51,142 bases of DNA from Bacteroidales bacterium (lineage in GTDB: Bacteria; Bacteroidota; Bacteroidia; Bacteroidales; UBA4181), in assembly GCA_031270985.1 (NCBI GenBank), contig JAISWR010000019.1, forward strand, positions 1-51,142. The letters run 5' to 3'. Both the position numbers and the translations under genes were made by a program. This document shows, piece after piece, positions 1-51,142 of the stretch (position 1 is its first letter; the number at the start of each line of letters is the position of its first letter). A model generated the notes under the pieces. It saw only the letters and a list, made by a program, of their open reading frames with translations, did no database searches and was not told where the DNA came from.

Positions 1-123
1 TGAGTTAATGCCTGTCTGTAACAGCAGATATGCCAAACTCGCAGGGGAAAATCGCATCATAAGGCGAAAATAGGTATGACAGCGTTCTTTGAAAGAATTT
101 ATAGGGGAAAATTACATGATAAT

Positions 124-151
124 TTTGAGATGACAAGTTTGAGATGGCAAG
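124..151. repeat. 14-bp tandem direct repeat (TTTGAGATGACAAG / TTTGAGATGGCAAG)
   Basis: Two adjacent copies, 124-137 and 138-151, with one mismatch, about 30 bp beyond the tRNA 3' end. Confidence 0.7.
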
Positions 152-180
152 TATTTTTGCCGGTGGTTTAAAAACTCAAG

Positions 181-262
181 TGCGGACGAAGGGACTCGAA
201 CCCCCACGCCTTACGGCACCAGATCCTAAGTCTGGCGCGGCTACCAATTACGCCACGTCCGC
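181..262 (-). tRNA. tRNA-Leu (anticodon TAG)
   Basis: Reverse complement GCGGACGTGGCGTAATTGGTAGCCGCGCCAGACTTAGGATCTGGTGCCGTAAGGCGTGGGGGTTCGAGTCCCTTCGTCCGCA. It has acceptor stem GCGGACG/CGTCCGC, D-loop GG, anticodon arm CCAGA-CTTAGGA-TCTGG, long variable arm and TTCGA T-loop. CCA is not encoded. Confidence 0.97.
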
Positions 263-273
263 AAATTGTGATG

Positions 274-1260
274 TCAGTATGCCCACTTCACATACACGGC
301 GCCCCATGTGAAGCCGCCGCCAAAAGCGGCAAGAATCAGCTTGTCTCCTTTTTTCAGTTGCGGCATCCATTCGTACAGGCACAGGGGAATAGTGGCTGCG
401 GTGGTGTTCCCGTATTTTTCGATGTTGATCATCACCTTGTCGGGGGTAAGTCCTATTCGGCGGCTTACCGCGTCGATGATGCGCAGGTTTGCCTGATGGG
501 GTACCAGCCATGCGAGATCGTCTGGGGTGATACGGTGTCGTTCCATCATCTCCACCACCACATCTGCCATGTTCGACACGGCATATTTGAACACCATCTT
601 CCCGTCCTGATGCGTGTAGTGCATACGTTTACTGACGGTATCGTGCGAAGCGGGATACTGCGATCCGCCGCCTTGCAGGTACAGGTAGTGGCGTCCCACT
701 CCGTCCACGTGGAACAGATGGTCGACGATGCCTGTGTCTTCGGTGGAAGGCTCAATCAGCAGTGCGGTGGCGGCGTCGCCGAACAACGGACAGGTGGTAC
801 GGTCGGTATAGTCCGTCACGGCAGACATCTTATCGCCCGCCAGCAGCAGCGCTTTTTTGTAGCGTCCCGACTCGACGAACCTGCTGACCGTTTCCAGCGC
901 ATAAATGAAGCTGGAGCAGGCAGCCAGCAGATCGTAGCCCCACGCATTGTGTATGCCCAGTTTGTCGCACACAATACATGCCGTTGCCGGAAACAACATG
1001 TCCGGCGTATTGGTGGCAGCCACCACAAAATCTATTTCTTCGGGGGAGGTATTCGTTTTTTCCAGCAGTTTTTTTGCTGCCTCCGTCATCATGTCCGAAG
1101 TGGCAAGTTCGCCCTTTAATATTCTGCGTTCCTTAATGCCTACCCGCTGCATGATCCATTCGTCGGAGGTATCCACCATCGCGCCTAATTTCTCGTTGGT
1201 CAACCGGTATTCGGGAAGAAAGGCTTCTATGGCGGTGATGGCTGCTCTAATTTCGCTCAT
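274..1260 (-). CDS. fabH: beta-ketoacyl-ACP synthase III
   Basis: DTSDEWI, AACSSF (catalytic Cys), LFGDAA, PHQAN (His), YGNTTAA (Asn), FGGGFTWG. Start placed at MSEIRAA (1260), overlapping the end of plsX. Confidence 0.97.
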   Translation of the reverse strand: MSEIRAAITAIEAFLPEYRLTNEKLGAMVDTSDEWIMQRVGIKERRILKGELATSDMMTEAAKKLLEKTNTSPEEIDFVVAATNTPDMLFPATACIVCDKLGIHNAWGYDLLAACSSFIYALETVSRFVESGRYKKALLLAGDKMSAVTDYTDRTTCPLFGDAATALLIEPSTEDTGIVDHLFHVDGVGRHYLYLQGGGSQYPASHDTVSKRMHYTHQDGKMVFKYAVSNMADVVVEMMERHRITPDDLAWLVPHQANLRIIDAVSRRIGLTPDKVMINIEKYGNTTAATIPLCLYEWMPQLKKGDKLILAAFGGGFTWGAVYVKWAY

Positions 1261-2200
1261 CGGGTTTAAAATATTTTTTAATTTTTGACGGTAAATCGGC
1301 TTCCACCACATCTTGCGAAAGCAGGATCATATTTTTGATTGCCATACTGTTAGATGCTCCGTGACCGATAATTACGTTGGAATTGATGCCCAGCACGGGT
1401 GTTCCTCCGTAATTGTCGGGATTGAGGGAGTCGAAAAATTTGTCTCTGATTCCTTTTTGTTCCGCTATATGGCTGAATCCCTCGACGGTCTTCAGCAAGA
1501 CATTTCCCACAAAACCATCGCACACAATCACATCGGCTTTTTCCTGAAAGATTTCATGTCCTTCCACGTTGCCGATAAAATTGTAGTTTTTGGATTCGTT
1601 CATCAGCGTATATGCCGATTTGGTAAGCAGGTCGCCTTTTTCGGGTTCCGACCCGATATTCAGCAATCCTACTTTCGGATTGGGGATGTTGCACACAAAC
1701 TCGGCATACAGCGACCCCAGTAAGCCGTACTGTGCAAGCACGTCGGGTTTGCAGTCGGCGTTAAGCCCCACGTCCAGCAACACGTTTACTTTCCCGTCCA
1801 GACGGGGGGAAGCAACGGCAATGGCGGGACGGATGATGCCCTCAATGGATTTGACGGTGTACATGGCGCCTACCATCATCGCTCCGGTGCTGCCTGCGCT
1901 TGCGAAAACGTCTATTTTCCCGGCGCTCAGCAATTCGTATCCCACGTAGATGCTTGAGCGTGTTTTTTGCGCAAAGGCTTTCGAGGGATGGTCGCCCATA
2001 GTGATGGTGTCGGGGGCGTCCACAATTTCAAACCGCGACGAATCAAATCCTTCGCGTGTGCAAATGGCGCGGATGGCGTCTCCGTCGCCGATCAACACTA
2101 TTTTTACTTTCGGATGCAACCGCGGAGACGCCGAAATTGCCCCCTGTACGGTCACTTCCGGAGCAAAATCGCCACCCATAACGTCTAAACCTATCTTCAT
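1247..2200 (-). CDS. plsX: phosphate:acyl-ACP acyltransferase PlsX
   Basis: DVMGGDFAP, SAGSTGA, RPAI, LLDVGLNAD, LLNIGSEPEKG, GNVEG, VCDGFVGNV. Canonical rpmF-plsX-fabH context. Confidence 0.96.
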   Translation of the reverse strand: MKIGLDVMGGDFAPEVTVQGAISASPRLHPKVKIVLIGDGDAIRAICTREGFDSSRFEIVDAPDTITMGDHPSKAFAQKTRSSIYVGYELLSAGKIDVFASAGSTGAMMVGAMYTVKSIEGIIRPAIAVASPRLDGKVNVLLDVGLNADCKPDVLAQYGLLGSLYAEFVCNIPNPKVGLLNIGSEPEKGDLLTKSAYTLMNESKNYNFIGNVEGHEIFQEKADVIVCDGFVGNVLLKTVEGFSHIAEQKGIRDKFFDSLNPDNYGGTPVLGINSNVIIGHGASNSMAIKNMILLSQDVVEADLPSKIKKYFKPDERN

Positions 2201-2262
2201 AGTACGAACATTATATTGTTCACCAAAATAAATACGACCCGTTTTATGGGATTTTTATGGCG

Positions 2263-2451
2263 CTATGCTACCGCAGTGTCCTGTTCTACGGCTAATTTGC
2301 CACGATAATAGCCACATGACGGGCACACCCTGTGGTACAACATCGTGCCCGAACAATTGGGGCATTTTACCACGGTAGGAACGCTTGCTTTGTCATGCGT
2401 TCTTCTTTTATCCCTTCTTTGTTTCGAATGTCTTCGTTTTGGATTTGGCAT
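2263..2451 (-). CDS. rpmF: 50S ribosomal protein L32
   Basis: MPNPKRRHSKQRRDKRR, CPNC...HRVCPSCGYYRG zinc-ribbon. Confidence 0.97.
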   Translation of the reverse strand: MPNPKRRHSKQRRDKRRTHDKASVPTVVKCPNCSGTMLYHRVCPSCGYYRGKLAVEQDTAVA

Positions 2452-2480
2452 TTCTTTTTAAAATTAAATTTCGAAAATAT

Positions 2481-2981
2481 TCAATTGTCGCCGGAACGTT
2501 CCTTTACCAGATACCGCTCCAACTGTTTTATCATTTCTTCGTTACAGGCACTCTTCCCAGCGGCGTCATCCTGATGTACTCTTCGTACGGGTAACGCCAA
2601 ATGAATATATTCGTACAAATGATGTGTCATGTCCATTTCATGTGCATCATGGGATAATATCACCACATCCGTATCGTCGTCGTCTTCTTCTTTGCCGGAA
2701 AAATTTCCGAATCCGACAATCATCCGCACCTCCGTTTCGATGTCCACTTTTAAAGGGTCAAGACACCTGTCGCACTGCACTTCCGCCCATCCAGTCATGG
2801 AAAATTCCACTTCCATGAAATACACGTGCTTTACCGCTGTGAGGTGTACTTTGATGCATGCATCTTCAATTTCGGATGTTTCGCATTCCGCAAAAAAGAC
2901 TTTTTCTATCAGCCAATCAAACTCGTGCACCCCGATAGACAGGCTTCCGAACGGTATAACATACAAAGCCGAATGATCCAT
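2481..2981 (-). CDS. yceD: DUF177/YceD family protein
   Basis: CDRCL motif, YEYIHLALP, position upstream of rpmF. Start placed at MDHSALY, downstream of a -7 promoter motif. Confidence 0.88.
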   Translation of the reverse strand: MDHSALYVIPFGSLSIGVHEFDWLIEKVFFAECETSEIEDACIKVHLTAVKHVYFMEVEFSMTGWAEVQCDRCLDPLKVDIETEVRMIVGFGNFSGKEEDDDDTDVVILSHDAHEMDMTHHLYEYIHLALPVRRVHQDDAAGKSACNEEMIKQLERYLVKERSGDN

Positions 2982-3003
2982 CCTTGTACAAAAATTCAGG
3001 CTG

Positions 3004-3011
3004 CAAAGGTA
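3004..3011 (-). promoter_or_regulatory. Bacteroidota -7 promoter element (TACCTTTG) for the yceD-rpmF-plsX-fabH operon
   Basis: Matches TAnnTTTG consensus, about 22 nt upstream of the yceD start. Confidence 0.6.
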
Positions 3012-3240
3012 CAAATTAAATCCCAAACCACGCATATTTATCCGAAAAAAAGTGTCAAAATCTATCAATGCATTATTATTTACGGTTTTGGTGCGATTAT
3101 TGCCGGAGGAAAAACGCAAAAATGCTGTTCCGCCGTTTGGTGCCTGTGTTTTTGTCCGTCAGACGGCAGGGTTTGCGCTGTCCGAATGTTTGTAAAAAGA
3201 TTTTTTGTCTTCCCCGTTTTCATTTTTCATTGGGGAATCG

Positions 3241-3248
3241 TATATTTG
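3241..3248 (+). promoter_or_regulatory. Bacteroidota -7 promoter element (TATATTTG) for galE
   Basis: TAnnTTTG consensus 33 nt upstream of the galE ATG, followed by an AT-rich leader. Confidence 0.6.
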
Positions 3249-3281
3249 CAACAAATATTTTGTGCTAAAAATGAAGTAAAA

Positions 3282-4316
3282 ATGAAGAAAGTATTAGTAA
3301 CGGGAGGAACGGGATTCATTGGTTCTCACACGGTGACAGAGCTGGTGGACGCTGGTTATGAGGTGGTGATTGCCGACAATTTGTCCAACTCGAGAACAGG
3401 CGCTTTGGACGGGATTCAAAAAATCACGGGCGTTCAGCCGGCTTTTGAAAAGATTGATCTTTGCGACAAAGTCGCTTTTGCGGACATGTTGCGGAGACAC
3501 TGTGGAATTGACGCCATCATCCATTTTGCCGCTCACAAAGCGGTAGGCGAATCGGTGCGGCAACCTTTGAAATACTACCGCAATAATCTGGATTCACTCA
3601 TCAATATTTTGGAATTGATGCCCGAACATGCGATTGAGCATCTGATATTTTCGTCGTCATGTACAGTGTACGGTCAGCCGGAGAAGTTGCCGGTGACGGA
3701 GCAGTCGCCCATACAGCCGGCTACGTCGCCTTACGGTAACACCAAGCAGGTGTCAGAAGCCATCATCCGCGACACGGTGGCAGCGTCCACAAACATCCAA
3801 AGCATCGCTCTGCGCTACTTTAATCCCATAGGCGCACACGCATCGGCACTGATTGGCGAATTGCCGACAGGCGTTCCCAACAATCTGGTGCCCTTCATCA
3901 CGCAGACCGCCATTGGCATCCGCGAACAGTTGAGCGTGTTCGGCAACGACTACAATACGCCCGACGGTTCGTGCATCAGGGACTATATCCACGTGGTGGA
4001 TTTGGCAAAAGCACATGTGGTAGCCGTCGGCAGACTTCTGGATCGCAAGAATAAAGCCGCGTTTGAGGTGTTCAACCTCGGAACAGGACATGGCGTATCG
4101 GTGTTGGAATTGGTACACGCTTTCGAGAAAACGACCGGCGTGAAACTCAATTACAAAATCGTTGCCCGTCGTCCCGGAGATACCGAACAGGTATGGGCGG
4201 ACACCGCTTATGCCAACAAGGAGCTTGGATGGAAAGCCCAAAGCACGCTTGAAGAAACTTTGCTTTCCGCGTGGAAATGGGAAAAATATTACAAGGAAAG
4301 CGGAGGATGGGAATAA
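3282..4316 (+). CDS. galE: UDP-glucose 4-epimerase
   Basis: VTGGTGFIGSH, HFAAHKAVGESV, FSSSCTVYG, YGNTK (YxxxK), LRYFNPIGAH, DGSCIRDYIHV. True start is MKKVLV at 3282. Confidence 0.97.
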   Translation: MKKVLVTGGTGFIGSHTVTELVDAGYEVVIADNLSNSRTGALDGIQKITGVQPAFEKIDLCDKVAFADMLRRHCGIDAIIHFAAHKAVGESVRQPLKYYRNNLDSLINILELMPEHAIEHLIFSSSCTVYGQPEKLPVTEQSPIQPATSPYGNTKQVSEAIIRDTVAASTNIQSIALRYFNPIGAHASALIGELPTGVPNNLVPFITQTAIGIREQLSVFGNDYNTPDGSCIRDYIHVVDLAKAHVVAVGRLLDRKNKAAFEVFNLGTGHGVSVLELVHAFEKTTGVKLNYKIVARRPGDTEQVWADTAYANKELGWKAQSTLEETLLSAWKWEKYYKESGGWE

Positions 4317-4329
4317 ATTCGGCGAGATC

Positions 4330-5397
4330 ATGCAAACTCCCAAAAAAATAAGGATTACCGATATTGCTTTTATGGCGGGCGTTTCGCCGGGAACCGTGGA
4401 CAGAGTGTTGCACCATCGCGGACAGGTAGCTGAAGAAAGCCGTAAAAAAATCATGTCCATCGTGGAAAAGTATCACTATCGCCCGAACATCTTTGCACGG
4501 TCGCTGGCAAGACGGGAACCGTTGCGAATAGTCGCACTTTTGCCGCAACATCAGACGGGAGAATATTGGGAAGCGCCGGAAAAAGGCATCCTGCGGGCGG
4601 AAGCGGAAATGCATAATTACAATATCGCGGTTGAAAAACTGTATTTCAACCAATTTGACGCCAAAAGTTTTGCCAATGCTGCGGAAATGCTGCTCAAAAG
4701 CAAACCGGACGCCGCCCTGCTGGCGCCTACTTTCCGCAATGAAGCCGTATCGTTGATGCAACAACTTTGCGAACGCAATATCCCCGGTGTGTATATTGAT
4801 TCCAATGCCGCCGACGATTATTATTTCTCCTATTTCGGGCAAAATTCCTATCAAAGTGGATACGTTGCCGCGCAACTCTTGCAGAATGGTTTGCCGCAGG
4901 GAACGGAAATCCTTGTCGTACACACTTTGCATATTGACGGCATATCCAATCAAACACAAAGACGCGAGGAAGGATTCACAGCATATTTCACACAAAACAA
5001 ACTGACTGATCACTACCACTTTGTACATGTCAAATTATCGGTGGACGATCACCGGAGCAATGTTGTGGAAATCGGGAAAATCGTTGCGCAATCCCGTATC
5101 AGCGCCGCCATCGTGTTTCATTCGCGGGTACATTATCTGGCAGATATTTTTAAGCAACTCAAAATAAACCATATCCGATTAATCGGGTACGACCTTTCGG
5201 GCGATAATGTGCCCGGTCTTAAAGAAGGACTAATATCGTTCCTGATAGCGCAACGCCCCGAAGACCAAGGTTATCAGGGAATCATGGCGCTATGCAACTG
5301 GCTGATATTCAACAACGAAGTGAAACGCATCAATTATGTGCCCATAGATATTCTCACTAAATCCAACGTAGATGATTACATAAATTATAATAACTGA
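4330..5397 (+). CDS. LacI-family transcriptional regulator
   Basis: N-terminal HTH ITDIAFMAGVSPGTVDRVLH, YRPNIFARSL, then a periplasmic-binding-protein-like sugar-sensing domain (LIGYD, IAQRPEDQGY). Confidence 0.92.
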   Translation: MQTPKKIRITDIAFMAGVSPGTVDRVLHHRGQVAEESRKKIMSIVEKYHYRPNIFARSLARREPLRIVALLPQHQTGEYWEAPEKGILRAEAEMHNYNIAVEKLYFNQFDAKSFANAAEMLLKSKPDAALLAPTFRNEAVSLMQQLCERNIPGVYIDSNAADDYYFSYFGQNSYQSGYVAAQLLQNGLPQGTEILVVHTLHIDGISNQTQRREEGFTAYFTQNKLTDHYHFVHVKLSVDDHRSNVVEIGKIVAQSRISAAIVFHSRVHYLADIFKQLKINHIRLIGYDLSGDNVPGLKEGLISFLIAQRPEDQGYQGIMALCNWLIFNNEVKRINYVPIDILTKSNVDDYINYNN

Positions 5398-5417
5398 TTT
5401 TAAAATTAAATTAAAAA

Positions 5418-6254
5418 ATGAAGACCATGAAAAAAACTGGAGTAACTATTTGTTTCACATTATGTTATGTGATGTTCATGACCATGTTTGAAATGTGCGG
5501 TTCACGCGCGGCATCGACAAATGACAACACTACGGCAACAAAATCGACGGAGTACGGTATGGACAACTGTGTAGCCTCTTTTGCACAGGAGCGTGTTGAA
5601 CCCACTGATGCGGGATGGATGTTTTGGTTTTTCCGCGACTCTTTTACCGAAAGCGGCATCAACCTGAAAATGTCGTATGTGGATAAAGAAACTGCAATGC
5701 ACCCGCCCCACAAACATTTTGACAAAGAGATTTTCTACATCCTCGAAGGAGAAGCGGAAGTGTATCTCGAAGGCGCAACAAGAGTGATTGGTACCAACAG
5801 TAGTTTTTTCTGCCCAAGCAATATGATGCACGGCATCAAGCGGGCAAACGATCAACCGTTGAAATATTTGGTCATACGGGGCGGTCAAAAAAGCGACGTC
5901 ACCACTCCTCAGGAAGGCGAATTTACGCTGGACAACTGCGTGACGGAATTTTCGGAGCAAAACGTACAAGTTGCCAAAACCGGCTGGTATTTTTGGTTTG
6001 CACCCAAAAAATTCACCGAAGGACTGAACCTGAAAATGACTTATGTGGACAAACTGACCGGCACACACGAACCCCACCAACATTCGGGCGATGAAATTAT
6101 CTGTTTGCTGGAAGGCGAAGGCGAAGTGTTCATCAATAATGAAAGCAGAATCGTGTCTCCCAACACCGCTTTTTATTATCCGGACAGTTCGCTTCATTGT
6201 CTGAAAAGGACAAATCTCGAAGTCCCCGTCAGGTATTTGGTCATCAACCCCTGA
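5418..6254 (+). CDS. exported tandem cupin (bicupin) protein
   Basis: Two cupin repeats, each with HxxHxH...E and a downstream H (HPPHKH..EIFYILEG..MMHG; HEPHQH..EIICLLEG..SLHC). Hydrophobic N-terminus suggests a signal peptide. Confidence 0.8.
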   Translation: MKTMKKTGVTICFTLCYVMFMTMFEMCGSRAASTNDNTTATKSTEYGMDNCVASFAQERVEPTDAGWMFWFFRDSFTESGINLKMSYVDKETAMHPPHKHFDKEIFYILEGEAEVYLEGATRVIGTNSSFFCPSNMMHGIKRANDQPLKYLVIRGGQKSDVTTPQEGEFTLDNCVTEFSEQNVQVAKTGWYFWFAPKKFTEGLNLKMTYVDKLTGTHEPHQHSGDEIICLLEGEGEVFINNESRIVSPNTAFYYPDSSLHCLKRTNLEVPVRYLVINP

Positions 6255-6336
6255 TAATTGTCAAAATCCCGTATCTTGCAAATAGTGGGAAATTAAAAAT
6301 ATTGCGGTTATCTTCGTATTCATTAAAAATATCAAA

Positions 6337-9300
6337 ATGTTTCCGTTCAAAACTGTCGTAATGTGTCTTGCCATTCTCTTTTCCGCAACTCTTTTCGGAC
6401 AGGATGTTGGCTTGCTGTTCCAACTTTCCGGCGAACACGGGCTTAAAGCCGATCACGCCGCAGGTGACGCCGTACCCAACTATCTGTACAACGTCGCCGT
6501 TATCCCCGACGGAGCGTACGGACAGGGCATCCGCTGCGGGCACACGCAATTGCTCAGTTATTGGGCTTCGGGCAATATTTATGCCCAGCGCGGCACGCTG
6601 TCATTCTTCTGGCGTGCCACACCGCCTGTAGATGAAACGCCCCTTACCCTGTTCCGCGTTTCCTATGCCGACCATTCAAGCTGGGACATGCAATGGTTGC
6701 GTATTGACTGGAACGGACACGGTTTTGACGCCTTTGTTACCGATGTCAATCTGGCGCGTATTCGCACGTCCTGTACCGCTCCAACACCGTCTCCCGCAAA
6801 ATGGACACATCTGGCGCTGGCTTGGGACGAAACGGAAGGCATACGTTTCTACGTGGATGGCATACTTGCCGGCAAACGCGATACTGTTGTTGTGCTTGAT
6901 GCCGCTCTCGATCAATTGGGGCCACACTCGCGCATCATCAGTCCCTATCAGGTACAAAGCCAGTACAACTATTTGCGCGGCGGAGATATTGACGAAGTAC
7001 TCATTTATAATCACGCCCTCACCGGCGACAACATCCGCATGCTTTCTCAAGGCGAAGAAGTCCGTTCGTCTGCCCCTGCGCGCAACCTCAATCAAGACAA
7101 ATGGCGCGACGAATGGAAACTGCGCTACGGATGGAATCGCGACGGAGACCTGCCTCCCCGTCTGGAAAACAAAACCACGACCATCCGCAAAGTACAAATC
7201 CTTGAAACATACGACGTAAAACGCTGGTGGTGGAAAGCCAACGACGGTATCCGCGAAACAACATGGCCCGGCGTGTTTAACCGTTCGCGTATCATCGGAC
7301 GCACCGATTACTACATCCTGCCCGATTGGGACTGTTACACCGTTTCCGGAAAGGAAGTACGTTTCAACATGCCCGATGAAAAATGGAACTATCTGGAAAT
7401 ATCCGGCGGAGCTGACGGCACTATCGCCGTAACACCCGATCCGCAAGGGAAAAACGGAACGAAAATATTTACGCGGGAAAAACGGAACGAACGAACTTTT
7501 CATAAGCTGGAACGCCCTGTAACGGGACAAACCATTGTGTTTGCCAACAACGTTCAGGAAACTCCCATAGGCGAATTTGACGCCTTCCTCATTCGTGAAG
7601 GAGATGCGCCGGAAGGCGTTGCAAGACTGACTTACACTCTTTCCGCGCGCGGCAACCACAATAACCCCAATATCAAAGCCGTGCGGGAATACATCAACGG
7701 GCGACATCCCGCCGACGAAATTTCCGTGATGCTGGCTACGCCCGGATACAGCGGCGGCAGGCAACTAACGCGCCGGCAAACGGAAGTAAGAACAAGCACA
7801 CCTCCAACAAACAACAAATTGCCATTGGTACACATCATCATCCCTTCCGATTTCAGAAGCGGCGCACTGGGCAACACGCTCACAGGCAACAGCGACAATT
7901 TCACCTACACCTGGCACAATATGGACGGCGGCTTGGACGGCATCCGCATCACGCTGCCCGCAATGAACGTACAGCCTCTGGAAAACGGACTGTTCCCGAT
8001 CAATGTCAAAGTAAAAGACCCGATATGGACATTGCGTAACATGATGGACGTCAGCTTCTCCGTAAAACCCAATGAAGAACGGACGGTATGGCTCGACCTG
8101 CGCGACCGCATCCTCCCCGACAACAAACCGCTGTATCTCACCATCACATCCGCAGGTGCGGATTTCAACACCAATGTGCTGGAAGGCGCTACCATCGAAC
8201 TGATATTTAAGAAAAAGAAAGAAGCCGTTGCCGAACATACGGCAGACCGTTTCGCACAGGTGAGGGATAACCATGCCATGATTGTTGAGGAACATCCTAA
8301 CAATCGACGATTGAGCAAGTACGTACAGATTGAAAACGACATGACCGACCTGTTGCACGCCGATCCCGAACATGAGCGCGGACGGGAATATTGGTACATA
8401 TACAACACGGAACAGCCACGTCCCGAAATGCGCCAAAACGATTTGCAAAGTTCGGACGCACCGCTGTGGGCGCACTTGCAACTCAAATATCTGAAGGAAT
8501 TTCGACACTTTGTGGAATGGCAAATTGATAACCGGCAGATAGAGAACGGCGAATTTGGCGGCGGATTGTCCGACGATAGCGACTTCGGCAACTTCCTGCC
8601 CCCGCTGGCGTTGATGGGCGTCATTCCCGACAAGCTGGAACGTTCGCTCAGCCTGATGATGGAAGCCGTCATTCGCGAGGGCATGATGACCAACGGCACA
8701 TCCACCATACAAACCGACGGACTGCACACCTTCGAGGAAGGCGCCAACGTGATAGGCGAATTGAACCTGTTGCGCATGGGCGATCCCAAAGAAGTAGAAC
8801 GTCTGATGGAAGTCGCTTATGCGCTGAAACACCATATCACGGGCGTCAATCCTGCGGGACACCGCCATTTCCGTTCCGACTTCTTTAGCGCCACCAAAAC
8901 AGCAAAAGGAGAATGGGCATGGTCGTTCCCATGGGCAGGACTGCATACGATTCCCGCTATCCAGATGGCTGAATTTTACGGAAACGCCGAAGCGCGACAG
9001 TTAGTCATTGACATTGCCGACGGTTATCTGGCACATGCTACCGTTACGCCCGACGGAAACGTGAACGTCCACAGTCAAATCAGTTTCTACGGCGACACCA
9101 TCCGCACTTCGGGACAGGACAGCACTTTCCCCATTCTGTGGGCAGCATGGAAATGGACAGGCAATCAGAAATACCTGAAACCCATACTTGACAGGGGAGA
9201 AGCAGGTTTGAGGGCCATTACCTCCAACGCACTCGACCTTGCCGACCTGAGGCAAACGCTGGGTAAAGAAATCATTGCAAACGTCACTCCGGAAAACGGT

Positions 9301-10152
9301 TCGGACTTTGCACGACACATGGCATGGCAGATTACCGGAGATAAAACCTGTTTGGAAAAATATTATGCCGAACAGATTATCTCTGCACGGTTGCGGAACT
9401 ACATCAATACCGAAGGAAGTATCTGGACGGATCGCCTGTCGTTCTCGTCCGACATGCTTCAACGGTCGCGCATGGGCGGAACAGCCAATTCACGCAACCA
9501 GATTTACCCGGGCAACACCGTCAGTTGGCGTTTTAAAGACGGTGAAACGGCAGAGCAAGTTGCCATCCTTCTCCCTTTTGCCACACAAAAAGAATTTGAA
9601 GTGGAATTTTTCAACACCGCATCAACACCCGTTGAAGCGTACATGAAAGGAGCAGACGTAATAGGTGGACAATGGCAACTGTCATACGGCACGGACACCA
9701 ACGGAGACGGGCGACTGGATAAAACAACTTCCACGCGAAAAGTAACTTTCGGACGCAACGAAACGGTAATGCTGACCATCCCGCCGCAACAGCACATCAT
9801 GGTGAAAATGAAGTTATCCGGTAAAGGCGAATGGTTGAACCGGCGTCCCGACCTTGCCATAGGAGCGGAAGACGTCAGGATAAACGGCAACCGAGTGACG
9901 GTGACGGTACACAGTCTGGGAAATGCCGCCGCACCTGCTACGGAAATCGCATTGACCGACCCAGCGGGGAAAATCGTTTCGCGCTCCGTTATTCCTGCCA
10001 TAGCCGGCGTCATCAATATGAAGCCGAAACGCGCTGAAGTATCGCTCGCGCTGCCTCCCGATGCAAACGTGCACAACCTGTTTGTGCTGATAGATCCGCA
10101 AAACAAACTGAAAGAAATATTAAAAACCAACAACCGGCAAGCCATACAATAA
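6337..10152 (+). CDS. large secreted LamG-like jellyroll domain protein, putative carbohydrate-active enzyme
   Basis: Signal peptide; LamG signature (GTLSFFWR...WTHLALAWD...RFYVDG...GDIDEVLIYNHAL); long Trp/acid-rich middle region; C-terminal CARDB/Ig-like segment (PDLAI...VTVHSLG...IDPQNKLKEI..NN). Confidence 0.75.
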   Translation: MFPFKTVVMCLAILFSATLFGQDVGLLFQLSGEHGLKADHAAGDAVPNYLYNVAVIPDGAYGQGIRCGHTQLLSYWASGNIYAQRGTLSFFWRATPPVDETPLTLFRVSYADHSSWDMQWLRIDWNGHGFDAFVTDVNLARIRTSCTAPTPSPAKWTHLALAWDETEGIRFYVDGILAGKRDTVVVLDAALDQLGPHSRIISPYQVQSQYNYLRGGDIDEVLIYNHALTGDNIRMLSQGEEVRSSAPARNLNQDKWRDEWKLRYGWNRDGDLPPRLENKTTTIRKVQILETYDVKRWWWKANDGIRETTWPGVFNRSRIIGRTDYYILPDWDCYTVSGKEVRFNMPDEKWNYLEISGGADGTIAVTPDPQGKNGTKIFTREKRNERTFHKLERPVTGQTIVFANNVQETPIGEFDAFLIREGDAPEGVARLTYTLSARGNHNNPNIKAVREYINGRHPADEISVMLATPGYSGGRQLTRRQTEVRTSTPPTNNKLPLVHIIIPSDFRSGALGNTLTGNSDNFTYTWHNMDGGLDGIRITLPAMNVQPLENGLFPINVKVKDPIWTLRNMMDVSFSVKPNEERTVWLDLRDRILPDNKPLYLTITSAGADFNTNVLEGATIELIFKKKKEAVAEHTADRFAQVRDNHAMIVEEHPNNRRLSKYVQIENDMTDLLHADPEHERGREYWYIYNTEQPRPEMRQNDLQSSDAPLWAHLQLKYLKEFRHFVEWQIDNRQIENGEFGGGLSDDSDFGNFLPPLALMGVIPDKLERSLSLMMEAVIREGMMTNGTSTIQTDGLHTFEEGANVIGELNLLRMGDPKEVERLMEVAYALKHHITGVNPAGHRHFRSDFFSATKTAKGEWAWSFPWAGLHTIPAIQMAEFYGNAEARQLVIDIADGYLAHATVTPDGNVNVHSQISFYGDTIRTSGQDSTFPILWAAWKWTGNQKYLKPILDRGEAGLRAITSNALDLADLRQTLGKEIIANVTPENGSDFARHMAWQITGDKTCLEKYYAEQIISARLRNYINTEGSIWTDRLSFSSDMLQRSRMGGTANSRNQIYPGNTVSWRFKDGETAEQVAILLPFATQKEFEVEFFNTASTPVEAYMKGADVIGGQWQLSYGTDTNGDGRLDKTTSTRKVTFGRNETVMLTIPPQQHIMVKMKLSGKGEWLNRRPDLAIGAEDVRINGNRVTVTVHSLGNAAAPATEIALTDPAGKIVSRSVIPAIAGVINMKPKRAEVSLALPPDANVHNLFVLIDPQNKLKEILKTNNRQAIQ

Positions 10153-10228
10153 TATTCCGGACAAGCGCAAGCGGCAATTTTTTTTATCTTTTTTGTCCGC
10201 CTATGGGTGAATTATGATTTTTTTCGCG

Positions 10229-10236
10229 TAAATTTG
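10229..10236 (+). promoter_or_regulatory. Bacteroidota -7 promoter element (TAAATTTG) for the PurL-like gene
   Basis: TAnnTTTG consensus 20 nt upstream of ATG 10257. Confidence 0.55.
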
Positions 10237-10256
10237 TCGTTAAAAATGGCTCAAAT

Positions 10257-12278
10257 ATGAATCCAGACAATCAACCGTCTTTTGACGGAGTGGAAGATGT
10301 GTTAATATATGCAGCCGGTGTGACAGGCAGGGAACTCACCGCTTTGGAGCGCGAAATCATCGAAAGTCTGTACCGGCGAAGGAAGGAATGTGCCGCGCGA
10401 AAAACGGTAAACACAAACGGTTGTTTGTCGCAACCGGAAACCGACGACAAGGCGGGCATCGTGGAACTGACCGAAGAATATGCCTGTACGTTCAAAGCAT
10501 CACCTGTGGGCAGCAATCCGGCGGAAACGTTCGGCAAGACGTACCGCGAACTGTTTGTGCACGGCGCTCATCCTTTAGCCTCCATGATTTCCATGTCAAT
10601 CGGCGAAACGGCAACTACGGAACAGGAAGACCTGCGCAACGCGGTGAACGAAGTGGCTACCCCCGCCAACATCTACGGTATTCCTGTGGTGGGCGGCGAT
10701 GTGTGTTTTAAAGATACGTCCGTTTTTGCCGCCGACTTGTTGTCTGTCGGCATTATTGACAAAAACACACAATTGCACCACGTTTGCAAGGGAGAAGGCA
10801 ATCATGTGTACCTGTTGGGTACGCCGGATGAAGCGCTTGATATATTCCAATGCCGCACCCATTACGAGCTGCTTTGCGATCTGTACGACGAACTGTTGCC
10901 TGTTGCCGTGCAATCCGTGTATGGTAGCGGCATACTGGGAATATGTGCCGAAATGGTTGCCGACGGCGAAAACGGCATCCTGATCATGGCGGAAACCCTG
11001 TCCGAAACACAAGATGACTACGCCGCGTTATTGCGGGAAGCGCCCGGAAAATTCATCGTTATCATTCCGGAAAACGCGCGCAACGATATGGAACAGATAT
11101 GCAGGAAATGGGACAAACAATGGCTACGAATAGGAACAGTCACTTTTGAACAGACATTATCGGTACGGCACGGCGATACTGTGCCGGTAACGCTTCCTGC
11201 AGAAGCGCTCCGGTGGTTTAATCCGCCGGCTGCTGTCGCCGGTACGGATGTGCCGATGTCCGAAACGGAACAGCAAAAATCCGTACACCTGCCCCAGCAG
11301 GACAATTGCAAAGAAATAGCGAAATCATTGCTGCAAGCGCCTAATCTGCAAGCACGACAATGGTTCTTCAACCGTTTTGATAGCACTGTGGGCATCAATA
11401 ACCTTTCCACCAATTTCATATCCGACACCTCTGTGGTACAAATCAAGGGAACGCGGCATGGACTGGCAATATCGTTCGGGAGCATGGCCTTTTCTGTTGA
11501 GCCTTATCCGGAATCTGTCAAACTGTTGATTGCTAAAACTGTCTGCAAAACCGTCTGCTCGGGCGGCATTCCGCTGGTAGTGACGGGCTGTCTTACCTGC
11601 AACGCCAACACCCTCAAAAAGGCGGCGGAGATACGAGAACATATCGCTATGGCATGTCGGCAAATAGGGATTGCCTCGTCCGACGTCACGATGCAATGCC
11701 TGCCGGATGAACATGCCCCGCTCATCCGCCTCTCTCTGGGCAACATCGCCTTTCTGGAAGACAAGCACCAACAAATGACCATCTCTTTTAAAGGCAAAGG
11801 CGATATGATTTACCTGATAGGCAAGACAGACGACCAACTCAACGCTTCGGAATATATCCGTTTTTACCACAGCCTGAAAGACACACAACCACCTGCTATT
11901 GACATGAATAAGGAAGTAAAGTTGTTGCAAACGATACAACAGGCTGTCTCTCGGAAACTGGTGAAATCCGCGCACAGCGTATCACGGGGCGGTTTGTTCA
12001 CAACATTACTGGAATCGGCAATGGTGCGCAACTTTGGCTTCGACATTACGGTGGACAGTGAAATCCGCAAAAACGCTTTCCTCTTCGGCGAAGCCTCGTC
12101 ACGAGTGGCGGTAAGCGTAGCCACAGCCCGCGAAGCCGATTTTATCGACTTCATGATAGAACGCAACGTGCCGTTCATGACGCTGGGACACGTCACGCGT
12201 GAAGAAATCCGCATTGACGATGATTCATACGGATTTATCAGCGACTACAAACAAAAATACACCTTGCTGAACAATTAA
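10257..12278 (+). CDS. degenerate PurL-like (AIR synthase/PurM-like fold) protein
   Basis: Collinear with small PurL (GRELTALE, GAHPLA, GIPVVGGDV, WFFNRFDSTVG, KGDMIYLIG, SAHSVSRGGL, LFGEASSR), but WSEHC, ESHNHP and GAATGVGG are not recognisable. Confidence 0.75.
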   Translation: MNPDNQPSFDGVEDVLIYAAGVTGRELTALEREIIESLYRRRKECAARKTVNTNGCLSQPETDDKAGIVELTEEYACTFKASPVGSNPAETFGKTYRELFVHGAHPLASMISMSIGETATTEQEDLRNAVNEVATPANIYGIPVVGGDVCFKDTSVFAADLLSVGIIDKNTQLHHVCKGEGNHVYLLGTPDEALDIFQCRTHYELLCDLYDELLPVAVQSVYGSGILGICAEMVADGENGILIMAETLSETQDDYAALLREAPGKFIVIIPENARNDMEQICRKWDKQWLRIGTVTFEQTLSVRHGDTVPVTLPAEALRWFNPPAAVAGTDVPMSETEQQKSVHLPQQDNCKEIAKSLLQAPNLQARQWFFNRFDSTVGINNLSTNFISDTSVVQIKGTRHGLAISFGSMAFSVEPYPESVKLLIAKTVCKTVCSGGIPLVVTGCLTCNANTLKKAAEIREHIAMACRQIGIASSDVTMQCLPDEHAPLIRLSLGNIAFLEDKHQQMTISFKGKGDMIYLIGKTDDQLNASEYIRFYHSLKDTQPPAIDMNKEVKLLQTIQQAVSRKLVKSAHSVSRGGLFTTLLESAMVRNFGFDITVDSEIRKNAFLFGEASSRVAVSVATAREADFIDFMIERNVPFMTLGHVTREEIRIDDDSYGFISDYKQKYTLLNN

Positions 12279-12517
12279 CCGCCATGACAACCGAAAAAAC
12301 ATACGCACTCTCCACCTGTATAAATTTCATGGATTTTACCGGAAAAGAACGTGGTAAAACGTGTACATCGCCCTGTACCGGCAGAAGACGAAAAGCGAAA
12401 GAAGACGGTGGAGCGGAATAGAAAGCGCTATTATGCCGTAACCCTATTGACAAGAATATATCGCAGAGGTAAAAGATTTTTTGCTTCTACGTTGTTTTAT
12501 AATCAAACAAACGGACA

Positions 12518-13024
12518 ATGAACATATTCCTGACAGGCTTCATGGGAAGCGGAAAAACAACAATTGGTAAGCGGATGGCGAAACTTATCGGTTTTGATTT
12601 TGTAGATACCGACGAATGGATTGAACACAGGGAAGGAAAAACTGTCGCGCAGATATTCGAGGATGCGGGCGAAGAAGCGTTCCGGCGGATGGAGCATGAT
12701 GTGCTGGAGGAAATGCGGCAACGCGACTTCACGGTAGTCTCCACAGGCGGAGGAATGCCTTGTTTCGGCAACAACATGGAAATGATGCTGGCGATCGGAA
12801 AAGTGGTGTACCTGTACACGCTGCCGCAAACGCTGGTTCGACGGCTGATGCGGTCACACGTGGAACGGCCGCTGATTAAAGACAAATCTTTGGAGGAATT
12901 GCAGGAATATATTGCCGTCAAACTTGCGGAACGCGAACCGTTTTACCGAAAAGCCCATATCATCGTTTCCACCGAAAACTTTTCAATGGGACAATTGTTG
13001 CAATCGTTCAAACTAATGAAATGA
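12518..13024 (+). CDS. aroK: shikimate kinase
   Basis: Walker A GFMGSGKT, DTD, GEEAFR, STGGG, RPL, REPFY. Confidence 0.96.
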   Translation: MNIFLTGFMGSGKTTIGKRMAKLIGFDFVDTDEWIEHREGKTVAQIFEDAGEEAFRRMEHDVLEEMRQRDFTVVSTGGGMPCFGNNMEMMLAIGKVVYLYTLPQTLVRRLMRSHVERPLIKDKSLEELQEYIAVKLAEREPFYRKAHIIVSTENFSMGQLLQSFKLMK

Positions 13025-14292
13025 TGCCGGCAAAGCGTTTTTCCCAAGTCTTGCTGCTGATTTGCCTGTTGCAGGGCACCAAAATTTCAAATGTTGCCGC
13101 CTCCGGTAACTCCAGCATGAAAAAGGAGGATTCCGTGTCCGTCCAGCACCCGAAAAAGTTGTTTTTCAGCATCGGCAGGCAACACGGCAGCATGCTGAAC
13201 ACGTACCAAAGCGAAGTGATCAGCAATATTTACAGCGGTTCCCATTTTCGCATAGGATGGCAAACCGACGATTCCGACAAAAATCCCGACGACAACCTGT
13301 ACCGTTACCCGTACTACGGCTTCGGCTATTACGTCGGGAACATGAACAGGATAGTGCTGGGAAGCGGTGGACAAAACACGCAAAGCGGACAAAACGCACG
13401 AAGCAAATTCGGCAAGCCGCTGGCGGCATATGTTTTTTTCGGCATTCCTTTTTACCGTTCCAAATGGTATCAGGCGACGTACGACATCAGCGCCGGATTT
13501 TCCTACAATTTCAACGCCTACGATCCTGAGGAAAACCCCTACAACCTGCTGATCGGCAGCAAAAACAACGCCTACATCAGTTTTTCCGTAGGCAATACCT
13601 TTACCTTGCCCGGATATTCCACTTTTAACGCCGGTTTCAGTTTTCAACATTTTTCAAACGGTTCGTACCAAAAACCGAACAAAGGCATCAACCTCGTATC
13701 GGTGACGGCGGCGTATCAGTTCGGACTGTATGCCAACAGGGAGAAGCATTATGCACAGTTTGCCGCCATACGGTCGGAACCCGTTCTCGAATGGTATCTT
13801 TCTTTTGCCGGAGGCGTGAGGATGTTGGATACCGGCTTTGACCGCAACCACCCGCACGACGGCAAGCGATGGTTCTGCACCACCGTATCGTCCGCAGCAT
13901 TGGTCAAAACAGGCCTGCGCAGATGGATCGGCGCAGGCCTGGACTTTTTCTACTTCGACTGGGGACGCCACGTAATAGAATATCGGGCGCGACAAGAAGG
14001 TCGGGAAGCCACAACTTCGCCTTTGGATAACATGGAATGGGGCGCTTTCCTGTCACACGAAGCCGGCTACAAACGTCTCCGTATGATCATAAATTGTGGC
14101 TTTTACCTGTCCGACAGAGTGGGCGACAATCCGATTCATCCGTGGATATACGAAAGGTTGGGCATAAAGTACCACATCACCAAACGGCTGTTCGCAGGGC
14201 TGCTCGTCAAAGCACACCTCGCAAAAGCCGACTATACCGAGTGGACATTCGGATACATCCTGATAAAAGACAAACCGCTCAAAAAACGGTAA
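13021..14292 (+). CDS. outer-membrane acyloxyacyl hydrolase (PagL-like lipid A deacylase family)
   Basis: Signal peptide, alternating beta-strand pattern, QHFSNGSYQKPNKGIN (HxSN motif), YERLGIKY, KAHLAKADYTEW. Confidence 0.75.
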   Translation: MMPAKRFSQVLLLICLLQGTKISNVAASGNSSMKKEDSVSVQHPKKLFFSIGRQHGSMLNTYQSEVISNIYSGSHFRIGWQTDDSDKNPDDNLYRYPYYGFGYYVGNMNRIVLGSGGQNTQSGQNARSKFGKPLAAYVFFGIPFYRSKWYQATYDISAGFSYNFNAYDPEENPYNLLIGSKNNAYISFSVGNTFTLPGYSTFNAGFSFQHFSNGSYQKPNKGINLVSVTAAYQFGLYANREKHYAQFAAIRSEPVLEWYLSFAGGVRMLDTGFDRNHPHDGKRWFCTTVSSAALVKTGLRRWIGAGLDFFYFDWGRHVIEYRARQEGREATTSPLDNMEWGAFLSHEAGYKRLRMIINCGFYLSDRVGDNPIHPWIYERLGIKYHITKRLFAGLLVKAHLAKADYTEWTFGYILIKDKPLKKR

Positions 14293-14428
14293 AAGCGGTT
14301 TCATGCGCGGATTTATCCATGCGGGTTCCGGAAAAACCGTTTTTTACACAAAACTAATCTCGTATTTTTCCGACGTATTTTTTCCGAATCATCAAAAATC
14401 AATTTGTCAAAATTCCAATTAATTTTTG

Positions 14429-14436
14429 TAAATTTG
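14429..14436 (+). promoter_or_regulatory. Bacteroidota -7 promoter element (TAAATTTG) for yhcH-like/GH106/ECF genes
   Basis: Consensus match 31 nt upstream of ATG 14468. Confidence 0.55.
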
Positions 14437-14467
14437 TCCCAAAATTCATTCTCAAAAACCAGATTTT

Positions 14468-15079
14468 ATGAAAAACTTATTTTCTTTAGCAATTGTTTGC
14501 GTTGTCATGACACAATGCGGTGTTTCCGATCCTTCAAAATGGACGGACGAACAGATCAACCAGTGGTTTGAAAAAGGCGAATTTCTGAACGGATGGCAGG
14601 CGCAAGCCGATGAATCCGTGAATCACCGCGAGTTTGCCATTGCTTACCACCGCAACAAAGCGGTGTGGGACAAGGCATTTGAATTTCTGAAAACCGCCGA
14701 CCTGACAACCATTCCGACAGGACGCGTGGAACTCGGCGGCAAACTGTACGCCACCGTGCAGGACTATGTCCCGAAAAACCGCAACGAAACCCAATTTGAA
14801 GTGCACATAGAACACATTGATATACAATATGTTGCTGCCGGAAAAGAAGTGATTGAGCAAACGGGGATCGCCGATTTTACAGTCACCGTGCCTTACGATA
14901 CCATAAAAGACGTTACGCGCGGCACCGTCACGAAAAGTCATGCACACACGGCGGATTCCCTGCGTTTTTTCCTCTTTTTCCCCGAAGACGCGCATCGTCC
15001 TTCTTTGAAAGTCAATGAGGAAGACACTGTTTCTTCGGTCAGGAAAATAGTAGTGAAAGTGCCCGTATCCGTTCAATAA
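14468..15079 (+). CDS. YhcH/YjgK/YiaL (DUF386, NanQ-like) family protein, probable lipoprotein
   Basis: FEVHIEHIDIQY, FFLFFPEDAHRP, VRKIVVKV. N-terminal signal ending VVMTQC. Confidence 0.85.
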   Translation: MKNLFSLAIVCVVMTQCGVSDPSKWTDEQINQWFEKGEFLNGWQAQADESVNHREFAIAYHRNKAVWDKAFEFLKTADLTTIPTGRVELGGKLYATVQDYVPKNRNETQFEVHIEHIDIQYVAAGKEVIEQTGIADFTVTVPYDTIKDVTRGTVTKSHAHTADSLRFFLFFPEDAHRPSLKVNEEDTVSSVRKIVVKVPVSVQ

Positions 15080-15097
15080 TCCGTTCAACATACCGCC

Positions 15098-17872
15098 ATG
15101 AAGAATCTCACATCCCTTATTTTTGCTTTTCTTTTGCTGTCTTCGTGCGGCGAATCGCCGGATACGGCATGGGCGCCAATTCAGCCCGAAACACGCCCGG
15201 GCATGCGTTGGTGGTGGTTGGGCAGCGCCGTTGATTCGGCAGGTTTGACCGCCAACATGGAAAGCCTGCACAACGCCGGCGTAGGCGCGGTGGAAATCAC
15301 GCCCATCTACGGCATCACCGGCGCGGAACATCGCCACATCAACTATCTCTCGCCTCGCTGGATAGACATGTACAAACACGCGTCGAACGAGGGCAAGCGA
15401 CTGGACATACTGATTGATATGGCTACAGGGACGGGGTGGCCCTTCGGCGGTCCCGACGTACCTGTGGAAGATGGTGCAAGCAAGGTGATTTTCCAGAAAT
15501 ACACGGTGAAAGGCGGCACACATTTTCATCAAAAAATTGCGGCAGATGCGCCCGATCAGGCAACCATTGCCACTGTCTCCGCAGTGATGGCTTATTCCGT
15601 AACAGGCGAAAAAATAGACCTGACACATCAAACGGATGCCGACGGGATGTTGCACTGGGATGTTCCCGACGGCGAATGGACGGTGTGGACGGCGCTGAAC
15701 GGCAAGACCCTGCAAAAAGTGAAACGGGCGGCGCCGGGCGGTGAAGGACAGGTCATCAACCACCTGTCGGAGGACGCTCTGCAACGCTACCTTTCACGGT
15801 TCGACAAGGCGTTTGCCGCATATGGAGCGCCCTACCCGCACAGCTTCTTCAATGATTCGTATGAAGTGCATGGGGCGGACTGGTCGAAAAATCTGCTGGA
15901 AACATTTGAAAAACGACGCGGATACCGCTTGCAGGACTATCTCCCCGAACTGAACGGGGAAGGCGATGCGGAAATCAGTGCAAGGGTGGTGTGCGACTAC
16001 CGGCAAACCATCGGTGAACTGCTGCTGGACGAATTTACCGTCCCGTGGACAAAATGGGCGCACGAACACGGCGCTACCGTCCGTAACCAGGCGCACGGTT
16101 CGCCGGGCAACCTTATCGACTATTACGCCGCTGTGGATATTCCGGAATGTGAATCTTTCGGATTCTCCATCTTCGACATACCCGGCTTGCGCGTGGACAG
16201 CGTTATCCGCAACAGCGACACACATCCGGGCATCCTGAAATTTGCTTCGTCGGCAGCACACATCACGGGAAAACCGTTTGTGTCGTCGGAAACGTTTACC
16301 TGGCTAACGGAACATTTCCGCACCTCCCTCTCACAGATGAAGCCGGTGATGGATCAAATGTTCCTGTCGGGCATCAACCACATGTATTATCACGGAACAC
16401 CCTATTCGCCCGTCGATGCGCCATGGCCAGGATGGCTGTTCTATGCTTCCGTCAACATGAATGCCCACAATACTATTTTCAGAGATGTGCGGGGATTGAA
16501 CGACTATATCACACGAGTACAGTCGTTCCTGCAATACGGCGATCCGGACAACGACTTTCTTGTATATTTCCCGCTGTTTGACATTTGGCAGGAATTGCAA
16601 GGACAAAAAGAACGTTACTTCACCTTCTCCATCCACCGATTGATGGAACTTCTTCCAGAATTGCTCACCACGGTAAACGATATTCGCACTTATGGATTTG
16701 ATACGGATTATATCTCGGATAAATATCTGAACGAAACCTCCGTACACAACGGAAAAATTCAAACGGGCAGTGCCGCTTACAAGGCAATCATTATACCCAG
16801 TGTGAAATATATTCCGGTGGAAACGCTTGCCAAACTCGTACAGTTGGCAAAAGACGGCGCCACGGTGATTTTCACCGACCGTGTTCCTCAAGACGTGCCG
16901 GGATTGTTCCGTTTTCAAGAACGAAGAACGGAACAGAACGCGCTGTTGGAGGAAATTGCCGCTCCGCAAACGTTCAAGGCGACGGAAACAAAAGCTTTCG
17001 GGAAAGGACAACTGCTGTTCGGCAACGACTGTGCAGCATTGTTGCGATCTGTCGCCAAAGCCGAAGCGTTGTCCGCACAATACGGCGTACAGTTGCTGCG
17101 ACGGAAACACGCACAGGGACATCACTATTTCATCGCCCTGCTGCAAAACAAGCCGTTAGACGGATGGGTGCCGCTGGCGGTTGATGCACGTTCGGCAGCG
17201 CTCTACGACCCGCTTACGGGCAGTTACGGCAAAGCAAAACTCAGACGGCAGGACGGTGCCACCGAGATATATTTGCAGCTGGAGGCGGGACAGTCCGTGA
17301 TCGTGAAAACTTTTACCGACGCCGACATCAACATACCGGAATACGGGATGTATCGGAAAGGAACGCCCGTAAGCGTTACCGGAGCATGGTCATTCCGTTT
17401 TCTGGACGGATTGCCTTCCATCAGCGGCGAATACGACATGACGGACACGCCCGTATCGTGGACAGATCTTGCCTGCGACAGCGCCACCGTGTTTGCGGGA
17501 ACGGGGCGCTATTCCGTGTCTTTCTCTCTGACGGACGACGCTGACGAATGGCTGCTGGATCTGGGCAAACTGTGCGAAAGCGCTCGGGTATCCGTCAACG
17601 GGAAAGATGCAGGCATCGTGTGGGCATTGCCCTACACCGTGAAAATCGGCGCATATCTGCAAAAAGGCGAAAATCAATTGGACATCGACGTCACCAACCT
17701 GCCGGCAAACCGCATCCGGGACTACGACCGCAAAGGCATACAGTGGCGCATTTTTAAAGAAATCAACTTCGTGAATGTGAGATACCGCAACGAAAAATAC
17801 GACCACTGGAGCGTGATGCCTTCCGGACTAACTTCACCGGTACAGCTGATACCTCTGGAAGCGATGCAGTGA
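15098..17872 (+). CDS. GH106-family glycoside hydrolase (alpha-L-rhamnosidase-like), lipoprotein
   Basis: RPGMRWWWLGSAV, GVGAVEITPIYG, TGTGWPFGGP, FFNDSYEV, RNQAHG, DIPECESF, KFASSAAH, SETFTWL. C-terminal sugar-binding beta-sandwich (LDLG..ESARVSVNG..N.LDIDVTN). Lipobox LSSC. Confidence 0.85.
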   Translation: MKNLTSLIFAFLLLSSCGESPDTAWAPIQPETRPGMRWWWLGSAVDSAGLTANMESLHNAGVGAVEITPIYGITGAEHRHINYLSPRWIDMYKHASNEGKRLDILIDMATGTGWPFGGPDVPVEDGASKVIFQKYTVKGGTHFHQKIAADAPDQATIATVSAVMAYSVTGEKIDLTHQTDADGMLHWDVPDGEWTVWTALNGKTLQKVKRAAPGGEGQVINHLSEDALQRYLSRFDKAFAAYGAPYPHSFFNDSYEVHGADWSKNLLETFEKRRGYRLQDYLPELNGEGDAEISARVVCDYRQTIGELLLDEFTVPWTKWAHEHGATVRNQAHGSPGNLIDYYAAVDIPECESFGFSIFDIPGLRVDSVIRNSDTHPGILKFASSAAHITGKPFVSSETFTWLTEHFRTSLSQMKPVMDQMFLSGINHMYYHGTPYSPVDAPWPGWLFYASVNMNAHNTIFRDVRGLNDYITRVQSFLQYGDPDNDFLVYFPLFDIWQELQGQKERYFTFSIHRLMELLPELLTTVNDIRTYGFDTDYISDKYLNETSVHNGKIQTGSAAYKAIIIPSVKYIPVETLAKLVQLAKDGATVIFTDRVPQDVPGLFRFQERRTEQNALLEEIAAPQTFKATETKAFGKGQLLFGNDCAALLRSVAKAEALSAQYGVQLLRRKHAQGHHYFIALLQNKPLDGWVPLAVDARSAALYDPLTGSYGKAKLRRQDGATEIYLQLEAGQSVIVKTFTDADINIPEYGMYRKGTPVSVTGAWSFRFLDGLPSISGEYDMTDTPVSWTDLACDSATVFAGTGRYSVSFSLTDDADEWLLDLGKLCESARVSVNGKDAGIVWALPYTVKIGAYLQKGENQLDIDVTNLPANRIRDYDRKGIQWRIFKEINFVNVRYRNEKYDHWSVMPSGLTSPVQLIPLEAMQ

Positions 17873-17894
17873 CCCCTCTAAAAACACTTCGTCT

Positions 17895-18458
17895 ATGTCG
17901 GATATTTTCCTGATTAATCATGCATCGCTCCGGCAGTTGTTCGATCATTATTTCGATCCGCTTTGCCGCTATCTTTCTTATTACCACCCCAACCGGATGA
18001 TAGTGGAAGAGGTGGTGCAGGATGTATTTGTGAAAATATGGAACGAACGAGAAACTCTGCGCATCACCTCCATCAAGGCATGGCTGTTCACAGCAGCGCG
18101 ACACCGCATGTTGAACCATATACGGGACGAAAAACGCCGCCACACCGTCATAGAAGCATGGATAAAGCATGAATCGGAAAAGACGGAAGGAGAAGAATGT
18201 TTCAACATTGACGAATTTACGCAACACATACAAACCGCCGTTCACATATTGCCCAGCAAATGCCGTGAAATATTCACGCTCGGCAAAACGGAAAACCTTA
18301 CCTACCGACAAATAGCGGAACGGCTCAACATATCCGTCAAAACCGTGGAAACGCAAATGGGCATTGCCTTGCGTAAAATCAGGCACTATCTGTCGGATTT
18401 CTACCCCGACGTCCGGCAAATCCTATGGATGCTCGTGCGAAAACTGTGTGCGGGTTAG
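17895..18458 (+). CDS. ECF RNA polymerase sigma-70 factor (Bacteroidota type)
   Basis: EEVVQDVFVKIWN, WLFTAARHR, LPSKCREIF, YRQIAERLNISVKTVETQMGIAL. Confidence 0.93.
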   Translation: MSDIFLINHASLRQLFDHYFDPLCRYLSYYHPNRMIVEEVVQDVFVKIWNERETLRITSIKAWLFTAARHRMLNHIRDEKRRHTVIEAWIKHESEKTEGEECFNIDEFTQHIQTAVHILPSKCREIFTLGKTENLTYRQIAERLNISVKTVETQMGIALRKIRHYLSDFYPDVRQILWMLVRKLCAG

Positions 18459-18515
18459 CCGGTCGTTTCATCAATTCGGACGGTATAAATACCGCGTATC
18501 ATCCACCGTGAAGCA

Positions 18516-19568
18516 TCATGCCGCGTGCATAATTTTGTACACCATCTCTCGCATTAAATCACCGTCGGAAGAAGATGCGTTGCCTGCTCCTTTGGATTTC
18601 AGATCGTATTCCCGCAGTATGGATATGATCTGCACCACTCTGGCGGCAGAATATTTGCGGGCAGCCGCTTCATAGTCTTTTACAAAATACGGATTGACGC
18701 GCAATACCGCTGCCGCCTGAGATTTATCGGACAGGTAGTGGTAAGTGAGTACTTTTATGAAATATGAGAATATTTGGTTTATCACCATTATCAAAGAATT
18801 ATCGCCGGAATTGGCGGCAAAATGCAACACGATGCGGTTGGCTTTCAGTACGTCTTTCTCCCCCAGCGCTTTTTGCAACTCGAAAACGTTATAATCCTTG
18901 CTGATGCCCACGTTTTGTTCGATGTGTTCGGACGTGATTTTGCGTTCTTTCCCTGACGACAGCACAATCATCAGTTTGTTCAGTTCGTTGACCACCTTTC
19001 CCAAGTCGTTGCCCAAATAATCGGTCAGCAGTTTCGACGCATTAAGCGCAATGGAATAACCCCGTTCGGACAAGTACCCATTTATCCATGAAGGAATTTG
19101 ATTTTCGTACAGTTTTTTCGACTCCAGCACAACTGCCGTTTTCTCCATTTGCTTCATTTGCTTGTACTCCTTTGAACTTTTATCAAGCGTTTTATACTTG
19201 TAATTAAGTACCAGAATGGTGGATTTCAGCGGTTTTTCGGCGTAGTACTGCAATTTGTCCAGCTTGCCTTTGGTGCGCCTGTCTTCGGGATCGGTCAGTT
19301 CCTGCGCTTCTTTCACGATCACCACCTGATGCTGCGCACCCATAGGATACCGTTTAGCGGCATCCAGCACGTCCATGACGGTTTTGTCCTTTCCGTACAT
19401 CACCACCTGATTGAACGGTTTTTCACTTTCCTGTAGCGCATGAACGGCAATGTATTCGGTTATTGCGTCGATAAAATAAGGTTCGTCGCCCATCAACAAA
19501 TAGACGGGACGGTACCGTTTGTTTTTCAGTTCGTTGATAATTTCTTCAAACGTCATTGTTTCAGCCAT
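18516..19568 (-). CDS. holA: DNA polymerase III subunit delta
   Basis: PVYLLMGDEPYFID, FNQVVMYG, AKRYPM, GNDLGKVVNELNKL, GISKDYNVFEL, YDLKSKG. Confidence 0.93.
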   Translation of the reverse strand: MAETMTFEEIINELKNKRYRPVYLLMGDEPYFIDAITEYIAVHALQESEKPFNQVVMYGKDKTVMDVLDAAKRYPMGAQHQVVIVKEAQELTDPEDRRTKGKLDKLQYYAEKPLKSTILVLNYKYKTLDKSSKEYKQMKQMEKTAVVLESKKLYENQIPSWINGYLSERGYSIALNASKLLTDYLGNDLGKVVNELNKLMIVLSSGKERKITSEHIEQNVGISKDYNVFELQKALGEKDVLKANRIVLHFAANSGDNSLIMVINQIFSYFIKVLTYHYLSDKSQAAAVLRVNPYFVKDYEAAARKYSAARVVQIISILREYDLKSKGAGNASSSDGDLMREMVYKIMHAA

Positions 19569-21655
19569 TTATCCAACCATCCGAAAAATTCCCGTTGCCA
19601 AAGAATGGCATTTTGAGGTTTGGTTACCCAATGTCCCTCGTCGGGAAAGACCACCAGCCGCGCCGGAATATTGCGTAAACGCGCTGCATGAAATGCCTGT
19701 AATCCTTCAGTGTATGGGACACGGTAATCTTTTTCGCCGTGGAAAATCAGGATGGGCGTATCCCATTTATCCACATGCAAGTGAGGAGAAAAGTCGAAAC
19801 CGTGCGGACGGGGCTTGTCCCAATAAGCGCCGCCCAAGTCGAAGTTGGGAAACCAATATTCGTCCGTACTGCCGTACTTGCTTTCAAAGTTGAACATGCC
19901 GCAATGCGCAATGAACGCCTTGAAGCGTTTTCGGTGGTGTGCTGCCAGCCAATACACGGAAAAACCGCCGTAACTCGCGCCCACTGCTCCCAGCCGGTCG
20001 GCGTCTGCGTAAGGTTCTCCGGCTACGTTGTCAATAGCGCTCAGATAGTCGCGCATGTTCTGTCCGCCGTAGTCGCCGGAAATTTGCAGGTTCCATGCCT
20101 GTCCGAAAGTGGGCAGTCCACGCCGGTTGGGTGCTACCACGATATATCCGCCGGCTGCCATCAGTTGCAGGTTCCAGCGGAACGAAAAAAACTGGCTGAC
20201 GGCGCTTTGCGGTCCCCCTTGGCAGTACAACAGGACGGGGTACTTTTTTGTAGCATCAAAATCAGGCGGATACACCACCCACACCAACATGTTCTTGCCG
20301 TCCGTCGTCTTCACGATGCGTTCTTTTACTTCGGCAAGAGTAACGGCGGAGTAGATGTTCCGGTTGGTGAACGTCAGTTGTTGTTCCTCGCCTGTGGCGG
20401 GCAGGATGCGGAACAGTTCCGCCGCCATGTCGATTTTTGTCTTGACGCCTGTCAGTGCATCACCGGCAAGGGCTATCCCGTTGTAATCGTGCCAGCCTTT
20501 GGTGACGGGCCGTATCGCTTTTGTTGCCACATCCACGGCATACACCTGATAAGTGGCGCGTACCCCGCTGATGAACCAAATGCCGCGATTGTCGGGCATC
20601 CACACGAAATGCGCGGCATTGTTGTCGTAGCGCACGGTCAGGTCTTCAATTTTTCCGTCGGCGGTATGATACACCATCAGGCGTTCCTTGTCCGCCTCAT
20701 AACCTGCCGTTGCCATGCTTTGGAAAGCGATCATGCTGCCGTCGGGCGAAAACACCGGATATTTGTCGTATCCCGACATTCTGTCGGTGATATTTTTTGT
20801 CGTACCTGTTCCGACGTCATACACATATATATCGGAATTTGTGCTGAGTGCATATTCCCGTCCCGTCAGTTTTTTGCAGGTGTAGGCAATGTGTTTCCCG
20901 TCGGGGCTCCACGCAATTTCGTCGCTGTCGAAATACGGGGAAAGCGGGCTGTCGTAAGGTTCGCCCTCCATGATGTCTTTTCCGGAACGCAACACGCCGT
21001 TTTCCGTCTGTCCCAACCAGATGTGGCTTACCGCATAATCCATCCATTCGTTCCAGTGGCGTTCCATCATGTCGTCGGCTATCACTGCCGTTGTTGCGGA
21101 CAAGTCGGGATACATTTCGCGGGGACTTTGCCGCACCGGTACATTTTTCAGGTACATCAGCTGACCGGCGTCAGCAGGCGAATATTCAAAGCCGTTGATA
21201 CCGCCTTCGATGTACGACACCTGCCGTTTGTCCGTGCCGTTGGAATTCATGTCCCACATCTGTGTGTCGCCCGAAACGGAGGTCAGATAAGCAATACGTT
21301 TACCGGACGGCTCCCAGCGAGGATTGGAGCAATTCGCAAATACATCGGCGGTGAGGCACACCGGTTCGCCGCCTTTTGCCGGAACACTCCAAAGGGTGGT
21401 GCGTCCCTTGTTTTCCGACACGCTGTAGCGCGTCACGGTGTATATCACAGTTTTTCCGTCGGGCGACACTTTAAATTCACCCACTCTGCCGAATTTCCAC
21501 AATATTTCCGGAGTCAGCATTTTGCCGGCAATCTCCTGTTCCGTCAGCGGCTCTGGCTGTTCGGAAACCACTGCCGGCGGTTCCGGTTGTGGCGGTTGTT
21601 GTGTACAGGCTACCAAGCCCATCACCACCAAAAAATATCCGATGCGTGTCATCAT
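19553..21655 (-). CDS. S9 family serine peptidase (dipeptidyl-peptidase 5-like), lipoprotein
   Basis: PD40/beta-propeller SPDG repeats, QGGPQS, GASYGG nucleophile, DYRV, DEGH triad. Lipobox LVAC. Confidence 0.92.
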   Translation of the reverse strand: MMTRIGYFLVVMGLVACTQQPPQPEPPAVVSEQPEPLTEQEIAGKMLTPEILWKFGRVGEFKVSPDGKTVIYTVTRYSVSENKGRTTLWSVPAKGGEPVCLTADVFANCSNPRWEPSGKRIAYLTSVSGDTQMWDMNSNGTDKRQVSYIEGGINGFEYSPADAGQLMYLKNVPVRQSPREMYPDLSATTAVIADDMMERHWNEWMDYAVSHIWLGQTENGVLRSGKDIMEGEPYDSPLSPYFDSDEIAWSPDGKHIAYTCKKLTGREYALSTNSDIYVYDVGTGTTKNITDRMSGYDKYPVFSPDGSMIAFQSMATAGYEADKERLMVYHTADGKIEDLTVRYDNNAAHFVWMPDNRGIWFISGVRATYQVYAVDVATKAIRPVTKGWHDYNGIALAGDALTGVKTKIDMAAELFRILPATGEEQQLTFTNRNIYSAVTLAEVKERIVKTTDGKNMLVWVVYPPDFDATKKYPVLLYCQGGPQSAVSQFFSFRWNLQLMAAGGYIVVAPNRRGLPTFGQAWNLQISGDYGGQNMRDYLSAIDNVAGEPYADADRLGAVGASYGGFSVYWLAAHHRKRFKAFIAHCGMFNFESKYGSTDEYWFPNFDLGGAYWDKPRPHGFDFSPHLHVDKWDTPILIFHGEKDYRVPYTEGLQAFHAARLRNIPARLVVFPDEGHWVTKPQNAILWQREFFGWLDKWLKQ

Positions 21656-21828
21656 TTTTACGAATTTACCGCAAAGTTAAAATTTTTCCGGTGAAAAATG
21701 AAAATACGCGCCGTAAAAATCATTTCGACTCTACTTTACTGTCGGTCGGAGGCGTGTTCCTGTTCGCTTGATGGCGGGCTGTTGATGTTGAGGCAGTTGC
21801 ATACGGGAGGAGGTTTTGCTGCTCAACT

Positions 21829-22617
21829 TTACGGATTGTCGTTTGCCTGTTTTTTTGCTTCTTCCCAGATGACGTTCATTTCGTCCAGCGTCATGGATGT
21901 AAGCGGACGTCCCGCCCGAACGGTTTTTTGCTCAAGGTAGTTGAAACGCCGGATGAACTTTTTGTTGGTGCGTTCCAGTGCGGTTTCGGGATCAATGTCA
22001 TACAGTCGTGCCGCATTGACCAGCGAAAACAGCAGGTCGCCAAATTCGGCTTCTGTTTCGGCGGTGTTCATTTGCTTGATTTCCGCTTTCAGTTCGCCGA
22101 TTTCTTCGTCCACCTTGTCCCACACCTGTTCGCGTTTGTCCCAGTCGAAACCCACGGCGCGGACTTTGTCCTGAATGCGCAACGCCTTCACCATTGCCGG
22201 CAATGATTGAGGCACTCCGGCAAGGGTGGACTTGCTGCCTTCCTGTATTTTCAGTTGTTCCCAGTTGGTTTTCACCTCTTCGTCGTTGCTCACTGCCACA
22301 TTGCCGAATACGTGCGGGTGGCGGAAAATGAGTTTCTCGCAAAGTCCGTCGATGACGTCGGCAAGGGTAAACTCACCGGTTTCGGAGGCTATTTTTGCGT
22401 AAAAGACGATGTGTAGCAGTATGTCGCCGAGTTCTTTGCGGATATTTTTCATGTCCTTGTCCAGAATAGCGTCTGCCAACTCGTAAGTTTCCTCAATCGT
22501 CAGATGTCGCAGGCTTTCGATGGTTTGCTTCCTGTCCCACGGACATTTTTCGCGCAATTCGTCCATAATGTCTATCAGACGCCCTAATGACGCCTTTGCT
22601 GCTTCTTTTCGGTTCAT
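21829..22617 (-). CDS. mazG: nucleoside triphosphate pyrophosphohydrolase MazG
   Basis: CPWDRKQT, EETYE, ELGD, RHPHVFG, GFDW, EFGDLLF, KFIRRF. Confidence 0.96.
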   Translation of the reverse strand: MNRKEAAKASLGRLIDIMDELREKCPWDRKQTIESLRHLTIEETYELADAILDKDMKNIRKELGDILLHIVFYAKIASETGEFTLADVIDGLCEKLIFRHPHVFGNVAVSNDEEVKTNWEQLKIQEGSKSTLAGVPQSLPAMVKALRIQDKVRAVGFDWDKREQVWDKVDEEIGELKAEIKQMNTAETEAEFGDLLFSLVNAARLYDIDPETALERTNKKFIRRFNYLEQKTVRAGRPLTSMTLDEMNVIWEEAKKQANDNP

Positions 22618-22643
22618 TTCAAGAGATATTCATTTTTTGTGAC

Positions 22644-23330
22644 TTATAGCAATCCTTCATCGGCGAAACTGTAATAATGGTCGCCGGCAATGATGAGATG
22701 GTCAATCAGCGGGATGGAGAGCAACGCGCCGGCTTCCTTAATCTTGGCGGTCACTGTCATATCTTCCGTGCCGGGCTGTCTGTTGCCCGACGGATGGTTA
22801 TGACAAATGATGATGGCGGTTGCAAGCCGGTCAATGGCGTATTTCATGAGCAAACGGATGTCCACCACAGTTGCGGACAATCCCCCCGCTCCCAAACGTT
22901 GTATGCCCGTCACGCGGTTAGAGCGGTTCAGGAATATTGCCCAAAACTCCTCATGCGACAAATCGCCCAGCACGGGATATATCACTTTGAAAATATCTCC
23001 GCTGCACTTTATTTGCGGCTTGTCGGTGTTGCCGCTGTTGCCGCGACGGCGTCCGAGTTCCATGGCCGCCACGATGCCAACCGCTTTGGCTTCGCCTATG
23101 CCTTTGTGCTTTTTCAAATCCGCGACGGTTGCCTTTCCCAGTTCCGCGAGGCTGTTATTTGCCTGTGCCAGCAACTTTTTGGAAAGTTCTACAGCATTTT
23201 CATCCTGTGAACCGGAACCGATGATGATTGCCAACAATTCGGCATTACTCAACGCGGCGACTCCCTTGTTCAGCAGTTTTTCGCGCGGACGGTCATCTTC
23301 CGACCATTCTTTGATGGTGAGCGACGGCAT
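22644..23330 (-). CDS. radC: RadC (JAB domain) protein
   Basis: DRPREKL, ELLAIIIGSG, HhH KGIGEAKA, EEF, HNHPSG..P..ED, DHLII. Confidence 0.95.
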   Translation of the reverse strand: MPSLTIKEWSEDDRPREKLLNKGVAALSNAELLAIIIGSGSQDENAVELSKKLLAQANNSLAELGKATVADLKKHKGIGEAKAVGIVAAMELGRRRGNSGNTDKPQIKCSGDIFKVIYPVLGDLSHEEFWAIFLNRSNRVTGIQRLGAGGLSATVVDIRLLMKYAIDRLATAIIICHNHPSGNRQPGTEDMTVTAKIKEAGALLSIPLIDHLIIAGDHYYSFADEGLL

Positions 23331-23360
23331 ATTCGGATTTTATAAGATTTTCATGCCAAC

Positions 23361-23390
23361 AAAAAAACCTTCCCCTCGGAAAGAGGAAGG
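23361..23390 (-). terminator. intrinsic terminator after rpsT
   Basis: Minus strand CCTTCCTCT-TTCC-GAGGGGAAGG followed by a T7 run. Confidence 0.7.
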
Positions 23391-23417
23391 GCAACCTGTT
23401 AAAAAAACGGCGACAAC

Positions 23418-23672
23418 TTATGCCAAGGTGTTGATATGCAGCGCCAGTTTTGATTTCAAATTGGATGCCTTGTTTTGATGTATCACGTTTTTCTTGGCTA
23501 ATTTGTCCAGCATAGCCGCCACAACGGGATATTGCTCCGTTGCCGCAGCCTTTTCGGTGGTTTGCCGCAATTTTTTAACGGCGTTACGAACCGTTCTGGC
23601 ATGATACTTGTTTTCCAGCCTGCGGCTTTCGCTTTGTCTGACTCTTTTTATGGATGATTGATGGTTTGCCAT
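23418..23672 (-). CDS. rpsT: 30S ribosomal protein S20
   Basis: [13 protein letters not shown]...[21 protein letters not shown]. Confidence 0.97.
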
Positions 23673-23707
23673 ATTTTCGATTTAAAAATTACCTGTATTT
23701 GAGGGGA

Positions 23708-23715
23708 CAAAATTA
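23708..23715 (-). promoter_or_regulatory. -7 promoter element (TAATTTTG) for rpsT
   Basis: TAnnTTTG consensus about 35 nt upstream of the rpsT ATG. Confidence 0.55.
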
Positions 23716-23755
23716 CAACAATAATTTTTGACAAAAAAGTTTTTGCGGGATTTTT

Positions 23756-24613
23756 TTATGCTTCATCCAAACGCCGTATCATTTCGGCAAACAGGAACGA
23801 CATCACGGCGACGGCTTTGTTTGCCGCTTCTATCACCTCATTGCCGTCGTTCATATAACCGTCCGAAAATTCATGCGCCTCGTTGGTGATAACCGACATG
23901 CCGAATACGCGCAATCCGCAGTGTCTTGCGGCGATCACCTCCGGAGTGGTGGACATGCCTACAGCGTCGGCGCCGATGATGCGAAAGAAGTTGTATTCGG
24001 CGGGCGTTTCAAATGACGGGCCGCTATTTGCCAAATATACGCCTTTGTGCAGGCGAATGCCGTGTTCGGATGCGATCTTTTCCGCCAAACGGATGAGAGA
24101 GCGATCGTAAGCATGTGTCATGTCGGGAAAACGCGGCCCCATCCCGTCAATGTTTTTTCCGACAAGGGGGTTGGGCAGCAGATTGATATGGTCGCGGATG
24201 ATCATCATGTCGCCGGCTTTGTATGCGGAATTGACACTGCCTGCCGCATTGGACACGAACAGGGTTTTCACGCCGAGGCAACGGAACACGCGCACGGGAT
24301 AGGCGACTTCGTGCATGGCGTAGCCTTCGTAGTAATGGAAACGTCCCTGCATGAGCAGTACCCGTTTGCCGCCCAACATGCCGCAGATGAGGTTGCCTTT
24401 GTGTCCTGTGGCTGTGGATTGTGCGAAATGAGGTATTTCCGCATAGGGAATCACCACCGGACGCTCCGTTTTTTCCGCCATTAGCCCCAAGCCGCTACCG
24501 AGAATAACAGCGGTTTCGGGTATTTCCCCGTTGATGCGTTCTGCAATGAACGCCGCGCTATCATTCCAAAAATGGTCGGTTTTTTCGGGCACCGTATTGG
24601 GGTTGTTTTGCAA
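23756..24613 (-). CDS. punA: purine-nucleoside phosphorylase (trimeric PNP)
   Basis: ILGSGLG, YAEIPHF, GHKG, QGRFHYYEG, NAAG, GPSFETPAE, GADAVGMSTTPE, SVITN. The TTG start is uncertain. Confidence 0.93.
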   Translation of the reverse strand: MQNNPNTVPEKTDHFWNDSAAFIAERINGEIPETAVILGSGLGLMAEKTERPVVIPYAEIPHFAQSTATGHKGNLICGMLGGKRVLLMQGRFHYYEGYAMHEVAYPVRVFRCLGVKTLFVSNAAGSVNSAYKAGDMMIIRDHINLLPNPLVGKNIDGMGPRFPDMTHAYDRSLIRLAEKIASEHGIRLHKGVYLANSGPSFETPAEYNFFRIIGADAVGMSTTPEVIAARHCGLRVFGMSVITNEAHEFSDGYMNDGNEVIEAANKAVAVMSFLFAEMIRRLDEA

Positions 24614-24637
24614 ATATGACGCTTTTGCTCCGGATGA

Positions 24638-25699
24638 TTATCGCTGCACGGTTACTGCCGTTCCGTCCAGCAACTTTTCTTTTCCGGCAACCACTACATC
24701 GGCACCGTTGTCCACACCCGACAGCAATTCATAAGACGTGCCGTCACGGCGGCCTATCTCCACTTTCTTTTGATAGGCAATGTCGTTTTCTACCACAAAC
24801 ACAAACTTGTTGTTGGTGCCCATCTGCTTGATCACCGCCATATCAGGCACCACGATGTGGTTCATCGTGCCGAAGTTCAGTTCCACGCGGGCAAACATTC
24901 CCGGACGTAGCGTCATGTCGTTGTTGGGGATGCTGATTTCCGTCGTGAACGTGCGCGTTGCTTGATGAATGGTGGGATAAACGAGGAGAATTTTCCCGTT
25001 GAATACCTTATCGGGATACACGTCCAACCGTATTTTTACTTCCATTCCGGTTTTAACTCTTGCAAAATACGCCTCCGATATGTTCACAAGCACCTTTACG
25101 GGCGAAATTTGTTGCACATTCAGGATAGCGGGAGTGCCCGGATAGATGTTTTTCGCGTCGAAGTTGCGTGCCGTCACCACTCCGTCGATTGGCGACAGTA
25201 GTGTGGTGTTTTCTTCAAGGTTGCGCAACGCCTCTCGGGCAACGTCCACTTGGGCGGTCAGTTGGTCTAACTGTTGCTGTGTGGCGCTCCCCATGCGGCG
25301 CAGGGTATCCACTCGCGCAAGTTCCTTTTCGATGTTCTGCAACTGTATTTTCGCCTGCAACAGGTTTGTCCTGTCCATTTGCACCAGCATTTGTCCCTTG
25401 TGTACGTGGTCGCCCACCTCTGCAAATATCTGGTCAATGCGACCGGGTACGGTGGAGGCAATGTCGTTGCTTTTGAATGCCTGTACGTTGCCGGTTAGTT
25501 CTATCAGTTGTTCCACAGGCTGTTCGATTACTTTTTGTACTTTCACCAACACCTTGGCGTTTTCTGCGGCTGCTCCGTCCGGAGTCGCCTGTTCTTTAAC
25601 GCCGCCGCAAGCAGACAGATACACTAAACCTGCTGTTATTGTCACTTTACTTAAAACTCTCATTATTTTTGATTTTTGAATAATTATTTTTGACTTCAT
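24638..25699 (-). CDS. RND efflux periplasmic adaptor (membrane fusion protein)
   Basis: Lipobox LSAC, VPGRIDQIFAEVGDHVHKGQML, SPIDGVV, LRPGMFARV, VEIGRR. Confidence 0.92.
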   Translation of the reverse strand: MKSKIIIQKSKIMRVLSKVTITAGLVYLSACGGVKEQATPDGAAAENAKVLVKVQKVIEQPVEQLIELTGNVQAFKSNDIASTVPGRIDQIFAEVGDHVHKGQMLVQMDRTNLLQAKIQLQNIEKELARVDTLRRMGSATQQQLDQLTAQVDVAREALRNLEENTTLLSPIDGVVTARNFDAKNIYPGTPAILNVQQISPVKVLVNISEAYFARVKTGMEVKIRLDVYPDKVFNGKILLVYPTIHQATRTFTTEISIPNNDMTLRPGMFARVELNFGTMNHIVVPDMAVIKQMGTNNKFVFVVENDIAYQKKVEIGRRDGTSYELLSGVDNGADVVVAGKEKLLDGTAVTVQR

Positions 25700-25709
25700 T
25701 TCCTTACAA

Positions 25710-26996
25710 TTATAATGTGTTCAACAACTTTTCCAAATCCGTTTGGGCGGTGATTACGCCGTTTATTGCCGATATGTAATTGCCCTGCGCCTGCAACAGA
25801 CTGGTATTGGCGGTGGTGACGTCAAGACTGGAAGCCACCCCCTGCTGGTATTTCCGCGTGACGCTTTCCAGCACTCGCTGCGCCACTTCCAGCGCTTCTT
25901 TCTGGAGGTTGAACGCTTCAACGGAACTGTTCAGATTGAACCGCAGTTGTTTTTCCTGCAACAGCAACTGTTCGTTTGCCAAATCCTTGCTATTTTGCGC
26001 TATTTCTCTCTCTATTTTTGCCTGCTGTATCTGCACGTAGCGTTGCCCAGAAGCGAAAATCGGTATGTTCGCCCGCAGTCCAATGATGTTGTTGGGCGTC
26101 ATGTCGAATGAGGACGTTTTCAATTTATAGGTGTAATTGTAAAACAGCGATATGTTGGGAAGCGCGGAAGCTTTCGCCATTTGTATCTGTTTGTCGGCAA
26201 GTTCCACTTGTTTGTCCAGCAACCGTATATTGTAGTTGTCAGCCATGTCGAAAGGTGTTGTCAGTGTTGTTTGCACGGCATCCATGCTGATGAGATCATG
26301 CAGGTTTTCTTTCAGGATGATTTCGGTATTGATGTCCACGCCCAGATGAAACCGCAGCAGGTTATACGCCAACTCTACGCCTCGTTCCACCGTTTTGATG
26401 CTGTTCGTCACCGATGCCACCTGAACCGTCAACTGGTCGGCGTCCGTTTGTTCGGCTACGCCCACTTTCACCATTTCCGACGTGTTTTGTGCCAGCGTTT
26501 GAATGTCTTTGAGCGTGTTTTCGAGGATAGCCTTGTTCTCCAGCGCCACCAATATGCTCAGGTATGCCGATCGCGCCTGTTGCCTGGCGTCCAGTTCGCT
26601 TTGCAGGCGTGTGGTTTCCGACACCTCTTCGCCGATGCGCGACATTTTGATGCCTACCCAATAGCTGCCGCTGAACAGCAACTGGGTTATCTGCGCCTGA
26701 AGTGTGCTTGTGGCTTCGAGTGGGATGGATTGCCCGAAAAGATCCATTTTGAATCCCAACATGTTTTGATAGTCCAGCGTGGCGCTCGCCTGAGGCAAGC
26801 CCGCCGAAATGGATTCCCATACCTGTTTCTGTGCACGGGAAACAGAAAGCCCTGCATTCCGGACGGTTTTATTGTTTTGCACAGCGTATTCCTGCGCCTC
26901 TTTCAGCGTGAGTTGCAGGGACGACTGTGCGGATGAAGCCGAACAGATACTCATCCCCATCATGCAGAAAAAAATACATTTGAATATTATTTTCAT
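25710..26996 (-). CDS. TolC-family outer-membrane efflux protein
   Basis: Signal peptide, LTLKEAQEYAVQNN, two OEP repeats, IPIFASG, YQQGVASSLDV. Confidence 0.92.
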   Translation of the reverse strand: MKIIFKCIFFCMMGMSICSASSAQSSLQLTLKEAQEYAVQNNKTVRNAGLSVSRAQKQVWESISAGLPQASATLDYQNMLGFKMDLFGQSIPLEATSTLQAQITQLLFSGSYWVGIKMSRIGEEVSETTRLQSELDARQQARSAYLSILVALENKAILENTLKDIQTLAQNTSEMVKVGVAEQTDADQLTVQVASVTNSIKTVERGVELAYNLLRFHLGVDINTEIILKENLHDLISMDAVQTTLTTPFDMADNYNIRLLDKQVELADKQIQMAKASALPNISLFYNYTYKLKTSSFDMTPNNIIGLRANIPIFASGQRYVQIQQAKIEREIAQNSKDLANEQLLLQEKQLRFNLNSSVEAFNLQKEALEVAQRVLESVTRKYQQGVASSLDVTTANTSLLQAQGNYISAINGVITAQTDLEKLLNTL

Positions 26997-27661
26997 TGAA
27001 TATTATATTTGTTTTTTATGATTAGTCCATGAAAGTTCATCCCGGAATCTCTGTTGTTTTTTGATGTTCTCGACAGGGTATGATCCAGTATTTCAAGGCC
27101 TTTGTATGTGCAAAGACCTCTCAGGTTCAAAATAGCCATTGTCCCGAAGATTTCAAAAACCGCGAACTTTTCCAGTGCCGCATCATTCAACATAATGCCC
27201 TCCGCCAACAACTGGAACATCACCGAAAGGATTTCCAAATTCAGGTCATCGCGGAAAACACCCTCTTTCATCCCCTGCTCGATCAGCCGGCAAATGGCTT
27301 CCCGTTTTTCCTCCTTGTTGCAGGCGACAATGCCTTTGCACACATCGGGATAATACCGCTTGATTTCGTTGAGAGCGGAATGTCGTTGTTGTTGGGCATA
27401 TTCGGCGCCTTTATTGATCAACAGTACGATTGCTTCCACCACGCTGCCGGATGTTCTGAAAACGTGAGCGGCATACCGTTCGTTTTCTTCAAAAATGCAG
27501 TTGATGCAAGCAACCAATACCTCCTCCTTGTCCTTAAAATTTTCGTATATAGTGCGTTTTGAAATACCCGCCTGACGGGCAATATCGTCCATCGTGGTAT
27601 TTCTTATCCCTGTTTCGCGGAACAATTCCTGTGCCGCCTTCAAAATACGTTTTTTTACCAT
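26993..27661 (-). CDS. TetR/AcrR-family transcriptional regulator
   Basis: ILKAAQELFRETGIRNTTMDDIARQAGISKRTIYENFKDKEEV; GMKEGVFRDDLN. Start placed at MVKKRIL. Confidence 0.93.
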   Translation of the reverse strand: MVKKRILKAAQELFRETGIRNTTMDDIARQAGISKRTIYENFKDKEEVLVACINCIFEENERYAAHVFRTSGSVVEAIVLLINKGAEYAQQQRHSALNEIKRYYPDVCKGIVACNKEEKREAICRLIEQGMKEGVFRDDLNLEILSVMFQLLAEGIMLNDAALEKFAVFEIFGTMAILNLRGLCTYKGLEILDHTLSRTSKNNRDSGMNFHGLIIKNKYNIQ

Positions 27662-27682
27662 TTCTGTTTCCAAAATGCGCGG

Positions 27683-27690
27683 CAAAGATA
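27683..27690 (-). promoter_or_regulatory. -7 promoter element (TATCTTTG) for tetR-tolC-MFP
   Basis: Consensus match about 21 nt upstream of the TetR ATG. Confidence 0.6.
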
Positions 27691-27988
27691 ATATGAAAAC
27701 TTGAAAAACCAAAACAGTTTTCCCGGTTTTTATTTTTTTATGAATAAATTTGCTCGCGGCAACATCATGTACGCTATTGCCGCCACCTGTGACGGACACA
27801 AACCTGTTGGTTGCGTCGGACAGGAGAGCGGGATGTAAACCATCCAGCAAATTGCGTGCCTGATTGTGATAATTTGCATACATCGTCAAAAAAAATTTCG
27901 GGTGCAAAAGTAATTTCCCCTCCGGCAACGGACAACGGAAAATCGTCGAACGCCCGCAAATTTCCGACGAATAGGGATAAAAGCAGCA

Positions 27989-28741
27989 TTAATTTTGTGG
28001 GGGAATGGGATTCCTCATACGGATCAGCTCTTCGTTCACCAGTTGCCTGACGTAATCCGCCGTTTCCTGTACAGACATGGTTGCGTGTACTTTGTACGGA
28101 ACGGGAGGGAGGATATGCAGCCGGATGGTTTGGCTGTAAAAAGGGTGAAGTCTGTTGCGGGGAATGAGATGCGCCGTACCGTCAATTACCATCGGCACGA
28201 TGTCTGTCTGTTGCTGCGCGGCAATAAGAAACGCCCCGCCTTTGAATGAGCGCAGTTGCCCGTCGGGAGAGCGCGTCCCTTCGGGAAATATCATCAAAGA
28301 ACTGCCGCGACGAATATTCTTTTCGCACAGACGGAACATTTTCCGCTGGCTTTTCATGTTCCTTTCAACGCGGATATAGCGGTTCAACTGCAAGTTCCAG
28401 CCTATGACGGGAATACGGAACAGGGAGGATTTCGCCACCCATTTGAAATGCCTGAAAATACGGTAAATCACAAGGATGTCTGCAACAGACTGGTGATTGC
28501 TCACCATCACGTACACTTTATGCCGGTCAATATGCTCAAGTCCACTGATTTTAACGCGCCACAAAGGATTCAGCCACGTGTAGCACGAAGCCCAGAAACA
28601 GGCAAACAGATGCAACAACTTCAACCGCTTGTCATACCAGCACGTAAGCACGAACAAAACGGTGGTAACGACAATGAAAACAACCGACGTAGCCAAAAAC
28701 ATCAGCGCCAAATACAGCGAAACCAGATAGCGATATATCAT
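27989..28741 (-). CDS. plsC: 1-acyl-sn-glycerol-3-phosphate acyltransferase (PlsC family)
   Basis: NHQSVAD (HX4D), KWVAKSSLF, FPEGTRS, FKGGAF, N-terminal TM helix. Start placed at MIYRYLV. Confidence 0.88.
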   Translation of the reverse strand: MIYRYLVSLYLALMFLATSVVFIVVTTVLFVLTCWYDKRLKLLHLFACFWASCYTWLNPLWRVKISGLEHIDRHKVYVMVSNHQSVADILVIYRIFRHFKWVAKSSLFRIPVIGWNLQLNRYIRVERNMKSQRKMFRLCEKNIRRGSSLMIFPEGTRSPDGQLRSFKGGAFLIAAQQQTDIVPMVIDGTAHLIPRNRLHPFYSQTIRLHILPPVPYKVHATMSVQETADYVRQLVNEELIRMRNPIPPQN

Positions 28742-28907
28742 GAGTGCAAAGATACGGTTTATTTCAAATGATGTGAGATTTTTTACCATTATTGATATTT
28801 TCCACACAGCGCACGCGAACAATCCGCTTGCAGAAATTACACCAAATTATGGAGGGACGGAATAATTTTCGGGGAAAAATCTATACATTTGTGCCTTAAT
28901 TTTGCGT

Positions 28908-30113
28908 ATGTCTCAAAATATCGAAACGGCGAAGATGCCCGAAAAAGCGGCGTTGGTAGGCTTGATTACCGCAGGACAGACGGAGGCGGAAGCCGGAGAG
29001 TATCTGAAAGAACTGGCGTTCCTCACGGAAACAGCCGGAGGAGTGCCTGTGAAAAAATTCACGCAACGGCTGGATATGCCCAATTTCGCCACGTTTGTAG
29101 GAAGCGGGAAACTTGCAGAAATCAAAGCGTTCATTCGGGAAGAAGAAATAGAGTTGGTGATTTTTGATGACGACCTCACCCCGTCGCAGTTGCGCAACAT
29201 CGAAAAAGAATTGGCGTGTAAAATCCTCGACAGGACTAACCTGATTCTGGATATTTTTGCGCGGAGAGCGCAAACCTCGTATGCTAAGGCACAGGTGGAA
29301 CTTGCCCAATACCAATACCTGCTGCCGCGGCTTACCCGCATGTGGACGCATCTGGAACGCCAGCAAGGCGGCATCGGATCGCGCGGCCCGGGCGAATCAG
29401 AGATTGAAACCGACCGGCGTGTGATTCGTACCAAAATCGCCGCCTTAAAAGAACAGTTGAAAAAAATCGACAACCAGATGTCCGTTCAGCGGAAAAATCG
29501 CGGCAACATTGTTCGCGTGGCTCTGGTTGGCTATACCAATGTGGGCAAGTCCACCCTGATGAACTTGTTGAGCAAGTCGGAAGTGTTTGCGGAAGACAAA
29601 CTTTTTGCCACGCTGGACACGACCGTCCGCAAAGTGGTGATTGACACTCTGCCGTTTCTGCTGACCGACACGGTGGGATTTATCCGTAAACTCCCGCACC
29701 ATCTGGTGGAATCGTTCAAATCCACGCTCGACGAAGTGCGCGAAGCCGATATTCTGGCGCACGTGGTGGACATATCCCATCCCCGCTTTGAAGAACAAAT
29801 CGACGTGGTCAACCGGACGCTGGCCGATCTCAAAGTGCAGGACAAATCGACCATTCTTGTCTTCAATAAAATAGACAACTACCGGTACACGCCCAAAGAC
29901 GCAGACGATCTGACTCCCGCCACAAAAGCCAACATAACGCTGGAAGAGTTGCAGCAAACGTGGATGGCTACCGACAATGGCAAACCTTGCGTATTTATTT
30001 CGGCGCTACGAAAATTGCATATCGAAGAACTCAAGGAAACATTGTTCCGCGAGGTACGCACCATCCATTCGCAGCGTTATCCATACGAACAGCATCCGAC
30101 AGTATATTTTTGA
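28908..30113 (+). CDS. hflX: ribosome-splitting GTPase HflX
   Basis: GSGKL, LILDIFARRA, RGPGESEIETDRR, G1 GYTNVGKS, FATLDTT, DTVGFI, NKID. Confidence 0.97.
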   Translation: MSQNIETAKMPEKAALVGLITAGQTEAEAGEYLKELAFLTETAGGVPVKKFTQRLDMPNFATFVGSGKLAEIKAFIREEEIELVIFDDDLTPSQLRNIEKELACKILDRTNLILDIFARRAQTSYAKAQVELAQYQYLLPRLTRMWTHLERQQGGIGSRGPGESEIETDRRVIRTKIAALKEQLKKIDNQMSVQRKNRGNIVRVALVGYTNVGKSTLMNLLSKSEVFAEDKLFATLDTTVRKVVIDTLPFLLTDTVGFIRKLPHHLVESFKSTLDEVREADILAHVVDISHPRFEEQIDVVNRTLADLKVQDKSTILVFNKIDNYRYTPKDADDLTPATKANITLEELQQTWMATDNGKPCVFISALRKLHIEELKETLFREVRTIHSQRYPYEQHPTVYF

Positions 30114-30231
30114 CAAAACGACGGAATTTTTTTATGTTTTTTGTACATGATTTGGAAAAAATCATGTACTTTTGCACTTCATTTTTTATTCGTGGATTAT
30201 TATTATAAAATGTTCAAATACTTATAACCTA

Positions 30232-31011
30232 ATGGCAAATTTTTCATTAAACGGTAAAACCGCCCTTGTTACGGGGGCGTCGTACGGAATTGGCTTTTCG
30301 ATAGCCTGTGCGCTTCACGAAGCCGGTGCAACCATTATTTTCAACGACATCAAACAGGATTTGGTAGAAGCGGGATTGACCGCATACAAGGAAAAAGGGA
30401 TTCATGCCCACGGCTATGTATGCGACGTTACCGATGAAAAAGCGGTGAACGATCTGGTTGCCAAAATAGAAAAAGAAGTAGGTGTGGTAGATATTCTGGT
30501 GAACAACGCCGGAATCATCAAACGCATCCCGATGACGGAAATGTCGGCGGTAGAATTTCGCCAGGTCATTGACGTTGATCTGAACGCGCCGTTCATCGTA
30601 TCCAAAGCGGTGATACCCGGCATGATCAAGAAAGGCGGCGGCAAAATCATCAACATCTGCTCCATGATGAGCGAACTGGGACGCGAAACGGTATCGGCTT
30701 ATGCGGCGGCAAAAGGCGGTTTGAAAATGCTTACCCGCAACATTGCTTCCGAATACGGAGAATTTAACATACAGTGTAACGGTCTGGGACCCGGCTATAT
30801 CGCCACCCCGCAAACGGCGCCTTTGCGCACCGAAGGGCATCCTTTCAACTCGTTCATCATATCCAAAACGCCTGCCGCACGCTGGGGAACGCCCGAAGAC
30901 CTTGCAGGTCCGGCGGTATTTCTCGCTTCGTCGGCTTCCGATTTTGTCAATGGACACGTCCTGTACGTGGACGGAGGCATTTTGGCTTATATCGGCAAAC
31001 AACCCAAATAA
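30232..31011 (+). CDS. kduD: gluconate 5-dehydrogenase / 2-keto-3-deoxygluconate dehydrogenase (KduD-like SDR)
   Basis: TGASYGIG, NNAGIIKR, CSMMSELGRETVSAYAAAKGG (YxxxK), GPGYIATPQT, VDGGILAYIGKQP. Adjacent to DUF4861. Confidence 0.88.
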   Translation: MANFSLNGKTALVTGASYGIGFSIACALHEAGATIIFNDIKQDLVEAGLTAYKEKGIHAHGYVCDVTDEKAVNDLVAKIEKEVGVVDILVNNAGIIKRIPMTEMSAVEFRQVIDVDLNAPFIVSKAVIPGMIKKGGGKIINICSMMSELGRETVSAYAAAKGGLKMLTRNIASEYGEFNIQCNGLGPGYIATPQTAPLRTEGHPFNSFIISKTPAARWGTPEDLAGPAVFLASSASDFVNGHVLYVDGGILAYIGKQPK

Positions 31012-31044
31012 CAGAATCAACAAACCTCAAAAACCAAATTTAAA

Positions 31045-32187
31045 ATGAAAAACATTATTATTGCATTATGCGTTGCGGCTGCGCTGGTATCGTGCGGCAA
31101 GCGGCAAGTCACGGTTGAAGTGAACAACCCGTCGAATGTGGTGCACGACAAAACGACGGTGGAAATTGCATGGGCGGACATCGTTGCCAAAATTCCCGCC
31201 GCCGACCCCGCAAAATTGGTCGTAACTTCTGTCACAACAGGCGAAGAACGCCCCAGTCAGGTCATCTACAACGGGCAGGAAACTCCCCAGGCGCTGATTT
31301 TTCAGGTAACGCTGGGAGGCGAAGAATCGGCCTCGTTTCTGATTGCCTCCGGAACACCTCAGGAATACGTGGTGAGAACCTCCGGAAGGTATGTGCCCGA
31401 ACGCAAGGATGATATCGCATGGGAAAACGACCGTGTAGCTTTCCGCATGTACGGCCCCAAACTGGCGCCCGAATATCCGAGTAACGGCGTGGACATCTGG
31501 ATGAAAAGAACGGAAGAACTTGTGGTGGATGAATTTTACCGCGAAGAACTGCAAAACCACATTTCTTACCACGAAGACCACGGCAAAGGGCTGGATTGTT
31601 ACAAGGTGGGGCATGAATTGGGCGCAGGTGGCATCTGTCCTTACATCAACGACACGCTGTGGATAGGCAACCACTATACCACACAAAAGGTGCTGGACAA
31701 CGGGCCTTTGCGCACTACCTTTGTGCTTACATACGACAACCTGCCAGTGGGCAAACAGACGTTCAGCGAAAACATCACCATCTCCCTCGATGGAGGATCG
31801 CAACTCAACAAAGCGGAAGTGTCTTTCGACGGCGACTTTACTGAAATACAGGTTGCTTTGGGCATATCCCTCCATGAGGAACGCGGCAACACAAAAGCGG
31901 ACGCCGCATCGGGATATATCGCATACGGCGAAAACGCTGTGTCGGAAGTGGAACATATCCCTTCTGGCAGGAATTATGTGGGCGTTGTGGCTACCACCAT
32001 CACCGAAACGCTTGAAAAAAATAGGCATCTGTTGGCATTGGCGTCTTACAAAAAAGGCGATAAACTCACCTATTACTTCGGCGGCGGCTGGAGCAAGTGG
32101 GGTTTCGACACCGACGAAGCATGGTTCGACTATGTGGCGCAATTTACCGCCCGCGTGAAAAACCCGCTGAAAGTATCCGTACAGTAA
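31045..32187 (+). CDS. DUF4861 family lipoprotein
   Basis: Lipobox LVSC, PERKDDIAWENDRVAFRMYGP, DIWMKRT, YHEDHGKGLDCYKVG..LGAGG, GPLRT, YYFGGGWSK. Confidence 0.88.
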   Translation: MKNIIIALCVAAALVSCGKRQVTVEVNNPSNVVHDKTTVEIAWADIVAKIPAADPAKLVVTSVTTGEERPSQVIYNGQETPQALIFQVTLGGEESASFLIASGTPQEYVVRTSGRYVPERKDDIAWENDRVAFRMYGPKLAPEYPSNGVDIWMKRTEELVVDEFYREELQNHISYHEDHGKGLDCYKVGHELGAGGICPYINDTLWIGNHYTTQKVLDNGPLRTTFVLTYDNLPVGKQTFSENITISLDGGSQLNKAEVSFDGDFTEIQVALGISLHEERGNTKADAASGYIAYGENAVSEVEHIPSGRNYVGVVATTITETLEKNRHLLALASYKKGDKLTYYFGGGWSKWGFDTDEAWFDYVAQFTARVKNPLKVSVQ

Positions 32188-32229
32188 AGCGGTTGTTGTC
32201 GTTCATCGGGATACCGGATTCATGTGATT

Positions 32230-32838
32230 CTATCCCAACAGTTTCCTGACGTTTTCTTCCGAAAACGGTATGCCGTCGTTATCACTGCTTATCAGCATCA
32301 TGCGAACTTCATGTCTGTTGCCGAAAGATTCTGCCCATGCCGCGAGTACAGTTCGCGTATCGCTGTCCTGAAAGGCTTCCGTTACCGTACGGCATATCTG
32401 TGCGGCGTCAAAGTCTTCGCAGATATAGAATGACGTTTCGCCGAAAAATTTTTCGCGAATAGCAATTTCTCCCGTCACTATGTTCGGCAAGGTATATACG
32501 AAAACGGCGGGGCTTGGGAAATAGCCGTCCTGTTCAATGGTGGCTTGGTATGCGGTATCGGTTTCCAGCGAAGAACTGCGGTTAAAGCAAAGTACCGCCA
32601 CGTCTTCACGCGGAATAAAACGCGGCGTCATGTTGCTGAAAATCAGTTCGGATGCTAAAAAACCGAGTTTTGACAAATTGTCCATTTTGAAAAATTTCGG
32701 ATAGTCCACATCCAACGATCGATATAATGCCGTAAGGAATTTAGTGTCTTTCTTTGCATTCGTTACGGGCAAAGTCACGCCGTTCACCGATGCCGAATGT
32801 TCGTCAATCCTGCCGTACTTACGGATAAAAAGTCGCAT
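32230..32838 (-). CDS. short beta-ketoacyl synthase-like (chain-length-factor-like) protein of the Bacteroidota aryl-polyene/flexirubin type
   Basis: YPKFFKMDNLSKLGFLASE, SSSLETD, SPAVFVYTLPNIVTGEIAIR. Only 202 aa, with no recognisable catalytic Cys-His-His. Confidence 0.7.
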   Translation of the reverse strand: MRLFIRKYGRIDEHSASVNGVTLPVTNAKKDTKFLTALYRSLDVDYPKFFKMDNLSKLGFLASELIFSNMTPRFIPREDVAVLCFNRSSSLETDTAYQATIEQDGYFPSPAVFVYTLPNIVTGEIAIREKFFGETSFYICEDFDAAQICRTVTEAFQDSDTRTVLAAWAESFGNRHEVRMMLISSDNDGIPFSEENVRKLLG

Positions 32839-32847
32839 CCCGCGTTC

Positions 32848-35058
32848 TTATTTCAGTTCAAATGCTACCGATGCCCTGACGTCTGCAGAAGACGCACCGA
32901 TATATATCGTGAATTTTCCGGGTTCGGCGACCCATTCGTGCCGTTTATCGTCGAAAAATTTCAAATCATCTGCAGAAATGATGAACGACACTATCTTTTC
33001 TTCGCCTGGAGCAAGTTCAATTTTCTCAAACGCTTTCAATTCTTTTACCGGTCGCGCTACCGACGCTTTTTCATCGCCGATGTACAACTGCACGATTTCT
33101 TTCCCTTTCCTTTCGCCCGTGTTTTTCACGGGTATGGTAACGGTAAGCGTTTCCGTTGCTTGCATGTGTTTTCCCGAAACAGTCGCTTTCCCGTACGCAA
33201 ATTGCGTGTAACTCAATCCGTGTCCGAACGGGAACAGCGGTTTGATGTTGTTTTTGTCTGTCCAGCGATAGCCTACAAAGATTCCTTCACGGTAAGTTTC
33301 TTCATGGTTGTTGCCCGGATAGTCGCCTGCGGCGTGTGCACCCGCATCGGTCAGTTTCGCGGGAAAGGTAAACGGCAGTTTTCCCGACGGGTTTACATCG
33401 CCTGCCAGTACCCGCGCCAACGCATTGCCGGCTTCCGAACCGAGATACCAACTTTCCACGACGGCAGGCACTTCGTTCACCCAGGGCATGGCGACCGCGT
33501 TACCCGAAAGAATGACCACCACCAGATTTTTGTTGACTTTTGCCAAAGCGCTGATGACGGCGTCCTGTCCGTAAGGCAAGCCTAATTCCTTACGATCTTT
33601 GCCTTCGCTGTCTTGATATCCGTGTTTGTTCAAACCGCCGACAAAAATCACATAATCGGCGTCCTGTGCTGCGCGGCATGCTTCGGCAATCAGTTCATCC
33701 GAAGAACGGTTATCCGACAGGTTTTGCGTTTTCAATCCGTCTTGCGTACCGATGGCTTCACCTACATATCCTCTGGCATACGTTACTTCGACGGCAACGC
33801 CTGCCCTGTTTTTGATGCCGTCCAGCGGCGATACCTCATATTTTGCTTTCAGCGAAGAACTTCCTCCGCCTACGGTCATCACTTTCACGGCATTTTCGCC
33901 AATCACGGCAATTTTTTTTGTGTCTTGCAGACGGATAGGCAGTACGTTGTTTTTGTTCTGCAACAGTACGATGCCTTCTTCCGCAATCTTCCGCGCCGCC
34001 AATCCGTGTTCCGGCGTGGCAAACGATCCGAAGGGACGCTGTCTGTCCATTGTGGTGCGGAATGCCAGCCGAAGAACATTTCTCGCTTTTTTATCCAATT
34101 CTTTTTCTTCTATCTTTCCGGATTTGATCAGGTTCAGGAAAGGGGCAGCCAGATGATAACTGTCATAGGCATTCTTTGCTCCGGATGCCAACCCGTCCGT
34201 ATGTGTGCCAAATTCCATGTCCACGCCGTGGTAGACGGTAGATTCCGTTTCGTGAACGCCTCCCCAGTCGGATACCACCACGCCGTCGAATCCCCATTCC
34301 TTTCTCAGGATATTGTCCAACAGGTATTCATTTTGGCAGCAAAATTGTCCCTTATAGCGGTTGTAAGCGCCCATAATCGCCCATGCTTTGCCCTCTGTGA
34401 CGGCGGCTTTGAAGGCGGGCAAGTAAATTTCGTAAAGAGCGCGGTCGTCCACCGTTACATTCACCGCATTGCGGTCTATTTCTTGATTGTTGAGGGCGAA
34501 ATGTTTCACACAAGCGGCAACGCCGTTCTGTTGAACGCCCTGTACATAAGGCACTACCATGCAAGACGCTAAATAGGGGTCTTCACCCATATATTCAAAA
34601 TTACGACCGTTGAGTGGTGTCCGGTAGATATTTACACCGGGTCCCAACAAGACATTTTTGTTCCGATAGCGAGCTTCTTCGCCGATAGATTTGCCGTACA
34701 GCGCCGCCATTTCCGGATTCCATGTTGCCGCCAGACAGGTCAATGCCGGAAACGCCATGCAGGAGTCGTTAGTCCATCCCGCTTGATTCCACTCGTCCCA
34801 AATTACCTCAGCCCTGATACCGTGCGGTCCGTCGGACATCCAGTTTTCGGGAATCCCCAAACGGGCAACCCCTGCCGAACTGAACTTGGATCGGGCATGC
34901 AGCAGTTGTATTTTTTCTTCCGCAGTGAGACGGGACAACGCATCTTCCACCCGGAGTTCAACGGGTTGGGTGTCGTCGAGATAAACGGGTATCTTATTTT
35001 GCGCCGGTATGGATAACGTCAAACTTGTCAAACCAATTACACACAGAATCGTTTTCAT
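32848..35058 (-). CDS. GH3 beta-glucosidase/xylosidase, secreted
   Basis: SDGPHGIR, GPGVNIYRTPLNGRNFEYMGEDP, KHF, SDWG nucleophile, PSGKLPFTF, FPFGHGLSYT, C-terminal Fn3-like domain. Confidence 0.95.
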   Translation of the reverse strand: MKTILCVIGLTSLTLSIPAQNKIPVYLDDTQPVELRVEDALSRLTAEEKIQLLHARSKFSSAGVARLGIPENWMSDGPHGIRAEVIWDEWNQAGWTNDSCMAFPALTCLAATWNPEMAALYGKSIGEEARYRNKNVLLGPGVNIYRTPLNGRNFEYMGEDPYLASCMVVPYVQGVQQNGVAACVKHFALNNQEIDRNAVNVTVDDRALYEIYLPAFKAAVTEGKAWAIMGAYNRYKGQFCCQNEYLLDNILRKEWGFDGVVVSDWGGVHETESTVYHGVDMEFGTHTDGLASGAKNAYDSYHLAAPFLNLIKSGKIEEKELDKKARNVLRLAFRTTMDRQRPFGSFATPEHGLAARKIAEEGIVLLQNKNNVLPIRLQDTKKIAVIGENAVKVMTVGGGSSSLKAKYEVSPLDGIKNRAGVAVEVTYARGYVGEAIGTQDGLKTQNLSDNRSSDELIAEACRAAQDADYVIFVGGLNKHGYQDSEGKDRKELGLPYGQDAVISALAKVNKNLVVVILSGNAVAMPWVNEVPAVVESWYLGSEAGNALARVLAGDVNPSGKLPFTFPAKLTDAGAHAAGDYPGNNHEETYREGIFVGYRWTDKNNIKPLFPFGHGLSYTQFAYGKATVSGKHMQATETLTVTIPVKNTGERKGKEIVQLYIGDEKASVARPVKELKAFEKIELAPGEEKIVSFIISADDLKFFDDKRHEWVAEPGKFTIYIGASSADVRASVAFELK

Positions 35059-35098
35059 ATCTTTATAATTTTATAGGGTGAAAAATATATTATGAGGG

Positions 35099-35106
35099 CA
35101 AAGTTA
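35099..35106 (-). promoter_or_regulatory. -7 promoter element (TAACTTTG) for the GH3 gene
   Basis: Consensus match about 40 nt upstream of the GH3 ATG. Confidence 0.55.
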
Positions 35107-35251
35107 GCATAAATTTTTTGGATTTTCAAATGTGTGCAAAATTATCCGCGCTTGGCTGCGGCACGGTACACCCCGAAAAAGGCTATCCTTTGGGGACAGC
35201 CTTTTATCATTTTCTCGGACAATTGTCTGTGACAGTGTTTATTGCGCATCT

Positions 35252-36763
35252 CTAAAACAGGAAATACACGAACGGTTGGATTGCAGATGATTTTGTCTGG
35301 TAAATCAGCAAAAAGACCAGTACGGACAACACCAACTGTATGGCGACGGGCGTCTTGACGAAACAACGGCAGACGTATTCCTTCCATTGTGCGGGCAGCC
35401 AATGCGCAAGAAAGCCGGCAAAAATCACAGCAAACACAGTATTGTAGCTGAACATCATATCGCCCAGCAGTACGGAAGGGGTGACGGAAAAAATCCGGCG
35501 GATCATTTCCGTTACGGTATCCATGTCATCCGCACGGAAAAAAATCCAGCAAAAAGCCGTAAAATGAAAGGTGAGCAACAAACCGGCAAAAGATACCGCA
35601 CGGCGTTTTTTTTTCGCCGGCGGGAATATGCTTGTCCATGCTTTGTGCAGCACCAGTGCAAGCCCGTGCAGAGCGCCCCACAGCAGAAAACGGATGTTAG
35701 CGCCGTGCCACAACCCTCCCAGCAGCATGGTGATCATCAGATTGATGTAAGTACGCCAATTTCCCTTGCGGTTGCCACCCAGCGGGATGTACAAGTAATC
35801 GCGCAGCCACGCCGACAGAGACATGTGCCATCGCCTCCAGAAATCGCTGATGTTCACGGCGTGGTAAGGCGAATTAAAATTGAGGGGTAGTTGGAAACCC
35901 ATCAGCAGCGCCACGCCGGCAGCAATGTCGGTATATCCCGAAAAATCGCAATAAATCTGCAATGTGTAGCCGTACACCGCCATCAGGTTTTCAAAACCGG
36001 AATACAACGCCGGCTGATCGAACACTCTGTCCACAAAATTAACAGAAATATAATCGGACACCAATATTTTCTTCACCAGCCCGCTACCGATGAAGAACAA
36101 CGCCCGTCCAAATTCCTCCCGCTGTAAGCGGTAACGACGGTACATCTGCGGGATGAACTCCGCCGCGCGTACAATGGGGCCTGCCACCAACTGCGGGAAA
36201 AACGAAAGGTAACAGCCAAAATCCGGCAAATTCCTCACCGCAGGCGTCTTCTTGCGGTAAACGTCCACTATGTAACTGATGGCTTGAAAAGTAAAAAAGG
36301 AAATACCTACGGGAAGCATTATCTGTGCCGCATCGAAATGGCTGCCGGAAATACGGTTTGTCCAATCCGCCAACAGATTATGCACTTTGAGTGAGGCGCC
36401 GAACAAATGATTGACCCATTCAACCAGCAGATAAGCGTATTTGAAATACGCCAACAATAGCAAATTGAACGTTATGCCTGCGAATAACACCGCTTTTTTC
36501 ACAGTTGCGGATTTTCCCGCCTCAATCGACCGTCCTGCAAGGTAATTTATCAACACCGAAATCAGCAGCAACGAAAAATAATAACCTCCGCACTTGTAGT
36601 AAAAGTAAACGCTCACCGCAAACAGGAAAGCGTTGCGGATAGGATTTTTTTGGTATAAAAACGAGTATAACAACATTACTGCCATGAAAAATACCCAAAA
36701 CGACACATGGGTAAAAATCATGGGCGCATGCTCGGAATACTGTAAATATTGGCTAACCGACAA
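35252..36763 (-). CDS. MBOAT O-acyltransferase (AlgI/PatA-like)
   Basis: LPVGISFFTFQAISY, FFPQLVAGPIVRA, QIYCDFSGYTD, NFNSPY, FWRRWHMSLS, DYLYIPLGG, GLWHGA. Confidence 0.93.
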   Translation of the reverse strand: MSVSQYLQYSEHAPMIFTHVSFWVFFMAVMLLYSFLYQKNPIRNAFLFAVSVYFYYKCGGYYFSLLLISVLINYLAGRSIEAGKSATVKKAVLFAGITFNLLLLAYFKYAYLLVEWVNHLFGASLKVHNLLADWTNRISGSHFDAAQIMLPVGISFFTFQAISYIVDVYRKKTPAVRNLPDFGCYLSFFPQLVAGPIVRAAEFIPQMYRRYRLQREEFGRALFFIGSGLVKKILVSDYISVNFVDRVFDQPALYSGFENLMAVYGYTLQIYCDFSGYTDIAAGVALLMGFQLPLNFNSPYHAVNISDFWRRWHMSLSAWLRDYLYIPLGGNRKGNWRTYINLMITMLLGGLWHGANIRFLLWGALHGLALVLHKAWTSIFPPAKKKRRAVSFAGLLLTFHFTAFCWIFFRADDMDTVTEMIRRIFSVTPSVLLGDMMFSYNTVFAVIFAGFLAHWLPAQWKEYVCRCFVKTPVAIQLVLSVLVFLLIYQTKSSAIQPFVYFLF

Positions 36764-36793
36764 TTTCAGATGACAGGCTTATGGGAAATGTTC

Positions 36794-38251
36794 CTAACAC
36801 CCCACCGTTTTCAGCGTTTCGATCAGATAATCCCAGAAAGCCGCTACGGACGGAATATTGACTTTTTCACCGGGGGAATGAGGATGCAGGATGGTGGGAC
36901 CGAACGATATATAATCCATATCGGGGTAACTGGCTCCGAAAATGGCACACTCCAGTCCCGCATGTATCACTTTCACTGCAGGGTCTTTGCGGTATAATTT
37001 CCGGTAAACCGCCGTCATGGTTTTCAGGATATTCGAATCGAAATTGGGTTTCCATCCCGGATAGCCTTCGCTCATTTCGGCGCTGTTGCCCGACAAGGCA
37101 AACAATGCCATGATTTTATCTGCGAGATCGTTCTTTGCTGAATCTACCGCGCTACGCAGCAGGCATGCAACGTTCACCTGTTTTCCGTCCGATTCCACGA
37201 TGGCAAGATTGGTGGACGTTTCCACCACTTCAGGCATGTCGGCAATCATACGCATTGCACCGTTGGGCATGGCATACAGGGTGTTGAGCACATTGTCCAA
37301 AGAGGGTTTCGTCATCACTTTTGCAGGGAGTGCAACAGGTTCGGCGGAAAAGACAATCCCCGATTCCACGCCCGTAAACTCCGTCGAAACGGTATGCAGG
37401 AAAGCAGTCACGTCTTCTTTCAGTTTGTCCGTTTGCGACGCGGATACCACAACAACGGCAGAGGCTTCGCGCGGGATAGCATTTCGCAGATTGCCCCCTT
37501 CGATGGACGCCAGACGTAAATTGTATTTTCGGGCAGCATTCCACAGAAAACGCACCATCAGTTGATTGGCGTTGCCTCTGCCGAGATGGATGTCTGCACC
37601 GGAATGTCCGCCTTTAAGACCGGTAAGGCTGATTTTGAAAGCGGCAGTGTCTTTGCTCACAGATTCCTCCGTATAAACAATAGATGCCTTGGCATTCAGC
37701 CCGCCGGCGCATCCGATGCACAGCTCGCCCTCTTCTTCCGAGTCCAGATTGATAAAAATGCTGCCTTTCAATACGCCGGCTTGCAAGCCGTTAGCGCCGG
37801 TCATACCCGTTTCCTCATCAATGGTGAACAGCGCTTCGACAGGTCCGTGTTGCACATCTTCGGATTCAAGCACTGCCAACGCTGCCGCTACGCCTATACC
37901 ATTGTCGGCGCCCAGCGTTGTGCCGCGCGCTTTTACCCAATCGCCATCCACATAGGCGTCAATCGGGTCTGTTTCAAAATTGTGCCGCACATCCCCGTTC
38001 TTCTGGGGCACCATATCCAAGTGCGACTGCAGCACCACGCCCGGACGGTTTTCGTATCCTTTTGTCGCCGGTTTGCGAATCACCACGTTGCCTACGGCAT
38101 CAACGGTGTAGTCCAAACCTTGCGCCACCGCAAACGCTTTGACAAATTCAACGGCTTTGCCCTCTTGTTTCGACGGGCGCGGAATGGCACAAAGCCGCGC
38201 AAAATGCTTCCATAATATCTGCGGTTGCAGATTCTTCAATTCATTGTTCAT
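36794..38251 (-). CDS. pepD: aminoacyl-histidine dipeptidase (M20C)
   Basis: IPRPSK, QSHLDMV, TTLGADNGIG, DEETG, NLDSEE, GGHSG, IHAGLEC, HSPGE. Confidence 0.96.
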   Translation of the reverse strand: MNNELKNLQPQILWKHFARLCAIPRPSKQEGKAVEFVKAFAVAQGLDYTVDAVGNVVIRKPATKGYENRPGVVLQSHLDMVPQKNGDVRHNFETDPIDAYVDGDWVKARGTTLGADNGIGVAAALAVLESEDVQHGPVEALFTIDEETGMTGANGLQAGVLKGSIFINLDSEEEGELCIGCAGGLNAKASIVYTEESVSKDTAAFKISLTGLKGGHSGADIHLGRGNANQLMVRFLWNAARKYNLRLASIEGGNLRNAIPREASAVVVVSASQTDKLKEDVTAFLHTVSTEFTGVESGIVFSAEPVALPAKVMTKPSLDNVLNTLYAMPNGAMRMIADMPEVVETSTNLAIVESDGKQVNVACLLRSAVDSAKNDLADKIMALFALSGNSAEMSEGYPGWKPNFDSNILKTMTAVYRKLYRKDPAVKVIHAGLECAIFGASYPDMDYISFGPTILHPHSPGEKVNIPSVAAFWDYLIETLKTVGC

Positions 38252-38799
38252 GATTTTTCCTGTTTGAATGACGACGTAAAAATAACTATTTTTTCATTAC
38301 TGACCGACTAACTAAAAAAGATCGGCTGTTTTTGTTGTTAATATATTGATATTTAGACATTTAATTTTTCGGCTTTCAGCGGGAAAATTCAGTGTCTGAA
38401 TTTTTTTCCAACATTTTTTGCTTCCGTTTGCATTTCGCGGATAGCGGTGGACGGCACTTTCACCGGCTTTTCCAACAGTGTTTGCGCCATCCGGCATTTT
38501 GCTGTTTTGTCGGCACAAAAAGGACGTAGCATGATGTACAGCGGAAGCATCAGCAGAGAAAGCCATTCATGCATGCCGGCATCCACATCGAAAACGCTGT
38601 GATTACATACGGCATAACCTGCCAACAAACAAACCGGCACATCCGCTACCCGCAAACGGATGCCAGATTTGCCCGTACGATAATCGCCCACAACGGCAAC
38701 CCGATACGACATGTTTTTTCACTTCATGTCCGTTTTTACGCAAAAATAATATATCTATGACAAAAGTGCAATTTATTTTCGCAGGTGAGAAAAAAACGT

Positions 38800-38807
38800 T
38801 ATATTTG
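38800..38807 (+). promoter_or_regulatory. -7 promoter element (TATATTTG) for korA
   Basis: Consensus match 35 nt upstream of ATG 38843. Confidence 0.6.
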
Positions 38808-38842
38808 CAAAATGAGAATTAATTAAAAATCCAATCAAAACA

Positions 38843-40669
38843 ATGAGTAAAAGCGTTATTGATTGCGATCAGGCAGTCATCAAGTTTGCCGGCGATTCCG
38901 GTGACGGAATGCAGTTGACGGGGACATTATTTTCGGAAGCAGCAGTGAAATCGGGTAACGATTTGGCAACATTTCCCGATTATCCGGCGGAAATACGCGC
39001 ACCGCAAAATACGGTGGCGGGCGTTTCGGGTTTTCAGGTACACATCGGGAAAAACAAAATCCACACATCGGGCGATTATTTTGACGTGCTGGTGGCGATG
39101 AATCCCGCCTCGCTGAAAGCCAACCTGAAATGGACAAAGCGGGGTGCTACCATCATCACCAATCTGGATGCTTTCGACGAAAACGCTCTCACTAAAGCCG
39201 GTTATGATACCAATCCTTTGAATGACGGCTCTTTGGAATCCTACCATGTCATTAAAGCGCCCATCAGCAGTCTCACACGGGAAGCGCTGGCTGACGCCGA
39301 CGCCGACATCAGGACGAAAGACAAAAGCCGTAACATGTTTGCGCTGGGCATTATCCTGTATCTGTTCAACAAAACGCTGGACAGCAGTTTTGAATATCTG
39401 GACGACAAGTTCGGCAAGAAGCCGCAAGTGGCGCAGTACAACAAAACCGTGCTGGAAGCGGGGTACAGTTATGCTCTCCATGCGGAACTCACTCCTTCCA
39501 CCATCCATGTAGCTCCGGCGCAACTCGCCAAAGGCAAGTACCGCAACGTCACCGGGAATGTCGCTACCGCATGGGGATTCATGGCTGCTTCCGAACGTTC
39601 GGGACGTCCGCTGTTTCTGGGTTCGTATCCCATCACCCCTGCTACGGATATTCTGGTAGAATTGGCAAAATACAAATCACTGGGCGTAAAAACCTTTCAG
39701 GCGGAAGACGAAATTGCCGGAATTTGTTCCTCCATCGGTGCAAGTTTCGCAGGATCGTTGGCCATCACCACTACGTCCGGGCCGGGGTTTTCACTCAAAA
39801 GCGAGGCAATAGGGTTAGCGGTAATCACCGAATTGCCGTTGATCATCGTAAACGTGCAGCGTAGCGGTCCCTCTACGGGAATGCCCACCAAATCGGAACA
39901 GAGCGACTTATATCAGGCGTTGTTCGGGCGCAACGGCGAATGTCCGTGTATTGTCATTGCAGCGGCATCGCCTTCGGATTGCTTTTACACCGCCTACGAA
40001 GCGGCAAAACTCACGTTGGAACACATGACGCCCGTGATTTTGCTGAGTGACGGATACATCGGTAACGGTTCGCAACTGTTCAAAATACCGGCAGTGAAGA
40101 ACCTGCCGCCCATCCATCCGCCCATCGCACAAGCAGGCGATGCGGAATATAAACCCTATCGCCGCAATGCGGAAACGCTGGCGCGGGAATGGGCGTTGCC
40201 GGGTACACCCGGGCTATTGCACCGCATCGGAGGACTGGAAAAGGAGGACGGAAAAGGCAGCGTATCCACCGACGCACTGAACCATGAAAAAATGGTACAA
40301 TTGCGTCATGAAAAAGTACAACGGGTAGCAAACCGCATCCCCAAGCAGGAAGCGGAAGGCGATGAAAACGGCGATTTGCTGCTGGTGAGTTGGGGCGGCA
40401 CCTATGGCACCGTTCATGCTGCTGCGGAAGAATTGCGAAAACGAGGTAAAACGACGGGACATGCACATTTCAGGCACATCATGCCGTTGCCTTCCAACAC
40501 GGCGGATATATTGGGCAACTACCGCAAAATTGTCGTGTGCGAACTCAACGGCGGACAATTTGTCAATTACCTGCGCATGACGTATCCGCAATTTGCCTAC
40601 GAACAAATCAACAAAGTACAGGGGCAACCTTTCCTTGTGGAAGAAATTGTCAATCAAATACTTACGTAA
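38843..40669 (+). CDS. korA: 2-oxoacid:ferredoxin oxidoreductase alpha subunit (gamma-alpha fusion)
   Basis: FAGDSGDGMQLTG, YPAEIRAP, GSYPITPATDI, QAEDEIAG, TTSGPG, QRSGPSTGMPTKSEQSD, HRIGGLEK, ELNGGQ. Confidence 0.94.
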   Translation: MSKSVIDCDQAVIKFAGDSGDGMQLTGTLFSEAAVKSGNDLATFPDYPAEIRAPQNTVAGVSGFQVHIGKNKIHTSGDYFDVLVAMNPASLKANLKWTKRGATIITNLDAFDENALTKAGYDTNPLNDGSLESYHVIKAPISSLTREALADADADIRTKDKSRNMFALGIILYLFNKTLDSSFEYLDDKFGKKPQVAQYNKTVLEAGYSYALHAELTPSTIHVAPAQLAKGKYRNVTGNVATAWGFMAASERSGRPLFLGSYPITPATDILVELAKYKSLGVKTFQAEDEIAGICSSIGASFAGSLAITTTSGPGFSLKSEAIGLAVITELPLIIVNVQRSGPSTGMPTKSEQSDLYQALFGRNGECPCIVIAAASPSDCFYTAYEAAKLTLEHMTPVILLSDGYIGNGSQLFKIPAVKNLPPIHPPIAQAGDAEYKPYRRNAETLAREWALPGTPGLLHRIGGLEKEDGKGSVSTDALNHEKMVQLRHEKVQRVANRIPKQEAEGDENGDLLLVSWGGTYGTVHAAAEELRKRGKTTGHAHFRHIMPLPSNTADILGNYRKIVVCELNGGQFVNYLRMTYPQFAYEQINKVQGQPFLVEEIVNQILT

Positions 40670-40688
40670 TTCATAAAACCAATTAACC

Positions 40689-43100
40689 ATGAAAAAACTC
40701 ATTTTAGCTTTTCTGTTCGCCGCATCCACACATGTTGCGATCAGTGCGCAATCGGACAATTCCACTCGTTTGTGGTATGAAAAACCCGCATCACGGTTTG
40801 AAGAGGCGCTACCGCTCGGCAACGGCAGAATCGGGTTGATGGTGTATGGCGATGTATATAAAGAAACGTTTCACCTGAACGAAGAAACGCTTTGGGGCGG
40901 AGGTCCCGCGAATACTTCGGCGCCGCCCAACACGGTTGAAAATCTCGAAAAAGTACGCGAACTGCTGTTTCAGGAAAAATGGAGCGATGCGTCGCGCGTG
41001 TTGAGGAACATACAGGGCGCAAATTCTCAATCTTTCGTCCCAATGGGCGATATATTCATCGAACAGTTTTATAATTCCCAATCCACACCGCGAAACTATG
41101 TTCGGGATTTGGATTTAACGACCGCCATCGCAACCACATCGTATGTTGTGGATACGGTGAACTATCGCAGAGAAATATTTGTTTCGGCGCCGGATCAAAT
41201 CGCAGTCATCAAATTGAGCACATCAAAGAAAGGTGAATTGAATTTCAGCATCAGCGGAAACACTCCGTTTGACGGAGCAACGGTCAAATCTATCGGAAAC
41301 AATGAGTTTTACCTGAGCGGACAACTGCCTGTTGACATCAATTCTGCGGGGAATTTCCTGTTGAAATACGGGGATGAAAAAGGACAAAAAGGGATGCGTT
41401 ACCAGTACCGTATTAAAGTATTGTCGGATGGTTTCGTTTCCACCCATCCTTTCATAAGGGTAAACAGGGCTACGGAAGCGACAGTGTTGCTTTCTGCAGC
41501 CACAAGTTTCAACGGATTCGACAAACGTCCCGACACTGAGGGAAAAGATGAAAATGAAACGGTCGAAAAGCACCTTAAAAAAGCAATGGCAACACCCTAC
41601 GAACAGTTAAGGCAAAATCACATAAACGATTATCAGTCATACTATAACCGTCTGCACCTGGATATTGGCGGCAGTAGTTCCGCGAACAAACCGACCGACG
41701 AACGTTTGAAAGACTACACCAACGGCGGAGATGATGTTGATTTGGAAAGACTGTATTTCAATTTCGGACGGTATCTGATGATATCTTCGTCGCGTCCGGG
41801 CGGCATTCCCGCCAATTTGCAGGGCATCTGGAATAAAAACCAACGCCCTCCATGGGGCAGCAACTATACGGTAAACATCAATTTGCAGATGAATTATTGG
41901 GCCGCCGGGATGTTGAACCTGAACGATTTGAACGAACCGCTGATAACACAGATTCGGAACATGTCCGTCACGGGAACTCAAATCGCCAAAAATTACTACA
42001 ATCTGGATGGATGGACAACGCACCATAATTCGGATATATGGGCGCATGCCAATCCCGTCGGGCATCAAAGCGGAGATCCCAAATGGGCGAACTGGTCTCT
42101 GGGATCGCCGTGGCTTTCGCAGCATCTGTATGATTATTACCGTTTTTCGGGAGATAAAAATTTCCTTGCTGAAACGGCATATCCTTTGATGAAATCCGCA
42201 GCCGATTTTTGTCTCGAATGGCTGGTTGAGAAAGACGGGTGGCTGCTCACGGCTCCATCCACTTCGCCCGAAAACGTTTTTATCGACGACAACGGCAACA
42301 ACGGCGTGGTGACCATCGCCTCCACAATGGACATGGAAATCATCTGGGATTTGTTTACCAATTTGATAGAGGCTTCGGAAATTTTGCGGGCAGACAACGA
42401 CAAACGTCAAAAATGGACAGAAGCGCGAAAAAAATTATACCCCCTCCGCATCGGAAAAGAAGGCAATCTGATAGAATGGTACAAAGATTGGAAGGATGCC
42501 GACCCCGAACATCGCCATGTGTCGCATCTGTTTGGGCTACACCCCGGACGGCAAATTTCACCCGTATTAACGCCTGAATTTGCTCAGGCAGCAAAAAAAA
42601 CGCTTGAAGTAAGAGGCGACGGCGGAACAGGTTGGAGCAAGGCGTGGAAAGTGAATTTTCATGCGCGTTTACTAAACGGGGAACATGCTTACAAGATGTA
42701 CCGCGAACTTTTGTCCAAATCCACATTGCCCAATTTGTTCGACACCCATCCGCCTTTCCAGATTGACGGAAATTTCGGCGGCATATCGGGCGTCGGCGAA
42801 ATGTTGTTGCAGAGCCATTTGAATGAAATCCATCTGTTGCCCGCCATTCCTCAAAAATGGGAAACAGGAGAAGTGGCGGGAATATGTGCCAGAGGCGCTT
42901 TTGAAATCAACATGAAGTGGACGAAAAACAAACTAATCTCAGCCGATATAACATCCAAAGCGGGCAACGAATGTACGCTGAGAACAGATGTGCCACTCAA
43001 AATCAAAGGCGCATCGGCAAAAACAAAAAAAGAAGGAGCATATTATGTCACCTCATTCAAAACCCAAAAAGATAAAATATATCATGTCGAAGCAAAATAG
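40689..43100 (+). CDS. GH95 alpha-L-fucosidase/alpha-L-galactosidase, secreted
   Basis: EALPLGNGRIG, NEETLW, FGRYLMISSSR, ANLQGIWN, YTVNINLQMNYW, STSPEN, HRHVSHL, TGWSKAW, PPFQIDGNFG. Confidence 0.95.
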   Translation: MKKLILAFLFAASTHVAISAQSDNSTRLWYEKPASRFEEALPLGNGRIGLMVYGDVYKETFHLNEETLWGGGPANTSAPPNTVENLEKVRELLFQEKWSDASRVLRNIQGANSQSFVPMGDIFIEQFYNSQSTPRNYVRDLDLTTAIATTSYVVDTVNYRREIFVSAPDQIAVIKLSTSKKGELNFSISGNTPFDGATVKSIGNNEFYLSGQLPVDINSAGNFLLKYGDEKGQKGMRYQYRIKVLSDGFVSTHPFIRVNRATEATVLLSAATSFNGFDKRPDTEGKDENETVEKHLKKAMATPYEQLRQNHINDYQSYYNRLHLDIGGSSSANKPTDERLKDYTNGGDDVDLERLYFNFGRYLMISSSRPGGIPANLQGIWNKNQRPPWGSNYTVNINLQMNYWAAGMLNLNDLNEPLITQIRNMSVTGTQIAKNYYNLDGWTTHHNSDIWAHANPVGHQSGDPKWANWSLGSPWLSQHLYDYYRFSGDKNFLAETAYPLMKSAADFCLEWLVEKDGWLLTAPSTSPENVFIDDNGNNGVVTIASTMDMEIIWDLFTNLIEASEILRADNDKRQKWTEARKKLYPLRIGKEGNLIEWYKDWKDADPEHRHVSHLFGLHPGRQISPVLTPEFAQAAKKTLEVRGDGGTGWSKAWKVNFHARLLNGEHAYKMYRELLSKSTLPNLFDTHPPFQIDGNFGGISGVGEMLLQSHLNEIHLLPAIPQKWETGEVAGICARGAFEINMKWTKNKLISADITSKAGNECTLRTDVPLKIKGASAKTKKEGAYYVTSFKTQKDKIYHVEAK

Positions 43101-43140
43101 ATTTTTTTGATTTTATGAAACCTTTACAAATAACCATCCG

Positions 43141-44748
43141 ATGAAAAGGGAATTTTTTGTTGTTTCGTTATGCTTGCTGTGCAGCGTGTTCACAACGTTT
43201 TCACAGTCGTGGGACGACGCCTCCAAAGGCAAATGGACGGCCGAATTTAAGGAAGTGGACATCAAGTCGTCGGCAGACGGCACGACACAAAAGGCGATGC
43301 TCTACCGAAGCACAAAAGGCGCAGGACAACCGCTGATAGTGAGCCTCCACACATGGAGCGGCAACTACACGCAAACCAATCCGCTGACGATGGAAATCCT
43401 CATCCGCGATTACAACTTCATACAGCCCGATTTTCGCGGACCCAATAACCGTCCGGAAGCCTGTGGCAGCGATTTGGTCATTGCCGATATCGAAGACGCC
43501 ATTGCATACGCCATCGAAAAAACAGACGCCGACAAGTCGCAAGTGCATATTGTCGGGGCTTCCGGAGGAGGATACGCCTCATTCCTGTGTTACATGAAAC
43601 TTCAATACCCCGTCAGGAGTTTTTCCGCATGGATGCCTATTTCCGACCTCGAAGCATGGTATTGGGAATCCGTGGGACGCCGGCAGCGATACAGTGATGA
43701 CATTTTGAAAAGTACCTCTCCGGACGGTACGCCGGATTTTGTCGAGATGCGCAAACGTTCGCCATTGCATTTGCCGTATCCGGCGCATCGCAAAGGATCA
43801 TCGCTGTACATCTACACAGGTATTCATGACGGCTATACGGGATCTGTGCCTGTTACCCATTCCATTAACATGTATAACAAAATTGTCTATGAAAAATATC
43901 CCGCAGACAAACATAACTTTGTCCCGCAGGAAGACGTTGTGAAAATGCTGGCAATGCGCGTTTTCCCGGGCGCACCGCAGGCAACGGTGGGCAACCGCCA
44001 CATACATTACCACAAACGCACGGGCGATGTGGAACTCACCATATTCGAAGGCACACACGAGCAACTGACCGATCAGGCAATCGGGCTGATTCCCGTGAAC
44101 AAACCCGTGCGAACCGACCGCATCACATTGCTGACGCTCGGAGATTCCAACGCCGCTCTCAAATACGGATGGGCGCTGCAATTAGGCATGATATATCCCC
44201 ACGCCACAGTGATCAACCGTTCCATATCCGGCAAATGCGTGGGCATATCCAACCTGAACAGCGACAAACTCAACTCTTTGCTCACTATCGACACCACGTT
44301 GCAAAAAATCAACGACCGCACAGACTGCATCATCATAGGGCTGGGAACCAACGACGCCAAACGAGAGCATGCCGCGCGTGTAAAAGAATTTCCGGCAAAC
44401 ATGCGCTCCTTGATACAAAAGGTGAAAAACAGCGAGTTATACCGTCGCGACAAACCACAATTGATCATCCTTGCCTGTCCGCCGCTGGATGAAACTGTGG
44501 CGGATGCGGTGAAATACGGCGGCGCATCCAAACGGCTGGAGACATTCAACCGCGAATTGGTCGGCATTGCCAAAAGAGAAGGCGCAACGTTCATAGATAC
44601 CCATGTGCCGTTCTCCCTGTTGCCGCAGGGAACGCCCGTCACTTCAGACGGCGTACATCTGACGCCACAAACTGCAAGAATCGTCGCCGAGGAAATCGCC
44701 AAAGCAATCAGCCTGCAACCGTCCCGTTCTCCCTTCCTGTCCCAATAA
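43141..44748 (+). CDS. secreted alpha/beta-hydrolase + SGNH/GDSL esterase fusion
   Basis: N-terminal domain: SLHTWSG, GASGG (GxSxG), GIHDG, FEGTHE. C-terminal domain: LGDSN, ISG, GLGTNDA, DGVHL. Confidence 0.82.
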   Translation: MKREFFVVSLCLLCSVFTTFSQSWDDASKGKWTAEFKEVDIKSSADGTTQKAMLYRSTKGAGQPLIVSLHTWSGNYTQTNPLTMEILIRDYNFIQPDFRGPNNRPEACGSDLVIADIEDAIAYAIEKTDADKSQVHIVGASGGGYASFLCYMKLQYPVRSFSAWMPISDLEAWYWESVGRRQRYSDDILKSTSPDGTPDFVEMRKRSPLHLPYPAHRKGSSLYIYTGIHDGYTGSVPVTHSINMYNKIVYEKYPADKHNFVPQEDVVKMLAMRVFPGAPQATVGNRHIHYHKRTGDVELTIFEGTHEQLTDQAIGLIPVNKPVRTDRITLLTLGDSNAALKYGWALQLGMIYPHATVINRSISGKCVGISNLNSDKLNSLLTIDTTLQKINDRTDCIIIGLGTNDAKREHAARVKEFPANMRSLIQKVKNSELYRRDKPQLIILACPPLDETVADAVKYGGASKRLETFNRELVGIAKREGATFIDTHVPFSLLPQGTPVTSDGVHLTPQTARIVAEEIAKAISLQPSRSPFLSQ

Positions 44749-44755
44749 ACCGCGC

Positions 44756-45256
44756 ATGAAAAAAGACACGCTGCATCTGCTGGGCAAATTCTCAAAAATG
44801 CATGGCTACACGGGAATACTTGTGCTGATTTGCGAAAACGAAATGGATGACGCTTTGGAACAACTCCCCGAACTGTTTGTTTCTGTGGACGGTTTGTTGG
44901 TGCCTTTTCCCGTTGAAAAATTTACACTCGTCGGTGACAGTGCGGCGCACGTGAAACTCGAATTTGTCAATACGCGGGAAGAAGCCGCCGAACTTGTCCT
45001 TTGCGAAGCGTATGCCGATGTTGTGCCCCTCCCGACAGAAGCAGGGCTGGAACAATGGACGGGATTCACCGTTCATGACATGCTGCATGGACGTATCGGC
45101 GTCATTGCACAAATTGAAAACTTCAACGGCAACATCGTATTGCAGGTGACAGACGGAGATAAGGAAACCCTCCTTTCCTTCCATCCCGAAATAGTGACAG
45201 ACATTGACAAAACCTGCAAAATACTGTACATTAATGCTCCAGAAGGAAATTTTTAA
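44756..45256 (+). CDS. rimM: ribosome maturation factor RimM
   Basis: LGKFSKMHGYTG, DGLLVPF, VKLEFVN, GFTVHD, GRIGVI, C-terminal NAPEG; 166 aa. Confidence 0.82.
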   Translation: MKKDTLHLLGKFSKMHGYTGILVLICENEMDDALEQLPELFVSVDGLLVPFPVEKFTLVGDSAAHVKLEFVNTREEAAELVLCEAYADVVPLPTEAGLEQWTGFTVHDMLHGRIGVIAQIENFNGNIVLQVTDGDKETLLSFHPEIVTDIDKTCKILYINAPEGNF

Positions 45257-45329
45257 CCGGACGTCGCGCAACTCGTCAATCAAACATGATATTTTTTTAA
45301 TCATAAATAGTGGGGAAATAATTTTTTAT

Positions 45330-45337
45330 TACTTTTG
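45330..45337 (+). promoter_or_regulatory. -7 promoter element (TACTTTTG) for metK
   Basis: Consensus match 35 nt upstream of ATG 45373. Confidence 0.6.
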
Positions 45338-45372
45338 CCCCATCATTAGTAAAATTAATTAATTAAAAAATT

Positions 45373-46632
45373 ATGGCTTATTTGTTTACTTCCGAATTTG
45401 TATCGGAAGGGCATCCTGACAAGGTAGCCGATCAGATTTCCGACGCACTGGTGGACGAATTTTTGCGTCGTGACCCTGAGTCAAAAGTAGCGTGCGAAAC
45501 GCTGGTTACCACCGGATTGGTAGTATTGGGCGGCGAAGTCAAGACGCGCGGCTATGTGGACGTACAGCAAGTGGCGCGCGATGTTATCAGCGACATAGGG
45601 TACACCAAAGGAGAATACATGTTTGAAAGTTCGTCGTGTGGCGTTATTTCTGCTATCCATGAGCAGTCGCCAGATATTAACCAGGGTGTTGTACGTTCGA
45701 AAGAAGAAGATCAGGGCGCGGGCGACCAGGGGATGATGTTCGGTTATGCTTGTCGCGACACGGACGAATACATGCCGCTGGCATTGGTAGTAGCCCGCCG
45801 GTTGCTCACCGTGCTGACGGAAATCCGCAGAGAAGGCAAACAGATGACTTATCTCCGTCCCGATGCCAAATCACAGGTGACGGTGGAGTATGCCGACAAC
45901 GGACAACCGTTGCGCATCCACACCATTGTGGTATCCACCCAGCACGATGATTTCGACAAGGAAAAGAAAATGCTGGCATCCATTCTCAAGGATGTGCAGG
46001 AAATCTTGATTCCCCGTGTGATAGAAGAGCTCCCCGAGCGCTTGCGGTCGTTGTTCGACAAGAAATATATCCTGCACGTGAACCCGACGGGAAAATTCGT
46101 TATCGGCGGACCGCACGGCGACACCGGTTTGACGGGCAGGAAAATCATCGTAGATACCTACGGCGGCAAAGGAGCGCACGGTGGCGGCGCTTTCTCGGGC
46201 AAAGACGCATCAAAAGTTGACCGTTCGGCAGCTTATGCGGTGCGCCATATAGCCAAAAATATTGTAGCGGCCGGCGTGGCCGACGAAGTATTGGTTCAGG
46301 TGGCTTATGCCATCGGCGTAGCGCAGCCTGTTGGTTTGTATGTCAATACTTACGGCACATCACACGTAAAATTGTCGGACGGGGAAATCGCCCAAAAAAT
46401 CGACAAATTGTTCGACATGCGTCCGTACAGCATCGTAAAACGATTCGGGCTGAAAAACCCTATCTTCCGCGATACAGCCAGATACGGGCATTTCGGGAAC
46501 GAACCGTACACAAAGATCGTACCTATGGACTACGACGGGAAAACGTCGGAAAAAGTTGAATTTTTCGCATGGGAGAAAACGGATTATGTGGAACCTATTC
46601 GGGAAGAATTCAAACTGACGGCAAAAAAATAA
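45373..46632 (+). CDS. metK: S-adenosylmethionine synthetase
   Basis: [56 protein letters not shown]. Confidence 0.98.
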
Positions 46633-46650
46633 CCGACGCCGGTTGAACAT

Positions 46651-46692
46651 AAGACCGTATGCGGGATACGTCAAGCATGCGGTCTTTTTTTT
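46651..46692 (+). terminator. intrinsic terminator after metK
   Basis: Stem AAGACCGTATGC / GCATGCGGTCTT (one G-U pair), 12-nt loop, followed by a T run. Confidence 0.8.
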
Positions 46693-46701
46693 ACTGTTTT
46701 C

Positions 46702-47715
46702 ATGCGGAAAATATTATCCATCGTTATCGCTTTGTTGTTGGCAGGCTGCGAAGAGCAAGGCGTACAGGAACAGGCTTTCTATCAATGGAAAACGAAGTTT
46801 CGTCCAAGTCGGACGGAACAGGAGGCACTGTCGGAAACAAAGCGGCTCTTCATCCGCTATTTCGATGTGGTTGTCGAAAACGACGGCATACAACCGGCGG
46901 CGACCGTTGTATTCGGCGACAGTTTCCCTCAAGGTATGAGCATAACCCCGGTAGTGTTCATCGTAAATAAAGCGCTGGAAATCACTCCGGAGGACAACAT
47001 TGTGGCACTATCGGAAAAAATCTGCACACGCATATCGTTAATCAACCAAAAGCGGAATATCACGAATATTTCTGAAATACAGATAGATTGTGACTGGAAT
47101 ATTTCCACCCGGGAAAAATATTTCCTGTTGTTGCGGTCATTGCGCAAAATGCCGTGCATGGACGGGAAACAACTGTCGGTCACGTTGCGTCTGCATCAGT
47201 GGAAATACAGCCGCAGTACGGGTGTTCCCCCTGCGGACAGAGTCATGTTGATGTGCTACAACATGGGGCGTCTTACGGAATACGGTAGCCGCAACTCCAT
47301 TCTCGACACGGAGGAACTGAATGCTTACGTGCAGCATGTCGGCGCGTATCCGCTCCCGATGGATGTGGCATTGCCGTTGTTCCACTGGGGGGTGTGTTTT
47401 GACAACCACCGGCAATACCGGGGATTGGTGAACGGGTTGTGTGAAGAAGATATGCGGAAGCCGTATTTTGAAGAAACGGAGCCGTTCCTGTACCGTTCGG
47501 ATACCACATTCCTGCTGCGGGGATTTTATGTCCGGAGAGGAGACTACATCCGTCTGGAAGAACCTTCCCCGAACGACATCCGAAAAGCGGCAGACATGCT
47601 TGCCGAACACATTCCGTCGCCGCGTCTCGTTGTGTGGTATCATCTGGATTCGTTGCTGCTGCAAAAATTTCGGAAAGACGTCCGCCGGGACATTGCCGAA
47701 AGGTTGCGCAATTAG
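46702..47715 (+). CDS. conserved hypothetical lipoprotein (possible GH18-like TIM barrel)
   Basis: Lipobox LAGC, FYQWKT, RYFDV, EIQIDCDW, LSVTLRLHQ, PPADRVMLMCYNMG, YPLPMDVALP. Confidence 0.7.
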   Translation: MRKILSIVIALLLAGCEEQGVQEQAFYQWKTKFRPSRTEQEALSETKRLFIRYFDVVVENDGIQPAATVVFGDSFPQGMSITPVVFIVNKALEITPEDNIVALSEKICTRISLINQKRNITNISEIQIDCDWNISTREKYFLLLRSLRKMPCMDGKQLSVTLRLHQWKYSRSTGVPPADRVMLMCYNMGRLTEYGSRNSILDTEELNAYVQHVGAYPLPMDVALPLFHWGVCFDNHRQYRGLVNGLCEEDMRKPYFEETEPFLYRSDTTFLLRGFYVRRGDYIRLEEPSPNDIRKAADMLAEHIPSPRLVVWYHLDSLLLQKFRKDVRRDIAERLRN

Positions 47716-48704
47716 GACGCGGCAGCCGAAAGATATACTTCCAACATTTCCACAGGTGAGGAGGGGATAAGGCGTACATTTTTCAGCGCGGCAGGCAGTA
47801 ACACCGTTTCGCCTTTCTCCATATCCGTGTACCGGTTGCCGCCGTGGTTGATGCGGCATGTTCCTGACACACAGATATAAATGACAAAAGAATCCGTCGC
47901 ATCGTAGTTTTTTTCTACCGGTTGGCTGATGTGTACCATGTTGGCAATGAAATACGGACAACATACCAAATTGACGGTTCCGTCTCGTTTCGGATAGTCG
48001 ATTCTTGTGTCCTGCAAGCGATAATCAATAGCGTCCACGGCGAGTCCGGTGTGGAGTTCGCGTGCTTTTCCGAAAGCATCCGTCCTGTCCCAATCGTAGA
48101 TTCTGTAAGTGACATCAGACGTCTGCTGTATTTCGGCAATCAGAAGATCTTTACCGATGGCGTGAATAACGCCTGCCGGAATGAAAAATGCGTCGCCGGT
48201 CTTCACCTTTTCCGTTCGCAACAGTGTTTTCAGCGTTTTGGTCTCTATCGCGCGGAGATACGATTCTTTGTCCGTTTCGCGGTTAAACCCCATAATCAAC
48301 GTACTGTCGCCGCCCGCCTCCATCACATACCACATCTCCGTTTTGCCGCAGGAACGGTGGCGCTCTTTCGCCAATCGATCGTCGGGATGCACCTGTATGG
48401 AAAGACATTCCCGGGCGTCAATCAACTTTACAAGTATCGGGAACTCCGTTCCGAAGCGGTCATACACCGCATCGCCTACGAGGTTGACTGTGTATATTTC
48501 CGTCAGTTCCTGCAACGAATGGCCTTTCAGAAAGCCGTTCCGCACGATGGAAACGTCACCCCGTACGCCGGAAAGTTCCCAACTCTCGCCTACGCATTTC
48601 GCCGCGCTTTTTTTGCCGGGAAACTCCGTCAACCGCGTCCCGCCCCAAATCCGTTCTTTCAAGATGGGGATAAATTTTAAAGGGTATAATCCTTGTTTTT
48701 CCAT
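47712..48704 (-). CDS. manA: type I mannose-6-phosphate isomerase
   Basis: LYPLKF, RIWGG, GESWE, FPILVKLID, LSIQVHP, KTEMWY, PAGVIHAI, EIQQTSDVTYRIYDW, RELH. Confidence 0.94.
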   Translation of the reverse strand: MEKQGLYPLKFIPILKERIWGGTRLTEFPGKKSAAKCVGESWELSGVRGDVSIVRNGFLKGHSLQELTEIYTVNLVGDAVYDRFGTEFPILVKLIDARECLSIQVHPDDRLAKERHRSCGKTEMWYVMEAGGDSTLIMGFNRETDKESYLRAIETKTLKTLLRTEKVKTGDAFFIPAGVIHAIGKDLLIAEIQQTSDVTYRIYDWDRTDAFGKARELHTGLAVDAIDYRLQDTRIDYPKRDGTVNLVCCPYFIANMVHISQPVEKNYDATDSFVIYICVSGTCRINHGGNRYTDMEKGETVLLPAALKNVRLIPSSPVEMLEVYLSAAAS

Positions 48705-49088
48705 CTTGCAAAAATACAAAATTCCCGATCATCTTCTTACGGCTTTGTGCAGCGTCCGGCAACCGGAATGTGTCAAAAGCTCGATAAAACACGGCGGTGA
48801 AGCATCTTTATATATTTTGATTTTTTTGTGAAATCACCGGTGATTTCTTCCATATATTGCTAATAACAAAATATTTATGACATATAAAGATAAGATGCCG
48901 ATAGCCTTATTGTTTTGTAAAAAAGACAATGCCTCATCATCTTCACAACGTGCATCAATTGGTTCGTATCCTGTGGGGTTTTCCGATTATTTTTACGTGT
49001 CGCACTCAATCTCCTCAAAATTTAAATGCGTTGCCCCGATTTTTTATATTGGTTTGTATCTCCAAAAAATTATCCCTATCTTAGCGGC

Positions 49089-50141
49089 ATGGACAATCGG
49101 CGATTATCAAACCAGAATATATCAGAATATTTTGGCGATCAGATATTTATGCTCAAAGAAGAATTGAGCGTCCCCAAACATATAGTGATCACCATGCACC
49201 ATGGTCCAGATGGTGACGCTATGGGTTCTTCGCTGGCGCTATATCAGTTTTTGCTCAAGCAGGGACATGAGGTATCTGTGGTGACGCCCAACGATTATCC
49301 GGAGTTTTTGCATTGGCTTCCCTGCAATCATGTTGTAGTGAACTACATGAAGCAAAAATCGCTGGCGGAGGAGCTGATAAGGCGGGCGCAATTCATCTTC
49401 CATTTGGACTACAGTCAGTTGAAGCGTAGCGCTGACATGCAACATGTGCTGAGGCAAGCCACTGCCGTCCGCGTGCTGATTGACCACCATCCGGAACCTA
49501 ATCTTTCGTCGAAATATCTTTTTTCCGACAGCGAAGCGAGTTCCACCGGCGAGTTGCTGTATGGCATCATGAAAACGTGGGACTCCTCACTGATTGACCG
49601 CGATATTGCCACCTGCATCTATACGGGGGTGATGACAGATACCGGATGTTTTTGCTATAGAAACGCAGGCGTGCACACCTTTCTGGTGGCTTCGGAATTA
49701 ATGGCGTACAATATTGACCGCATTGCCATACACGAACAGGTGTACGACAATTTTTCCGTGCAACGTATGCGGTTGATGGGCTATTGCTTGAATCACAAGA
49801 TGGAAGTATTTCCCGAATACCGCACGGCGCTCATCAGCCTTAGCATGGAAGATCAGAAACAGTATGATTTTGTGGTGGGCGACTCCGAAGGATTTGTCAA
49901 TTTGCCGCTATCGGTCAAAGGGGTACGTTTTACCGCGTTCTTTCTTGAAAAAGACGATAAAATAAAAATCTCGTTCCGTTCAAAAGGTGATTTTTCCACC
50001 AATGATTTTGCAAAAAAACACTTCAAAGGCGGTGGACATCTGAATGCTTCGGGTGGGGAAACACGGCTGTCACTGGAAAAAACGCTTCACATATTCCGCG
50101 AACTATTACCTCTGTATCAGGATGCGCTCAACATGCCCTAA
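49089..50141 (+). CDS. nrnA: DHH/DHHA1 family phosphoesterase (NrnA nanoRNase/pAp phosphatase)
   Basis: HHGPDGDAMGS, IDHH, ASSTGE, TDTGCF, KISFRSKG, GGGHLNASG. Start could alternatively be 49149. Confidence 0.92.
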   Translation: MDNRRLSNQNISEYFGDQIFMLKEELSVPKHIVITMHHGPDGDAMGSSLALYQFLLKQGHEVSVVTPNDYPEFLHWLPCNHVVVNYMKQKSLAEELIRRAQFIFHLDYSQLKRSADMQHVLRQATAVRVLIDHHPEPNLSSKYLFSDSEASSTGELLYGIMKTWDSSLIDRDIATCIYTGVMTDTGCFCYRNAGVHTFLVASELMAYNIDRIAIHEQVYDNFSVQRMRLMGYCLNHKMEVFPEYRTALISLSMEDQKQYDFVVGDSEGFVNLPLSVKGVRFTAFFLEKDDKIKISFRSKGDFSTNDFAKKHFKGGGHLNASGGETRLSLEKTLHIFRELLPLYQDALNMP

Positions 50142-50694
50142 TCGTTGTGTAATATGGATACTGGTAATGCTTCTGTCCGGCTGCCAGCCCGGGTGCAGGC
50201 GTTACAATGTGCAGCAACCGGAACAAACGTCCGCTGCCGCCAAAACGGACGACTTGTTGCGCATCCACCAATACTTGGTGGATAAGGACATGCAGGATGC
50301 CAAAAGCTATGCCGCTCAAAAAAACTGGCACATGCAAGTTACTCCGTCGGGTTTGCTCTACGAAATTTATTGGCGTGGCGACGGGCGTAAAACCATACCC
50401 GGCCAAATAGTGGAATTATCCTACATCCTTTCGTTAGCGGACAGTTCGCATACGGTATGTTACACTTCGGAGCGGCTTGGAATAAAATCTTTCCGCATCG
50501 GACAGGGAGGTGTGGAGGCAGGACTGGAAGAAGGTGTTCTGCTGATGCGCGAGGGCGACAAAGCGCATTTCATCCTGCTGCCTCATCTGGCGTACGGGCT
50601 TATGGGTGACGACGGCTGTATCCCCCGCAGAGCCACGATTGTGTATGACGTGGAGTTGCTTGGCATCCGGAATGTGCCGAATACAGATGAATAA
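50122..50694 (+). CDS. FKBP-type peptidyl-prolyl cis-trans isomerase, lipoprotein (GldI-like)
   Basis: TPSGLLY, GDG, GLEEGVLLMREGDKAHFILLPHLAYG, IPRRATIVYDVEL. Lipobox LSGC. Start uncertain. Confidence 0.88.
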   Translation: MRSTCPNRCVIWILVMLLSGCQPGCRRYNVQQPEQTSAAAKTDDLLRIHQYLVDKDMQDAKSYAAQKNWHMQVTPSGLLYEIYWRGDGRKTIPGQIVELSYILSLADSSHTVCYTSERLGIKSFRIGQGGVEAGLEEGVLLMREGDKAHFILLPHLAYGLMGDDGCIPRRATIVYDVELLGIRNVPNTDE

Positions 50695-50701
50695 CATTCC
50701 A

Positions 50702-50758
50702 CAGGGCTGTTTTCCAAAATGTTGAGCCGTGAATGTCGCCGAGAATGATTGTTTTTAT
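50702..50758 (-). pseudogene. 5' remnant of a calcineurin-like metallophosphoesterase
   Basis: Minus strand ATA AAA ACA ATC ATT CTC GGC GAC ATT CAC GGC TCA ACA TTT TGG AAA ACA GCC CTG = (I/M)KTIILGDIHGSTFWKTAL, the typical motif-I N-terminus (GDIHG). ATA sits where ATG is expected, and similarity ends at the FKBP gene 3' end. Confidence 0.65.
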
Positions 50759-50765
50759 TTTTGAG

Positions 50766-50970
50766 TGCAAAGACAATGTGAGACTACGCCAAAATGTGTC
50801 GTGGTTGTAAAATTTTTGAAATTTATTTTTGAAATTTTTATAAAGCGCTGTATTATAAATTATTTTCTTTCAAGCGTAGGCTCAATTTTTTTCAATATGT
50901 AAAATAACTTGACATCTACTTCGATGCAAAGATAATGCGAAACTACGCCAAACTATGTCGTAGTTGTAAA
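50766..50970 (-). repeat. two 46-bp imperfect direct repeats (50766-50811, 50925-50970), each a palindromic operator plus -7 promoter element
   Basis: 40/46 identical. Minus-strand copy 2 reads TTTACAACTACGAC-ATAGTTT-GGCGTAGTTTCGCAT-TATCTTTG-CA. Copy 1 has TGTCTTTG in place of the -7 box. Confidence 0.85.
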
Positions 50971-51049
50971 TTTTGTGGAAAAATCAATACTTTTTCAACG
51001 CCCTGACATAAGTTTGGTAAGTTCAAATAGTAAATGCAACTAAAGTAAG

Positions 51050-51088
51050 AAAAAAACCTCTGTTGGGGGCATGCCCCCAACAGAGGTT
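51050..51088 (-). terminator. perfect 34-bp palindrome with U-tail; probable intrinsic terminator of a minus-strand transcript entering from beyond the window
   Basis: AACCTCTGTTGGGGGCA|TGCCCCCAACAGAGGTT (51055-51088) is a perfect inverted repeat. It is flanked on the left by an A run, which is a T run on the minus strand. Confidence 0.75.
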
Positions 51089-51142
51089 GAGAAAAAAGTT
51101 TTTACTTTGTACTTGCAATGAAAAATAAAAAACAATTAACCC

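Follow-up and report, generated by a model that had tools for sequence, protein, structure and literature searches.

The window (the whole stretch of DNA that was analysed, 51,142 nt from a Bacteroidales bacterium) contains two copies of a 56-nt direct repeat, and each copy holds a palindromic site and a -7 element on the minus strand (Table 1). A repeat search found one family with these two copies, which are 84% identical and whose starts are 159 nt apart. The 46-nt repeats that were originally predicted (40/46 identical) are the core of these units, and their coordinates were correct. The dyads and the minus-strand -7 boxes had been placed correctly as well: in both copies, ACGACA-N5-TGGCGT lies 10 nt upstream of the box.

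Table 1. Features of the two cassettes and of the sequences behind them.
Feature	Position	Strand	Sequence or content	Basis
Gene-start stub behind copy 1	50711-50758	-	I-KTIILGDIHGSTFWK, 16 codons, ATA instead of ATG	Read from sequence
Repeat unit copy 1, promoter-operator cassette	50766-50821	-	Family pattern with 1 mismatch (-7 box TG)	Direct repeat D1, 56 nt
Degenerate -7 element, copy 1	50768-50775	-	TGTCTTTG, TG in place of the TA of TAnnTTTG	Read from sequence
Predicted WYL box, copy 1	50783-50805	-	ACCACGAC-ACATTTT-GGCGTAGT	Read from sequence; pattern match
Small-ORF remnant behind copy 2	50860-50915	-	ATG at 50915-50913; 8-nt insertion shifts the frame; remainder LKKIEPTLERK, then stop	L051 alignment
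Repeat unit copy 2, promoter-operator cassette	50925-50980	-	Family pattern with 0 mismatches	Direct repeat D1, 56 nt
-7 element, copy 2	50927-50934	-	TATCTTTG, consensus TAnnTTTG	Read from sequence
Predicted WYL box, copy 2	50941-50965	-	AACTACGAC-ATAGTTT-GGCGTAGTT, core CGACA-N5-TGGCG	Read from sequence

The -7 and -33 motifs of Bacteroidota promoters are TAnnTTTG and TTTG (PMC2483708). Some 26 nt upstream of the -7 centre, where the second of these motifs would be expected, TTTG is missing. The sole TTTG falls within the dyad, at 20 nt from that centre, and the -33 position is occupied by ACGACA, the distal half of the dyad. With the -7 box taken as centred on -7, the centre of the dyad would be near -30, with its distal half-site in the place of the -33 element. 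Both copies contain the core that was published for the sites of DriD and DdaA, as CGACA-TAGTT-TGGCG in copy 2 and CGACA-CATTT-TGGCG in copy 1.

The short pattern ACGAC-N7-GKCGT occurs twice in the 51,142-nt window, as compared to 0.26 expected occurrences, and two occurrences were reached in 8 of 100 shuffles. When up to 3 mismatches are allowed, the full 35-nt pattern also occurs twice (0.02 expected), and this was reached in 0 of 100 shuffles. However, the two copies have 29 of 40 unconstrained positions in common (the family median is 15-16), so they are not independent, and the case for the dyad beyond chance comes from other genomes rather than from the pair in the window.

We also note an imperfect inverted repeat near the cassettes (50752-50779 / 51104-51131, 82%). 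We rejected the reading of these sequences as an invertible promoter because they are similar only in A/T-rich leader sequence. Searching 49000-51142 against Rfam (E ≤ 1) gave two sub-threshold matches, to L10_leader (27.6 bits, versus a gathering score of 44) and to bicoid_3, which we take as chance.

We scanned species genomes with the pattern ACGAC-N7-GKCGTA-N9-TRnnTTTG, which fixes the spacing at N9 and requires a -7 box. The original prediction had proposed that the motif could be used to find intact members, and there are indeed at least 122 loci; of the 122 that were listed, 100 are from Bacteroidota (by title) and 22 are from outside the phylum. The 83 intergenic sites that were listed from Bacteroidota come from at least five orders, and counts over these sites overstate the number of independent events because many of the sites are orthologous and about a quarter are from Chryseobacterium. 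With that limit, the base before GKCGT is T in all 83 sites (versus 6/22 outside the phylum), the two positions before that T are T in 69/83 and 68/83 (versus 6/22 and 11/22), and the base after ACGAC is A in 73/83 (versus 4/22). The second base of the -7 box is A in 82 of the 83 sites and G in the other one, versus A in 8/22 outside the phylum. The WYL box of copy 2 fits this 83-site consensus, with A after ACGAC and with T-rich spacer positions 10-12, the last of which is T.

Among six sites that were not selected by the pattern, five kept the spacing to a -7-like box (in L008, L063, L055, L038, and L051 near 1600), and the sixth (L021) did not. At the other loci that were listed, the cassette occurs once, with start codons following at a fixed short distance and with varying genes behind it. 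The cassette is a 17-bp dyad, ACGACA-N5-TG(T/G)CGT, exactly 10 nt upstream of TAnnTTTG. We think it quite probable that both repeats in the window belong to a family of promoter-operator cassettes of a WYL regulon, which is found widely among Bacteroidota, and that they have decayed here; this assessment concerns the identity of the element and not the sign of its regulation.

In copy 1, the -7 box is followed by 9 nt and then by ATA AAA ACA ATC ATT CTC GGC GAC ATT CAC GGC and so on. If ATA is counted as codon 1, then codons 8-12 of this stub encode GDIHG, and GDxHG is motif I of calcineurin-like phosphoesterases. Among the matches listed, the closest relative of copy 1 outside the window is at L058: positions 50759-50814 are 84% identical to the L058 promoter over 57 nt, with 29/40 free positions in common, and an intact 200-aa protein (Metallophos / PDC-S10) lies behind that promoter. 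Given the GDIHG motif and the promoter homology, the stub is probably the N-terminus of a metallophosphoesterase. Other searches did not add to this. Neither a 26-aa nor a 58-aa reading of the stub had a match in Pfam, including PF00149, at E ≤ 10; blastp-short of the stub against the 3256 ORFs of the loci had a best hit at E = 0.19, which is not a phosphoesterase; and tblastn of the L058 and L026 phosphoesterases against the window gave nothing better than E of about 0.5, so we found no further remnant. The decayed metallophosphoesterase gene of the original prediction is thus consistent with the motif and with the promoter of L058, but Pfam does not recognise it.

Behind copy 2 is a small-ORF remnant. 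Its counterpart at L051 is a 29-aa ORF, MSSFLKKLEPALDGVIFLIIFVIHIKTKV, and positions 50870-50963 of the window are 78.7% identical to positions 1-86 of L051 over 94 nt, with the 8-nt insertion visible in the alignment. As only two sequences support it, we view this small ORF as a lead and not as a demonstrated gene. Each copy has its own counterpart and its own downstream sequence in another genome, so the two may be old paralogous cassettes. The duplicated promoter that was originally predicted may thus not be a local duplication.

Both cassettes look decayed, and they are probably fossils of a lost island that adjoined the FKBP gene. At copy 1, the -7 box is spoiled (TG), the start codon is ATA, and no more than a metallophosphoesterase-like stub of 16 codons follows. 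The signals of copy 2 still fit the consensus, and nothing except the frameshifted remnant lies downstream. This agrees with the earlier description of the locus as relics.

Across the loci that were listed, the box precedes a changing set of defence-type genes, often within defence islands. Most of the genes behind it that do not encode WYL proteins are defence genes, whether known or candidate: IetA-like ATPases, UzuA, the PDC-S10 metallophosphoesterase, the PDC-S26 nuclease, Mrr, and Cas6b; there is a methyltransferase as well. McrBC and PDC-M19A/B are among the neighbours of the box. PADLOC matched 17 of 30 downstream proteins at E ≤ 1e-5, as compared to 1 of 40 housekeeping ORFs in the window. 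The cassette was originally predicted to respond to nucleic-acid damage; the downstream genes are mainly of defence type, and not classic repair genes. Some recurrent families behind the box are unannotated: a 93-aa family, a 232-237-aa family, and a family with SLQR-x6-NYY (SLQR..RNYY). For the 93-aa protein of L008 and the 232-aa protein of L060, the best scores in the ESM Atlas were 0.78 and 0.82, to unnamed clusters, which gave no lead.

The other recurrent gene encodes a WYL protein, and the link to WYL regulators that was suggested originally holds in other genomes. Using our own family HMM, we found a wHTH-WYL-WCX gene within the flanks of 38 of the 122 loci listed. It is the first gene after the box in 21 of them, as in the autoregulation of driD, and it comes later in the same direction in 5 more. 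At 11 of the loci listed, a WYL gene on the same strand ends 13-227 nt upstream of the box; at one locus it is divergent; and one further WYL gene shares 15 nt with the box when it is read from stop to stop. At L026, the order is box, PDC-S10 metallophosphoesterase, WYL. Pfam's WYL (PF13280) and WCX (PF25583) were found in 13 of the 75 downstream ORFs that were scanned and in 4 further regulators; these two domains are features of the class A WYL regulators, which are wHTH-WYL-WCX homodimers. A box in front of a gene for a wHTH-WYL-WCX protein of about 300 aa is the arrangement expected for autoregulation.

In a profile search, the regulator was most similar to PafBC (6sj9, E = 3e-22), followed by DriD (1.1e-14), CapW (6.8e-6), and BrxR (2.9e-5). 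An AF2 model of the regulator (mean pLDDT 82.9) has helices at 3-19, 24-38, and 46-60 and a beta-hairpin at 64-75, and then the WYL and WCX domains. The best fold match of this model is full-length DriD (8tp8_D, E = 1.4e-13, TM 0.51), followed by PafBC (2.8e-12), CapW (2.8e-9), and BrxR (5.4e-9). The N-terminal domain matches no HTH family in Pfam, and in a phmmer search of the PDB, the regulator's first 100 residues had hits at chance level only (E ≥ 0.11). The motif S-x-R-T-x-x-R-D holds three residues, R47, R51, and D52, that are the same in all 15 regulator sequences compared. From the pattern and the fold, rather than from an inspected superposition, we infer that R47 and R51 of the model may correspond to Arg37 and Arg41 of DriD. 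In DriD, the residues of the WYL domain that bind ssDNA are Y192, K202, R204, and W206 (PMC9186387); in a profile alignment to 7tzv, they face Y, K, K, and F in the consensus of the family.

In the window, we found WYL in none of the 40 ORFs (Pfam) and in none of the 1128 six-frame segments (family HMM, E ≤ 10). In a plasmid collection, there are WYL homologues on 26 plasmids, mostly from Bacteroidota. Among four of these plasmids that we examined, only the one from Hymenobacter monticola has a box: it is perfect and lies 33 nt upstream of the gene run that contains its WYL gene. The plasmid of Chryseobacterium oryzae, with three annotated WYL genes, has 0 box matches at ≤3 mismatches, and on the plasmids of C. 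balustinum and Segatella copri there is no box in the regions around the WYL genes. Because of these three plasmids, we rejected the idea that every WYL protein of Bacteroidota uses the box.

We propose the following mechanism. A homodimer of the regulator would bind the dyad via the two invariant arginines of the recognition helices, as DriD does on CGAC-N7-GTCG, and its activity would be switched when the WYL-WCX domains bind a nucleic-acid ligand, for instance ssDNA. Activation by direct contact with RNA polymerase seems somewhat likelier to us than repression, because of the fixed phasing to the -7 box and because DriD and PafBC are closer kin of the regulator, with BrxR and CapW more distant. 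We note that an operator over the -33 region would also suit a repressor. As a tentative reading, which taken as a whole falls well short of an even chance, this may be a Bacteroidota-wide alarm regulon: a divergent, homodimeric WYL activator would sense ssDNA or another nucleic-acid signal of phage or damage, substitute for the missing -33 element, and turn on itself and a mobile, shifting set of defence genes. Included in this joint assessment is a dedicated promoter class, which would be a palindromic, homodimeric counterpart of the sigma adaptation of PafBC.

The main rival is a repressive role for the WYL protein, of the kind known from BrxR and CapW: it would sit on the dyad over -33, block RNA polymerase at its own gene and at the defence genes, and leave when it binds a ligand. 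We put this not far below an even chance. The dyad extends over the site where the -33 element would be, and 10 nt separate it from the -7 box; the architecture is the same at the regulator's own gene and at the targets, which fits a LexA-like negative feedback; defence genes are the targets, which is also true of BrxR and CapW (PMC9122601); and the -7 box has a good TA at 82 of the 83 sites listed, although the pattern demanded most of that box. On the other hand, the regulator scores closer to the activators PafBC and DriD than to CapW and BrxR by both profile and fold, in the same order. Strict phasing to the -7 box, as in five of the six sites that were not selected by the pattern, is typical of promoters that are activated by DriD (PMC13004042) and would be needless for a repressor, and the lack of TTTG at -33 is as in activator-dependent promoters. 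None of these counterpoints is decisive. A different doubt concerns the window itself, where copy 2 at least could still be a working regulated promoter that was co-opted for a short transcript or for an antisense RNA into the FKBP/DHH operon. Its match to the family pattern is without mismatches, its -7 box is consensus, and a simple scan found no minus-strand terminator between 50925 and 50251. But everything recognisable downstream is broken, no regulator was seen in the window, and such an arrangement is conserved in none of the 122 loci listed, so we consider this unlikely.

As a further alternative, the palindrome could have arisen by chance and been carried along by local duplication of an AT-rich spacer, in which case its likeness to the DriD site would mean nothing. 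The non-independence of the copies is in keeping with this, and a 12-base likeness to one among many known operators could occur by chance in 51 kb. Yet the dyad, the spacer bias, and the spacing recur at the 83 intergenic sites listed, from at least five orders of Bacteroidota and beside WYL genes, and the spacer bias is absent from the 22 listed matches outside the phylum, which makes a chance origin very improbable. We give even less credence to the repeats being the ends of an IS, a MITE, or a transposon. They are short intergenic repeats beside gene fragments, with the imperfect inverted repeat nearby, but they are direct rather than inverted, there is no transposase among the 40 ORFs of the window and no third copy in it, and elsewhere the unit is single, at a fixed short distance from start codons and with different genes behind it. 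Nor do we see much prospect for the dyad as the operator of the LexA-like SOS repressors of Bacteroidetes, which we consider just as remote. The position of the palindrome, ahead of genes for nucleases and repair-type functions, would suit such a repressor, but the published motifs are GGA-N5-TCC and CTAA-N5-TTAG, with a variant TTAC-AAATT-GTAA (PMC8565304), and the gene beside the box encodes a WYL protein and not an S24 peptidase.

Of such systems, only a LexA-like SOS system is reported for Bacteroidota (PMC8565304). In the literature that we searched, which lies outside the supplementary tables of DriD and DdaA homologues and sites (PMC10853764, PMC12392091), we found no description of a WYL regulon in Bacteroidota, which agrees with its having been called undescribed in the original prediction. 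WYL switches for damage or defence are known from Alphaproteobacteria (DriD), Moraxellaceae (DdaA), Actinobacteria (PafBC), and the defence islands of Proteobacteria (BrxR and CapW), and Bacteroidota include the dominant Bacteroidales of the gut. The box amounts to about 20 conserved bases that are fused to the phylum's own -7 element, so it would allow the regulon to be listed in any Bacteroidota genome, and it would nominate the unannotated genes behind it as candidates for defence or repair. If the alarm-regulon reading is true, then the box could be used to look for new defence genes, and the candidates would be the 93-aa, 232-237-aa, and SLQR-x6-NYY families, small hydrophobic ORFs (such as the 29-aa ORF of L051), and possibly RNA repair based on RtcB. 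The cassette would also offer a clean system for studying the action of an activator or repressor on the unusual sigma and promoter architecture of Bacteroidota. The copies in the window are of lesser weight, as a fossil record of a defence islet that was lost from its place next to a housekeeping operon.

Among the known systems, DriD of Caulobacter crescentus has the box ATACGAC(X)7GTCGTAT (PMC10853764), and the consensus given in the original prediction is correct as printed there. Its core, CGXC(X)7GXCG with an AT-rich spacer, is present in 68 of 69 driD promoters (PMC10853764). The cassette resembles it in the dyad core (CGxC-N7-GxCG), in the AT-rich spacer, and in having a box at the regulator's own gene. 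By its model, the regulator has the wHTH-linker-WYL-WCX build of DriD and, like DriD, an R-x3-R pair in the predicted recognition helix. In both systems, the distance between site and core promoter is constant, and a good upstream element is missing (PMC10853764, PMC13004042). However, the regulators share only about 16% sequence identity, and the N-terminal domain is undetectable by sequence. The didA site ends at -36 (PMC9186387), whereas the dyad of the cassette ends 10 nt from the -7 box and so is nearer to the core promoter. The cassette is also on a promoter of the Bacteroidota type, and the targets seen are of defence type, in contrast to recA, recJ, dnaG, and didA for DriD.

DdaA from Acinetobacter and other Moraxellaceae, a homodimer with WYL and WCX domains, governs genes of the damage response as well as anti-phage genes, among them restriction-modification and CRISPR-Cas (PMC12392091). 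Comparing the boxes, and not the protein sequences, the extended core of the cassette, CGACA-N5-TG(T/G)CG, agrees letter for letter with the DdaA box CGWCA-N5-TGWCG (PMC12392091). Cas6b, a methyltransferase, and Mrr behind the Bacteroidota box are a further likeness, but the box of the cassette is nearer to the core promoter than in DdaA promoters. The homologues of DdaA that were tested are from Pseudomonadota, Chrysiogenes, and Geoalkalibacter, and Bacteroidetes appear in that paper in the reference list only (PMC12392091).

BrxR and CapW are WYL regulators that lie beside a variety of defence systems, and their binding sites at the promoters of islands are inverted repeats (PMC9122601), and the gene content here is similar. 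They are farther from the Bacteroidota regulator in both sequence and fold, and the BrxR site differs in having 10-11 bp arms, a 5-bp spacer, and a position downstream of the promoter (PMC9122601). The BrxR family was reported mainly from Proteobacteria, and the word stem "bacteroid" is absent from that paper (PMC9122601).

PafBC of mycobacteria is the best profile match to the regulator among solved structures (6sj9, as given above), and in both systems the operator replaces the upstream promoter element. The proximal half-site of the cassette would be centred near -24, which is close to the -26 motif of PafBC (PMC11804915). But PafBC is a heterodimer or a fusion, has a non-palindromic site, and binds only with RNA polymerase, whereas the cassette has a full palindrome and one regulator gene was seen per locus.

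Two copies of a 56-nt cassette lie in direct orientation beyond a gene for an FKBP-type isomerase, which is preceded by a DHH/DHHA1 phosphoesterase gene. The repeated dyad cassette of the original prediction is thus real, and all of its coordinates are right (by a repeat search and by reading the minus strand; see table). On that strand both copies have the form TTTACAAC-(T/C)-ACGACA-N5-TGGCGTAGT-N6-T(A/G)TCTTTGCA. We refer to the dyad, ACGACA-N5-TG(T/G)CGT, as the box; it stands 10 nt upstream of a -7 element (TAnnTTTG). The window has two matches to the dyad pattern (0.26 expected) and two to the full 35-nt pattern with up to three mismatches (0.02 expected; none of 100 shuffles reached two). 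The copies share 29 of 40 unconstrained positions (the median for the family described below is 15-16), and as they are mutually related, the pair alone is no proof of function.

Features near the right end of the window (forward-strand coordinates)
Feature	Position	Strand	Remarks
FKBP-type isomerase gene	50044-50694	+	stop codon, then last 450 nt of window
Dyad-like CTACGAAATTTATTGGCGTGG	50358-50378	+	inside FKBP gene
Copy 1 stub, ATA-KTIILGDIHGSTFWK	50758-50711	minus	starts nine nt past -7 box
Copy 1 -7 box position, TGTCTTTG	50775-50768	minus	sequence reading
Copy 1 dyad	50805-50783	minus	sequence reading
Tandem 13-mer ATTTTTGAAATTT, two exact copies	50812-50837		directly upstream of copy 1 dyad (minus strand)
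56-nt direct repeat (copies 1 and 2)	50766-50821 and 50925-50980	minus	84% identity, 159 nt apart (repeat search)
Copy 2 -7 box (consensus), TATCTTTG	50934-50927	minus	sequence reading
Copy 2 dyad	50965-50941	minus	sequence reading
Imperfect inverted repeat	50752-50779 / 51104-51131		28 nt, 82% complementary
Candidate intrinsic terminator	51088-51055	minus	perfect 34-nt palindrome, 15-bp stem, 9 G-C pairs, then T run

The dyad-like sequence inside the FKBP gene has two mismatches and no -7 box behind it, and we took it to be due to chance. An A/T-rich stretch upstream of the box, where copy 1 has its tandem 13-mer, is a general trait of the family's sites. The inverted repeat pairs the -7 box, leader, and first codons of copy 1 with plus-strand sequence before and over an ATG at 51118; its right arm has no WYL dyad, and it is A/T-rich and may have arisen by chance.

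We scanned species genomes with the motif that had been proposed, ACGAC-N7-GKCGTA-N9-TRnnTTTG, which fixes the distance from GKCGTA to the -7 box at 9 nt, so the scan is biased by its own pattern. At least 122 loci match, with flanks of 2 kb for 80 of them and 300 nt for 42. According to record titles, 100 of the 122 matches listed are from Bacteroidota, including Chryseobacterium and other Flavobacteriales, Bacteroidales, Chitinophagales, Cytophagales, and Sphingobacteriales. The flanks sufficed to tabulate 120 sites: 83 from Bacteroidota outside long ORFs, 15 from Bacteroidota inside long frames, and 22 from other phyla. Among the matches listed, the free positions are strongly biased in the 83 intergenic sites from Bacteroidota. 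ACGAC is followed by A in 73 of them (versus 4 of 22 in other phyla), GKCGT is directly preceded by T in all 83 (versus 6 of 22), T is also found two and three positions before GKCGT (positions 11 and 10) in 68 and 69 (versus 11 and 6 of 22), and the second base of the -7 box is A in 82 (versus 8 of 22). This gives the consensus a-(a/c)-t-ACGACA-y-r-t-TT-TG(T/G)CGTA-(g/t)-T-N7-TAnnTTTG. Many sites among the 83 are orthologues of one another, with about a quarter coming from Chryseobacterium, so there are fewer independent events, but these still span several orders. The loci contain six more dyads that the pattern did not pick out, and five of them keep the exact spacing to a -7-like box (L008 at 834, L063, L055 at 403, L038 at 2145, and L051 near 1600, where L-numbers are loci from the scan); the sixth, in L021, does not. 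Among the matches listed, two loci per genome were found in Chryseobacterium tagetis, C. flavum, C. sp. YIM B08800, two Bacteroidales MAGs, one Chitinophagales MAG, and one Dysgonamonadaceae MAG, so a genome can carry the unit more than once, as in a regulon.

As the downstream gene we took the first ORF of at least 40 aa that starts with ATG within 250 nt behind each box, and we compared 75 of these (at least 60 aa, intergenic context) to Pfam. Thirteen are proteins of about 300 aa with WYL (PF13280) and WCX (PF25583) domains. With an HMM built from the 13, a member of the family is detected in 38 of the 122 listed loci (26 of the 80 long-flank loci and 12 of the 42 short-flank loci), which bears out the predicted link of the motif to WYL regulators. 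By title, 36 of the 38 are from Bacteroidota; the others are from a Melioribacteraceae MAG and a MAG labelled Chromatiales. The regulator gene is the first gene behind the box in 21 of the 38 loci, which is an autoregulation-type arrangement, and is later in the same direction in five (in L026, the box is followed by a metallophosphoesterase gene and then the WYL gene). In 11 loci it lies on the same strand as the box and ends shortly before it (by 13-227 nt in ten of them; in the eleventh, a stop-to-stop reading overlaps the box by 15 nt), and in one it is divergent.

The 15 full-length members that we aligned have a mean column identity of 50%, with R47, R51, and D52 invariant within S-x-R-T-x-x-R-D. 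Sequence searches detect the C-terminal two thirds of the regulator only. Among solved structures, the profile is closest to PafBC (3e-22), DriD (1.1e-14), and PafB (1.4e-14), with CapW (6.8e-6) and BrxR (2.9e-5) well behind; the first 100 residues alone have no relative there. An AlphaFold2 model of the L026 regulator (mean pLDDT 82.9, pTM 0.64) has three helices and a beta-hairpin, linker helices, and then the WYL and WCX domains, and Foldseek ranks full-length DriD first (8tp8_D, E 1.4e-13, TM 0.51), followed by PafBC, CapW, and BrxR. Y192, K202, R204, and W206 of DriD, which contact ssDNA (PMC9186387), correspond to Y, K, K, and F of the family's consensus in a profile alignment with the C-domain of DriD, so a nucleic-acid ligand is plausible.

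The box is a property of one WYL subfamily and not of all WYL proteins in Bacteroidota. A plasmid of Chryseobacterium oryzae (NZ_CP094531.1) has three WYL genes and no box at up to three mismatches, so other subfamilies must use other operators; two other plasmid regions also have no box near their WYL genes. On one Hymenobacter plasmid, a perfect dyad lies 33 nt upstream of a run of genes that includes its WYL gene. The C. oryzae plasmid (50 kb) is dense with genes of defence type (type I RM, reverse transcriptase, PD-(D/E)XK, HNH, and AAA ATPases).

The non-regulator genes downstream of the box are mostly of defence type. Their Pfam domains include AAA ATPases, GIY-YIG, Mrr, HNH, HIRAN, RmuC, DnaB_C, Cas6, an Eco57I-type methylase, RtcB, two Metallophos proteins, and a PDDEXK_4 nuclease. 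We also compared 30 box-preceded proteins to PADLOC (a non-redundant pick from the 75 ORFs plus two ORFs of L051, omitting near-identical Chryseobacterium proteins and short-flank fragments). Seventeen match at E <= 1e-5, versus 1 of 40 housekeeping ORFs from the window. The matches are to IetA-like ATPases (five loci), PDC-S10 (two metallophosphoesterases, E 1e-48 and 3e-79), UzuA, PDC-S26, PDC-S02 / type IV restriction enzyme, PDC-M03B, Cas6b, a 2TM effector, a type II methyltransferase, an RmuC-like protein, a ZorE-like HNH protein, and two of the regulators themselves. Neighbors of box-preceded genes include McrBC (L058) and PDC-M19A/B (L052).

Three unannotated protein families repeatedly come first behind the box: one of 93 aa (MQKNYST.IIPENS...; L008, L063, L088, L114, L115), one of 232-237 aa (MT.. 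VFE.LAEGGSL...; L060, L062), and one that has SLQR-x6-NYY (SLQR..RNYY) close to its N-terminus (L024, L091, L105). The members that we scanned (all except L024) have no match in Pfam or PADLOC, and an Atlas search with the first two families gave no lead. An RtcB RNA ligase is first behind the box in two Bacteroidales MAGs (L094, L107), which hints that RNA repair is part of the regulon; in the same two MAGs, a box also precedes an IetA-like AAA ATPase (L003, L054). In seven Chryseobacterium species, a conserved protein lies 79-156 nt behind the box (L014, L016, L044, L046, L057, L093, L100). It has 534-563 aa where complete (a truncated version in L019 has 192 aa), and four of the seven (L016, L044, L046, L057), where that end is present, have a type IX secretion sorting tail, which is an unexpected kind of target next to nucleases and ATPases. 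Finally, L038 has a 73-aa membrane-like ORF behind the box. In Caulobacter, the SOS and DriD systems induce small membrane proteins to stop division. Together with a 29-aa ORF in L051 (see below), this is a lead only.

We believe that the window's own copies are dead remnants. Over 57 nt, copy 1 and its leader (as far as ...TCTTTGCACTCAAAA) have 84% identity to the promoter of L058 (29 of 40 free positions in common), which precedes an intact 200-aa Metallophos / PDC-S10 protein. The -7 box of copy 1 has TG, a state found in 1 of the 83 family sites among the matches listed. The stub behind copy 1, which has ATA in place of a start codon, is probably what remains of the predicted decayed metallophosphoesterase gene, given this homologous promoter and a GDIHG motif among the 16 codons that are recognizable before the FKBP stop. 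The stub has no match in Pfam, and no further pieces of such an enzyme were found in the window. Copy 2, together with the 50 nt that follow, has 78.7% identity over 94 nt to the first box of L051 (Dysgonamonadaceae MAG contig JAISNS010000164.1), which is followed by the 29-aa ORF MSSFLKKLEPALDGVIFLIIFVIHIKTKV (49-138), whose C-terminal half is a hydrophobic tail, and then a PDC-S26 nuclease. A second, half-degenerate box in L051 precedes a SpoU-type methylase gene, and a third precedes an IetA-like ATPase. In the window, the counterpart of the small ORF has an 8-nt insertion and ends early, with the conserved LKKIEPTLERK in another frame. For both copies, a separate counterpart exists in another genome, followed by a downstream sequence of its own, so the two may be long-standing neighbors within an island and not a recent duplication.

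Copy 2 lies 177 nt from the right end of the window, and in between is a palindrome that looks like an intrinsic terminator facing the minus strand. A match to the Rfam L10 leader (51042-51142, minus strand) reaches the window end with 27.6 bits versus a gathering threshold of 44 (E 0.06) and is probably caused by the terminator hairpin. Positions 51089-51142 can be read as a plus-strand ORF from ATG 51118 (MKNKKQLT...), whose start resembles the M-K-K-x-x-x-L-T-R-Y starts of Chryseobacterium WYL regulators, or as a minus-strand gene with the stop TAA at 51140-51138. Neither Pfam searches of the ORFs nor a family HMM search found a WYL gene or remnant in the window.

The original prediction that these are relics of a WYL-regulon cassette is essentially right, given a dyad family in Bacteroidota with WYL genes beside the box, and the interest lies with this family rather than with the window's dead copies. 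In the main texts of the openly accessible papers that we searched, we found no description of a WYL regulon or of this motif in Bacteroidota. In the accessible text of the BrxR survey, the family is mainly from Proteobacteria and the word stem "bacteroid" is absent (PMC9122601), and in that of the DdaA paper, Bacteroidetes appear in the reference list only (PMC12392091). One preprint mentions a WYL gene of Bacteroides uniformis in passing. The published SOS boxes of Bacteroidetes that we considered, GGA-N5-TCC and CTAA-N5-TTAG, are unlike the dyad (PMC8565304).

We propose that the family is a new variant of the DriD/DdaA-type WYL operator, joined to the Bacteroidota -7 element and tied to defence islands. 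The DriD box named in the prediction agrees with the consensus printed for DriD, ATACGAC(X)7GTCGTAT, whose conserved core is CGXC(X)7GXCG, the spacer being AT-rich; Arg37 and Arg41 read this core, which is found in promoters of 68 of 69 alphaproteobacterial driD homologues (PMC10853764). The related DdaA box of Moraxellaceae is CGWCA-N5-TGWCG (PMC12392091). The window's CGACA-N5-TGGCG fits both, and the regulator family likewise has an arginine pair four residues apart. Promoters of Bacteroides have TAnnTTTG at -7 and TTTG at -33 (PMC2483708). If the -7 box is centered at -7, the dyad would span about -37 to -22 with its center near -30, so that the distal half-site would lie at the position of the -33 element and the proximal one would be centered near -24. 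This placement differs from DriD, whose site at didA ends at -36 (PMC9186387), and is near the -26 motif of PafBC, a regulator that replaces the -35 contact (sigma adaptation; PMC11804915). We lean slightly towards activation rather than repression by the regulator. In promoters with DriD sites, which lack a good -35 element, the site is always the same distance away from the -10 element (PMC13004042), and the box similarly keeps a fixed spacing to the -7 element.
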